Assembly: GCA_951406725.2 (NCBI GenBank)
Contig: OX597816.1
Location: forward strand, 59,644,001-59,708,000
Length of the DNA: 64,000 nt
Direction: 5' to 3'
Source: Octopus vulgaris
Lineage: Eukaryota
Shown: piece after piece, positions 1-64,000 of the stretch
Numbering within the stretch: position 1 is the first letter of the stretch
Layout of the letters: each line of letters opens with the position of its first letter
Notes under the pieces: generated by a model
Databases searched by the model: none
Seen by the model: only the letters and a program-made list of their open reading frames with translations
Told to the model about the DNA's origin: nothing
Position numbers and translations under genes: made by a program

Positions 1-40
1 TAGCAGTAGCACCGTCCTAGGTATGACAGCATTATTCCAT

Positions 41-232
41 TATAATAATAATAATAATAAACATTGTGTACAGTGCTCAGGTGCACCACAACTCATCTAA
101 AGTGCATATATAATCAGGTGTAGTTTCGGCGGATTTCGGAAAGCATGAGGGCCTTAAAGGATGCAGTGTCATGGCAGTCAACAACTGACGCAGGCAGTTT
201 ATTCCATGCTTCAGCAACTCTGAGCGTGATAA
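41..232 (-). mobile_element. 3' end of a CR1/L2-type LINE (RT C-terminus plus (TTA)n tail)
   Basis: Minus strand translates ITLRVAEAWNKLPASVVDCHDTASFKALMLSEIRRNYT* (stop 114-116), a typical LINE RT C-terminal WNxLP motif. A short UTR and a (TTA)n tail at 41-61 follow. Confidence 0.75.
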
Positions 233-448
233 ATACAAAAAAAAAACAAAAAAAATTATGGGTCTGACTTTGAGCTTTCAAGTGTCAGTAAAATGTTTGG
301 ATCTGAAGAATTTTCTGGACATAAAGAAGTAAGGCTAGTCTTATGGATACACTTTTGTTATGCTATGAATATCAAGACTAGTATTTATAAGGGTTTTTGA
401 AATTTTAGATGCAGGTTGTTCCTGATTCCCGGGGTGAGAAATCGAATT

Positions 449-939
<491 letters not shown>

Positions 940-1540
940 AGGAGTGGAGAGAGCAAAGAACGAGACAGACAAACAGAGAGAAAGAGACAGATACATAGAT
1001 AGAAGAGAGATAGTGAGAGTGAAAGTGGAGTAAAAGGAAGAGGTAAAATGAAAGTGGCAGTATGAGGAAGATGTAGAATAAATAAACAGTGATAATGATG
1101 ATGATGTTAAAATAATGATAATAATAAAAGCCTAATTTACAAACAAACGAAGAAAGCCGAGCAAGAATCAAACATGGTAGAAAATAGAACAACCTGAAAA
1201 TAACTTTGAGCCAAGTGAGGAGGCTTCAGTGACAGAGAGATGGAGCGATAACATTTATTAATCATTTCTTTCGACTTAGGCAGAAAGCCAATTTGTAGCA
1301 GTGGAACGTGTACAATCGGTCAATTGTTGTGCTTTTATCCCTCGGGGTTTCGATAAAATAAGTACCAGTTAAATACTTCGGGGTCAATTTACACGGTTGC
1401 ACATCTCTTTTGTGGTATAAAAAAAACCCCCACTATTATGGCTATTTACTGGATTTGAACTTCTGTCCAAGTAGACCTCTGTGCTGTAACGGCCTTAGCT
1501 AGTCATCCATTCTATCATGTGTGTGTGTGTGTGTGTTATA

Positions 1541-1848
1541 TTTTACTCGAGTCAGTCACTAGGTTATGACCATGCTGGAGCACCATCTACAAGAACTTTA
1601 GTCGAATCGAACCCCAAGTACTTCTTTTTCTTTTAAGCCTGGTCTGGTATTTTGCTTGTTGGCCTTTTTTGCCGAACCGATAAGTTACTTATACGATAGG
1701 CTTCTTTCAGTTTCCGTCTACCAAATCCACTCACAAAGCTTTGGTTACACCGAAGCTTTAGTAGAAGGCATTTGCCCAAGGTGCCACGCAATGGGATTGA
1801 ACTCGGAATCATGTGGTTGGGAAGCAAGCTTCTTACCACACAGCCACG
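1541..1848 (-). mobile_element. tRNA-derived SINE, family 1 (octopus type), internally deleted
   Basis: Minus strand has A box TGGCTGTGTGG, B box GAGTTCAATCC, then GCACCTTGGGCAA. The same family recurs many times in the window. Confidence 0.85.
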
Positions 1849-2314
1849 TCTATGTATATATGTGTATGTGTTTAATTCTTCATTAGGAACGACACCAGGA
1901 TTTTTTTTTTTTTGTGTGTGTGTTTTTTAGGAAGCATGAGATGGTGGTGATGATAGTATTTTGTAGGCTGAACTGACCCACGTATATTACGAATATTTAT
2001 TTCATTAATACCTTACCACCACCACACATTCCAGTACCAAGATACCAAGTGGCGGACTGGGTAAAAAAATATTGGTTGCCAGGAGACATGGGGAGGCCCG
2101 CCCGCAACTACAGTGCTATCATTTATTTATTTTTTATTTTTTTTGTCAAAAGTATTCTTTTCAACTGTCTACAAACACAACCAAGCTGAAATAATTAATG
2201 CATTCTTCCAAGAGTGAATATAAAATTCTCAAACTTGAGAGGATGGGCCCCCGATATATAGATTCTAATGGCGCTAGGGATTCTGAAAACTGACAGTACC
2301 CAAATGAATATATA

Positions 2315-3075
2315 CAGGGTGCGATGGGTAAATTGGCGACATTTATATTTTTAATTTCGCGCATGCGCATTATTTTATTTTTTTTGTCGACTACACAGTA
2401 TGGTAGGGTCAGTTGGGCACTATCTGTGAGAAAAACAGCACCATGACCCAATTCACTCTGCCAGAAATTTGGAAACAACGTGCTGTACTGCTTGGCATTC
2501 GCACCGGAAGCTCTGGTACGAACATTTCAGAGTGTTTGGGTGTCAATCTGAGGACATGTACTGAGAGTGATAAAAATCAAACATCCAGCCAACACCATGG
2601 TGTTTGGAGTGATCACTAGTGATGGCGACGTTGTGCCTCCGTTCATCTTCCCACACGGCCTCAGATTCAACGCGGAGGCCAACATCAAGTGCCTGGAGGA
2701 GGTAGTGCTGCTCTGGGTCAAGAGGGTAGCTGCTGGAAGACCCTATGTCTGGCAACACGACTCTGCACCATACTACCCAAGCAGGAGAACCCAGTCATGG
2801 TTGTCAGACAATTTCTGCGACGACATCTCCCCTAACATCTGGCCACCTAACTCCCCAGACTGCAACACCCTTGATTATTATGTGTGGGGCGCGGTTGAGC
2901 GGGAGACCAACAAAACTCCTTGTAACACTGAATATGAAATGAAGGCAAGGATTATGGCAGCATTCACCAACTTAAACAAGGAGACCATCCAGAAGAGTTG
3001 CAGGAGATTCCGAAGTTGTCTGGAGCCTGAAGCCAATGGCGATTTTAATGAATAAATTTACTCTTTAGTATTGCA
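2315..3075 (+). mobile_element. Tc1/mariner maT (DD37D) transposon, internally deleted, right end lost
   Basis: Left end is TA|CAGGGTG. ORF 2567-3055 contains WQHDSAP...WPPNSPDCNTLDYYVW, with 37 residues between the last two catalytic Asp. Confidence 0.9.
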
Positions 3076-3089
3076 AGATATTTTTATGT

Positions 3090-3475
3090 TATTGTTGTAT
3101 TTCGGGACGGTCATCATTTTTTTTTCCAAATAAACACATGCACCATATATTTTTTCTTCATTCGTTTATTACTGTTCTTATTTTATTAACTCATGTCCAT
3201 TGTCCGGAAATCTTTCGTCACACATCTGTGACCTCTTCAGCGATACTTTTCTTTTCGTGTGTGTTCTTGCTACACTTACTCCATTCTTTTCTTAAGATTT
3301 CCGGACAATGGACAAGAGTTAAAATGATAAAATAAGAACGGTAAGAAACGAGTGAAAAAGAAAATATGTATAGTGTGTGTTTATTACGCAAAAAAAAAAA
3401 CCCCACAAAAAAACGACCGGTCCGAAATACAATATCTGTTTCAACACACGATTTCATATCAGGAATCTTGCAAAA
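3090..3475 (-). mobile_element. Foldback of a hammerhead-carrying, Penelope-LTR-like non-coding repeat (family A)
   Basis: Imperfect inverted arms at ~3090-3214 and ~3293-3435. The same sequence occurs at ~54040-54207 and ~56309-56470. Confidence 0.7.
3203..3245 (-). ncRNA. Minimal type I hammerhead ribozyme motif, core intact
   Basis: Minus strand: tatcg CTGAAGA G GTCACA gatg TGTGAC GAAA gat TTC cgga. Stem II is perfect; stems I and III are weakened. Confidence 0.75.
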
Positions 3476-3514
3476 CGAATTGATAAACGTATTTTTATGT
3501 TAAAATGAGATGTA

Positions 3515-3715
3515 GGTGTACTATTTAAGAAGAGTGTTCCCGGTGCGCGCACTCGCATAGTCGCACATCCACACTAGCTAGTCGTGACTAGTCGATCCTT
3601 ACTTTGTGTTTTTGTTTTATTTACTTTGCTAGGTAGTCGTAGGATCGACTAGTCACGACTAGCTTGCGCGACTACGCGAGTGCGCGCACCGGGACCACTC
3701 TTCTAAAGTAGTACC
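3515..3715. mobile_element. GC-rich MITE with ~75-80 bp inverted arms
   Basis: Arm 3518-3599 pairs with 3641-3714 around a T-rich spacer. The ends appear TA-flanked. Confidence 0.75.
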
Positions 3716-3737
3716 TATATATATATATATATACATA

Positions 3738-3769
3738 CTAGCTTAAGGTGACCCGCTCTACGCGCGGGT
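3738..3769 (-). mobile_element. Helitron 3' terminus remnant
   Basis: Minus strand: hairpin ACCCGC..GCGGGT, a 9-nt spacer, then CTAG|T. Confidence 0.55.
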
Positions 3770-3799
3770 AAGAGTGTGGTTGTTATTTTCTGTTGCATC

Positions 3800-4120
3800 C
3801 TTTCGGTACGTAAAAAACACCATCCGAACGTGGCCGATGGCAGCGCCGCCTTGACTGGCTTCTGTGCCGGTGGCACGTAAAAAGCACCAACCGATCGTGG
3901 CCGCTGCCAGTACCCCTCCCCCCGTGGCACCTGTGCCGGTGGCACGAAAAAAGCACCCACTATAACCACGGAGTGGTTGGCGTTAGGAAGGGCATCCAGC
4001 TGTAGAAACACTGCCAGATCAGACTGGAGCCTGGTGCAGCCTTCTGGCTTCCCAGACCCCGGTCAAACCGTCCAACCCGTGCTAGCACGGAAAACGGACG
4101 TTAAACGATGATGATGATGA
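3800..4120 (+). mobile_element. RTE LINE 3' UTR fragment with (GAT)n tail
   Basis: Matches the 3' UTR downstream of the RTE ORF end at 14001-14473 and ends GGACGTTAAACGATGATGATG. Confidence 0.85.
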
Positions 4121-4246
4121 TTCTCCCTCTTTGTTTCTCTCTCCCTTTCCCACTCTCTTACTCTTCCTTTCTCTCGGACTCTCCCTCGCTTTCTCTTACT
4201 CTCTATCTTTCTCTCTCCCATTTATAAATAATATATATATAACAAG

Positions 4247-5040
4247 GCAATAAGCTGAAAGAATCGTTAACACGCCGGACTAAATGCATAGTTGCATTTT
4301 TTCCGGCTTAACGTTCTGAATTCAAACGTCGCCGAAATCGACGTTGCCTCCCGTCCTTTCGATGAAATAAGCACCAACTGAGCATTGAGGTTGATTTGAC
4401 TTGTCTCTCCCCAAAATTGCTAGCCTTGTGCCAAAATTTGAATACGGCAAACCGAATTCAAAACGTAAAGCTGAAAGTAAATCTGCGAAGCATTTCGTCT
4501 GACATATTCACGATTTTGACAGCTCGCCGCCGACTAAGCAACAATAACCTTTTCTGACTATACAAGGACTGAAATTTTAACAGAGGGCGATAGTCGACTA
4601 TAGCGACCCCAATGCTCGAGTGGTACTTATTTCATGGACCCCGAAAGGATAAAAGACGAAGTCGACCTCGACGAAATTTGAACTAAATTAGTACGTAAAG
4701 ACGGACGAAATGTTGCTGAACATTTTGTTCGGCATGCTAACTATTCTATCAAAACAATAAGAATAATAATGGTTTCAAATTCTGGCACAAGGCCAGCAGT
4801 TTTAGGGGAGAGAACAAGGCAATTACATCGACCCCAGTGATCAACTGGTACTTATTCTATCGGCCTTCGGAGTGAAACTTGGGCGAAGGTAAAGAATATG
4901 CACACCCGGTGGTTAGGGTTTAGGTGCTTTTGTTACGCCGAAAACCAGTGATGTCCTCCGCCTGAAATTTGAACTAAGAATGTAAAGATGGACGAAATGT
5001 CGCTAAGCATTTGGTCCGCGTGCTAACGGTCCTGCCAGAA
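4247..5040. mobile_element. Cluster of SINE family 2 copies (Nin/Deu-like central domain) in mixed orientation
   Basis: Diverged copies of the GCCTTTCATCCTTTCGGGGTCGATAAA..AGTACCAG core. Further copies near 25770, 41420, 46030, 54208, 55585, 56110, 59290, 63155 and 63770. Confidence 0.75.
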
Positions 5041-6083
5041 CAATAAGAGTGACAATAATTAATGTTCAAGATTTGTTGCCGAACACTCAGTAAATAGTTG
5101 AGACTACAATATAGCGAGAAAGAAGGAGAGATAAATTTAGTGGTTGAGAGAGCGGTAATGAAAGAAAGAGAGTTAGTGAATTAGTAAGAGAGACATATGA
5201 ATGAGAGAGGTAACGAACAAGAAAGTTAATGAATGAGGTGATTGATGAGAGAAAGTTAATGAGTGAGAGAGGTAATTGGTGAGAGGAAGTTAATGAGTGA
5301 CAGAGAGTAAGAGGAAGAAGGTGAGAATTGGTGGATGAATGAATGAATGAAAGTGTATGAGTAAGTGAGGATGAGAAATAATGAGAAACAGAGAGAACTT
5401 GTGGCAAAGAGAGAGTTAATGGATGTGGGTAACCACGAGGGAGAAAAAGTTTGTGTGGGAGGGAAGTGCAGAAGTGAGAGCTAATGTAAGAGAGATGGAG
5501 TGAGTGAGAGAGTGAGTATGAGAGAGCTGGTGAGTTATTGCTCGTCGTTAACACATTTTCGTCTATTAATTTACTAATATAATTATTTTTAAAATGCTCA
5601 TTAACATAGATTCGTGAATCACATTAATTACTGAGATGCTTCCTTTTTCCTACCACCTTAAAAAACAAAAAGAATGATGACGGAAGTTAATTTAACAGGA
5701 AATAATAATACCCAACATGGTCACGTTGTTTTATTAAGAACTGACGAAGCAGCTAGAAATAGCAGTTACATTTCGTTCAAATTACAATTTGCAGTCACGG
5801 AAAAGGGAAGATATACTGGCTTCTTGATTCCGAATTGCTGTCTGGGGAGAAAAATATACTGATATCTACAATCCGGACCAGGACAGACCTGGGTTAAACA
5901 ATCATAATATCTCTTAGTAACAGTTATCTTGGGTAGAAAGGGCTTGGAACACGGCAAATAAACACACAACTGGTAAAGTTATTGAATATGTACGCAAACA
6001 ACAATCTCCAGTGCAAAAACAGGTTTCGCATAGAAACGCCGCGCTGGGATGCTTGAATATCTCGTTAATAAAATAATATACTA

Positions 6084-6750
6084 TAAAAAAGGTTAATTAA
6101 GTCAGTTTATTAAAGCTTTCGTAACCGCAGGATTCTTCATTGGCTCATTAAATTTACTATTGACTGTACGTATGAAAGGCCCTAATGTCTACAAAATTTT
6201 TTGAACGTTATGAAATCTATATATATAAAAGTGAAGTTGTGTGAGTGTCTGTCTCCTACGATTTAGATTCCTAACTACTCCCACATTTTGCGGTGCAGTA
6301 TAACCAAAACCGGGTATCTTATAGTCGTGATTCATATCGAGCCCTTCTGGGTATTAGCGCGCGTCTACGATGAGTCTACGATTTAAAAAATAATTTACCA
6401 TAATTTTTTTCCATTTTAAAGCATATTTTTAAATAAAGGGAAGTAACTCTCTAAAAATGTCTACGATGAGTCAACGATTTTTAAAAAAAATTACCATAAT
6501 TTTTTTTGCATTTTTTGGCTATAACTCTCTAAAAATGCTTTATAGTTATTTCTTTTACAAACCCGAGCAACGCCGGGCGATACTGCTCGTATTTCATAAA
6601 AAAGGTAATTAAGTCAGTTTATTAAGGCTTTCGTAACCGCAGGATTCTTCATTGGCTCATTAAATTTACTATTGACTGTACGTGTGAAAGGCCCTAATGT
6701 CTACAAAATTTTTTGAACGTTATGAAATATTTCATAAAACGGTAATTAAC
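6084..6750 (+). repeat. ~140-bp tandem duplication; the first copy is interrupted by a Helitron
   Basis: 6084-6215 is near-identical to ~6597-6728. Confidence 0.9.
6216..6589 (+). mobile_element. Non-autonomous Helitron (374 bp)
   Basis: 5' TC; 3' hairpin CCCG..CGGG followed by CTCG (a CTAG variant). Inserted between A and T with no TSD. The empty site GAAA|TATTTCATAAA is visible in the duplicate copy. Confidence 0.85.
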
Positions 6751-7127
6751 TCAGTTCAATTAATGGGCATAACTACACAATTGGGCCCCATCCCGACTTA
6801 TTTCAACGTCATTTTTAGAATAAATGGGTATTTGGTGAATGAAAATTTCAACAAATACTTTTCAGGTGGTGTATATTACGAATATATTTCATCGGAGTTT
6901 AATGTGAAAAAACATAAAGTGTGGTAGATTATTTCACGCACCTCGACTTCGTTTTTTCCTCATACGTTTTGATGATGGAGATTTCAATTATGTTGAAAAA
7001 GAAAATACTTTTGAGGACTATTCCACCCTCTCCTTTCTGGAATTTGTTGAATGAACATTTAATATCGTAATCTACACACTGTGAAAGGTTTTTGTAGAAA
7101 ATTTCATTAAAGAAATACTAATACATT

Positions 7128-7477
7128 GGGCCGACCAATGCCTTGTGAGTGGATTTGGTAGACGGAAACTGAAAGAAGCCTGTCGTATATATGTATATAT
7201 ATATATGTATGTGTGTTTGTGTGTCTGTGTTTGTTCCCCTAGCATTGCTTGACAACCGATGCTGGTGTGTTTGTTCCCCTAGCATTGCTTGACAACCGAT
7301 GCTGGTGTGTTTACGTCCCCGTCACTTAGCGGTTCGGCAAAAAGAGACCGATAGAATAAGTACTGGGCTTACAAAAAGAATGAGTCCCGGGGTCGAGTTG
7401 CTCGACTAAAAGGCGGTACTCCAGCATGGCCGCAGTCAAAATGACTGAAACAAGTAAAAGAAAGAAAGAAAAAGAAT
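7128..7477 (+). mobile_element. SINE family 1, 5'-truncated, with an internal ~41-bp tandem duplication
   Basis: Matches the body and tail of the copy at 52213-52590. Confidence 0.85.
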
Positions 7478-8316
7478 AAAAATCAAGGTTATGAGGAAAC
7501 AAAGCAGACTCGGGTGAATTTTCCGAAACTCCTTTCCTCACCATTGGAAAAAATTCACAAAAAAATCCGATATATTCGAATTCTATACAATCTGAAGCGT
7601 ATTTGTAGAAAATTTCATTAAAACATATTCATTATTCCGAAAGTTATGAAGAAACAAAACCGGTGGGAGTGTCGGGGGAGGGGGCACTTGTATAGGTATG
7701 CCTATTTTAACTCAAAATCTGCAAACATATTGACATAATTCGAAAAACAACAGCAAAAAATTATCAGAGGTGAACTCGTTCATACGGCTGTTTGATAAGG
7801 CTAGGAAATTTTCATTTTCTTTAAAATATTCATTGAACAGATTCTAGAATGGAAAAGATAGAATGATACTCAAAGTTTTTTTTTGGGGTTATTTTTGTCA
7901 CTATAAATATAATGTACATCGAGATATGTGAGTTCTCCGAAACTCCTCTTACTTTCCTTTCTCACCCTCACCCGAAATATTTTCACAGCAAATTCCAATA
8001 TAATCGTAATCTACACCATCTGAAAGGTCTTTGCAGAAAATTTCACGAGAAAATAAATTCGGAGCGAGGCACAGTTGTGTAATTATTCCAGTAGTAGTTA
8101 CGAATGTAAAATGATGATTTATTTGTAAATTAGGCGATTGTAGCACATCGTTTTGATGTGGTCTCTTTCGTTTTGTAACGGAGGTCATTGTTTTGTGTAC
8201 ATAGACAACTTTGCACAAGCACACACATATTGAGTCATGAAGTTAAAAAATGCAGTCAGAAGAGCTGAGGCGGCAAGAGATCGCAAAATGCAGACTTCAT
8301 GACTTTTGGCCTACAG

Positions 8317-8365
<49 letters not shown>

Positions 8366-8567
8366 GTAACAATTAGTTGGTTGCCATAATAAAACTCAGT
8401 GTTGGATGTCGGGGCTGAAGTCTGCTCCGGCATCTCATCCCAGACTTCAGCCCCGGCATCCGAAACTGAGTTTTATTATGACAACTAACTAATTGTCACT
8501 TTATATTTATAGATAAATTATTCTGTCTACATAATATCGAGGTCTCATTCATTCTTTTGTTGTCATA

Positions 8568-8570
<3 letters not shown>
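8366..8570. mobile_element. Foldback insertion within (TA)n, probable Penelope-LTR-like fragment
   Basis: 59-bp arms at 8366-8424 and 8441-8499 with a 16-nt spacer. Contains CCGAAACTGAGTT, resembling the 3' half of a hammerhead. Confidence 0.55.
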
Positions 8571-8610
<40 letters not shown>

Positions 8611-10130
8611 TGTGTGAGAGAGAGAGAGAGACCGGATTAATCGAGAAAGGGGCCTACTATATTAGACTAGCTATAGCAATAATGCACTATAGAACAATAT
8701 ATCGATAGATTTAGATTTTTAGCTGACCCTGTATACTAGGTCGAAGGCTTGAATACATTGTAGCAAAACACTAATTTAACATAAGCTATACAACCTTCTA
8801 CTGTTATGAACGGCCAAATCTAAAATTTATTTGAAAAATGTTTTGGAGTTCTCTCCCTTGGTTGTCGATTTTGGTTTTAAGTACATGTGGGAGATTTTGT
8901 ATGCGGGTTGCCTGGATTTCGATTTTATTTCTCCTTACAGGGCGAAGAAAATTATTTAAAGATTTTTATTACATATATAACACGTATGTAAATGATATAT
9001 AAATAGTACAAAACCACAGTAAAATACAAATCCTAAACAATAGTCCTGATTCTTCCATAATATAAGTTTTTACAAAAGAAAAAGATAAGAAAAAAGGGGA
9101 GAGAAAAAGAGAAGAAAGAGAAAAAACATTAGTGGATAATCTCAGTTAATCAAAGTTTTGTAAGTCACTATATTAGATAATGTAAGACCCTCTCGTATGT
9201 GTTTCAGGTTTGGTTTAAAACGAAATAAGAGTATGAATTATTTTTAGATGAAAAATTTCAATAACAACGTACTGTTACAGAGAGAAAAGAAAGAGAGAAA
9301 AAAATAAAAGTATTTAAAAAGTTAAATTATAAAGAAAAAGCTACCCATAACTACTTCCTCGGGAAACAAGAAAAAAAAATAGAGGATTAAGAAGCAGATG
9401 TGAATGGAGGGAATACAGCGACACCACTCGCTGCGACAGCCACCCCATCTCGCGGAGCTCATTTCTCAGGCGGGCCGCAGCTAAACGATTTTGCAGACGA
9501 ATTCAGCAGTACGGGATCCGAGGTGGATCCTCTCCTCTGCGTTACGGGTGGCGAAACCTGGGTTTGCGGCCAATGCACCAAGTTGGAACTGGAGTATGTG
9601 TCCTAGATTAGAGATCTGCCTCCCTCGTATGGGAAGAGGGCTTTCTGCTAAGGCGCTTATCACAACCGTGTCCAAAGCCTACAGGCTTCAGTTGCGACGG
9701 GATGCAGCCGCGTCGAGATTCCTAATTATATCATTCAGAGTGGGGTGTCGGGGTAAACGGCCCGCGTTATGGTTGTAGGACGGATACAGGCCGAATTCAT
9801 CGACTACCGCTCCTCAACGACATTTGTACAGTTCACACGCGGAGACCGAGACGCTGGGCCACTCCGATACGTGTACACTCTTCATCAAGGAGGATACAGG
9901 TTAAATAAGGAGGCACCCAATATAAATTCTCTCGATTTGGGTTGTTCCACACCCCCACTTTTATTTGAGTTAACACGAAAAATGTTTCTATCATCGTGTT
10001 TAATGCTTTGTGTGTGTGTAACTCTATTCTAATACAACTCTGTTTATCGTGTTTTGAAATTTTAATAAATTTTACCTCTTTTCAGACATTTGACAATGGA
10101 CTGACAAGTAGAAATAAACAAACGAAATTA

Positions 10131-10134
10131 TCTG

Positions 10135-10168
<34 letters not shown>

Positions 10169-10541
10169 TAATCTTTCAGTTTAGGGTGTTTAAAAAAGTA
10201 AATAAAAATGAAAGGGGAATAACAAGGGGAGATAAATGTCAACTGTTAAACTAGATCTGGGCTATAGCCACCAAAAAGTGAACGAAAGTTTTTTGGTTTT
10301 TTTTTGGAACAGGATTCCTCCATATGAATTCGTGTAAATATGACGCAAATAAATTGTCCGACGTTCCAAATTGCAATAATTTTTTGTTGGTCAGTTATTT
10401 TTAGCATTTTGACCGAAAAAAAAGTCATTCTAAAATTATTTTTTAACGTAAGCGTGCCCAAACAAGTCGAATGCTTACACAGAACAGGTTTTACAGCCAC
10501 ATCATCCAAACCAACTGGGTGAAACCGGGCTTAGCTGCTAG
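10131..10541 (+). mobile_element. Probable non-autonomous Helitron
   Basis: Degenerate GC-rich hairpin then CTAG|T at 10538-10542. The 5' TC start at 10131 is tentative. Confidence 0.5.
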
Positions 10542-10652
10542 TGTGTGTATGTGTGTGTGTGTATATATATATATATATACGTTCCAAAATGTAACCACAT
10601 GTGAATCGGCAATCCCCCCACCCCGTCTTCCTTTTCTATAGGACTTTCCTCT

Positions 10653-10684
10653 GTTTCTGAAGAGCTTTGCTCGAAATGTAAAAC
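10653..10684 (+). ncRNA. Degenerate minimal hammerhead motif (family C)
   Basis: GTTT CTGAA GAGC ttt GCTC GAAA tg TA AAAC. Stem I (GTTT/AAAC) and stem II are intact, but the core is short by about 2-3 nt. Confidence 0.55.
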
Positions 10685-10804
10685 TACCTTTCTTTCCTTC
10701 CCTGAGCGTCTGCTAATACTTTCCAGGTACCACGTCCTCGCGTTGTTTTCTTTTGTGTGTGTGTGTGTGTGTTTGTTGTTCGTTTTTTTTTTTATTTACT
10801 ATTT

Positions 10805-10859
<55 letters not shown>

Positions 10860-11877
10860 TGGTCAAGGCGCTTTCCTTCGCTAGAGGCTTCACTGGCGTT
10901 AGTGACAGGGATATAGACGTCATTATGCATGCTAGGAAAACAGTGCTGTTCAATAAAGTTTCGACCTGGGTCGAGCAATCCGACCCTGTAGGCTCTTTTG
11001 ATGTAGCGATGGGGACCTATGACAACGCTGGTGTATGCGACCTCATCGAGTTGTATTTCCTTGATACCCTTAAGAAAAAGTTCCCTTCAGTCTTCTTTGG
11101 TCTCTACAGAGATGACGCCATGGACATGTCTAGAGGAGCAAACGGTCACACACTAGACAGGCTTGGGAAAGATCTAATTAGCACACTTGCCTCCATGAGA
11201 TTAAAAATCACCATCGAGACCAACCTCACCACCGCAGACTTCTTAGACGTCACGCTCGACTTGGGCTCTGGTACATACAGGCCCTACTGCATGCCACTCA
11301 TCATGTTCACAAACCTGGTGAAGGGTGTTAGTAAGAGAATCACGAACCTTTCCTCCAGCCAAGAGATTTTTGCAGCAGTCCCCTACTACAATGAGGCCCT
11401 AGCTGCTAGTGGATTTAGGGAGTGCATCTCCTACATGCCTTGCCCCAAAATCCATAGAAGGAAGTGCCACAGAAATATCATTTGGTTCCTCACCCCTTCT
11501 CTCTTAATGTAAAGACGTCTGTAGGTAGGATATTAAGTTAATGGATAAACATTTCACTAGTTCACATAGATACGGAAGCATTTTCAACAGGCACAATCTT
11601 AGGATCTCTTTTAGCTGTGCCCTCAATATTAAGAGCATTCTAGTTAGCACCTCTAGACCGCGAGCAGAAGCAGGATGTTCATGCAGGGACCGCAACAGAC
11701 GCCCAGTGAGAGGCCAATGCAAAGCAAGGGGGTGTTCTATGAAACCGAGGTACTGGCCGACCCTAGCAGCAGCAGCTCCCCTAACAGTGGCAAGGACATC
11801 AGTACCAAAAGTAGCAGTAGCAGAAACGCAAACAGAACCAATAGCACCATCGCCAGCGGTAATGACAGCAATGGCAA

Positions 11878-12222
11878 GTGGAGGCGCAATGGTTAGGGCA
11901 GCGGACTCGCGGTTTCGATTCCCAGACCGGGCGTTGTGTGTGTTTATTGAGCGAAAACACATAAAGCTCCACGAGGCTCCGGCAGGGCTGGTGGTGACCC
12001 CTGTTGTACTCTTTTGCTCCAACTTTCTCTCACTTTTTCTTCCTGTTTCTTGTCCCCGACTTCCTACGCAACCGCTGAGCCTGGATGCGCATTCATCCAT
12101 CCGTCGATGCTCTCGGTATCGGGAGTTGACCTGCTTTCTTTTCTGCGGGTCTTACGAATAGCAAAGGACTACGTTTCGGACTTCTCCCACTACAGACAAA
12201 TGGGACGAAGACCGCTTCACTC
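11878..12222 (+). mobile_element. Composite element: tRNA-SINE head plus antisense hammerhead-bearing tail, copy 1
   Basis: Head GGAGGCGCAATGG..GGTTTCGATTCC. Minus strand 12166-12222 has a mutated core, stem II GGTCTTC-TCCCAT/GTGGGA-GAAGTCC, then GAAACGTA. Confidence 0.7.
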
Positions 12223-12463
12223 AACAAACAAACAAGCAGCAGTGGCAGTACCATCACCATCAATTACAACAATAACAGCGACGACAGCAACGGCAGTATC
12301 CCTAACAGAAATAGCAGCAGAGACATCGCCAATGGCATCCACAATAGCAATGACAGTGTCTCCATCAATGGCCATAACAACAGCACCTTTACCATCACCG
12401 GCAGTGGTGGCACCAACACCATCATTACCTCCTCTAATGACGCCAACGCCAGCATCAACAGCG

Positions 12464-12808
12464 GTGGAGGCGCAATGGCCCAGAGGTAAGGGCAGCGGAC
12501 TCGCGGTCGGAGGATCACGGTTTCGATTCCCAGACCGGGCGTTGTGTGTGTTTATTGAGCGAAAACACCTAAAGCTCCAGCAGGAGGGGGGCGACCCCTG
12601 TTGTATTCTTTCGCCCCAACTTTCTCTCATTCTTTCTTCTGTTTCTTGTCCCCGACTTCCTACGCAACCGCTGAGCCTGGATGTGCATTCATATATCCGT
12701 CGATGCTCTCGGTGTCGGGGGTTGACCTGCTTTCTCTTCTGCGGGTCTTACGAATAGCAAAGGACCACGTTTCGGACTTCTCCTATCTTGCGAGCTCTGG
12801 GACGAAGA
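12464..12808 (+). mobile_element. Composite element, copy 2 (complete A/B boxes; hammerhead truncated before the CUGA core)
   Basis: Colinear with copy 1. A box TGGCCCAGAGG and B box GGTTTCGATTCC. Possible degenerate TSD GCATCAACAGCG/GCACCAACAGCG. Confidence 0.7.
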
Positions 12809-13366
12809 GCAACAGCACCAACAGCGATAGTTCCAACAACAGCAATGGCAGCAACAGACACACCGCCACCAACACCTGACCATGGAGATACACCGGCTGT
12901 TCTGGTAACTTGTTCAAACAACGCCTCTCCAACCACAGATCCTCCTTCAGGGTACCCGAAAGGAGATTTGCCACGTCATTAGCCGGCTATGGATGACAGC
13001 TGAGAGACGACAGGATTCCATACACACTATCATGGAGAATCACAGAGAATCCAGGCCCCTACATTAATGGGACCAAGCGCTGTAAATTATGCATAGCAGA
13101 GCAGGCGAGGATCCTAAGGGACTCCCTCACCCCAAGGAACATTCTGAACTCCAGAACAGAGGTTTTTGGACCGTGCTTGTATTTCAGGAAATTCTTGCTA
13201 GCCTATTGGGACCCACAGGATAACAGGGCCACTAGCGATCGATAGCCAAAGGGATACAATCCCCTTTGTTGACATCGGCGATGTTGAAATTGGATAACAG
13301 AGTTCTTTCTTCCTCTATATTTTAGTGAGGCCACTCACTAGAGAAGCCTTTAGCCAACAGATTTTG

Positions 13367-13443
13367 AGATCTGATGATACGCCATAAAGCTGAGCCTTTT
13401 ATGGATGTGTAATCTAGGGTAATCCTATAAACCGGCCTGATCT
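13367..13443 (+). ncRNA. Degenerate hammerhead in the 3' pseudo-LTR of the Penelope element
   Basis: AGAT CTGATGA, a branched stem II (CCATAAAG/CTTTTATGG and TAGG/CCTA), then TAAACCGGCC where GAAACCGGTC is expected, then TGATCT. Confidence 0.55.
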
Positions 13444-13529
13444 AACTTTAAATACATACAACTAGTTACATTCAGAACCATATATATGTAGAGAGGGGGG
13501 TGGCGGAAGAGACAGAGACAGAGAGAGAA

Positions 13530-14473
13530 AGCTTCTACCTCTGCTGGTAACAAAGGGCCTCACAGAGTGAAAGGTAGACTGTATGATGCATGTGTGTGAA
13601 CAGCCATGCTACACAGCAGTGAAACATGGGCTGTGAATGCTGAGGACATGCATAGGCTTGAAAGAAAGGAAGCTAGTATGCTTCACTGGATGTGTAATGT
13701 CAGTGTGCATACGACCATGTAAGCACCCTGAGAGAAAAATCGGACATAAGAAACATCAGATGTGTTGTGCAAGAGACGTCTGCACTGGTAAGGTCACGTG
13801 TTGCATATGGATGAGGATAGCTGTGTGAAGAAGTGTCACATCCTAGCAGTGGAGGGAACCTGTGGAAGAGGTAGATCCAGGAAGACCTGGGATGAGGTGG
13901 TGAAGCACAACCTTGAAATATTGGGCCTCACGGAGGCAATGGCAAGTGACAGAGACCTCTGGAGATATGCTGTGCTTGAGAAGACCCAGCAAACCAAGTG
14001 AGACCGTACTTGTCATCAATGCTAGTGTTGCATAACTGGCCTGTTTAAAAGTACCTCTTCGATCGTCAGGCAATATGCTGTGCTAGAGGAGACCCTGTTG
14101 AGGCAAGTGAAATCGTTGTCATGGCTGATGGTAGTGCCGCCTAGCTGGCACCGGTGCTGGTGGTATGTAAAAAGGACTACTCAAGCATGGCCAATGCCTG
14201 TGCTCCCTCACTGGGTCCTGTACTGATGACATGTAAAAGGCACCATTTAAGTGTGGTCAATGCCAGTGCTGCCTGACTGGCTCCCATGCCAGTGGCACGT
14301 AAAAAGCACTCACTACACTCTCGGAGTGGTTGGTGTTAGGAAGGGCATCCAGCTGTAGAAACCTTGCCAGATCAGATTGGAGCCTGGTGTGGCCTTCTGG
14401 CTTGCCAGCCCCCAGTCAAAACGTCCAACTCATGCCAGCATGGAAAGTAGACATTAAACGATGATGATGATGA
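13530..14473 (+). mobile_element. RTE LINE 3' portion, degenerate
   Basis: Translates LYDAC..ETWA and GHVLHMDEDSCVKKC..RGRSRKTWDEVV..DRDLWR. The 3' UTR ends in (GAT)n. Confidence 0.9.
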
Positions 14474-15247
14474 GACATACATACAGAATTTTCACACATC
14501 TTATGCCAACAAACTGAACTACATCTCTTCTCATCCTCACATTTCCTCTTTTTCATGCACTCAGCTTATGCTTATCTTTCACTCCCCAATTCTGTCCTCA
14601 CTGCCCTACTCACTGTATCATTGCTATACCTCCTCTATATACCAACATATCACCAGTCACTGCATTCTGCGCCCCCACCCACACACTCTTTGCATTCATG
14701 TGAAATCCCTATTCCTCACCCATGCACCCATGGCAATTCTCTACCATCCCATTTATATTCTGTTCCCTCCTACCTTGAAGGTATGCCCTGGCACTTCACT
14801 ACCACCAACTCTCTCACCCTCTTGCTCTCTTCCACTCTTTTTTTCATTCTTGATTTCTGTCTGTCTGTCTCTCTCTGTCTGACTGTGTAATCATGTATCT
14901 CCTCTACAGTAATACATCTGTTTCTATCCCTTTGTCACACTCTAACCTCTCATCACCTGGCACAAAGACACCTCCTCCAATGCTCTGTGTTTCTTTCAAT
15001 TACTTTAAATATAACAAAGGATTTAGTAAAATAACTTAGTTATCATTAAGCTAGTGTTAGGAACATAAATTGTGACTAAGGTTTGGTGGAAGATTTGAAT
15101 TCAAAACTTATGAAACCAAGACATTTATGCTCAGAGCCAGAGCCGGTTTCAGCCAGGTCGGTAATGAAAGGGTTAAGGTGATTTCTTTTACCATTTCTGT
15201 GATTTCTCCCCTCCCTTGATGCCCTAAACACATGTTTATTTTGCTTA

Positions 15248-15526
15248 ATGGTTAATCCAGAACTGACCACTATGATGATCTCTGCTCTTTGGAAGAAACT
15301 AAAGCTCAAATTACCTCCATTTAGTCTTTCCCAACTCAATTGTTTCTCCTCTTCCTGTTACCCTTGTTGTTACCAACCCTCCAGGCCCTGCACTAAGCAC
15401 TACACCAAATCCTTCCTTCTCAGGACATCATTCCTCTGGAATTCCCTCTTGGCTCATATCTTTCCCAAAAGAATTGATTTCCAAAGCTTCAAGAGGAACA
15501 TCGTGGCATCTGTCTCATTTGTCTAA
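15248..15526 (+). mobile_element. CR1/L2-type LINE RT C-terminal relic
   Basis: Translates SFLLRTSFLWNSLLAHIFPKRIDFQSFKRNI. Confidence 0.65.
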
Positions 15527-15580
15527 AGGCCATACACACTGCCTCTTCTTCCAGACCCAGCAAACGAAAAACAAAATTGA

Positions 15581-16308
15581 TAAAGATTATTTGCCAACAT
15601 AACATGGCAGTCCTGGTTTAGGACAAATGTTGCTGTAATTTAGCCCCAGGAGACATCGTCTCCAGCTGGCTATACAACACGATCTGTGTCCTTATATTTT
15701 TGAACAAGGGAATCTAGCATCCCCACTCAGTTCAAAACAATATCTGTGTATTGCAATTTCCAGGTTATTTCCCTTCAGCACAGAATAACTGTTCAGCTAG
15801 AGGGAAATAACCCAGAAATCGTGATACACAGATATTGTATTGAGCTGAGTGGGGGGTGCTGAATGTCCTTGTTCGAAAAAAAAAGGACACAGATCGTGTT
15901 AGAAAAATACTATTTTTAAATCTCACCACGTGATATATTCAGCAACAGTACTTTGTAGTAAAGATTGTTTGCCAACATAACATGGCAGTCTTGGTTTAAG
16001 GAGACATTGTCTCCAGCTGGCTATATGATATGATCTGTGTCCTTATATTTTCGAACAAGGGAATCTAGCACCCCCACTCAGCTCAAAACAATATCTGTGT
16101 ATCACGAATTCCGGGATATTTCCCTTCATCGGCACAGAATAATTGTTTGGTTAGAGGTGGTGCTGCCATATTCCCGTTCGAAATATAGAGTTTTCAAAGT
16201 GACAACTAGTCACTGATTTATAAATTAGAAAATTACTGTTTTTAAATCTCACCATGTGAGATATTCAGCAACAGTACTTTGGGGTAAAGATTGTTTGCCA
16301 ACATAACA
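15581..16308 (-). mobile_element. Retrozyme-like tandem array (~2.1 units of a ~350-nt hammerhead repeat, family F)
   Basis: Units start at 15581, 15959 and 16285. Minus-strand hammerhead motifs at 15744-15783 and 16095-16137. Unit 1 carries a ~100-bp internal inversion. Confidence 0.8.
16095..16137 (-). ncRNA. Minimal type I hammerhead motif (family F)
   Basis: CTGTG CCGATGA A GGG aaatat CCC G GAAT TCGTGA TA CACAG. Consensus with the sister copies restores CTGATGA and GAAA. Confidence 0.7.
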
Positions 16309-16756
16309 AATTGTAAAATTGGTAAGTTCTTCATATTGAGAATAGTTGACATTATATTGACACTCCATCAGTAACCAAGGGCCCTAGTTGATCCAATCAA
16401 TGGAACAGTCTACCCATGAAATTAACATGCATGGTGGCTGAACACTCCACAGCCAAGTATAATTACCTTTGCTGTAGTTTCCAGGGAGATTCCACTTGAC
16501 ACAGAATGTAACAAGGCTGGCCCTTTGGATTACATGTACAACTCCATTTTGCCAGATGAGTGGGCTGGAGCAATGTGAAATAAAGTGTCTTGCTCAAAGA
16601 CACAATGTGTCAAAAAGAATGGAACACACAACCTTACAGTCATGAGTTGAATATCCTAAATATTAAACCACGCACCTTCACTAATTGACATTATAATATT
16701 GCTCTCACTCCCTCTCTTTCTGGAGAAATGTCAGTATTTCTTACCATTATTCTTTT

Positions 16757-17558
16757 ATTCTTTTGTTTCAATCATTTGGCTGTGGCCATGCTGGAGCACC
16801 GCCCTTTAGTTGAAGAAATTGACTCCCAGGACTTATTTTCTGTAAGCCAAGTACTTATTCTATCAGTCTCTTTTGATGACCCACTAAATACGGTGACATA
16901 AACACACCAACATCGGTTGTCAAGCGATGGTGGGGGATAAAAACAGACACACACAAATATATATATACATCATCATCATCATCGTCGTTTAACGTCTGCT
17001 TTCCAGGCTAGCATGGGTTGAATGATTTGACTGAGGACTGGTGAACCAGATGGTTGCAGGCACCAATCTGATCTGGCAGAGTTTCAACAGCTGGATGCCC
17101 TTCCTAACGCCAACCACTCTGAGAGTGTAGTGGGTGCTTTTATATGCCACCGGCACAAGGGCCAGTCAGGCAGTACTGGCAATGGCCACGCTCAAATGGT
17201 GTTTTTTACATCCCACCTGCACAGGAGCCAGTCCAGCGGCACTGGCAACGACATCACTCGAATGTTCTTTTCACGTGCCACTGGCATGGAAACCAGTCAG
17301 CTGCTCTGGCAATGATCACGCTCAGATGGTGCTCTTAGCGCTCCACTGGCACAAGTACCAGTCATCGAATTTGATTCGATATATATATATATATATATAA
17401 CAGGCTTCTTTCAGTTTCCATCTACCAAATTCACTCACAAGGCTTTGGTTGACCCAAGGTTATAATAGAAGACACTTGCCAAAGGTGCCATGCAGTGGGA
17501 CTGAACCCAAAACCATGTGGTTGGGAAGCAAGCTTCTTACCACACAGTCATGCCTGTG
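16757..17558 (-). mobile_element. SINE family 1 interrupted by an RTE 3' UTR fragment (~16968-17380)
   Basis: The two SINE halves flank a (CAT)n-initiated RTE tail inserted in the SINE's internal microsatellite. Confidence 0.8.
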
Positions 17559-17901
17559 CCTAATGGAATAAAATAAATACCCAAACTCTGTATGTGTAAA
17601 ATAAACTGGTTGTTGCCTTAGCATCAAGTCAAGCATACTTTTAATGAAAGGCATTCTAACCATGACCTTCCCAATTTATAGAGTTCTAGGATTACTATTA
17701 TCCAATTTCATCCTTTTTTTTCTTTGTTCTTTTTTTGTTGTTACCTTGGTTGGATATTATCTTTGGGAAATTTGGCAGCTAAACAAGAACATTGATGCCA
17801 CAGAGCTAGTAGGACTTCATTTGGTGGCTGGCAAAGATTATCTTTTTATTTGTTTACTCTTTTTTCTTTTGAGAGTAGAGGGTGTGGTTTGTATTTTAAC
17901 T

Positions 17902-18305
17902 TCATCATCATCATCATCATCATCATTTAGCGTCCGTTTTCCATGCTAGCATGGGTTGGACGGTTCTGCTGGGGTCTGTGAAGCCAGAAGGCTTCATCAG
18001 GCCCAGTCAAATCTGGCAATGTTTCTACGGCTGGATGCCCTTCCTAACGCCAACCACTCCGTGAGTGTAGTGGGTGCTTTTTACGTGCCACCCGCACTGG
18101 TGCCAGCCAGAGCTGGCAAACGGCCACGAACGGATGGTGTTTTTTATGTGCCACCGGCACGAGGGCCAGGCGAGGCTGGCAACGAACACGAAACGGGGCG
18201 GTGCTGGCAACGGTCGCGAAACGGAAGGTTCTCTTACATGCCACCGGCACTGGTAACACATCTGCAATTTCCATTGATCGATTTCCATTGATCGATTTCG
18301 ATTCT
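17902..18305 (-). mobile_element. RTE 3' UTR fragment
   Basis: (CAT)n tail plus the conserved GGATGCCCTTCCTAACGCCAACC segment. Confidence 0.8.
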
Positions 18306-18580
18306 GATCCTCTTGTAACGAGAAAATGTGTTTCGTTAATGGTGACCCTTAATGTAGCTTATTTCCTTTTTGAATTTTTGTTGTTGATGTTTTGGTCAGC
18401 AAAACAACAGGAAATTGGACAATGAGTCTAAGGACAAACAGTAAACAATCTCAGAGATTTGACACAGAATCATTGAATATAGGACTAAATTGAAGTCTAC
18501 ATTGCTACAAGTGTGGCTGTGTGGTAAGGAGTTTGATTCCCAGCTACATAGTTCTGGGTTCAGTTTTATCGTGTATATAC

Positions 18581-21400
18581 CATCATCATTTGATGTTCAT
18601 TGTCCATGGATTGGATGGTGTGACCAGAGCTGGCAAGCTGCAGGAATGAGGAGGGGGCTGCTGCACCAGACTCCAGTCTGATTGGGCATGACTTCTATGG
18701 CTGGATGCCCTTCCTAACACCAACCACTTTATAGAATGTGTTGGGTGCTCTTACATGATGCTGCACAGGCCCTTTTACATGGTACAGCATGTGCACTTTC
18801 ATGTGGCACCATCATGAGAGCTTTACACCACTCTGCTGCAGAGTATAGTTCTTCTTGAGTACAGCCAGGTGTCAGGTATCTCAGTCCTGTCATGTCACCT
18901 GTTAGCTTCAGCATCCTGAGTTTATTCTTTAGTACTTCATCACATCTCCCTAGGTCTCCCACTTCCACATGTTCCATCCACTTTGAGAGATCAGCACTTT
19001 TTTATGGAGCTGTCAGCATCCATCCATATCACATGATCAAACCAGCGCAGTCTTCTCTTTTGCACACAGCAACCAATTCCTTTTATGTCTTACTTCTCTC
19101 TCAGAATATTAGCACTCTGTTGAACATGTACATTTACATTATAAATCCTGCAGAGCATTCATTCCTTTCTAACCTTCACATGTCCTCTGCATTCAGGGCC
19201 CACATCTCAATACCATATAGAATTATTCTCTATACATATACATCATACAATATTCCTCTCACTGAGAGAGAAAAACCCTTAGCTCTCTAAACTTCCTCCA
19301 TCATATTCTTATTTTAGTTATCACACTCTCTGTGCATCTTCCCCCACAACTAATTTGGCCCTCTAGGTAGCAGAAATTATGAGCCACCAGGGCATTTGAT
19401 GGAATCAATTTCCTAAGTCTCTCTAGTTTATATGGATCCTGTGCATCTTCCATATATGACACAACATTCTCTGATAACCTTCCTATTAAACCTTTGCACC
19501 TCTTGTGTGTCCATAGTTTACACTGAATACGCCATCTGAAGTTCTTGCCTACACCTTGCCAACAAATCAAACAGGGCCACCTACCCGAGTGGGGTATGCT
19601 CCAGTCAGTTTCCTTGCTTACTAGAACCTTAGTCTTTGCTAAGTTAACTTTAAGGGCCTTAGATTTGAGGTTTTGCTTCCACACCTGGAATTTTGTATCT
19701 AGCTCTGATATGGAATCTGCTATGAGGGCAAGGTCATCAGCTTATAGTAGTTCCCAAGGGCTGCTGGTCTTGAATTCCTCTGTTATGGCCTGGAGGACAG
19801 TGATGACAAAGGGGGAGACTGAGGACTGAGCCTGTATACCAAATTTCCTCACTGTATTCATGGTTAACTGTTAACTCTCACCTTACTGACTGCGTCTTTG
19901 TACATGGCCTGTACATCATTCACCAGCCACTCGTCTATTCCTAGCCTCCTCAGAGCCACCATATCACACAGCAGGGCACTCTATCGAAGGCATTCTCTAG
20001 ATCAACAAATGCCATATATAATAGTTTATTCTTAGCTAAGTACTTCTCTTGCAGTTGCCTGACTATGAAAATAGCATCAGTAGTGCTTCTTGTCCAGACA
20101 AAGCCAAACTGCATTTCGTCCAGTCTAATTCTGCTCCTAATTCATTGGCCAGTAACTCTCTCCAAAATTTTCATCACCTGGTCCAGGAGTTTCAAGCCTC
20201 TGTAGTTGCTTCTATCTATTGTATCACCCTTACCCTTGTAATACCTAAGAATTATACCTCTAAGCCAGTCACTGGGTATTACACCTTCCTGAATGACCTG
20301 ATTAAATATGCAGATGACCAACCCGTATCCTCCCTTACTGAATATTTTGAGCATCCCAGCTGCGTTTCTGGATGGACCAGGGGTTTCCCAGTTTTCATGT
20401 TTTTAATTGCCTTATCTACCCACTAGGATAGCCAGTCCCTCTGTTGGGCTCACATGAGGGAGACTCCCTTTATCTCATTCATTCTCTACATTCAACAGTC
20501 TCGTATAGTAACCTTTCCATGCTTCTTTCTCGTCCACATCATTGAGTGCAAGCTTACCATTATCCATCCATCCACACTCACTTCTCTTACAATATCCCGA
20601 TTCTCATTGACACATTGTCTAGCAGTTTTGAACACCTCAAGTCTCTGATCTTCACGCTGTAGGGCTTCGGCAAACCTCTTCTTTTCTGTTTCTACCCTAG
20701 CCTGACAGATCTGACATCTAGCCTCCCTTTTAGCCTTCTGATAGATTCTTTGCCACCTCCCTGTCTTTTCCATTCTTTCCAGGCCCATCTCTTCTCTTTT
20801 ATGGCCCTGTCAACATCACTGTTCTACTACTACATCACTTTTGGTCTGGCAGGAACTTTGCTCCAACCACAAATTTGGTCTGTTGCCCATAGTAGATTGT
20901 CCCATAGGAACCTTCAGTTGTCCTCTATGTCTTTTATTGTCAAGATGATCCTCAGAAGAGATTCATAGAAGGGGTCCTTCTGAGCATCTGTTGAGTCCAG
21001 CATGTAAAGCACATGCAGAGATAACTGTCACAGTTACATCAGACAAGGCTATTCTTAGCTTAATAATCCTACCTTAATCACCTTAGCCACCCATTTCTCT
21101 GCTAGAAGAATGCCTATGCCACCTAGGCCTTCATTGTTGTCTTCCCAGAAAAATTTTTACCAATGCCCTTTCCCCATAAACAGTCAAGCTGAGGATCCCT
21201 TCCATTGTATCTCTTGAACACAGCACACATCTACATGTCTCTGCTCAAGCACCTCAACTATCTCTCTAGACCTACCTTTCCTAGTGTCACCATTGACTGT
21301 GCCAGCTCTGAGCTTGTAGAACTGGGAGGAAGGTTGGGGGAATGTTTTTAGCTCCTAGAAAGAAAAAGATTTTGGGGGCCTCAGGTCCTTGTGCTTAGAT
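18581..21400 (-). mobile_element. Near full-length but heavily decayed RTE LINE (APE endonuclease plus RT)
   Basis: Minus strand has VDVCCVQE (APE), YKGKGDTIDRSNYRGLKLL, a mutated YADDLAL and LKVNLAKTKV. (CAT)n tail at 18581. Confidence 0.9.
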
Positions 21401-22092
21401 AGAGAAAAATGTTACAACTGCAGTTTTGGTTTCCTTCAGTTCTATGCCTAGGAGTCACAGGTCCCTCCCTGTGCTTAGTTAGGGAAATAATATTATCATT
21501 GGAGTTACTAATTTCTTCAGTCCTAAAGCCTTAATAGGGACGTACATACATTACATGTATGTATGTATGTTTGTATGTATGTATGTATGTGTTCATTTGT
21601 TCACCACCACCAGCCATGCTGGAGCACCACCTTTAGTCGAACAAATCGACCCCAGGACTTATTCTTTGTAAGCCTATTACTTATTCCATTGGTCTCTTTT
21701 GCAGGGACGCAAACACCCCAGCATTGGTCGTCAAGCGATGGCGGGGGGTGGGGCACAAACACAGACACACACACATATATATATATACGACAGGCTTCTT
21801 TCAGTTTCCGTCTAGCAAATATACTCAAATATACTTTGGTCGGTCCAAGGCTATAGTAGAAGACACTTGCCCAAGGTGCCACGCAGTGGGACTGAACCCA
21901 GAACCATGTGGTTGGTATGCAAGCTACTTACCACACATCTACTCCTGCTTTAAAAAAATAAGTACTGGGGTCGATTTGATAGATGAAAATTCTTTAAGAC
22001 GGGGCCCTAGCATGGCCGCAGTCTTATTACTGAAACAAGTAAAAGATAAAAGATTTAATCAAAAACCGAAATATCTACCCTTTAGCGAAGAT

Positions 22093-22118
22093 TATATATA
22101 TATATACATACATATATA

Positions 22119-22159
<41 letters not shown>

Positions 22160-22165
22160 ACATAC

Positions 22166-22254
<89 letters not shown>

Positions 22255-22263
22255 CATACATAC

Positions 22264-22294
<31 letters not shown>

Positions 22295-22295
22295 C

Positions 22296-22328
<33 letters not shown>

Positions 22329-22404
22329 CATACATATATATATATATACATATATATATATACATACATATATATATACATACATACATATATACATACA
22401 TATA

Positions 22405-22444
<40 letters not shown>

Positions 22445-22477
22445 CATACATATATATATATACATATATATATATAC

Positions 22478-22511
<34 letters not shown>

Positions 22512-22605
22512 ACATACATATATATATATATATACATACATATATATATATACATATATATATATATACATACATATATATATACATACATATATATATA
22601 CATAC

Positions 22606-22636
<31 letters not shown>

Positions 22637-22739
22637 CATACATATATATATACATACATATATATATACATACATATATACATATATATATATACATACA
22701 TATATATATATATATATACATACATATATATATATATAT

Positions 22740-22770
<31 letters not shown>
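22093..22770. repeat. Compound (TA)n/(TACA)n microsatellite, ~680 bp
   Basis: Read directly from the sequence. Confidence 0.97.
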
Positions 22771-24290
22771 CTTTGATACTTTGATACTTTGATAGGTTTC
22801 GGCCATTATTGGCCCAGGCCATGTCTAACTTAATAGCACCACCTGGTGAAGTCTTTCAAGTCAGAATTTGGGCACTATGGCCCACTCAAGTAGAGAGTTA
22901 TTGTTTACAGAGACATATCCTGGTGTAGGGGGTTTATCCGGGATTTCTTGAAGGAATCTGTCCAAAGACTTCTTGAACCCTATAGGGTCAGTTTCTGTTT
23001 TAATGTGTTTTGGTGTAATGTTAAAGAGAGCGGGGCCAATTGAGGTGAAATAATTGTGCCGTATTGTTGTTATGAGATGAGAGTGCGATTTTTGTTTTGG
23101 GCGGATGGCACGGGGCCCAAGCCTTGGATGTACCTTAAAGGTGATGCCAACATCATTTGGGCAATGCTGATGGAATATTTTCCACATCATGCAGATGATG
23201 TAGCGCTCACGACGACGTTGGAGAGAATAGAGTTTTAGCTTTTCTAGTCGACCCCAATAGTCGAGGCCTGTCATGCCATCTATCTTTTTTGTGATTGCCC
23301 TTTGAGGTGCTTCGACTTTTATGATACCTTGTATTGTGTGGGGAGACCACAGTGGACAACAGTATTCAAGGTGGGGTCGGGCAAAAGTGGAGAAGAGAAG
23401 GATAATGGTGTGGATATCTCTCGACTGGAAAGTTCTGAGAATCCAGGAACACATTCTGCGGGCCATGTCAACTTTGGTGTTTATATGAGTGGCCCAGCTT
23501 ACGTTGTTGTCCACAATTACTCCCAAGTCTCTGATGTTGTTGGACGCCGTGAGAGTTTCACCTGAAGGAAGGGAGTATGGGAGTTTCAGGGCATCCTCTT
23601 TTCCAAAGTGGATTAGCTCAAATTTATCCTCGTTCAGCAGCATATTGTTTTTTTCTGCCCATTGGATAACAGCCAGTAGATCTGACTGAAGGCATGTCCG
23701 GTCACTCGCCTCATTTATGACCTTCTGTAGCTTGGAGTCATCTGCAAAGATTTTTATGTTGCTGTGCTTGATGATGTCATTAATGTCATTAATGTAAATG
23801 ATGAAAAGAAGTGGGCCCAGCACAGTGCCTTGCGGAACGCCACTACTGACTTTGGCTGGGCTTGATTTTACCCCTTCAACTACAACATGTTGAGATCTGT
23901 CTGTCAGGAAACACTTAATCCATTTCAGTAACTTTCCAGAGACACCAATGTTGGATAGTTTTTTCAATAGGATCTTGTGATCGACCCTGTCGAAGGCCTT
24001 ACTGAAATCAAGGTAGATGACATCGGTGTTGGAGCCCTCTCCCAAAACTCTCAAAATGTCCTCAAAGTGATGCAGGAGCTGCGTTAGGCAGTCCCTTCCA
24101 TTACGGAACCCATGTTGGTTGGAGATCAGCCGTCTGTTGCTTTCCAGAAATTGGGTTATTTGAGATCTCACCACCCTCTCAAATACCTTGATGATATGAG
24201 AGGTGAGTGAGATCGGACGGTAATTCACTGCAAGGGACTTGTTTCCCTTTTTGAAAACTGGGACAACAGACTGGGACAGAAGGTTTTTTG

Positions 24291-24293
<3 letters not shown>
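22770..24293 (-). mobile_element. 5'-truncated CR1-like LINE with an uninterrupted RT ORF (~475 aa, stop at 22861)
   Basis: Motifs NYRPISLTS, YLDFSKAFD, GVPQGTVLGP, FADD and YSLQRRRERY. Short 3' UTR with a GGCCA/TGGCC stem-loop and a (TATCAAAG)x3 tail. Microsatellites on both sides. Confidence 0.93.
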
Positions 24294-24355
<62 letters not shown>

Positions 24356-26739
24356 CATACATATATATATCTTTATTCTAGGCCGAAATATCGTAAGAAC
24401 CTTCATCAACCGCACAAACATAATTATAAGTTGGTTGACAAAGTAGAGACAAACTCGAAGAATGTTAATTTGGTTGCTATTTCTTGCAGGTCGAGCGACT
24501 ATGTGGAGGAAGTCGAAACTTCGTCGCAGATAAAATTGCGATGTTAAAAACAAGAAAAAAGTCACAAAAATTCAGCTATGGACTGGTTTAAAAAAAAATT
24601 TTTTTTCAGTCACTTATAAAATATTGGTATTTCTGAAGAATAGCGTCGGGAATTATCTCGTGCACCAAAAATTATAATTTATTTGGATGCTTTAAGCATC
24701 GTAGAGTATGATTCTGGAAAAAAAAAAAAAAAAGAATGAGGGGGATGGGGAAGATTTGTTGCCCTATCTTTCATTTAATTCTTCAGTAATAACTTGCGAA
24801 AACTTTTTTGATTCATGTTTTTAGACACAATCTGAAGAATCATGTTCTCAGATGTTGAAAGCATTTTTCAAAAGAAAGTCAAAACTGAAAAATTACAGAA
24901 AGAGGGAGAGGATGAAATTTCCATTGCCCCTCCCCTGCAATTTTTGCAGAATCTTTATCTAACAAACACATCCGAAGAAATGACGGTTATTTTGAAGTGC
25001 TAAGTAATTTCCGACTCCCTTCTACAAGAATACCAAGACTATTATTATCATCATCATCATCATCATCATATGTACATATACGTCGTTATTGAGAAGCGAA
25101 GACGCTTTAGTTGGTTTTGGATTGCATTTTAAACAGAACACGGGAAAGAGTTTAGGATAGAGAACGTTTTCTCTCTCTCTTTCACACAGACCTTAATAAA
25201 TGAACGAGCTTGGAAACTATATATAGATAATATGCATATATGCTAAGAGAAAATAATATATCTGCACAAAGAGAAGTACAAGAGAAAACAAAGAAAGAAA
25301 GCTATTTGACTCACTGTCTGGCTTTTTTATTCTTTATGTAGGTGTGACCAGGAATTAAACTGTTTTTATATAAGTATACTCGCTAATTGTAAATATTGAC
25401 ATTTGCAAATATCTCATCTGATTTCCTTCAAACCGGACACGTTTCCCTCAGATTTATATAGACGGAATATACGAGACATCAAACCTCATGTCATTCGAAG
25501 TATGAAGTGAGAATTCAGGAAAAAAAAAAAAGTCCGAGGTTAAAAAAAATTTTTTTAATGAATATGAATTTGTTGTATAGTGCCCAGGTGCACTAAAACT
25601 AAAACTTAAAAAAAAAAAAGGACACACGATAAAAGACCACAGGAAATTTCCAATTAAATCGCCGATTTAACGAACCTGTTTTTGTTTCATTTTATTTTAA
25701 GATATTGAATAAAATAGGACCTCCCCCCCACATAAGTTTAATGTCAAATTAAGTCGTCATTATGAACTAATCGTCGACTTTGCCTGTTATCCATTCGGGG
25801 TCAATACATTAAGTACCAGTTGAATACTGAGGACCGATGTAATCCACTTGACACCCCCACCTCTCCAAAAAATCAAGCCTTGTGCCTATAGTAGAAAGGA
25901 TTATGAACTGTGACGGCGATCTATCGGGAAGAAAAAATCAATTAAAACAGAGTATTTGTTCGTCAATTTCCCTAAAAATTATTATTTTTTTTTTAGTTTA
26001 ATCGCTTGTGTTTATGTATTTTTTGATTATGTATGTATGTGTTTATGTCTGTGTATGTATGTATATTTATGTAAGTATATGTATGTATGTGTTTACGTGC
26101 ATGTTTTGGTATTTAGCATTTGTTTCTATCTAAAATTGAGATCTTATTTCTGTCCTCTGAAATGAAATGAGTCCACAGGGCAATAAATTTATTTACTTTT
26201 AATTAACCGGAGTCTCTACATGGTCGCTCGAGCGACTAGAAATAGCCACCAAATATATCTTAAACCGTACCCTTGTTACCCTAAATAACAAAAGGACATA
26301 TTACATGCTACAAGTCTAAGAGGGTCACTCATGACTGGAATGCCCTTGATCATAGGTGTGCTCGACTAGAGTTGACCTAAACAACAACAATCTCAGTAAT
26401 CGGTCCCAATCTCACTGAGGGGTAAAATGATATTTTAAATACTTGCAGGGAGAGAGGGGAGAGAGAGAGAATAGAAACAGATTTGAAGGACTTTAACGTT
26501 CCACCTCTCTTTATTTCCTTATTTCATTCTGCCGTTTATAAAAAGTGGTTATTTTTTTACACCCAGGTCAGCCCTAATTCACTAAACAATGACTATAGGC
26601 ATTCAAACCAAAATCATCCAGATTTTTCCAGTATGTCCCTAGTACAAAATTACCCAATGTATCATATGACAGTAGAGCGTAGTTTGAAGGACATTTAGCC
26701 ACTAGTTTTAGCAGGTGGAGCGCCTACATAGATAGATAG

Positions 26740-26947
26740 ATATGCTTTATTTAAAAGCAGCAGAAATTCAACAAAACCTGTTACTCTGAGTTTTACGTTC
26801 CCGTTCGTCGGACAGTTCGACAAATGGGAACGTGAAACTCAGAATAACAGGTTTTGTTGAATTTCTGCTGCTTTAAATAAAGCATATTACTGGTATTTGA
26901 GTACTCTTTTTTCCACCTTGTTTCGCATTTATGTGTTTACTCCGGTG
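26740..26947. mobile_element. Foldback hammerhead-bearing insertion in (GATA)n (family G)
   Basis: ~70-bp arms at 26740-26810 and 26818-26887. Minus strand 26778-26815 reads CTGT CCGACGA ACG ggaa CGT AAAA CTC a GAG TA ACAG. Confidence 0.7.
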
Positions 26948-27833
26948 TAGATAGATAGATAGACAGATAGATAAAGAGAGAGTCACCTAGGCAAACATGT
27001 TAAGTAAAACAAAAATTATTTAACTGAACTGACAAATTTTGTTGAATCTTGGGAGAGTAATTATGCCAATTATAAACGTGTTGGTTCTATTTCACTTCTT
27101 TATTAGTCAATTCGTTAACATCTAACCAATAAACTAATCGATTTTTTTTTATTAATCGTTCGGTCAATTAATCAATAAGTTAAGCTTAATGACCCTCCCA
27201 AGGTACAACAAAGTATGTTTCAACAGAAGTTCACCTCAAGAATCTTGCACGCCAAATAAACGAAATAAACTGAAGGGCATGGTAGTTGGATGGGAGAAAA
27301 TATCAAAAATAAATTCTGAAGGCAAAAAATTCTTTCGAGAAAGGAAACAACCTAATTCCTTGTCTTTTTGCTTCTCGCCGAGGCAGTGACAGCCATTCCA
27401 AAAGTTTGTCCCGAGTGTGATTATTAAATTTTATGAAATATATCAAGAGAATGTAGTTTACGCTCTAAAAATCCTTACCGACACTCCACCGTTTATAAAG
27501 TTGTAATTTCTATCAGCCCTACTCGAACAGATCAATGATCAACGTCGTTTTTGTGGGTACAAAGAACCACCCGATGTCACCTTTCATTAAAATGCTTTAA
27601 TTAAAACACAAAGCCGATTAGTTTGTCGACATTTTCCGGGCGAAATAATGGTTTCTAATTGAGGCACCTGACAGGTACTTGGCTCTATATAGCCCGGAAA
27701 TGGGAAAATGAAAGGCAAAGTTGACCTCAGCAGGATTTGAACTCAGGATGGAAAGTGCTGGAACTAATACTACAGCACATCCTGCTAATCAACTAGCATT
27801 AGTGTTGTACTTTCACTTTCATTCAATAACTTC

Positions 27834-28205
27834 TTTTACTGGTTTCAGTCATTTGACTTTGGCCATGCTGGAGCACCGCCTTTCGTCGAACAAATCGACC
27901 TCCACGACTTATTCTTTGTAAGCCTAGTACTTATTCTATTGGTTACTTTTGCCGAACCGCGAAGTAACGGGGGCGTAAACACAATAGCATCGGTTGTCAA
28001 GCGATGGTGAGGGAACAAAGACAGACACAGAAATACATACATAAATGCACAACGGGCTTCTTTTCAGTTTCTGTCTGCCAAATCCACTCACAACGCTTTG
28101 GTCGGCCCGAGTCTGTAGTGGAAGGCAGTTACCCAAGGTGCCACGCAGTGGGACTGAACTCGGAACCATGTAGTTGGAATGCAAGCTTCTTACCGCACAG
28201 TCACT
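27834..28205 (-). mobile_element. SINE family 1, near full length
   Basis: Colinear with the reverse complement of 52213-52590; CpGs retained. Confidence 0.85.
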
Positions 28206-28783
28206 CGTTAATTTTTTTTTTTGTAAACTTTTGAAAATTTTAATTATTACGAGTCTTTTTTTAAATAGTGGGTGTATAGTCCTGTTTGATAATTTTATAT
28301 ATGCAGGTTGGGGTTTTGTCCCACACCAGTATCAGTATAAAATTTAAGTGTTTGTTGATGTTGACGTCTAGCCCTTGGCCAGACCTGATTCAACAAGTAT
28401 TAATCAAAGATGTTCAAAACATAACCATCTCAACTTATTTTGAGATAGTGAATTTACGTTCAAATGATGTATCCACATGGCATTCTTTTTCTCATGATTT
28501 GAAGGCGATTTAATTACTATTTCTAACAAGACACCTAGGAGGCCCTTCATCTGTTATAGTGGTGCATGTTGATAAGTACAGATTGACATTTCACACACAG
28601 AGTTTTTTTTTTATGAAGTATAACACAAGACGATGAATCGAGGGGTAATTATCAATTCCGTTTAAAGAAAAGAATATTCCAAGCTTCCCTTGGAAACTAT
28701 CGAACTTTTTGCACAACACAACTACGAAATAATAAAGGAGTATATAATACACATGCAATCATATATATATATACATATATATG

Positions 28784-28880
28784 GGCTAAGGTAAAGAATA
28801 CGTACACCCGGTGGTTAGGGTTAGTTTTAGGGTTTTTGTTACGCAGAAAACAGGTGGTGTGCTTATTTTTTACCTCTGCC
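28784..28880. mobile_element. ~100-bp MITE with 25-bp TIRs and internal TTAGGG-like motifs
   Basis: TIRs GGCTAAGGTAAAGAATACGTACACC and GGCAGAGGTAAAAAATAAGCACACC (reverse complement). Possible 9-bp TSD with 1 mismatch. A related partial copy lies at ~4882-4960. Confidence 0.6.
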
Positions 28881-28926
28881 AAATATATGTGGGTATATAA
28901 ACATGCATACATATGTATATATTGAC

Positions 28927-28970
<44 letters not shown>

Positions 28971-29519
28971 ACACACATATGGCCGTTACACACATGCACA
29001 CTCTCACATGTACATATATAATACACACATATATAAGCACATATACATGCATATACATATGTGAGACATGAAGTAAAGGCCTTAGAGAAGGCGGTGATGG
29101 GGATGACAGGTGATAAAGCTCTAACTACTATGACAGTAAGCTGCACAATATATATGTATATAGATACGTTCAGTTGAGAGGTGTTCAATTAATGGACATT
29201 ACCTCAGTTAAGAAACACCAGCAGCCGCACAGCTATATCAGATTGTGACAACATTTAGCAAGTTCTCTGTAATAATATTGATGCTAATTGACATGTTGGC
29301 AAGAGAAGGAAGTGGGAGTTCGGTCTGTTGTCGCACTGGATGCTGGGTAACTCGCCACGACATTGAAAAAAAAAAGTTACTTAGTTACCAATAAATAGTT
29401 CTTCCAAACGAATATCTTGCATTCTCATATCGAAACGAAACTAATTGTTATCGTTAGTAATGTTTTTTAATGGTTGGTTATAAAAAACATAGCGCTTATA
29501 AACGAAAGAGAAGGAAACT

Positions 29520-29649
29520 GGCTATTTTGACAGTGTCAGTCAAAGTTACCTCTCATGACGTCAGCTATGAGTCATAAATAAATTAATTGCCATTATTTGT
29601 TAGGACGCATGCGCAACTCTTTCGTAATCCGGGCACTATGCAGGTCAAT
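29520..29649 (+). promoter_or_regulatory. Probable Pol II promoter
   Basis: CRE TGACGTCA at 29556-29563, AP-1 TGAGTCA at 29568-29574 and NRF1-like ACGCATGCGCA at 29605-29615, in locally CpG-rich, repeat-free sequence. Confidence 0.65.
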
Positions 29650-29726
29650 ATGGCGCCCATCGGTGATCGAAGAGGAGAGACCGACCCTTTAGCCGGTCTG
29701 GAGGCTGGAGAATCGCAAAATTTATG
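29650..29726 (+). CDS. Probable first coding exon of an unidentified host gene (MAPIGDRRGETDPLAGLEAGESQNL, phase 2)
   Basis: Good start context aatATGG, GC-rich codons and donor TG|GTCAGT, directly downstream of the promoter motifs. Confidence 0.65.
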
Positions 29727-30386
29727 GTCAGTACATAATTTTAATATCTTCTCTAAAGCTTCTCTTAATACTCTATTCACCATTTTACTTTGCTGCTTGT
29801 TATACGTTTAAATCTCTTACCCGTACTCTGTCTGATGGGATGGCTACTCGCCCAGTTTGCCATTCCTATTAAATAATATTTGCTTCTGACAACTTTATTT
29901 ATCTGTCCCGTTACACTTATTTATACTTATTATCATCCCTATGTAAATCCATAACTTAGCACTATAAGAGTTCTATTTCATTAGCATAGCATTTTTTCGC
30001 TTTCTTTTTGCTGTATTCGTCTATTTTCAGCCCATCATTTTGATGTCATCTTTTTTTTTTTTTAAACCCACACCTAAGCTATCTTAACAGGAAGGAACCC
30101 TGGAAAATATTATCTCCACAAAATAACTACTGTAACTTATTACTCAGTGATTCGTTTATTATGTCATAATTTATGAAAGGAATTAATATGTGAAAGATGT
30201 TCGCTTGTTATAATTATTTTTTTATCATTCCATATTAGTGAGTCCAGCTATGTCAGTTAGCTGCTAGATTTTTTTTCTCTTTTTAATATGAGAAAATTAT
30301 ATTCACAAACCTGAGGTGAATGAGATAGTTTGATGCTATTTTAAACGATAGTGTATAAATTGTGTATGCATATATATATATGTATG

Positions 30387-30430
<44 letters not shown>

Positions 30431-30720
30431 CACACACACATGTATATATGTATGTGTATACATATATTGAATAAGATTGTTTATTGTTGAGATGACAGCT
30501 TATGAGTATACAGTTAGTGTGTATGTATACGCAGACATTTATACACAATTGTGTGTATATGTAGTTTTATGCCTTTTAGACGTCAGCTTATATGTATAAA
30601 AGTAAGCCAGCTGTTTGTCACACTTCCGTTTGTGGGTCAGGCCTTATTTCTTTGCAGTCATTGCATCTTGTACCCTGCCTTCATTTATCACGTGTAGAGG
30701 AAAAAAGAAAGTGCAATGAG

Positions 30721-30751
<31 letters not shown>

Positions 30752-31217
30752 CATATACATACACACATTAAGATTTGGCTGCGCTTGTTCTTTAAACATT
30801 GATAGTATTTCAGCTAAAGTCTTTTTCACTCCTGTCGCCACATTCAACAAGCTGATTGTAGTGGTCTATCTTCAACAAACATCAATACCGAGGTGCACCC
30901 AGAAAGTGGGTGGTTGAAAAATATTTATACTATAGAAATAATTGATTAAAGTCAGTTGTTTTATTTTGAAATTTGATAGTTTTTTTTTTCTTTTTTCTTC
31001 CAGTAGGTCATCTCTGTATTACTCATTTTTGCACGATCAATTATAAATAACCGTTTTAGACAATAATAATCAGTGCTTTTAAGTTGGTAAATCATAGAAA
31101 TATTATTATTTGCTATTATGTTCTTCATCTTTTAATATCCATCTTTGGGGCTCATTGCTGTTGACAATTATTGTCTTTGCATTTAAATGCGTGTGTGTGT
31201 GTATGTATGTATGTATG

Positions 31218-31263
<46 letters not shown>

Positions 31264-31291
31264 TGATTCGCAATTTCACAACCTAAAGGCA

Positions 31292-31341
<50 letters not shown>

Positions 31342-31369
31342 TGATTCGCAATTTCACAACCTAAAGGCA

Positions 31370-31426
<57 letters not shown>

Positions 31427-34400
31427 ATATATATAGTCTTTATACCGTTAAAGACTGATATTTTCGTTCCTGGCCGCTAGGAAATATATTAAAATTCTCT
31501 AAAAGGATGGTCTGTCATAGCTACTACTCTTAATTCAGAAATATGCTTGAGAATCACTTAAGCTGCTCAATAAATACGTACTTAGATTTATAGATATGTC
31601 GTTAAAATAAACAGTTTTAATGCTTACTATAAAAGCATAGTTTTTTTATCAAATTATTGATTTATTTCTGTTAATGCTTACCTGTGTTATTGTGTTTTTA
31701 CCAGCTGTAATCATGTTTTGCAGTAGTCCTGTTGCTTACAACCTGCAACATGGGATCTTCCGATATTGAACTGCGTAGTTCTAGCTTCAGTTTCTCTCGT
31801 TTTATATTAAGATATCTCTATTATATTCATTTATTAAAATGCTCCATACAGTGTATTTATAAAAACCAACAACGAAGAAGAAGAAGAAAAAAAAAGGAAT
31901 CTTCATTCATTTTTGTCTTTTCGTAATTGTCATCGTTTCGAATGTAAATTGTCTTCGAAATGTTCCAACATATGGTTTATTCATAAAATTGGCTGTTTTT
32001 TTTTTTCCACATTCCATTCTTTAATTGGCACCATTGTCCAAATTTTCCCATTCTAAGTCAAATGTCATATTAAGCATGGAACGGTTTTAATTTCCAGTTG
32101 TCAAAGTTCTCAGTTATAATTCAATTAACTTTAACTAATCAAAATGTTTTGTTATTAGTATGTATGATGTCAAGCGTAACTCATTATTTTTCAGTTTATT
32201 CCATGCCATACTGTAATGGTTTAAATTTTTCATTCATACATATATAAAATTATATGAAATATAAACCTCTCTCTTTCTATATGTGTCTTTGTGTCTTTTA
32301 TAATTATTTCTATATAAAACAAACAATAGTTCAATGAAATAAAAAAATAAGATTGGGCATGGTGTTTTATCACAGGAAGAAAAATGTTTTGTAAAGCATA
32401 ATAGTTAAATCACATTTTTTGCAGATTAATGATCATGTCATTATGTTGTATGGATCTCAAATTAGAATAATTTTGTATGATAAAACAATCTTATAAATGT
32501 TAATTATTGACAGAACATGGGCAAAGATGCAGAATTGGCTTAAGTAATCAAATTTCACAATATTTGTATTGAGAAATGTCTTGATATATGATACTTTTCA
32601 ATTCTTTGTGAGCATGAATGAGCACTTTTAATGGCAGTATATTAGCTGTTGGTCTAAATAATAATTTGCTCATTTGATGGAGGAGAGAGAAAAGCCATTG
32701 GGTGCAACATACTGGAATTAAGTTAAAGATCATGTGTTTTAAACATGGATTTCGAAGTGTATTAGCAGTAAAAAAAACCCAAAAAACAAAAGAACTTGAA
32801 ATTCCACTAGATGAAACATAGCCACCTTTGTTAGGAATATAGTTTATGTAATAAACATGTATTTTAATATTGTTGTGAATAATTAGATAGAAAAACTTGT
32901 TTGTTTTTTATGGAAGAAAATTGCTTCCTAAAGAAAATAGAGGTAACCCATTTTGGGCTGTTGTGAAAGAAATTAAAAAAACCTGTCATAATGTTTAATT
33001 ATTGTAGAAGAGAAATCAGTTGACCTTCAGTAGTGAAATTATCTGCTGTTTGACCAGTTGTATTAAATGTCATCTTGCTGGTAAGGGAATAGACTCAATC
33101 TCATCAATTTACTGTGAGTTTAACTCGATGTGAGTTGTATGAACTAAATGTCTTTATAGATAGGTTGTAATGAAGATATTTTAGTAGTTTACTGACTGAA
33201 TTATATACACGAACATGTTGTGTATTTTCTTAGCTGTAAAAATTATTTCTTTTCTACTTGGGGTAACTTTGTGAGGTGGATATTTGGTAGACAGAAACCG
33301 AAAGAAGCCTCTGTGTTTGTGATTTTGCATGATAGTTAATGTGACTGTCGTACAGATGATATCATTTCCAATATTCTGCAAAACCATGTCTGGGGAAGTA
33401 TTACCTTCTTTAGAAACAAGTATGGGTTGGCAACAGGAAGAGCATCACCAACCCTACAAAATCATTCTAAAAATTAACCATTACCTCATCAAAATCTCAA
33501 AACTGTGATATAATGCATGGTTAATTCAAAACAATGTGAAGAAGCATTACTTTAGATGAAATAATTTGAATGTGAAAGGCTTAAATGATGATGACAAATC
33601 ACTTAAATTGTTTTTTCAAATTTCTTTTTGTTTTTTAATATAGTATTAGTCCAACAAATTGGGTTTATTGATGAAACCAGTTACATCCAGGGTTTCTCTG
33701 TTCTCCTTTAAATTGATCTCTGAGCTATCTCTAGAAACCTGTATGTACATAAAATACTTTCGGCTAAGGAAGTCTGCACTGTCTGTTAATGTATTTTATT
33801 ATCCAATGCCCAGAGATAGGGCTACTGAACCATGTTTGGGGAGCTTTATGAAAGACAGATTTCCAAAATGATTGCAGATCTTACCAGAACGCAATATTAA
33901 ATATTAATGGTACTATTGACGTTTCCATAGATACGTTAATGATGTTAATGGATTTGGCCAGTGTTGACCGTATAACATTACTTAAAGAGAAAACAATGTC
34001 AGAAAGGTGTTGTCATTTGTTTTCTCAAATGATCTTTCTAAACTGAAAGAGTTATTGTGATTTCCATATTTGTATTTCTAACGAAGCATTGAAAGACTAT
34101 ACTGTGTGTGCATGCAATAACAAAGATGTTCTTGTGTTACCCTAACTCAGCTACTCAACTCTGGTGACCAAACCTGTCAATCAAAAGCAATTCGATTGTG
34201 ATTATGCTCCACCTTTTTAAGGAGTGCCTGAGACTACATTATTTAATGACCTCTACCCCTCCCCCACCTTTTTTTTAAACAGTTGGGTGTTATTTGAGGG
34301 AAATTTTGTTACTCTTTCATAAATATAAAAATAATACAAATTCAAAATTTACATCCTGCCTCTGCACTAGAACAATAGGCAACTAAAACTGTCTGACTAC

Positions 34401-37399
34401 TTAGAAAATGCTTCATAATCTCTGACATTTTCTCAGAGACACCCCACATTCCTTATTTTAGTAGTGGAGTAGTTCTAAACGGTTCACAAAAATGTGAAAA
34501 TGGCCTACACTATTACTTCCACATTTTTTAGGCACACCCACTGTGCACACATAGGCTAGCAAGGGAGCCTCTCTCTCAATATGCTGGCAATAGCAGCTGA
34601 CTCTCCCTCATAGCACTCCTTAATGTCTTATTAAAAAAAAGTGTTGGGTAATCTGATCCTAGGTTTTTGGACTTAGGGCAAAGACGGAATGGTCATGGCT
34701 GGACTGCCTTTTAATCATAGGTCTAATCAACAGCTACCCATGCATCTATGCCCCAGCTGTATGATATATATACACACACTTATAACTTTCTGTCAAACTA
34801 TATTCTTCCTTTATTTCTTCAATCTCCAAGTTCTTCAGTTGTCTCTTTTATTGTATCTTAGTGCCCACCTTGCTCAATGTTTCCCATTTCCTTCACAGCT
34901 TACTTCTCTTTCAATTACTACCAATTCTCTTAACTGAAATTGTATGAAAATGATAAAGGCACTTGTCTATCTCTTGAACAAATAGCATGTAAATCAAAAT
35001 GGTGTTGCTTTTGGACTTCATCTATTTCTTTTGCCACCACATTCTGAATGGCTTGTTTCAGCTGGGATAATATGCATTCGTCTCTGTCTTGACATTACAT
35101 GATACTTGCAAATATGTGTCAGCCATATAATGTCCTTCGTTTCCAAGCTTACATGTCTGGTCATAGGAAGTATAACTTGGAAACAAGCCAGGGTTGGTGA
35201 CAGGAAGGGCATCCAGCTGTCCAAAAATCCACTTCTGTGAATTCAGTCTGACCTATGTGAAAATGGAGAAGTGAACATTAAAACTATGATGCTTGGAATT
35301 CATTTTAAAATTTAGGCATATCACATATGAAGTATTAAGATATTTATGTTGCTTGGTCCTGGATAATCTCTAGTTTAGAGGCTATTCAGGACTTGTTATC
35401 CACTGTCATCAAACATATTTCTGATAACTGAATTTAGGTTGTTCCAATTCATTATCATTTAACATCCACTTTTCCATGCATGTTAGATTTGTTGAGGCAG
35501 ATTTTCTATGGCTGGATGCCCTTCCTGTTACCAACAATCACTTGTTTACAAGTAAGGCCATATTTCCTGTGACCAGACATGTTTTCTGCTGAAGGCTGAA
35601 AACGAATGTTTATTTGACAGTAATACTCATTTATTACCATCATGTGATGTCCATACAAACAAATATATATGACAGGCTTCTTTCAGTTTCTACCTATCAA
35701 ATCCACTCACAAGTTTTTGGTCAGCCTGTGACTATAGTAGAAGGCACTTGTAAGATTCCACACATTGGGACTGACCCAATGACCACAGGGTTAAGAAAGC
35801 TTCTCAATTACATAACCAAGTCTACACCTTCAAGTTTGTTTGAGATATATCGTGCATGACCTTCGGAAATGGTAAAATATTGGAAGGAAGATTAGAGAAT
35901 GGATTGTAAGCATTTTATCAAACAGCCAACATTCTACATTAACTCTTCTTCTTAGGTATGGCTACTTAAGTAGTTTACTTTGCAACCACAAGATTTCAAG
36001 TTCAGTCTCACTGTGTGGCACCTGAGGAATATATCTTCTATAGTTGAGGCTGACCAAAAACTTGTGTGGAATAGGTTAACGGAAACTGAAAGAAACCCGT
36101 CACACGCATGTGTTTCTTTACATTTTTGCTTCCCCAAATGTTGCTGAGTAACGAGTGGCCGTGTCTTCATTTCTCCTCTCAACAAATCATCTGATCTTGC
36201 AGCTTGGGGTATGAGACCCCTAATCTGAAAATTATATAACAGTAACTGATTGGGCATCTGATTGTAAAACAAAAGCTTCAATGTATTTGTCTATCCCTTA
36301 GAAAAACAAATATGACCAAATATTCTGTGTTAAATTTCTTCCCTTCTCATAGGATCCCAATTACCCCTCTTGAAATACCAACCAGATATATTGGTAGAAA
36401 ATACAGACTTTTAAATTATAAGATATTTTAATTATATATGCATACAAATATGTTGATGTTAAATAAAAGTGCATAATGCACTGTTGTAACCTGAGGTCAG
36501 CTCTAACCAACAGATAGCCAGCCATGTGATTAGACATGATCCATAAATCTATTATTCTAGTTATGCCGTATCTCTTTCTTGTAGAATATCATATTGCACA
36601 CTTTGGCACATAGTGTAAATACTGCTCTCCACTCGTTTCTGAATACCTTGAGAGTGTAATAGTTGACTCTGGTCAGAGTGCAGCAGTTACCATTCTTTTG
36701 CATCTGCTATTGGGTAATAGACATGCTATTGTTGTCTTTCCTCACATCTTTGTTCCATCTGTACTACTAAGCCTACCACTCCCAATCTTCTGTCTTGTCT
36801 CTCTTCCACCTCCCTCCCCTTCCTTGTCCTAGATTGCCAAGTATCTCCCCTGTAATAAGACAGCTATTCTTGTCCCATGATCATACTCTAGCTTCTAGCC
36901 TAGCACACAGCCACCTCTGTCAGTTCCTCTCCCTCTCTCAGCTGAGAGAGGGTGAGGAACTGAATTTGGTTAATGGGAACCATGTCATGTGAATGGCTGT
37001 ATAGGTTTTGTATGTATGTCTTTTGCCATAAGCATAGAATGTAAATATTGAAAGCAATGAGAAAAGTCAGTTTTCTTGGTGCAAAGTCCCTTATGATATT
37101 TGTTCTGTACTAAAACACTCCCTTGTCACTCATCATATAGTGAACCAGTTACTGTCCTCTTGAGAATCTGTGAATATTTTACAATTTTCTTAATCTTTTA
37201 TCTTTTACTTGTTTCACTCATTAGACTGTGGCCATGCTAGGGTACTGCCTTGAATTTTTAGTCGAATGAATGGATCGCAGTACTATTTTTTAAGCCTGGT
37301 ACTTATTCTATCTGTCTCTTTTGCCAAACCGTTAAGTTCTGGGGATGTATACGCACCAACACCGGTTGTCAAGTGATAAGGGGACAAACACACACATAC

Positions 37400-38275
37400 A
37401 CATCATCATCATCATCATCGTTTAATGTCCGCTTTCCATGCTAGCATGGGTTGGATGATTTGACTGAGGGCTGGCAAACCAGATGGCTGCACCAGGCTTC
37501 AATCTTGATCTGGCAGAGTTTCTACAGCTGGATGCCCTTCCTATCGCCAACCACTCCGAGAGTGTAGTGGGTGCTTTTACATGCCACTGGCATGGGGCCA
37601 GTCAGGTGGTACTGGTTACGACCTCGCTCAAATCTTTTACACATGCCACTGGCACAGGTGCCTGTAAGGTGATGCTGGTAACAATCACACTCGAATGATG
37701 TCTTTTATGTGCCACCGGCACGGAGGCCAGATAGCTGCTCTGGCAACAATCATGCTCGGATGGTGCTCTTAATACCCTACTAGCATGGGGCTCAAATGCC
37801 AGTAAGGTGACGCTAGTAACGATCACACTTGAATGGTGCCTTTTAAGTGCCTCTGCCACGGAAGCCAGTTAGCCGCTCAGTCAGTGATCACATTCATATG
37901 GTGCTCTTTGCACCCTGTTAGCATGGACGCTAGTCATCGATTTTGATTTCACTTGCCTCAACAGGTCTTCGCAAGCAGAGTTTTAGTGTCCAAAGAAGGA
38001 AAGGTACACATAGTGGGCTGGTTACGCCCCTGGCATAGGCCATGAGATTATGGTCTCATTTGGCTTACCTGGTCTTCTCACGCACGGCATATTTCCAAAA
38101 GTCTCGGTCACTAGTCATTTCCTTGGTGAGGCATAAAGTTCGAAGGTCATGCTTCACCACTTTATCCCAGGTCTTCCTGGGTCTACCTCTTCCAGTTTCC
38201 CTCAACTGCTAGAGTGTGACACTTTTTCACACAGCTATCCTCATCCATTCTCGCCACCTGACCGTACCAGCACCG
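37400..38275 (-). mobile_element. RTE 3' portion nested in a SINE family 1 copy (~37200-38482)
   Basis: (CAT)n tail, 3' UTR subrepeats and WYGQVARMDEDSCVKKC. Confidence 0.85.
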
Positions 38276-38282
38276 TTGTGTG

Positions 38283-38321
<39 letters not shown>

Positions 38322-40929
38322 GATGGACTCTTTTCAGTCTCTGTCAACCAAATCCACTCGCAAGGCTTTGGTCTGCTCGAGGCTCGGGTATAAGACACTT
38401 GCCTGAGGTGCTCTGCAATGGGACTGAACCTGGAACCATGTGGTTTAGAAGCAAGCTTCCTACCATACAGCTGCTCCTGTGCCTAATATTTGTTTTTCTT
38501 AAAAATCTGCCAGATAATGCCAATTTTACAGTGTACATGGCTCATATTTTGTGGTACTAGCGCTAGTGAGATTTCCAAGTAACTCGCAAAACAAGCCTTT
38601 TCAACTGTATTTGAGAAGGAGGTTGCAGTAGGGACAGGAATAGATGTTTTACTATAGAGGAGATCCATGGTTATCTCACTTGGAAAGAGATAAAGATGGG
38701 AGTGATGAAGTGTCAAGATGTGTATCCTCTAGAGATATTTTCCAGATTTCAGACTTTCTCATCAAAGTAATATCATCATCCAGTGTTTTAAATCCAGGTT
38801 TTGTCCCCATTAACGGGTGTAGCTGAATCTACCTCAATGCTATAGCAACTGCCTTCGCATCATCTCGCCAGGTTTTGGGCATCCTCCTTTCTCAAACCAA
38901 CCCTCCCAATCTCCACTTTTTCCTCAGTCTACCTCGCTTTCACAGTTCATTTTTCTCAAATGCAAGCACCCCCCTCAGAACATGCTCCTCACTCTCCTCA
39001 ACACATGTCCATACCACCGCACTCCATTCGCCCTTGCCAGCCGTTCCAGCATTCCCATCAAGTCCTCAGTCCTCCTCTTATCAAACATTGTCACCCCATA
39101 CATTTCTCTCACCATGAATGAAGATAGTGTGATGCAAACTGACCCTTGATCATTAAGTATAGGACCCAGGTATGAGTGTGTGGTTAAGTTCTCACTGCAT
39201 CACTTTGGAGAAGTGTCATCTAGTGTAGCTTGGGGGTTGACCAAACCCTTGAAATTTAGAAACTAGAAACTGTATAGAAACCAGTCAGTGGGACCATTTG
39301 TATTCTTGATTGTTCAGCTTTAATGCCACCACCTAGCCCTAATTTTCTTTTAACAGGGTCCATTCTCTGTTGCAAGCATTTAGGCCAGGTCTCTGTTGCT
39401 GCTCATCTCAAAGATTCCAAATTAAAAAATACATTAGTAAGGATGTGCATATTGTAGAGTGATAGCTAAAAGGTGCAGTTGTGCATAGAACAATGTGGTG
39501 GTTGCCCCATTAACTCTGTTTGCTTTCTTCCTATTTCTCTTTTTCACCCATCTATCATGGTTCTTCCTCTCATCGCTCTTTTTCTTCTTTTGTGTTACAT
39601 TCTAACATTGCTCTCTCTATAAATATATATATTCTCTTAGTCATGTCCTCTTACATATGTCTCAGTGTTGAGTACCCTTGTCATGTGTTCCCTTCTACTG
39701 CCCTGTGCTTTGCTATAACTCTACTGTCTTTTCACTGTCACTGTGTTTAGCTGTCATGTGACTAAGGAACAGTGGATTCCTCTTCACTGCACCATGCTCC
39801 CATTGTAATTAGGGATATCTCTAGCCTATTCTGGTCCTCTCACCTCTCCAACATTTTGTCTTCTCTCTCATCTCGTACCCATCTCAAAGTATATCTACTA
39901 TTACTCCCCCTATACTACCCCCTCCCTGCTTATATCTTTCTGGCTGATATTGCCTTAGACAATTTCAAGGGGAACATGAATGGCATAAATCCCACTGGTT
40001 TGAGAGGGCCTGTGAAGACCAGGGACACTGCTTCGTTCTCTAAAACCAACAAGTAAAAAATTATATTCTAGATTGTCAATGAAAAGGTGTAGATTTTACA
40101 TGGAATTATCTTGAAATTCTTTTACATTAGTCTCCTCATCTTTTTACTTCCATGTTCCATGCTGTCATGGGTTGGATGCTTTGACATGATCCAATGAGTC
40201 TAAGGGCTGCATTATGCTCCACTGTCAACTTTGGAACAGTTTCTACAGCGTGATGCTTTTCCTGTCAACCACTCAACAGCATGTGCTGGGTGTTTTTTTT
40301 TTCTTTCTTTTCGTGTGTGTGAGGGCTTGTAAGACTGAATCACATGAGGTGGCTTTATACTAGGAGATTAGTGCTTAAAGTATAAGAAAGGACCAGGGAA
40401 GAATGGGTCTTTTGTCTTGGACTACATAGCAACTCCTATTAAAGAAGATAGGGTGGGAAATGATCAGGATGGAGCTAGAAAGTGATTAAAAAAATAGTGG
40501 GGATAAGTTGTCTGTGTAGTCGCTCAAAGTGTGATGGCAGATGAACTGGGAATAAGGATGGATAGAGATTGTGATAGTAGAGGAAAATGAAAGATGGGAA
40601 TGGGTGAGGTGGTGAATATGGTGAATGAGTTTGTAAATTTTTAAAATTTTACTGTTATGTGTATGTATATATAATCTGTGGAAAGATCTGTTTACTAAAA
40701 TTAATAAATGATGTTTGTTTTCAAAGAATCTATAATATTTTGAATGGTTAAAAAATATAGACTTCAGATTCCAATATTACCAGAGTTTATGAACTTTGAA
40801 TTTTCTTGAGCTTTTTAATAATAGTTAACCATTTTTAACAGTATATGAAGATGGTGTTGCAGTAATGTGATCTAGAATGAAATTTAATCTTCTGTTAGAA
40901 CTGCTGATATTTTAGTGTTTGTTATCTAG

Positions 40930-40950
40930 GTCCCAGAAGATAGACAGATG
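40930..40950 (+). CDS. Candidate 21-nt symmetric (phase 2-2) micro-exon encoding (W)SQKIDR
   Basis: tttgttatctag|GTCCCAGAAGATAGACAGATG|gtacgc; in frame with the 29650 exon. Confidence 0.4.
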
Positions 40951-42059
40951 GTACGCAAGCTTTCATAGTTTCAGTTGAGAAAGAATTGTGTCTCAAACTG
41001 TAGAATAACCTTATCTCTGTTTGTATTAGGGTTTTGGAGCTTTTCTGCCTCCCTTTTAACGGAGAAGTTAGTTACAATTTAGTGAATCTAATTTTTGCCA
41101 GCAGTTCAGTCATGTCTCTAACAAAAATTCTATTGTGGAGAGGAGTGGGGACAGACGATAGGAATATGTTTATACTTTAGGAAGTGTAGTCTTCCCAATA
41201 ATCTCTCTTTCAATATAAACTGAACAACAGTTTCTCTGTATTCAGGCTGAACAGCCATGAAAGATAATCTCTGTGTTTGCATTTCCTTGCCAATGTAAGT
41301 GGAAAGCAACAAGCTATATTAATATATGTAATTATGAAGATGTCCAGCTTCTGTTGGCAGGATTAAAATCCAAGTTGGATGGCCTGTTACAAATCTGAAA
41401 TGATCTTTAAATTAAATATTGGTTTCAAATTTTGGCCCAAGGCCACCAATTTCAGGGAAGGACATAAGTACTAGCTGAGCATTGGGGTTGATTTTATTGA
41501 CTTATTCTATTAACCCCCCCAAAAAGATGAAAGGCAAAGTCAACCATGGCAGAATTTGAACTTAGAACATCAAGATGGATGAACTCTGCTAAGCATTTTG
41601 CTTGGTATGATAACAATTCTGCCAGCTTGCCATCTTCAACATGAAGCTTAAATTATATAGATAACGAAATAATTTTATTCTCAAACGCAGGATAATGCTA
41701 ATAATATAACATGAACAGGATAAATTACCCATATTTTGCAGAAAAATGTGTCAGCAGCCAGCCATGAGACTCGAATGCTTTACCTTTAAGCTAAACTGAC
41801 CCAGCGACAAATTCTTCTGCAAATTTAGGATATATAAATCTATAAGACACTATTGTTAAATTAAAATTACGATGAAAGTAAACGAAGTTATCTACAGTGA
41901 GAATCTGAATGGTCTTGTTTAGAAATTAAACTTTTCTCATCTTTATTTTCTTTTGTTGTATATCCCTGGGTTAAGTTTGAACATAGAATATTTGTTGTTG
42001 GTGATGATAATGATAAAGGTGCTGCTTGTTTTCGATTCTTATGCTACAGTCCCATAGGC

Positions 42060-42337
42060 CAGTGCTACTCAAAGTAGTGGACCGTTGCCGGTCCGTGAGC
42101 CATCAGCTGCTGGTGTGCAGCGAATTTCCAGAAAAGAAACATAAAATGCTTACGTAATATTGTACTTATTTGTTTACAAAATAAATATAAGATAAAAAAA
42201 AATTGTCAACCTTTATTATGTTCATTATATATACTGTTTCCGGTATAAATTAATATTACTAAGAAATATTACTAGTCCCAGACACATTGGAAAAAAAAAC
42301 TGCCGGTATGCCACATCAGATAGTTTGAGAAGCACTG
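42060..42337. mobile_element. hAT (Charlie-type) MITE
   Basis: TIRs CAGTGCTACTCAAA and TTTGAGAAGCACTG with a perfect 8-bp TSD CCATAGGC. Confidence 0.92.
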
Positions 42338-45300
42338 CCATAGGCTACAGAGAGCTAGAGCCTTACAACATAGATAGGTTGATATATAGGTTTAATTCTC
42401 CTCTTCATTACTATTCTAATGCCTCCTTTTCCATACTTCCATTGGTTAGACAGTCTATTGATGCAAATTTTCTAGGATTGGATGCCTTACTTGTTTTCAA
42501 ACAAGGTAATAGTTCCCCATGGCCAGACATGATTTTTCTGATTATTGGAAATGAATAACACTGCTTATATGACAGTGAGATTCAATCATATGATATAAAG
42601 TCAAGGAGACACACGTGTGCAATACGCTTTTCTCAGTTTCTGTCTATCAAATCCATTCACAAGGCTTTGGTTGACCTGGGCTATAGTAGACACTTGTCCA
42701 AGGTTCCACACAGTGGGATTGAACCCCAGAAAACTGCCTTGTGGAGGTAATTTTAATTCTTTACTTTGCTGTCTCTAACAGATTAAGAGTGGATCCCACA
42801 TACATGGGATGTAGTCAATTATATAAATTGTTTATCAATTGGTGAAAGCATTTTTTACTCACAAAATTTGTTTTTCCATAGAAGTTTTAAAAATACCACT
42901 TAAAATATTTATCTTTTGACAAATATTTTAGTTTTCTTAATTCCTCTCTTTTTATATAAGCCTTTGTTTTATTCTTTGCATACTTTGTACATAAGCATAT
43001 AATGTATTTGATGGCATATTAGATGCTCCCCTCCCACCAAAAAATGACTCAATCTGTTATCCCAGGTTCTGTATGAAGTTGAACTCCCTATAAGCTAATT
43101 TTGTCTCTGATGTTCACGTTTTGCTGAATATGTGCTCTTGAAATTGGAGTGTGTTTTATGCTATGAAGTGCAGTATAGATGCTTTGTACATAATGCAAGA
43201 AAACCTTCACTGTATGTCTTTTATTTAGTCTTGAATTGTCTGTGACCACTTAAATTCTCAACAGCCTTGCACATCAACGTCACTCACTCTAAATACATAA
43301 GTGAGATTAAATGATTCACTGACTTGTTGAGTTCAGTTTTTCATAGCAGAAGAGTTACTTACAAGGCACTGACATTCTGTTGTGTAAAACGTCTTCTATA
43401 TATGATGCTATGGAAATCACAAGGACATTGTTCTGAACTATAAAGACGGGGAGTGAAATACTAAATATTGTAGAATTTACTCTGCTCTTAATTCTCTACT
43501 TTAACCATATCATGCCATGTTCTTGGTGTAGTGAGAATAGCCTCAACGTAATCTCTACCAGATTCCCAGTGGTAATGAACAACACACAACAATAGAGAAA
43601 AAGAAGATAAAATACTCAAACTAGACAACTGATCCACATTGCAGCTTTGCAGTCAGCTGTGTTTATGACTCATTGTTAATGATGTCTCCCTATAGCTGTT
43701 GTTTACGTTTGTTTTTAATCAATTTTTTTGTTGTTTTTTTTTTTTTTTTTGCAATGAAGTGAACATGTAACGAACCCAGCACTGGTAAACAAGTAAGACC
43801 TAAACTCTTCACAGTTGAGGAAATTATTGATATTTATTCTTTGGATGAAGAGTTTACCCTTATGCAGACAAACTGGTGAAAGAGATTAGGAAAGTTGCAA
43901 TTAGGGTGAACAAATACAGCAGTTGAGAGAGAGACCCATTATTGTTATTCTCCTGAAGTTTTTTTTTTTTTTTTTGTGATTCTCTCCATTAGTTTGCCTT
44001 GAGTTACATATGCACCTGTTTACTTTTTTGTTGCTCAGGAGCCCAAGTAGAGGGTAAAATTAGACACAGGGACCCCGGTCAGTTTAAAACATTTCTAAAC
44101 ACAATTTGTTGTAATCTAGTTACTTAGACTTCAGGGATAAGGCTTCATTTTCTGTTGTCATTCACTGTCTTTAACACTAACAACTAAGATATATATCTCA
44201 TTTTATGTGTGTGTGTGTGTGTGAGATGAGTCACAGTAGGCTTGGCCATGGGTTCAGAAGTTTGCTTTACAAACTTTATGATCCTAGGTTTACTGTGTGA
44301 CACTTTGCACAAGTATTTTCAATCAATGACAGGAGTTGACCTTAATGAAATTTTGTAGTGTGTATATGTATGATTATTGATAAGAAATTGCAAATAAATC
44401 ACTGTAAAAAGAAGAAAAAAAAAGCAATCTATCCAAGCTACTCAAACACTTTTTTTGTTATAAATGTAGTGAGCCATAGGTTTGGTTGGCTGTGTGGTGA
44501 AAAAGCTTGCTTCCCAATCATGTGATCTGAAGTTCAGTCCAACTCCATGGCACCTTGGGCATATGTCTTCTATTTATAGCTCCAGGCCAACTGAAGATGC
44601 AAGTGGATTTGGTAGATGTAAACTGTAAAAAAAGCCTGTGTGAGTGTTTGTTTGTAAGTGCCCTTGTCTTGGTATCATGTGAATTAGAAAATGGAATCTA
44701 AAACATTAGCTTTATAAGAGTGATAGTAAACAAGCATCACTCTTATACAGCCATTGCTTCCGATTCCTGTCAGGCCATGGGGAGATATTGCCTTTCTTGG
44801 AAACTGGTTTGGGTTGGTGACAAGAAGAGTATCGGGCTGTAGAAAGAAAAAATCTGCCTTGAAGAATTTCCTCTGCCCCATGCAAGCATTGAAGAGTGGA
44901 CATTAAACGATGATGATGAACCAATGATTGGTTATAGTAAAACAAAGAGATAATGAAAAAGTATTTTTATCTAAACTGATAAATCTTGGGTGTTTCTCAG
45001 AATGTTTGGTCTGTCGGTGTATTATGTTCCAATGCTAGGAACCACATGTAGTAGCAGAGGTGTTATTTGTGAGAGATTTAAATATTGGCTACTAGTTTCT
45101 TCATAGGTGGAACCACATGAATCCTAGAGAAAGTAAATTCATTAATCTACTGATTTCAATGAAGCTAATTGAATTATTATTCACCTCTCCCACTTAATAG
45201 TAGTTTAGCCAAGTTAGTGTCATTAGACTTAATGTAGTCATGGGGTGGGGAGAGAAATTTTAATTAGTAATGCTTATAACAATGAGAAAACATTAGTGCT

Positions 45301-46668
45301 GTGATTAATATTAATTCAGCCTAATTCAATCTTGGTAAGTACAGCTAGTTACACAAGACATGTTGGGTCTTATTAGATCATCTCCTCAAAGCAGCCTTCT
45401 TTATACTTGTCACATTGGTGATAGAACATTCCCTGTATTGATGTATAATAATGTATAGAGGGAGGGTGTTGCATTCATGATTGCAACACACCATGTTTTT
45501 TTTTTTCAATTCCAGACTAGGAAGTGTGTTGTGTACTTGAGCAAAACTTAATTTCATTTTAAGTCCACTCAGTTGTAAATCAGTAACCCTGTGACAGACT
45601 GGCATTTCATTCAGGGGGCATGTTGTGATCTTGTTTGCTTGTTCACCATAGAAACTGGGTTAAGCCATTCCTTTGTGTCCTAGTACTCAAGACTGTAATG
45701 TCCAGGGGATTCATGTTGACTTGAGTATCAACACTAGCATAAGAATTGAGTTAAATTACTCAGGTCTCCCGCTATAGTTGCATGTAAGTTAACTTGGAAA
45801 GGTACTGGGTTCAAATGTCTGTAATCAGCAATGGAACCGATATTCTGAGAGTCAGGAAAGCTGTGTTTAAGAAGACTTAATCAACGTTTCTGTTGTTACT
45901 AACCCATCATTTATGCAGGTAGATTAAGACATTATCCAAGATGTCCCCTCTTTGATTTTAAGATGTTAGCATGTAATTTGAGTGTTCTTTGCCCTCAAAT
46001 CATTATAGATTCTATATTCCTCATAGTTATTGATTACAAATTTTGGCACAATGCCAGCAATTTTTGGGAGAGGATAAGTCAATTGCATCAACCCCAGTAC
46101 ACAACTGGTACTTGTTTTATCAACCCCAAAAAGATGAAAGGCAAAGTCAACCTTGGAATTTGAACTCGGTGTGAATTCCTCCTAGTTATTGAATTTGTCA
46201 GACACTTCATTAGTCTTTACAAATAGAGGACTATCACTAGTTTTCCCTGGTTTCCAGATTTTATACCAAGTAAATTATTGTTACTAATAATTATCACTTA
46301 GCGTCCACTTTCCATGCTGGCATGGGTTAGATGGATTGACAAGATCTGGAGAGCTACAGAGCCATGTGGAGCTCTAGTGTCAACTTTCAGCTTGGTTTCT
46401 ACAGCTAGATTCCCTTCCAAAACCAAACCTTTTACAGTGTGTACTGGATGTTTTGTTTTTTGGTACCACCACCACCACTAGTGATGTTACCAAGTAACAT
46501 GTAAGACAAAAGAACAAGTGTTGTGGTAGGGGAGACCTCAACTAAATAGGGGTGAGGGGTAATATTTGAGGGGGAGAATTTCTCATAATCTTCAGAATTA
46601 TGAAAACAGACATCAGTTATAACTTGCTTTGAAATAATTCATTAATTCAGTAAACACTAAAAGTGTTG

Positions 46669-47082
46669 GAGTAAAGATTGTTTGCCGACATAACATGGCA
46701 GTCCTAGTTTAGGACAAATGTTGTTGTAATTTAGCCCCAGGAGACATTGTCTCCAGCTGGCTATACGACATGATCTGTGTCCTTATATTTTCAAACAAGG
46801 GAATCTAGCACCCCCACTCGGCTCAAAACAATATCTGTGTATCACGATTTCCGGGATATTTCCCTTCAGCAGCACAAAACAATTGTTCGGTTAAAGGTGG
46901 TGCTACCAAATTCCTGTTCGAAATATAGAGTTTTCAAAGTGACAACTAGTCACTGATCTACAAATGAGAAAATTACTATTTTTAAATCTCACCAGGACTG
47001 CCATGTTATGTTGGCAAACAATCTTTACTCCAAAATACTGTTGCTGAACATCTCTCGCTGTGAGATTTAAAAATAGTAATTT
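46669..47082 (-). mobile_element. Family F retrozyme-like insertion with a 13-bp TSD and a terminal inversion
   Basis: TSD ACTAAAAGTGTTG at 46656-46668 and 47083-47095. Minus-strand hammerhead at 46835-46877. Segment 46991-47082 is inverted. Confidence 0.85.
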
Positions 47083-47977
47083 ACTAAAAGTGTTGTTGAA
47101 TTTAAATGTATTCAAAGTGTATTACAGGTCAATTTGGAGGTCCATTAATTGTATTAGCCCTTCAGCATTCAGATTACCCTGTCAAATCTAATGCTAATTT
47201 ATTCACATTGTTTTGAATCTTGTATTATCTTGTAGCTTCAGGATTTCAATGATGTGATTGTTTATTTTTAGAAAGACATTGTAGGGTAGATGTGAGAGGT
47301 TGGATGTGGCTGGTTTGAACATAAAACAGAAAGTTTGGGCTGGATATGCTAAAGGAACACTAAAGGGTTAATCTTAAGCAAACTCAATTGTTTTGGTTTT
47401 AACATTGAGCTTAGAGCTTGTGGTCTTTCTTTTTCCCCTTCTTCACTTTCTTCAGAAGTGGAAGTATTGTTTCGGAAATGTCTTTTTCGACAATTAACAT
47501 AAATAAGTAATTTGTTGTTCCAACAAAGGAGTCCCCTCCCCATTCTGCTACCATTTCAGTTAATTTGTTAATGTATCTTTTGTATTTAGTTTCTGAATGC
47601 CTACATCTTGTTTCAGTTATTAGATTATAGCCATGCTGAAGCACTGCGTTGGAGAATTTTACTCAAACCCAAACCAGGACTTATTTTTTAAATTTGGTAT
47701 TTTATCAGTCTCATGTTGAACTGCTAAGTTATGAGGATACAAACAAACAAACACCATTTGTCAAGTGATGATGGGGACAAACACACGACTGGCTTCCAAT
47801 TTCTGTCTACTAAATTCATTCCTGGGGCCATATTGGGATGTCACGCAGTGAGACTGAACTTGAAATCATGTACTTGTGAAGTGAACTACTTAACCACACA
47901 CACACATGCATGCCTGCATCTATCCATGTATTCATTATTCTGCTGAGTTATTTGTTTATTGATATTTACTGATTCTG

Positions 47978-48491
47978 CAAGATCTGATAAAAAGTATCGG
48001 AATTGTTGCTATGGTAACGGAGCTAAAGCATGCAGAGTGAAGCCACCTGGCACAGATTGTCCTTGAACTCCGTCACACATGCGCACCAAATTATAACATT
48101 CCCGCCCACTTCCATTGTTTATACACATGTAGTAAGGTAGGGTTAGGGTGTGGTTGTCTCACCACATCACAGAGGTTCCGTCAGTGACCATGCCAGAGAA
48201 ATTGCATCAAATTTTGCCAAAAGCTGGGTGTTGGCTGTGCAATTTTCTCTTTTCAAGTCCTACTTGAAAGGAATAAGGTTTTAAGATGCCAAGGAAACCC
48301 AAGAGAATGAGATGAGGAAGCCGCTCACTATTAAAAAAACAGAGTTACAGAAATGCTTCCATAAATGGAAATGGTGCTGGATAAAGTGAGTGGCTTCAAA
48401 AGGGGGCTACTTCAAAGCAGATTAAATGCCAAATTGATGCCATAGTTTTCTCTTTATAGCACCAGTCACAATACTTTTTGATCAGACCTTG
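47978..48491 (+). mobile_element. Internally deleted mariner transposon
   Basis: Degenerate TIRs CAAG(A/G)TCTGAT(C)AAAAAGTAT and a right TA. Relic peptides CIKFCQKLG and QKCFHKWKWCWIK..KGGYF. Confidence 0.8.
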
Positions 48492-49091
48492 TATTACCAT
48501 TTAGAAATCCTAATTGTGGAGATGGTATTGTTTTAGCTGATGTTATGGTTAACATCAAAATGAAACCAATTATAAGTTTGACTACATTTTTGCATCAGAT
48601 TCTGTTTTGATGATGTGAAGATTGATTTTTTTTTTTCTTACTATATACTGCATGTATATTGATTACTTTAGATCTGTTTTCTAACATCTACCATTACTCG
48701 ATTCTGGAAGAGAAGACTTTACCAGACTAAACATTTGCATGTTCTGGGAGCAAGTATTTAAAATTTTGTCACATTATTTTAACCCTTAACATGTTTTATG
48801 CTCAGACCTGTCCAATTCAGCCTTCACACCTACTATATACTGTCATACTAAAAATATACATTCACATCATTGAAATCTTGATGCTATAAGATAATACATG
48901 TTTAAATCAAACTAGTTTCAATAAGTAAGCATTATGTTTGACAATAATCTGAGTGCTAAAGGGTTAAACAGCTCAACAGTGAAGAGGAGATATAGATGCA
49001 ATGTGTCTTTGCAAAGGCATTAATTTGAGACATTTTCTATTAAAAATTATTTTCAAGAAATTAGCTAGTATTTTTTTTCTTCCGTTTAGAC

Positions 49092-49404
49092 CAGGGGTGG
49101 CCAACCTGAGGCCTGCAGATTTTATCTTGTGGCCCACTTGATACTTTCTTGAAATGGATTTATTTAAGCAAACATTTTTAGAATTTCGTCAAAAATGAAA
49201 GCTTGTAATGAAAAGTAAAAAAGAAAGATACTACTGTTTTTGCAACGATAATGTTTCATGTTGAATCAATGATCATTCATTCATTATTGTAATAATAAGC
49301 ATGAGAAAGCAAAATCTTTTCAATTCTCTCTGTATACAAATGGCCCTCAAAAAATGTTCTGTGATTAAGATGGTCCGCAATGTAATTCAAGTTGACCAGG
49401 CCTG
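49092..49404. mobile_element. hAT MITE
   Basis: CAGGGGTGGCCAAC...GTTGACCAGGCCTG with an 8-bp TSD GTTTAGAC/GTTTACAC. Confidence 0.85.
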
Positions 49405-50152
49405 GTTTACACTGGTTTCATGTGCATGAAACTTGTGTAAAGAGTTGAAATTTAGCCAAAGGTCATTTCAGCAGCAAAATGCAGCATTATATGTCAGATG
49501 TCTGAACAGATTTATCATTAACAGTTTCAATAGTGATGACTGTCTTTTCCTCTTCAATATTCTGTATCCAAGGACAGACTTTATTCTAAAATAGACTGCA
49601 TTTGGATTTTAATCTCATTTCAGTCATTAGCCAGCAGCCATGTCGGGGCATCACCTTGAAGAATTCCAGTCAAACAAATTGAACCCCAGTACTTATTTTT
49701 TTAGCCTGGTTCTTATTCTAACTGTCTCTTTTGCTGGGCAGCTAAGTTGCAGGGACATAAACTTAACACCAGTTGTCAAGTGGTGGTGGGTACACACACA
49801 GATATATGCTTCTTTCAGTTTCCATTTACCAAATCCACTCCGAAGGTTTTGGTTGGCCCGAGGCTATTGTAGGAGGCACTTGTCCAAGTTGCCATGCAAT
49901 GGGTCTGAACCCAGAGCTATGTGGTTGGGAAGCAAACTTCTTACCTCAGCCATGCCTGCATGCATTCATACATATTTTGCAACAAGTGTACAAAATGCTG
50001 CTTTAAATCTACAACTGACCCAACATTTGTACATTTATTTGCAGGCCTGATTTGATAAGATTGTTTTCAGTTTTATGACCAGATTCCATTTTAAGACATG
50101 TCTTATGATACCAAAGGGACATGAAACTATCTAATGTTTGAATGCTGATAAT

Positions 50153-50374
50153 TTAACCCTTTTAGCATTCAGATTACTGGCAAATGTAATGCTTATTTAC
50201 ACACATTGTTTCGAATTAATCCTGTGTTATCCCGTGGCTTTGAGATTTCAATGAAATGATTGTTTATTTTTAGGATGACATTATAGGATAGGTGTGAAAG
50301 GTCATATCTGGCCAGTTTGAGCATAAAACAGAATATTTGGGTCTGATTCGACTGGCTTAAATGCTAAAAGGTTA
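50153..50374. mobile_element. piggyBac-type MITE (~220 bp); other copies near 33480, 47155, 48780, 52912 and 53200/53915
   Basis: Ends TTAA-CCCTTTTAGCATT and AATGCTAAAAGG-TTA; internal sequence shared among copies. Confidence 0.75.
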
Positions 50375-51179
50375 CCTCATTTTAGTACCAACCAACCTGA
50401 CACTCTCTGGTTTCATGATCCAAAACTGTCCTTTTTTTTTTTTTCTTATTTAAGGGTTCGTATTTAAATTCAAATGTACCATCATAAACTTTATTCTAAA
50501 TAATTCAAAGGAAGAGTTAATTTTACTGAATCCATATAGATATTTAAGATTGAAACCACAGGCACTAGTTTTCATTAGAAATATCACGGATTATTGATAA
50601 AATAATGTATGTAAAATATGTGATGAACAGTTTACAAAAACTTATAAATCCTTTACTTAAACATCCATTTGTTTTTTAAAGAGTAAGGAAAAATTCTTAT
50701 ATTTTTCCTTACTCTTTAAAAAACAAAAGTATCATATGTGGTAAATCTAGTTTTGATAAAATCAAGCCATTCACTTAAAAATATTGTCAGCTGTATTCAG
50801 TATTGATTGTACCTTCACTAAAGTTGGTGCAACATTTTAAAAATCGATGTTTGCTTTTTGTCATAAAGAAAAAAAATATTCATATTAGATATTCCTTATC
50901 TTACACAATAAAAATATTGGTGGAGAACTTTACACCAACATATAGTAACTATTTTCACCTGAATGTTGTCCTAGCTTTTCAAGGTTAAATTGACCTAACA
51001 CACTGTTGCTTTGTCCCATGCACCTTTTTAGAAGCATCTTCGTTCAATTCTTGATGTGATTCTACTGAGTATATTTACCTTTACCTTGCTTTTTTCACTT
51101 CCACCTTCCCAATATGATTGTTTTAAGATATCTTTAATGTCTACAAAACATTAGTTTTCTTGGACATATATATATATAT

Positions 51180-52115
51180 ATCATCGTCATCCATGCTGAC
51201 ATGGGTTGGACGGTTTGACTGAGGACTGGTAAGACGGGAGGCTGCACCAGACTCCTATCTGATTTGGCGAAGTTTCTACAGCTGGATGCCCTTCCTAACA
51301 TCAACCACTCTGAGAGTGTTGTGGGTGCATTTTATGTGCCACAGGCATGGGAGCCAGTCTGGCGGTACTGGCATCAACCACGCTCAAATGATGCTTTTTA
51401 CGTGTCGCCAGCACAAGTGTCATTCAGACGGCACTAGCATCAGCCACAACTATGGTTTCACTTGGTTCAACAGGTCTTCACAAGCATGGCATATTGCTCA
51501 ACGATTGAAGGGTGCTTTAAAATGGACCAGTTATGTGACACTGGCATTGGCCAAAACTACATTCTCACTTGGCTTGCCGAGTCTTCTCAAGCACAGCATA
51601 TCTCCAAAAGTGTCGGTTACTTGTAGGTCTTGATAGCTTAATATATATATATATATACATATATCATCATCATCATCATTGTTTAACATCAGCTTTCCAT
51701 GCTGGCATGGGTTGTACAGTTTGACTGAGGACTGGCGAGCCAGAGGCTGCACCAGGCTCAATCAGATATCTGGCAAAGTTTCTACAGCTGGATGCTCTTC
51801 CTAATGCCAACCACTCTGGGAGTGTAGTGGGTGCTTTTTACGTGCCACTGGCACGAGGGCCAGTCAGGTGGTTCTGGCAATGACCACGCTCAAAAGGTGT
51901 TTTTATGTGCTACCTGCATGGGAGCCAGTCCAGCGGCACTGGCAACGACCACGCTTGAATGGTGTTTTTCATGTACCGGTAAGGCGACGCTTGCAATGAT
52001 TATGCTTTTTTCATGTGTCACCGGCATGGGAGCCGATCCATGGCTGTGGCAACAATCACACTCACATATACTTCTTTTAACATTCCACTGGCATGATTGC
52101 CAATCAGGCAATACT
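51180..52115 (-). mobile_element. Two tandem RTE 3' UTR fragments
   Basis: (CAT)n tails at ~51181 and ~51664 plus the conserved UTR. Confidence 0.8.
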
Positions 52116-52116
52116 G

Positions 52117-52199
<83 letters not shown>

Positions 52200-52212
52200 C
52201 ATACACACACAT

Positions 52213-52590
52213 AGGCGCAGGAGTGGCAGAGTGGTAAGTAGCTTGCTTACCAACCACATGCTTTCGGGTTCAGTCCCACTGCGTGGCACCATGGGCCAGT
52301 GTCTTCTACTATAGCCTCAGGTCGACCAAGGCCTTGTGAGTGGATTTGGTAGACGGAAACTGAAAGAAGCCGGTCGTATATATGTATATATATATATATT
52401 ATGTGTGTTTGTGTGTGTCCCCGATGCTGGTATGTTTACTTCCCTGTAACCTAGCGGTTCGGCAAAAGAGACCAATAGAATAAGTACTAGGCTTACTAAG
52501 AATAAGTCCTGGAGTCGATTTGATCGACTAAAGGCGGTGCTCCAGCATGGCTGCAGTCAAATGACTGAAACAAGTAAGAGTAAAAAAGAG
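52213..52590 (+). mobile_element. Full-length SINE family 1 copy
   Basis: A box TGGCAGAGTGG, B box GGTTCAGTCC, an internal (TA)/(TG) tract and the tail TGACTGAAACAAGTAAGAG. Confidence 0.9.
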
Positions 52591-54539
52591 TATATGAGAG
52601 AGAGAGAGCAGTAAAAGAAATACTTTTGTTTAAATATTTTATCTAATTGTACCATAATTTTTCTGTTTCCTTAAAAAAGGAAGGTTACTGAAGTGAAGAA
52701 AATGATTAATTCATTGCATAAGCTGTTCATAATTTCACAAAAGATTAAAAATATACTGTTGATTTAACTCTTAACGTTTATATATTTTTTTAGGTCCATC
52801 TGGATATAGTTTAATCCATTTAAGTACACTGCTCTTACACGTTTTGAATACATAATATTGATTAGCTATATTGACTGCTAAAATTTTCGGTGTAAAATGA
52901 TATTAAACATAAGTGTTTAAACCGGCCAAATCCGGCCCAATATATTCTACATGTTTTATATTCAAACTGGCCATATCTAGCCTCTCACTCCTAACCTACA
53001 ATGCCATTCTGAAAATAAACAATCACATCATTGAAACCTCAAAGCTATAAGATAATGCATGATTAATTCAAGACAATTTGAGTGAAAAATTACTACATTT
53101 AACAGAGTAATCTGAACACTAAAGGGTTAAACATAAGTATAAATTTGAGGCAACAGGCTTTCTCAAATTGTTGTTTATAATGTGTGTTATACCATTAATC
53201 CTTAAACATTTCAGCCAATCATATCTGGCCAAAATAATGTTTTATGTTCATGCCAGTCAGATCTGGCCTCTCACACCCATCTTACGATGTTATTCATCAT
53301 TTAACTGCTGACATGGGTTGGACAGTTTGACTAGGGCTGGCACGCTGGAAGGCTGCACCAGACTCCAGTCTGATTTGGCATGATTTTCTATGGCTGGATG
53401 CCCTTCCTAATACCAACAACTCCGAGAGTGTAATGGATGCTTTTATGTGCCACCAGCATTGGTGCCATTTGCATGACACCAGTATCTGCCATGACTGCGA
53501 TTTTGCTTGGCTTGGTTGGTCTTCTTAAGCACTACATAATACCAAAGGTCTTGGCTATTGGCTCCATAAGGTCCAACACTTGAGAGGAACTCAGCCACTT
53601 TGCCTCCGTCAGGCCCAACGCTATTCTTTTATCTTTGATTTGTTCCAGTCTCTCTAGATTGAGGCCATGCCGAGGTACCACCCTGAAGAAACCCTAGTCA
53701 GATAAATCGAACCCAGCACTTTCTTTTAAGGCCTAATAACTATCCTATCAATCTCTTCGGCCAAACCACCAAGTTATGGGGACACAAACAAACCAACACC
53801 AGTCGTCAAGCAGTGGTGGGGGGACAAAAACACACATTTATAGGAAGGGCTTCTTTCCATTTCTGTCAACTAAGTCCACTCATAAGGCCTCGATCAGCCC
53901 AAGGCTAAAAAGAAACCATCACATTGAATCTTGAAGCTATATGATCATGCATGATTAACTGAAAGCAATGATTAACTAAGCATTACATTTGACAGAAAAG
54001 TCTGAATGCTAAAGGGTTAAATTCAAACATTTCCTGAAAATGGTCTTGGGAATGCTCTATAATTTTTTCTTTTTTGGCATTTATGTATTTGCTTCTGCAA
54101 GATCCTTGATGTGAAATCATGTTGAAATGCATATTGTTATACTTGGGGATGGTCGTGTTTTTGCCAATTAAACACCCACACTGTATATTTGATCTTCACT
54201 TTATTGTTAAGGTGCTGAGCCAGCGGAATTGTTAGCACACTGGACGAAATGCATAGCAGTATTTCGCCCATTGTTACGTTCTGAGTTCAAATTCCACTGA
54301 GGTTGACTTTGCCTTACATCTTTTCAAGGTTGATAAATTAAGTACCAGTGACACATAATCGACTTGCCACCCCACCTCCTCAATAGCTGCCCTTGTGGCA
54401 AAATTTGAAACCATTATTATTATTCTGCCAAGGTCAACTTTGCAGTCAGTAAAATAACTACCAGTTTGATGTAATTGACTTACCCCTCCCCCGAAATTGG
54501 TGGCCTTGTGCTTATAGTAGAAAGGATTATTATTATTAA

Positions 54540-55581
54540 CCCTTTCGTTACCAAACCGCCCAAAGCCGCCCGAATTTACCTATTCATATTTAAATGAGAA
54601 TATCAGAGCAAATCTCTTCAGTACATTCGTGAAAACACGTATTATACTTCGTAAACAGTTCAACTACAGTTTTGTACAATAATCGAAGTGTAATTTTAAT
54701 TCCGTGAATTTTGGGAGATTTTTTTCCGAAATTTGTTCCTATTGTGTTTTCAAAATCTGTAATTCTGACAAAAAAATGGATACGAATTTCATTATATCAA
54801 GCAGCGAGTCAGAATTCGAAGGATTTTCTACTGAAGACCTTCATAAATCTAACTCTATGACTGAAAAAAAAAAAAGAATGTGGTATTTGATAATGAATCT
54901 GATGTTTCATTTTCCGAAAGTGAAAACAGTGAATCTGAGATCTCCGATAGCGATAAAGAAAACGAATTGGCACCTGAATGGAGTGAAAATTTAAAAACTG
55001 TTTCTTTCGGTGATTTTTCTGAAGAAACTGGACCAAGCCACAGACTTTCCCAGGAGAGTAAAGCCTTAAACTATTTCTATTTACTTTTTCGAATGAGCCT
55101 ATTTGAAATCATTACGGCAGAAACGAACTGTTACGCTAAACGTAAACAAAGCGAAAGAAAGGATAGTTTGTGGTTTCCCACAACCTTAAATGAAATTAAG
55201 ACTATTTTGCCATAAATATTATGGGTATCAGAAAGTTACCCAGAAAAACAAATTCTATCGTAAAATTTTGTTGTATACCCAATTGAATATTAGCTAATAA
55301 CCCATTTTCTATAGCGATGTTTGAACAAAATTTTAATAATTTTATATTTTGTGGAATTTACCTGTATCTACCTACAATTAGAGTCACTTTGTGACAAAAA
55401 TTATAGTATAGAATTGGTTGAGAATATTTCATTAAATTATCTTCCAAAAATCAGATTAATATATCGATAAATAAAAAAGTTATAGTTGTTTAATGAAACC
55501 AGACTAAATTTATGATTACGTTAGAAATTAATTGAAACACATAAGGGGTGTAATTTGGTCAGAAATATAGTAACGAAAGGG
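54540..55581 (+). mobile_element. Internally deleted piggyBac transposon
   Basis: TTAA on both sides and perfect 12-bp TIRs CCCTTTCGTTAC. Frameshifted N-terminal transposase: an acidic tract, YFYLLF..IITAETNCYA and WFPTTLNEIK. Confidence 0.93.
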
Positions 55582-56318
55582 TTAAGGTGCTGAGCCAGAT
55601 AAATCGTTAGCACACTGGTCAAAATGCTTAGCAGTATTTCTTCTGTCACTACGTTCTGAGTTCAAATTCTGGTGAGGTCAACAACTTGCCTTTCATCCTT
55701 TCGGGGTTGGTGTAATCGACTAGTGCCCCCCCACCCCCGCACCAGAAAAAATTTCAGGCCTTGTGCCTATAATAGAAAGGAAGCACCATCCGAACGTGGC
55801 CGATGCCAGTGCCACCTTGACTGGCTTCTGTGCCGGTGGCACGTAAAAAGCACCAACCGATCGTGGCTGCTGTCAGCCTCCCCCGGCACCTGTGCCAGTG
55901 GCATGTAAAAAGCACCCACTATACTCATGGAGTGGTTGGCATTAGGAAGGGCATCCTGCTGTAGAAACACTGCCAGATCAGACTGGAGCCTGGTGCAGCC
56001 TCCTGGCTTCCCAGACCCGGCTGAACTGTCCAACCCATGCTAGCACGGAAAATGGACATTAAATGACTATTATTATTATTATTATTATTAGTAGTACCAG
56101 TAGTAACAAAGCAAAGAGCTGGCAGAATTGTTTGCTTAGCAACATTTCATCCATTCTTCAATTTTTTGAGTTCAAATTTTGCCATGGTTGACTTTGCCAT
56201 TCATCCATTCCAGATTGATGAAATAAGTACCAGCTGAATACTAGGGTCGATGTAATCGACTTATCCCCTCCCCCAAAATTGGTGGCCTTTTGCCAAAATT
56301 TGAAATCATTAGTTTATT

Positions 56319-56364
56319 AGTCAAGAGATCTTTCGTCACATTTTCTGTGACCTCTTCAATCACT
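56319..56364 (-). ncRNA. Degenerate hammerhead motif (second copy of family A)
   Basis: Minus strand: TTGAAGA G GTCACA gaaaa TGTGAC GAAA GATC TC. Stem III is the palindrome AGATCT; C3 is mutated to T. Confidence 0.65.
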
Positions 56365-56650
56365 TTTCTGTTCTTCATGTCTCTTCTCTCTGATTTTGTC
56401 CTGTCTGTTCCATTTGGTCTTTCTCTTTTATATTAATTAAAGTTAACAAAATTGTAAACGACAATAAGGTGAGGAGAGCAGAACTTACTAATTTATCACT
56501 AGTGAATTGGGAAATTTCATCTTTTTAATATTTACAAATTTAAAAATATAATTTTTTACCTGCTTCAGAAATGGATAAAACATTGTAGAAAGTAACTTAA
56601 TATATAATGTTCAATAGGTAAATCTGTTTAAGATGAGAATGATATTTTAA

Positions 56651-56973
56651 GTGAAGGCTCAGTAGTTAGAGCTTCGAACTTTCGACTGTAAGGTTGTGAG
56701 TTTGAATCCTGGACCGGGCTGTGTGTTGTGTTCTTGAGTAAGACACTTTATTTCATGTTGCTCCAGTTTACTCATCTGTAGAAATGAGTTGTGACGTCAC
56801 TGGTGCCAAGCTGTATTGGCCTTTCCCTTGGATAACATCGGTGGCGTGGACAGGGGAGGCTGGTATGCATGGGCGACTACTGGTCTTCCATAAACAACCT
56901 TGCCCAGACTTGTGCCTGGAAGGGTAACTTTCTAGGTGCAATCCCATGGTCATTCGTGACCGTAGGAGGTCTT
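56651..56973 (+). mobile_element. tRNA-derived SINE, family 3, with an 11-bp TSD
   Basis: A and B boxes plus a GTGTTCTTGAGTAAGACACTT core. TSD TGATATTTTAA at 56640-56650 and 56974-56984. Confidence 0.85.
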
Positions 56974-56986
56974 TGATATTTTAATG

Positions 56987-57160
56987 GTGTTATATATTTA
57001 AGAGATGAGGAATTGTGTACATTATTTACATTACTTACATTTGACGGATATTTGTCCTCCTCTTGTTTGTTGTTAACACAATGTTTCGGCTGATATACCC
57101 TCCAGCCCTCATTGTTTGTCTTGGGGAAGTTTTGAAACTGGTTTCTCATTCCTAAGGTAT
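56987..57160 (-). mobile_element. Penelope-LTR-like fragment with a decayed hammerhead (family H)
   Basis: Minus strand 57076-57119: CAATGA G GGCTG..CAGCC GAAA CATT GTGT. Flanked by a ~26-bp direct repeat. Confidence 0.55.
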
Positions 57161-58377
57161 TTTAAGATGAGAATGATAGTTTAATGCATAATGAGAGCTG
57201 TAGGTAAAGCACAATATTCTGCTTCTGCTTTACAGTTTAGAGGTTAACAGTACAAAAGGGAACCCCAATACATACACAATTGTTCTAAGAATATCCAAAA
57301 TAAACAATAATTGTTTGTACAGTTCCATATTGTCCTGAGTGCCAAAATTCTAGCTTGGAAGTTCAGGAGTTTGGGAAAGAATGGCGTTAGCTGTTAATCA
57401 CCTCTACTTCCTGCTCTGCACTGGTCTTAGGTAGAAGCACTTATCAAGGACCCTACTTACAGATCAGATTTCAGGAAATGATCCTGTGGCTAAAGCATAC
57501 AGGATTCAGAAGATGGCTGGTCCTTAGATGTCACATAGATCTACTAGTGTGTGGACATGCTCCAATTACAGGTGAACAAGTCCCTCTTGTGTAAGGGTTA
57601 AATGGGCCTTTTCCTTGAAAGGTTAGCATGTGAGCAGAGTAAACTGTAAATAAATGTATTTTGCACTATTACATACTACTTACTTAGCTTTCAAGTAGGA
57701 GTGGAATTCATTTGCTTTTGTCAGTCAGGTGAACTGAGACATGCATTTATGTTTTGCCTGGTGAGATTGAATTTTACAACCATGTTGGTTTCTATTGCGC
57801 CTTTTCTTTTATATTCTGCTTTTCTTTCCCCATAAAATGGGAACCTAGACAATGGTCGTGTGGTGTGAAGTTTGGTTCTAGGTTCGTAGTTCTAGGTTTA
57901 GTGCCACTGTATGGCATTTTGAATAAAGTGTCTTCCATAACCTTGGGTCAACCCAAGCCTTGTGTGTGGATTTGGTAGACAGAAACTGAAAGAAGCCCAT
58001 CATGTGTGTGGGTGTGTGTGTTTGTTCCTCACACCACTTGACAACTAGTGTTGGTGTGTTTATATCCCTGTAACTTAGTGGTTTTGGCAAAAAAGATCAA
58101 TAGGATAAGTACCAAGGCAGTGCCCCAGCATGGCCAGTCCAATGACTGGAACAAAAGATAAAAGATTGTATGTTTGCTTCACAACCACATGGTTTTGGAT
58201 TAAATCACATTGCATGGCACCTTAGGCAAGTATCTTCTACTATAGCCATGAGCAAACTAAAATCATTGAATAGATTTAGTAAAGAGAAACCGAAAGAAGC
58301 TTGTATGTGCACGTATTTGCGTGACCTTGTTTCGACATTGTGTAATAGTTGCAAATGAGTGTTAGTACCATATAAAC

Positions 58378-58508
58378 CAGTGGTTCACTACCAAGGACAT
58401 CTTTTATTTAAATGAGTTTTCCCAAGGACCCCAGGATATTGAAAGGTCTATCAGCTTAACATGTTCATGGACCCCCCCAACCACTAATACTACCTTTGTG
58501 GGCCACTG
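58378..58508. mobile_element. hAT MITE relic
   Basis: CAGTGG...CCACTG ends with TSD ATATAAAC/ATATAAGC. Confidence 0.7.
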
Positions 58509-61500
58509 ATATAAGCAGTTCCTGGGTGTAGGAAATATCTTGCTTGGAAATCAAATTTTAAGTACAGTGATTGATTAAAAATTTTAAATTGCAACAGGTT
58601 AAACTTGTGAGTAAAATAAATATTTAAAATGACTTGAAACAGGAATTCTGTTACATATTTTTTTCCTTTGGCATTCTAACAAAAGTTGTTTTTAATGGTG
58701 GAAACTGCCAGTATATCTGCTAAAAATGAACAAATTTAAAGGAAGAAGTATCAACCGTTTGAGATGCCTCTCTACCTGTTGCAAGGATTATCAATGAAGC
58801 ATTGAAACCCCCTAAATAATCCCGTTATTGTTAGTTTTGGAGTGAATTACTTTGAGCCATAAGGTCTGAAGTGCTCTATTCATTACTTGATCTTCTAATC
58901 CAACTTATAATGGGTAACAATAAACTGGTATTAGGAAAAACCTGAACAATGTTTATAAAGTGCAGTACTATCATTGTTGCCATGAGTGACTTAACCTTAC
59001 ACCATACTGAGATCAATAAAATGCCAGAGGCTAATCTTAGATCTTTGAAACATTTCTGTTAAGTGCAAATTCTTTGAATTAAATTTCAATTTTGAAAGAC
59101 ATAGATACAGGCATAGCTGTGTGGTTCAGAAATATGCTACCAAACCAAAGGGTTTCAGGTTCAGTTTCACTATGTGGAACCTTGGGAAAGTACCTCTTCC
59201 TTTAGCCTGGACCAACAAAATCCTTGAGAGTGGATTTGGTAGAGAGAAACTGGTTGTGTCTGTCTTTCTCTTTGTTTTTGTTTTCTTTTTCTGCTCTAGG
59301 CCGAAATTTTTGGAGGGAACCAGTCGATTAGATTGACCCCAGTACATAACTGGTACTTAATTTATTGACCCCGAAAGGATGAAAGGCAAAATTGACCTCA
59401 ACAGAATTTGAACTCTGTCTCTTTATTTTGATAATGTGATAGTTGTGAATGAGCATCACCATCTTACAAGTGGTGGTGTTTGTTTCTTATCATCCATGCA
59501 AACCTGTCTAGTCATAGAGATAAATGATCTTACAAATAGATGATGGTTGGCAACAGGTAGGACGTCCAGCCACAGAGAAACTGCCTCAATGAATTCTTTC
59601 TGACCCATGCAATCATTAAAATGTTGACAATTTTAAGTTAACATTTAAATCTGTTCCAGTACCTTTCATTCAGTTATATGAACACACATTACTATTTCCA
59701 TTATTTTATCTGAAATCTGTTTTAGTATGACTATATGATTAATAATATCTTTAGAAATAGCTTCTGTGGTCATCCTAATGTTGCTCTTATATCTTGTTAT
59801 AAAATATAATGAAACCTTTGTCAATATTCTTCATGTGATTTAAAATTTTAAATCAGCTTAACGCTTCAGCATTATCTTGACCTAACTTATTAAATATTAA
59901 TCTTGTCATTCATATTTAGTTTCCTATCTCATTGAGAAGGATTTTAACCCAGTGGGTGGTAACCTGGAATATTTATACTTATGAAGTGAAATCTTTTCTT
60001 TCTTTCTCTCTTTAATAACTAGGTAGTTGGCTAGTGTAAGCAAAATTGTAGATTTTTTTTAACAGATAGGTATGTGCTTGGATTGAATAAGGAAAGTAAA
60101 TGTACAGTAGTTATTACATCTTTATATTTTGAATTTTTTCTTTTTTTTTGTAGAACGTTTTTAATTTGAACTAGTTATTTGCTTTATTCTCTTACTAAAT
60201 TATAAAAAAGAATTATAGCGTTTATATACGGCCTTAAATATGGTGTCAGTATGCTTGTGCAGAAGCTGGTTGGTACACCCCCAGTTTTTTTTTTTTTTTA
60301 CAGACTAGGTTAAATCTCAAACTTGTAAAACAGGCTTGTGAAATATCTTTAATTTGTGAGACCTTGCTTTGCAACTGAAGCTTCTTCGTTAGAACCAGCT
60401 ATTTATGTGTGTGTGATTTTCTTATGATTTCCTCCTGATTATCTGTCTGTTTTATAATGACCTAATTGAACTGGAAAACTATATTTAATAGCAATTTCTA
60501 ATCAACTGTCTACATCCATTATTTCTTTCCATTGAAAGGTCAAACTGGACCTAGTTTTCAGCCTGACACTTCAGACCCTAAAATAATCCTCTTCCTCTTT
60601 ACTTGGTCTCAGTTTTTTCCTTTTTTCTTCTTTTATTAAGTTTCCTCCTCCTCCTCCTAGTTAGTATATCTGCTGTCGTGGCATAAAACATCCTCCCAGC
60701 AACTGAGAGAAATACCATTTCTCATGACTCATGCTACAACTTTTAAACTAGATCACTGTTATAGTCACACTGCTACTTTTAAACCACCACCGCCTCTTCC
60801 CCCCACCCATCCCTCTCTCCCTCTCTTTCCTTGTCTCCTCACTTTTCTATTGTAGCCTTCTCTTCCTACATTTTCCTTTTATCATTTCATTTATTTTTAA
60901 CTTCTTCCAAAATTCTTCACTTTACTCCATTCAGTTCCTGTGTCACTTTTTTCTTTAGCAACTTCATTTTAAAAGTATTGTGACATTTTTCTACCTTTTT
61001 CTAGTTTAATTGCATTTTGAAAATAAAATGCAAACTACTTTAAAAAAATTTTTTTTGCTTATTTTAGAAGGCAATTACAGTATGATTTTGTCTTTGGCCA
61101 TGCTGGGGTACTGAAGGGTTTAGTCAAACAAATCATCCCCAGTATTTTACTTTTTAAAGTTTGGTACTTATTCTATTGGAACTGTTATGAGGATGTTAAC
61201 AAAACAACACTAGATGTGAGGCAGTAGTTGGAACACATATGTACACATACAACAGGCTTCTACACAGTTTCTATCTCCTATATCCAGTTGCAAGATATTA
61301 ATCGATCCAGGGCTACAGTAAGAAGACACTTACCCAAAGTGTCATGGAGTGGAACTGAACCTAGAGCCATGTGGATTCAAAGTAACGATTTTTCTACTCA
61401 GTCAAATCAGCACCTTTTTTACATTTTTTTTTCTCTTGATACTTAATTCATCAAATATGATGATGTGAGTTTGTAAAACTTTGGTGCTGAAATATCAAAT

Positions 61501-62121
61501 ATTAGAAAGTTATCCTGTAAGGGCCATCTTAGGCCTTCATCTTTGTAGAAATGATCATGATCAAATAATAGGCTCAGGCACAGCTCTGTGGCGAGAAGCT
61601 TTCTTCCCAACCACATGGTTCCAGGTTCAGTCTCACTGCATTACACTTTATACAAGTATCTTCTACTGTAGCTTCTGGCCAACCAAACCCTTGTGAGTAG
61701 ATTTGGGAGATGGAAACTGAAAGAAGCCTATTGCATACATTCACATGTGTGTGCACCTCTTTTTGTTCATGTCCCCTGCCACTGCTTGACAGCTGCTGGT
61801 GGTGTGTTTACATCCCTGTAACTTATCAACTTAGCAAAAGAGACTAATATAAATAAGTACCAAGCTTGATTCGTTTGACTAAAAATTCTTCAAGGCAGTA
61901 CTCCAGCATGGGCACAGTCTAATGACTGAAACAAGTAAAAGATAATAGTATAACTAACTGTTATGACAGCTCAAGCTAATCTTCCCTTAGCTTCTGGCTA
62001 CAACCACTCACTCTTTTTGTGGGCCATAATAAAGTATATAAGCTGACACAGCTTATGCAGTTGATTACCTTGCTGATGTCTTATTCATTATTATTTTTAT
62101 TTTTGTTCTTTCTGTAAATAG

Positions 62122-62387
62122 AAAAACTTACACATGTATCATGTTGGTTGTTCTGATATGTCTTCACTGTTTGCAACAGATCCAAGCAGAATCGCTGTAA
62201 TCTCTAGAGTACATTTTGTTAACAACCTTAGAAAGAAAAGTCGGAGCTCGTTCTTTCTGTTCCCCCCACTCTCCTCCTCTCTCTGTGTACAAAAGTGTGG
62301 GGTTTTGAAATTGATAGCACCCTGCTGCTTTTTACACTCACCCCTCGCCCTACTGCCCCACATTTCTGAAATTGGTATAAAAACGTG
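62122..62387 (+). CDS. Candidate exon of the host gene (open frame, ends in phase 2)
   Basis: Strong polypyrimidine tract plus TAG acceptor at 62121, donor GTG|GTAAGT at 62388, non-repetitive sequence and an open frame with ATG at 62134. Confidence 0.45.
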
Positions 62388-64000
62388 GTAAGTTGAATTT
62401 GTTCATGCATGCTAAAACTGTGGTAAAATTGTTAAAATGTTGGACAAAATGCCTTGCAGTGTATGAAGCTGTGCTTTTCCACTTTTGGGGTTGATAAACT
62501 GAAGTGCCAGTCAAGTATGGTGCTGGTGCCCTAAAAAAAAAAAAAAGACACCTGGTACACTCTGTGGTTGGTTTTATGATGGACCTCCAGATGTTGCAAG
62601 TGGAGGAGATGCAACATGCACAAATCCAGTACCATCATCTTCAATAATACCAATATTGTTTTCAAATGTTGATTTGAAGTCCCTTTTAACTTTTTTGTTC
62701 CCATATTTTTATTGCAACCTACTGTATTTGTTTCAATTATTTCGAAAATAATGAAGTATTTAGTTAAATATAACTTAAGCTAGTGTTTTGGAACATAAAT
62801 TAACACAATGTTGATAGGTTTTAATTTTGATCACTTTAACCATTTTTGTTTCAATATTTCTGTTTAATACACTCTCCATTTCAATTATTTCAGTAACGAA
62901 GAATTTATCAAAATAAGTTTGTCACCATTAAGCTAGTGTTTGGAACATGAATTAACTTGAAAGATTTTACTGGAAGGCTTTTATTTTATATAATTTTACA
63001 ACGGATTTGTATAACAGAACTAGGGGTGGCCCCTGGTGAGTTGATGTGAAAAGCATTATCAGTTAGCATTTTTGGTTGTTACCTCAGCACCCCTGTCAGA
63101 AATAGCTTATTTGAGGTGTATTTTCAATTTGGATAGCTGCTATTCTTATATTAAAGGGTGGTGAGTTGCCGGAATCTTTAGTACACCAAGGGGCATTTCA
63201 CATGTTTTTACATTCTGGGTTCAAATTACATCAAGCTTGATTTTGCCGTTCATCCTTTCAGGCTCACTAAAATAAGTACCAGTATAACACTGGGGTTCAT
63301 GTAATCAACTTACCCCTCCCTTAAAATTGCTGGCCTTGTGCCAAAATTTGGAACCCATTATTATAAGGCAGTAGTTTATGGCTTTCTTCCATAAAGTATC
63401 ATATTGGTATTCTTTTCATCATGCAGTTCTCAAAGCTAAATATCCCCTTTCAAATGAGTGGGGTTGTAAGGAAGAGCAAGGCAGTTTTATGTTAAGAGAT
63501 GATGGTTTAGTGTAAGAGAAGGGGCCAGAACAGGTTTCTTGCTGTAGGGAAGCTACTCACATTATAAAAGAGAGGAGGGTAAAAGTGGCCAATGTAGGGC
63601 TAGAAAGAAATAATAGCAGGGGTGGGGTAAAGGTATCTGTGTGGACCCTCAAGATATAAGGTAAGTAAATGTAGCTGATGGCAGAACAGGAAACATGACA
63701 AGGTAGTGGTTATAAGATTGTATGGGAGAGGGTGAATATAATTATTTCTTTATTGCCCACAGGGGGGACAAACAAAGGGATTAAGTTGATTACATTGGCC
63801 CCAGAGTGTAACTGGTACTTATTTAATCAACCCTGAAAGGATGAAAGGCAAAGTTGACCCTGGAGGAATCTAAACTCAGAACATAATGGCAGACGAAATA
63901 CCGCCAAGTTTTTTGCCGTTTGCTAACAATTCTGCCAGCTCACCGCCCTAAGAGGATGAATATAATGAAGAGTGATATAGGGAAGAATAGGGGACAACTG

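What the first reader, a model, noticed from the sequence alone, without database searches (positions are those of the whole stretch)
46656..47095. Dispersed family F copy reads through the monomer junction, suggesting a circular or multimeric RNA template
Seen: a perfect 13-bp TSD encloses ~325 nt of the unit plus a 92-nt inverted piece joined by ACCA microhomology. The inverted piece contains the unit end running directly into the unit start, so the insert exceeds one monomer, and the hammerhead cleavage site is internal. Inference: target-primed reverse transcription with inversion from a circular or concatemeric RNA. Caveat: this copy and the 15581 array begin within ~2 nt of each other, implying a preferred priming site rather than random permutation.
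Basis: partly seen in the sequence, partly recalled or inferred. Interest (0 to 1): 0.75.

Follow-up and report, generated by a model that had tools for sequence, protein, structure and literature searches.

The report
Hammerhead retrozyme primed from both ends
This is one of thousands of old copies of a small protein-free jumping repeat with a predicted self-cutting RNA motif, and its two back-to-back pieces start at two fixed points, likely because a Penelope-type enzyme copied an uncut RNA from both ends of a DNA break; whether that RNA was a circle is not shown.

Summary
The 13-bp duplication, the 324-nt piece, the 92-nt inverted piece and the internal type I hammerhead are real. The copy belongs to a 353-nt non-LTR retrozyme family (about 2,800-3,500 search candidates; 191 insertions mapped). 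It is one of two internal priming sites, A (about R173) and B (about R228, counted from the ribozyme cut); the stretch between them is the Penelope 'tail'. Where both ends of an insertion lie at these sites, 101 of 102 pair A with B. Duplications are 10-15 bp, with a preferred AAC-N12-GTT target. This fits the two-site internal initiation shown in vitro for a Penelope-like element. The conclusion survives for another reason: the long arm crosses the hammerhead cut, as 153 of 288 arms do, so the template was uncut or re-ligated. Successive units in one arm differ at subfamily sites in 17 of 53 pairs, which favours mixed multimers over a single circle. No empty site, circular RNA or partner element was found. 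The scan has already reported this architecture for other families in this genome. New member of a known kind.

The parts
46653..46655 (+). AAC target motif next to the left duplication (predicted bottom-strand nick)
   Evidence: sequence; AAC at this place in 20 of 67 inserts against 1.7% background
46656..46668 (+). Left target-site duplication, 13 bp maximal; its last 1-3 nt also match the element at site A
46669..46992 (-). Arm A: copy begun at internal site A (R171-174), running back through the hammerhead cut to R201 of the previous unit; RNA sense is the minus strand
46834..46878 (-). Type I hammerhead with palindromic short helix III; predicted cut between 46840 and 46839; core mutated in this copy
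   Evidence: structure kept with changed stems in a sister family; not matched by Rfam
46991..46994 (.). Head-to-head junction of the two arms; 2 nt shared (4 nt against the 15581 variant)
46991..47082 (+). Arm B: 92-nt inverted piece begun at site B (R223), R132-R223; does not cross the hammerhead cut
47033..47082 (+). Penelope-type tail (R174-R223), a predicted hairpin between the two priming sites
   Evidence: compare PMC11167929
47083..47095 (+). Right target-site duplication; GTT at 47095-47097 lies 12 nt from its start (predicted top-strand nick)
15581..16308 (-). Second family copy in the window: begins at site A (R168), about two units with an internal inversion at 15801-15899; no clear duplication

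Best explanation
This is a dispersed copy of a 353-nt non-coding repeat with a predicted type I hammerhead (a non-LTR retrozyme), likely pasted in by a Penelope-like RT/GIY-YIG enzyme that primed reverse transcription from both ends of one staggered DNA cut. Shown in sequence: two head-to-head arms between 10-15 bp duplications, one arm ending at site A and the other at site B, arms that cross the ribozyme cut. Inferred: a dimeric enzyme cuts AAC-N12-GTT-like targets leaving about 12-nt 3' overhangs; the two 3' ends start copying on either side of the tail hairpin, mostly on the same RNA variant; the cDNAs run back for variable lengths and are joined by 1-3 nt microhomology. Inferred: the template was mostly an uncut or partly cut multimeric transcript; some templates began at a hammerhead cut; circles may have contributed.
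For: Outer RNA-3' ends: 139 at A and 149 at B of 334; A+B 101, A+A 1, B+B 0, p 2e-29 against independent choice. Duplications of 10 bp or more in 71 of 101 against 6 of 300 controls, 56 of them 12-15 bp. AAC left of the duplication in 20 of 67, GTT 12 nt on in 17 of 67, AAC background 1.7%. For 14 of 71 inserts a homolog spans the rebuilt empty site and shows the duplicated word once; the best are 85-90% alike, two are low-complexity. 153 of 288 arms cross the cut by more than 12 nt; 72 exceed one monomer (part of the sample was chosen for length). Successive units in one arm differ at R171, R196, R211 in 9/39, 6/34, 8/48, against about 1% expected from later mutation and 41-50% if independent; 5 of 42 switch at two or more linked sites. 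The two arms mostly agree at R196 and R211 (3/29, 4/33 mixed). Arm 5' ends are enriched at the cut, 32 against 15 expected. A colinear 357-nt sister family ends at the same two sites and keeps the hammerhead with changed stems. PMC11167929: a purified Penelope-like protein cuts and extends both strands, starts at two internal sites that bound the tail, and mostly uses uncleaved RNA. Intact RT+GIY-YIG ORFs exist in this genome.
Against: No autonomous partner found: none of 45 GIY-YIG loci has terminal sequence aligning to the unit, and the families inspected end in TA repeats. No empty site for this copy; contigs of four DNA runs carry the left junction (only 15 of about 510 joints shown). Ribozyme activity is untested and Rfam does not match it. 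About 80% of unit pairs agree per site, as a circle would give. The family is old (about 5-6% from the majority sequence), so later duplication, gene conversion or template switching could mimic mixed templates; L003 and L033 look locally duplicated. The excess of ends at the cut is not clear in the least biased subset (9 of 94 within 10 nt), and its bin was placed after a first look. 89 of 191 insertions lack two ends at A or B (one-armed or eroded).
Confidence: 0.78

Rival explanations
1. Same dual priming, but the template is a monomeric circular RNA that the enzyme runs around (rolling-circle reverse transcription), with occasional jumps between circles.
For: Arms cross the cut (153 of 288) and reach 3 units. 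About 80% allele agreement between successive units. A-primed arms stop near site B more than expected, 12 against 3.7, as a collision with the B-primed cDNA on a circle would give. The unit folds well (z -5.3). Mussel, coral and axolotl retrozymes form circles (PMC7229834).
Against: 17 of 53 successive unit pairs differ at subfamily sites, 5 of 42 at linked sites. Ends pile up at the cut, as linear cut 5' ends would give. The stop at B can be a hairpin pause: B arms also stop at R211-230 (7 against 3.4), and B arms pass site A freely (84 of 90). One RNA run shows both strands equally, no ends at the cut, and 69% of reads running into flanks.
Confidence: 0.3
2. The overlap is the fixed terminal redundancy of a linear Penelope pseudo-LTR, or the copy is a solo pseudo-LTR of an autonomous element.
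For: The 3' overlap is the known tail; the inverted 5'-truncated copy with a tail on one end is the standard Penelope layout.
Against: 5' ends are spread round the whole unit. Flanks of 102 insertions share no element body, and the ORFs of 170 codons or more near them are mostly simple repeats or unrelated. The unit's longest open frame is 60 codons. Units run head to tail.
Confidence: 0.1
3. L1-style twin priming or DNA-level rearrangement of a tandem satellite produced the inversion.
For: Inverted arms joined by short microhomology; some arrays show later local duplication.
Against: No poly(A) tail at either end. Second priming is at a fixed site, not near the end of the first cDNA (L1 model recalled). 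101 of 102 A+B pairs and 10-15 bp duplications.
Confidence: 0.04

Closest known systems
Metazoan non-LTR retrozymes (PMC7229834; bioRxiv 10.64898/2026.07.22.740005)
   Same: 150-450 bp non-coding repeat, type I hammerhead with short helix III, thousands of copies as monomers and short arrays, duplications longer than 4 bp, Penelope-like elements in the same genome. Mussel units are 350-390 bp.
   Different: Circular RNA and self-cleavage are not shown here. The passages I read do not map insertion ends, two-arm structure or target motif.
Penelope/Poseidon element PAc (PMC11167929) and the Penelope layout (10.1101/2021.04.23.441226; PMC3846280)
   Same: Two internal start sites downstream of the hammerhead bounding the tail; both strands cut and extended; inverted 5'-truncated arm; tail on one end; 8-10 bp duplications in rotifer elements.
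   Different: No ORF. Tail about 55 nt rather than 30-40. Target AAC-N12-GTT rather than ATT. Near-obligate A+B pairing within one insertion was not measured in the text I read.
L1 twin priming (recalled, not read)
   Same: Both target strands prime; inverted arms joined by microhomology.
   Different: No poly(A); fixed internal sites; arms overlap widely and cross unit junctions.

Membership tests
Non-LTR retrozyme | Short (150-450 nt) non-coding repeat in tandem or dispersed copies | tested here: met
   353-nt unit, longest frame 60 codons, 2,824-3,504 candidates, up to 3 units
Non-LTR retrozyme | Type I hammerhead in each unit | tested here: met
   CTGAnGA and GAAA intact in 139 of 191 passes; stems changed but paired in the sister family; no Rfam hit; mutated in this copy
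Non-LTR retrozyme | No LTR, primer-binding site or polypurine tract; duplications longer than 4 bp | tested here: met
   10-15 bp duplications directly against the arms; no tRNA-primer search was run
Non-LTR retrozyme | Self-cleavage of the transcript | not testable with these tools
   Only indirect: arm 5' ends enriched at the cut
Non-LTR retrozyme | Accumulates as circular RNA | tested here: inconclusive
   One raw RNA run, both strands equal, no ends at the cut, mostly read-through
Penelope-mobilised insertion | Two internal start sites with a tail on one end | tested here: met
   A 139, B 149 of 334 ends; A+B 101 of 102
Penelope-mobilised insertion | Inverted 5'-truncated copy and partial tandems | tested here: met
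   129 of 191 are simple two-arm inversions
Penelope-mobilised insertion | Autonomous partner sharing terminal sequence | tested here: inconclusive
   RT+GIY-YIG elements present, but none of 45 loci (from 6,136 candidates) shares the unit
Autonomous Penelope-like element | RT + GIY-YIG ORF | tested here: not met
   No ORF in the unit or attached to 102 insertions

The most novel reading that the evidence does not exclude
Every two-armed insertion records one Penelope-type dimer cutting AAC-N12-GTT and starting two reverse transcriptases at once, one on each side of a single RNA hairpin, on a ligated retrozyme circle, with the A-primed enzyme running into the B-primed cDNA after 298 nt. This would be genomic evidence that animal retrozyme circles are the transposition intermediate, and would explain the Penelope tail and inverted arm as one reaction.
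Probability: 0.25. Interest if true: 0.75.

Novelty: new member of a known kind. Interest (0 to 1): 0.42.

Why it matters
How Penelope-like elements make their tail and inverted arm, and whether retrozyme circles are the transposition intermediate, are open questions. A 353-nt element with 101 of 102 A+B ends and a defined 12-nt staggered target gives a sharp, testable model of one dimer priming both DNA strands. The copy itself is ordinary for its family, and it does not show a circular template.

Tried and rejected
Rfam found no ribozyme in the window or the 15581 copy; the hammerhead was found by inspection of the RNA-sense strand. Empty site by laying four DNA runs: none among the joints shown; all four carry the left junction, one at about 5% divergence, so the insertion is old. 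RNA run X24: the 119 reads that 'go back' 348-349 nt cross only the arbitrary end of my reference, which tandem DNA copies also do; not counted as circle evidence. A family copy 1.2 kb upstream of a Penelope ORF in L258 lies outside that element's alignment with L253, so it is a chance neighbour. A 66-nt query returned nothing. PF26215 is not in the library. R25, R302, R330 and R235 were dropped as subfamily markers because they vary nearly independently between passes. L107 was dropped as a duplicate of L039. Query arms chosen for length were dropped from the stop-rate test. A+A and B+B pairing, fixed terminal redundancy and L1-type twin priming were considered and rejected as above.

Full report
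Observation. The window is G000:C3:59644001-59708000 of a 2.8-Gb genome. The 13-mer ACTAAAAGTGTTG occurs only at 46656 and 47083. Between them are a long piece (46669-46992) and a 92-nt inverted piece (46991-47082), both homologous to the repeat at 15581-16308. The insert is 414 nt.

The unit. Own-genome searches gave 2,824 and 3,504 candidates, lower bounds with 40 scored per search. The majority unit is 353 nt with no frame over 60 codons and folds well above shuffles (z -4.6 and -5.3 for the two strands of the 15953 copy). The strand opposite the long piece carries a type I hammerhead: stem I, CTGATGA, stem II, GAAA, palindromic TCGCGA, TA, cut. Rfam did not match it. The core is intact in 139 of 191 passes; in this copy it reads CTGCTGA. 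A colinear sister family (357 nt, 217 of 372 columns identical) keeps the same fold with different stem I and helix III sequences. I number from the base after the cut (R1).

Ends. I mapped 191 distinct insertions from 220 loci plus the 15581 copy. Of 334 outer ends that are RNA 3' ends, 139 lie at R163-183 (A) and 149 at R217-238 (B). 129 insertions are simple head-to-head two-arm structures. With both ends at preferred sites the counts are A+B 101, A+A 1, B+B 0 (p 2e-29). The other 89 are one-armed or have an end elsewhere. In the sister family 4 of 5 two-arm copies among 25 loci pair the homologous sites.

Target. 71 of 101 A+B inserts have duplications of 10 bp or more (56 of 12-15 bp), against 6 of 300 mismatched controls. 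Among 67 with 10-16 bp, AAC precedes the duplication in 20 (background 1.7%) and GTT follows 12 nt later in 17. This copy reads AAC-N12-GTT exactly. I infer two symmetric nicks leaving 12-nt 3' overhangs, each a primer. For 14 of 71 inserts a homologous repeat spans the rebuilt empty site with the word once. For this copy no empty site was seen; contigs from four DNA runs of four organism labels carry the left junction.

Template. 153 of 288 arms cross the hammerhead cut, 72 exceed one unit, 4 exceed two (partly selected for length). A cut linear monomer therefore cannot be the usual template; for this copy the shortest single template is 376 nt. A stop-rate test on 248 arms found excess 5' ends at R344-R10 (32 against 15) and at R211-230 (19 against 6.6; A arms 12 against 3.7 at R218-238). 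The first suggests some templates began at a cut; 33 of 107 arms at risk stop there, the rest read on. It is weak in the least biased subset (9 of 94). The second fits collision on a circle or a pause at the tail hairpin. Three linked non-CpG sites mark subfamilies. Successive units in one arm differ at them in 17 of 53 pairs, 5 of 42 at two or more sites; later mutation predicts about 1% per site, independent templates 41-50%. So units are usually related but too often different for one unchanged circle. Template switching, gene conversion and later duplication (L003, L033) remain possible, and the family is old. One raw RNA run gave 1,926 reads, both strands equally, no pile-up of ends and 69% running into unlike sequence: no evidence for or against circles.

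Partner. GIY-YIG search gave 6,136 candidates, many in intact 781-codon frames with RT. None of 45 loci shares terminal sequence with the unit. The partner is unidentified.

Literature. PMC11167929 (main text read, parts 1-2 of 4): both strands cut and extended, two internal starts bounding the tail, uncleaved RNA the main substrate, dimer predicted. 10.1101/2021.04.23.441226 and PMC3846280 (passages): inverted 5'-truncated copy, tail usually on one end, 8-10 bp duplications. PMC7229834 (passages and part 3 of 6): animal non-LTR retrozymes, circles and multimers. 10.64898/2026.07.22.740005 (parts 1-3 of 5): retrozymes as non-autonomous Penelope derivatives; its supplements were not seen. PMC9977147 (passages) added nothing. 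Five searches showed no paper on this family or on A+B pairing counts; the library lacks most subscription journals. L1 twin priming is recalled. The label 'cephalopod' comes from my recall and from earlier scan notes, not from a call.

Earlier scan notes. After I had stated my reading, one search showed eight notes on younger 359-495-nt families in this genome with the same two-arm Penelope footprint; several favour a single circle. No note matched this family by sequence. They are not independent support. My unit-switch counts argue against a pure single circle for this family.

Verdict. Real, and explained as a retrozyme inserted by Penelope-type dual internal priming (0.78). Circular template possible but not favoured (0.3). 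New member of a known kind; interest 0.42.

Noticed in passing
L251:5577-5815 (G000:C14:47998576-47998814); L266-L290: Sister retrozyme family, 357-nt unit, 2,647 candidates, same hammerhead layout and same two ends, often next to TA repeats.
   Followed up: partly
L246-L250, L260-L262: Young Penelope-like family with intact 781-codon RT+GIY-YIG frames, copies 96-99% alike, ending in TA repeats.
   Followed up: partly
L251:4800-4855: A second Penelope-like family carries a minimal hammerhead with a variant CCGAAGA core in its terminal repeat.
   Followed up: no
unit positions R25, R302, R330 across loci: G/T and G/A variants differ between passes within one insertion about as often as between insertions; possible copying hot spots or RNA modification.
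   Followed up: no
L003, L006, L007, L025, L073: A 3-5 nt gap in the tail hairpin loop appears in the 3' unit but not the 5' unit in several insertions; may reflect an ordered source array or alignment of a slippage-prone loop.
   Followed up: partly
window 15581-16308: Second copy starts at A and has an internal inversion followed by a segment beginning at site B, with no clear duplication.
   Followed up: partly
L039 and L107: One insertion with its flanks is present twice in the genome, a segmental duplicate.
   Followed up: no
window 1690-1870, 3805-4121, 16747-17560, 37190-37950, 51650-52590: Many copies of two or three short interspersed repeats, unrelated to the finding.
   Followed up: no
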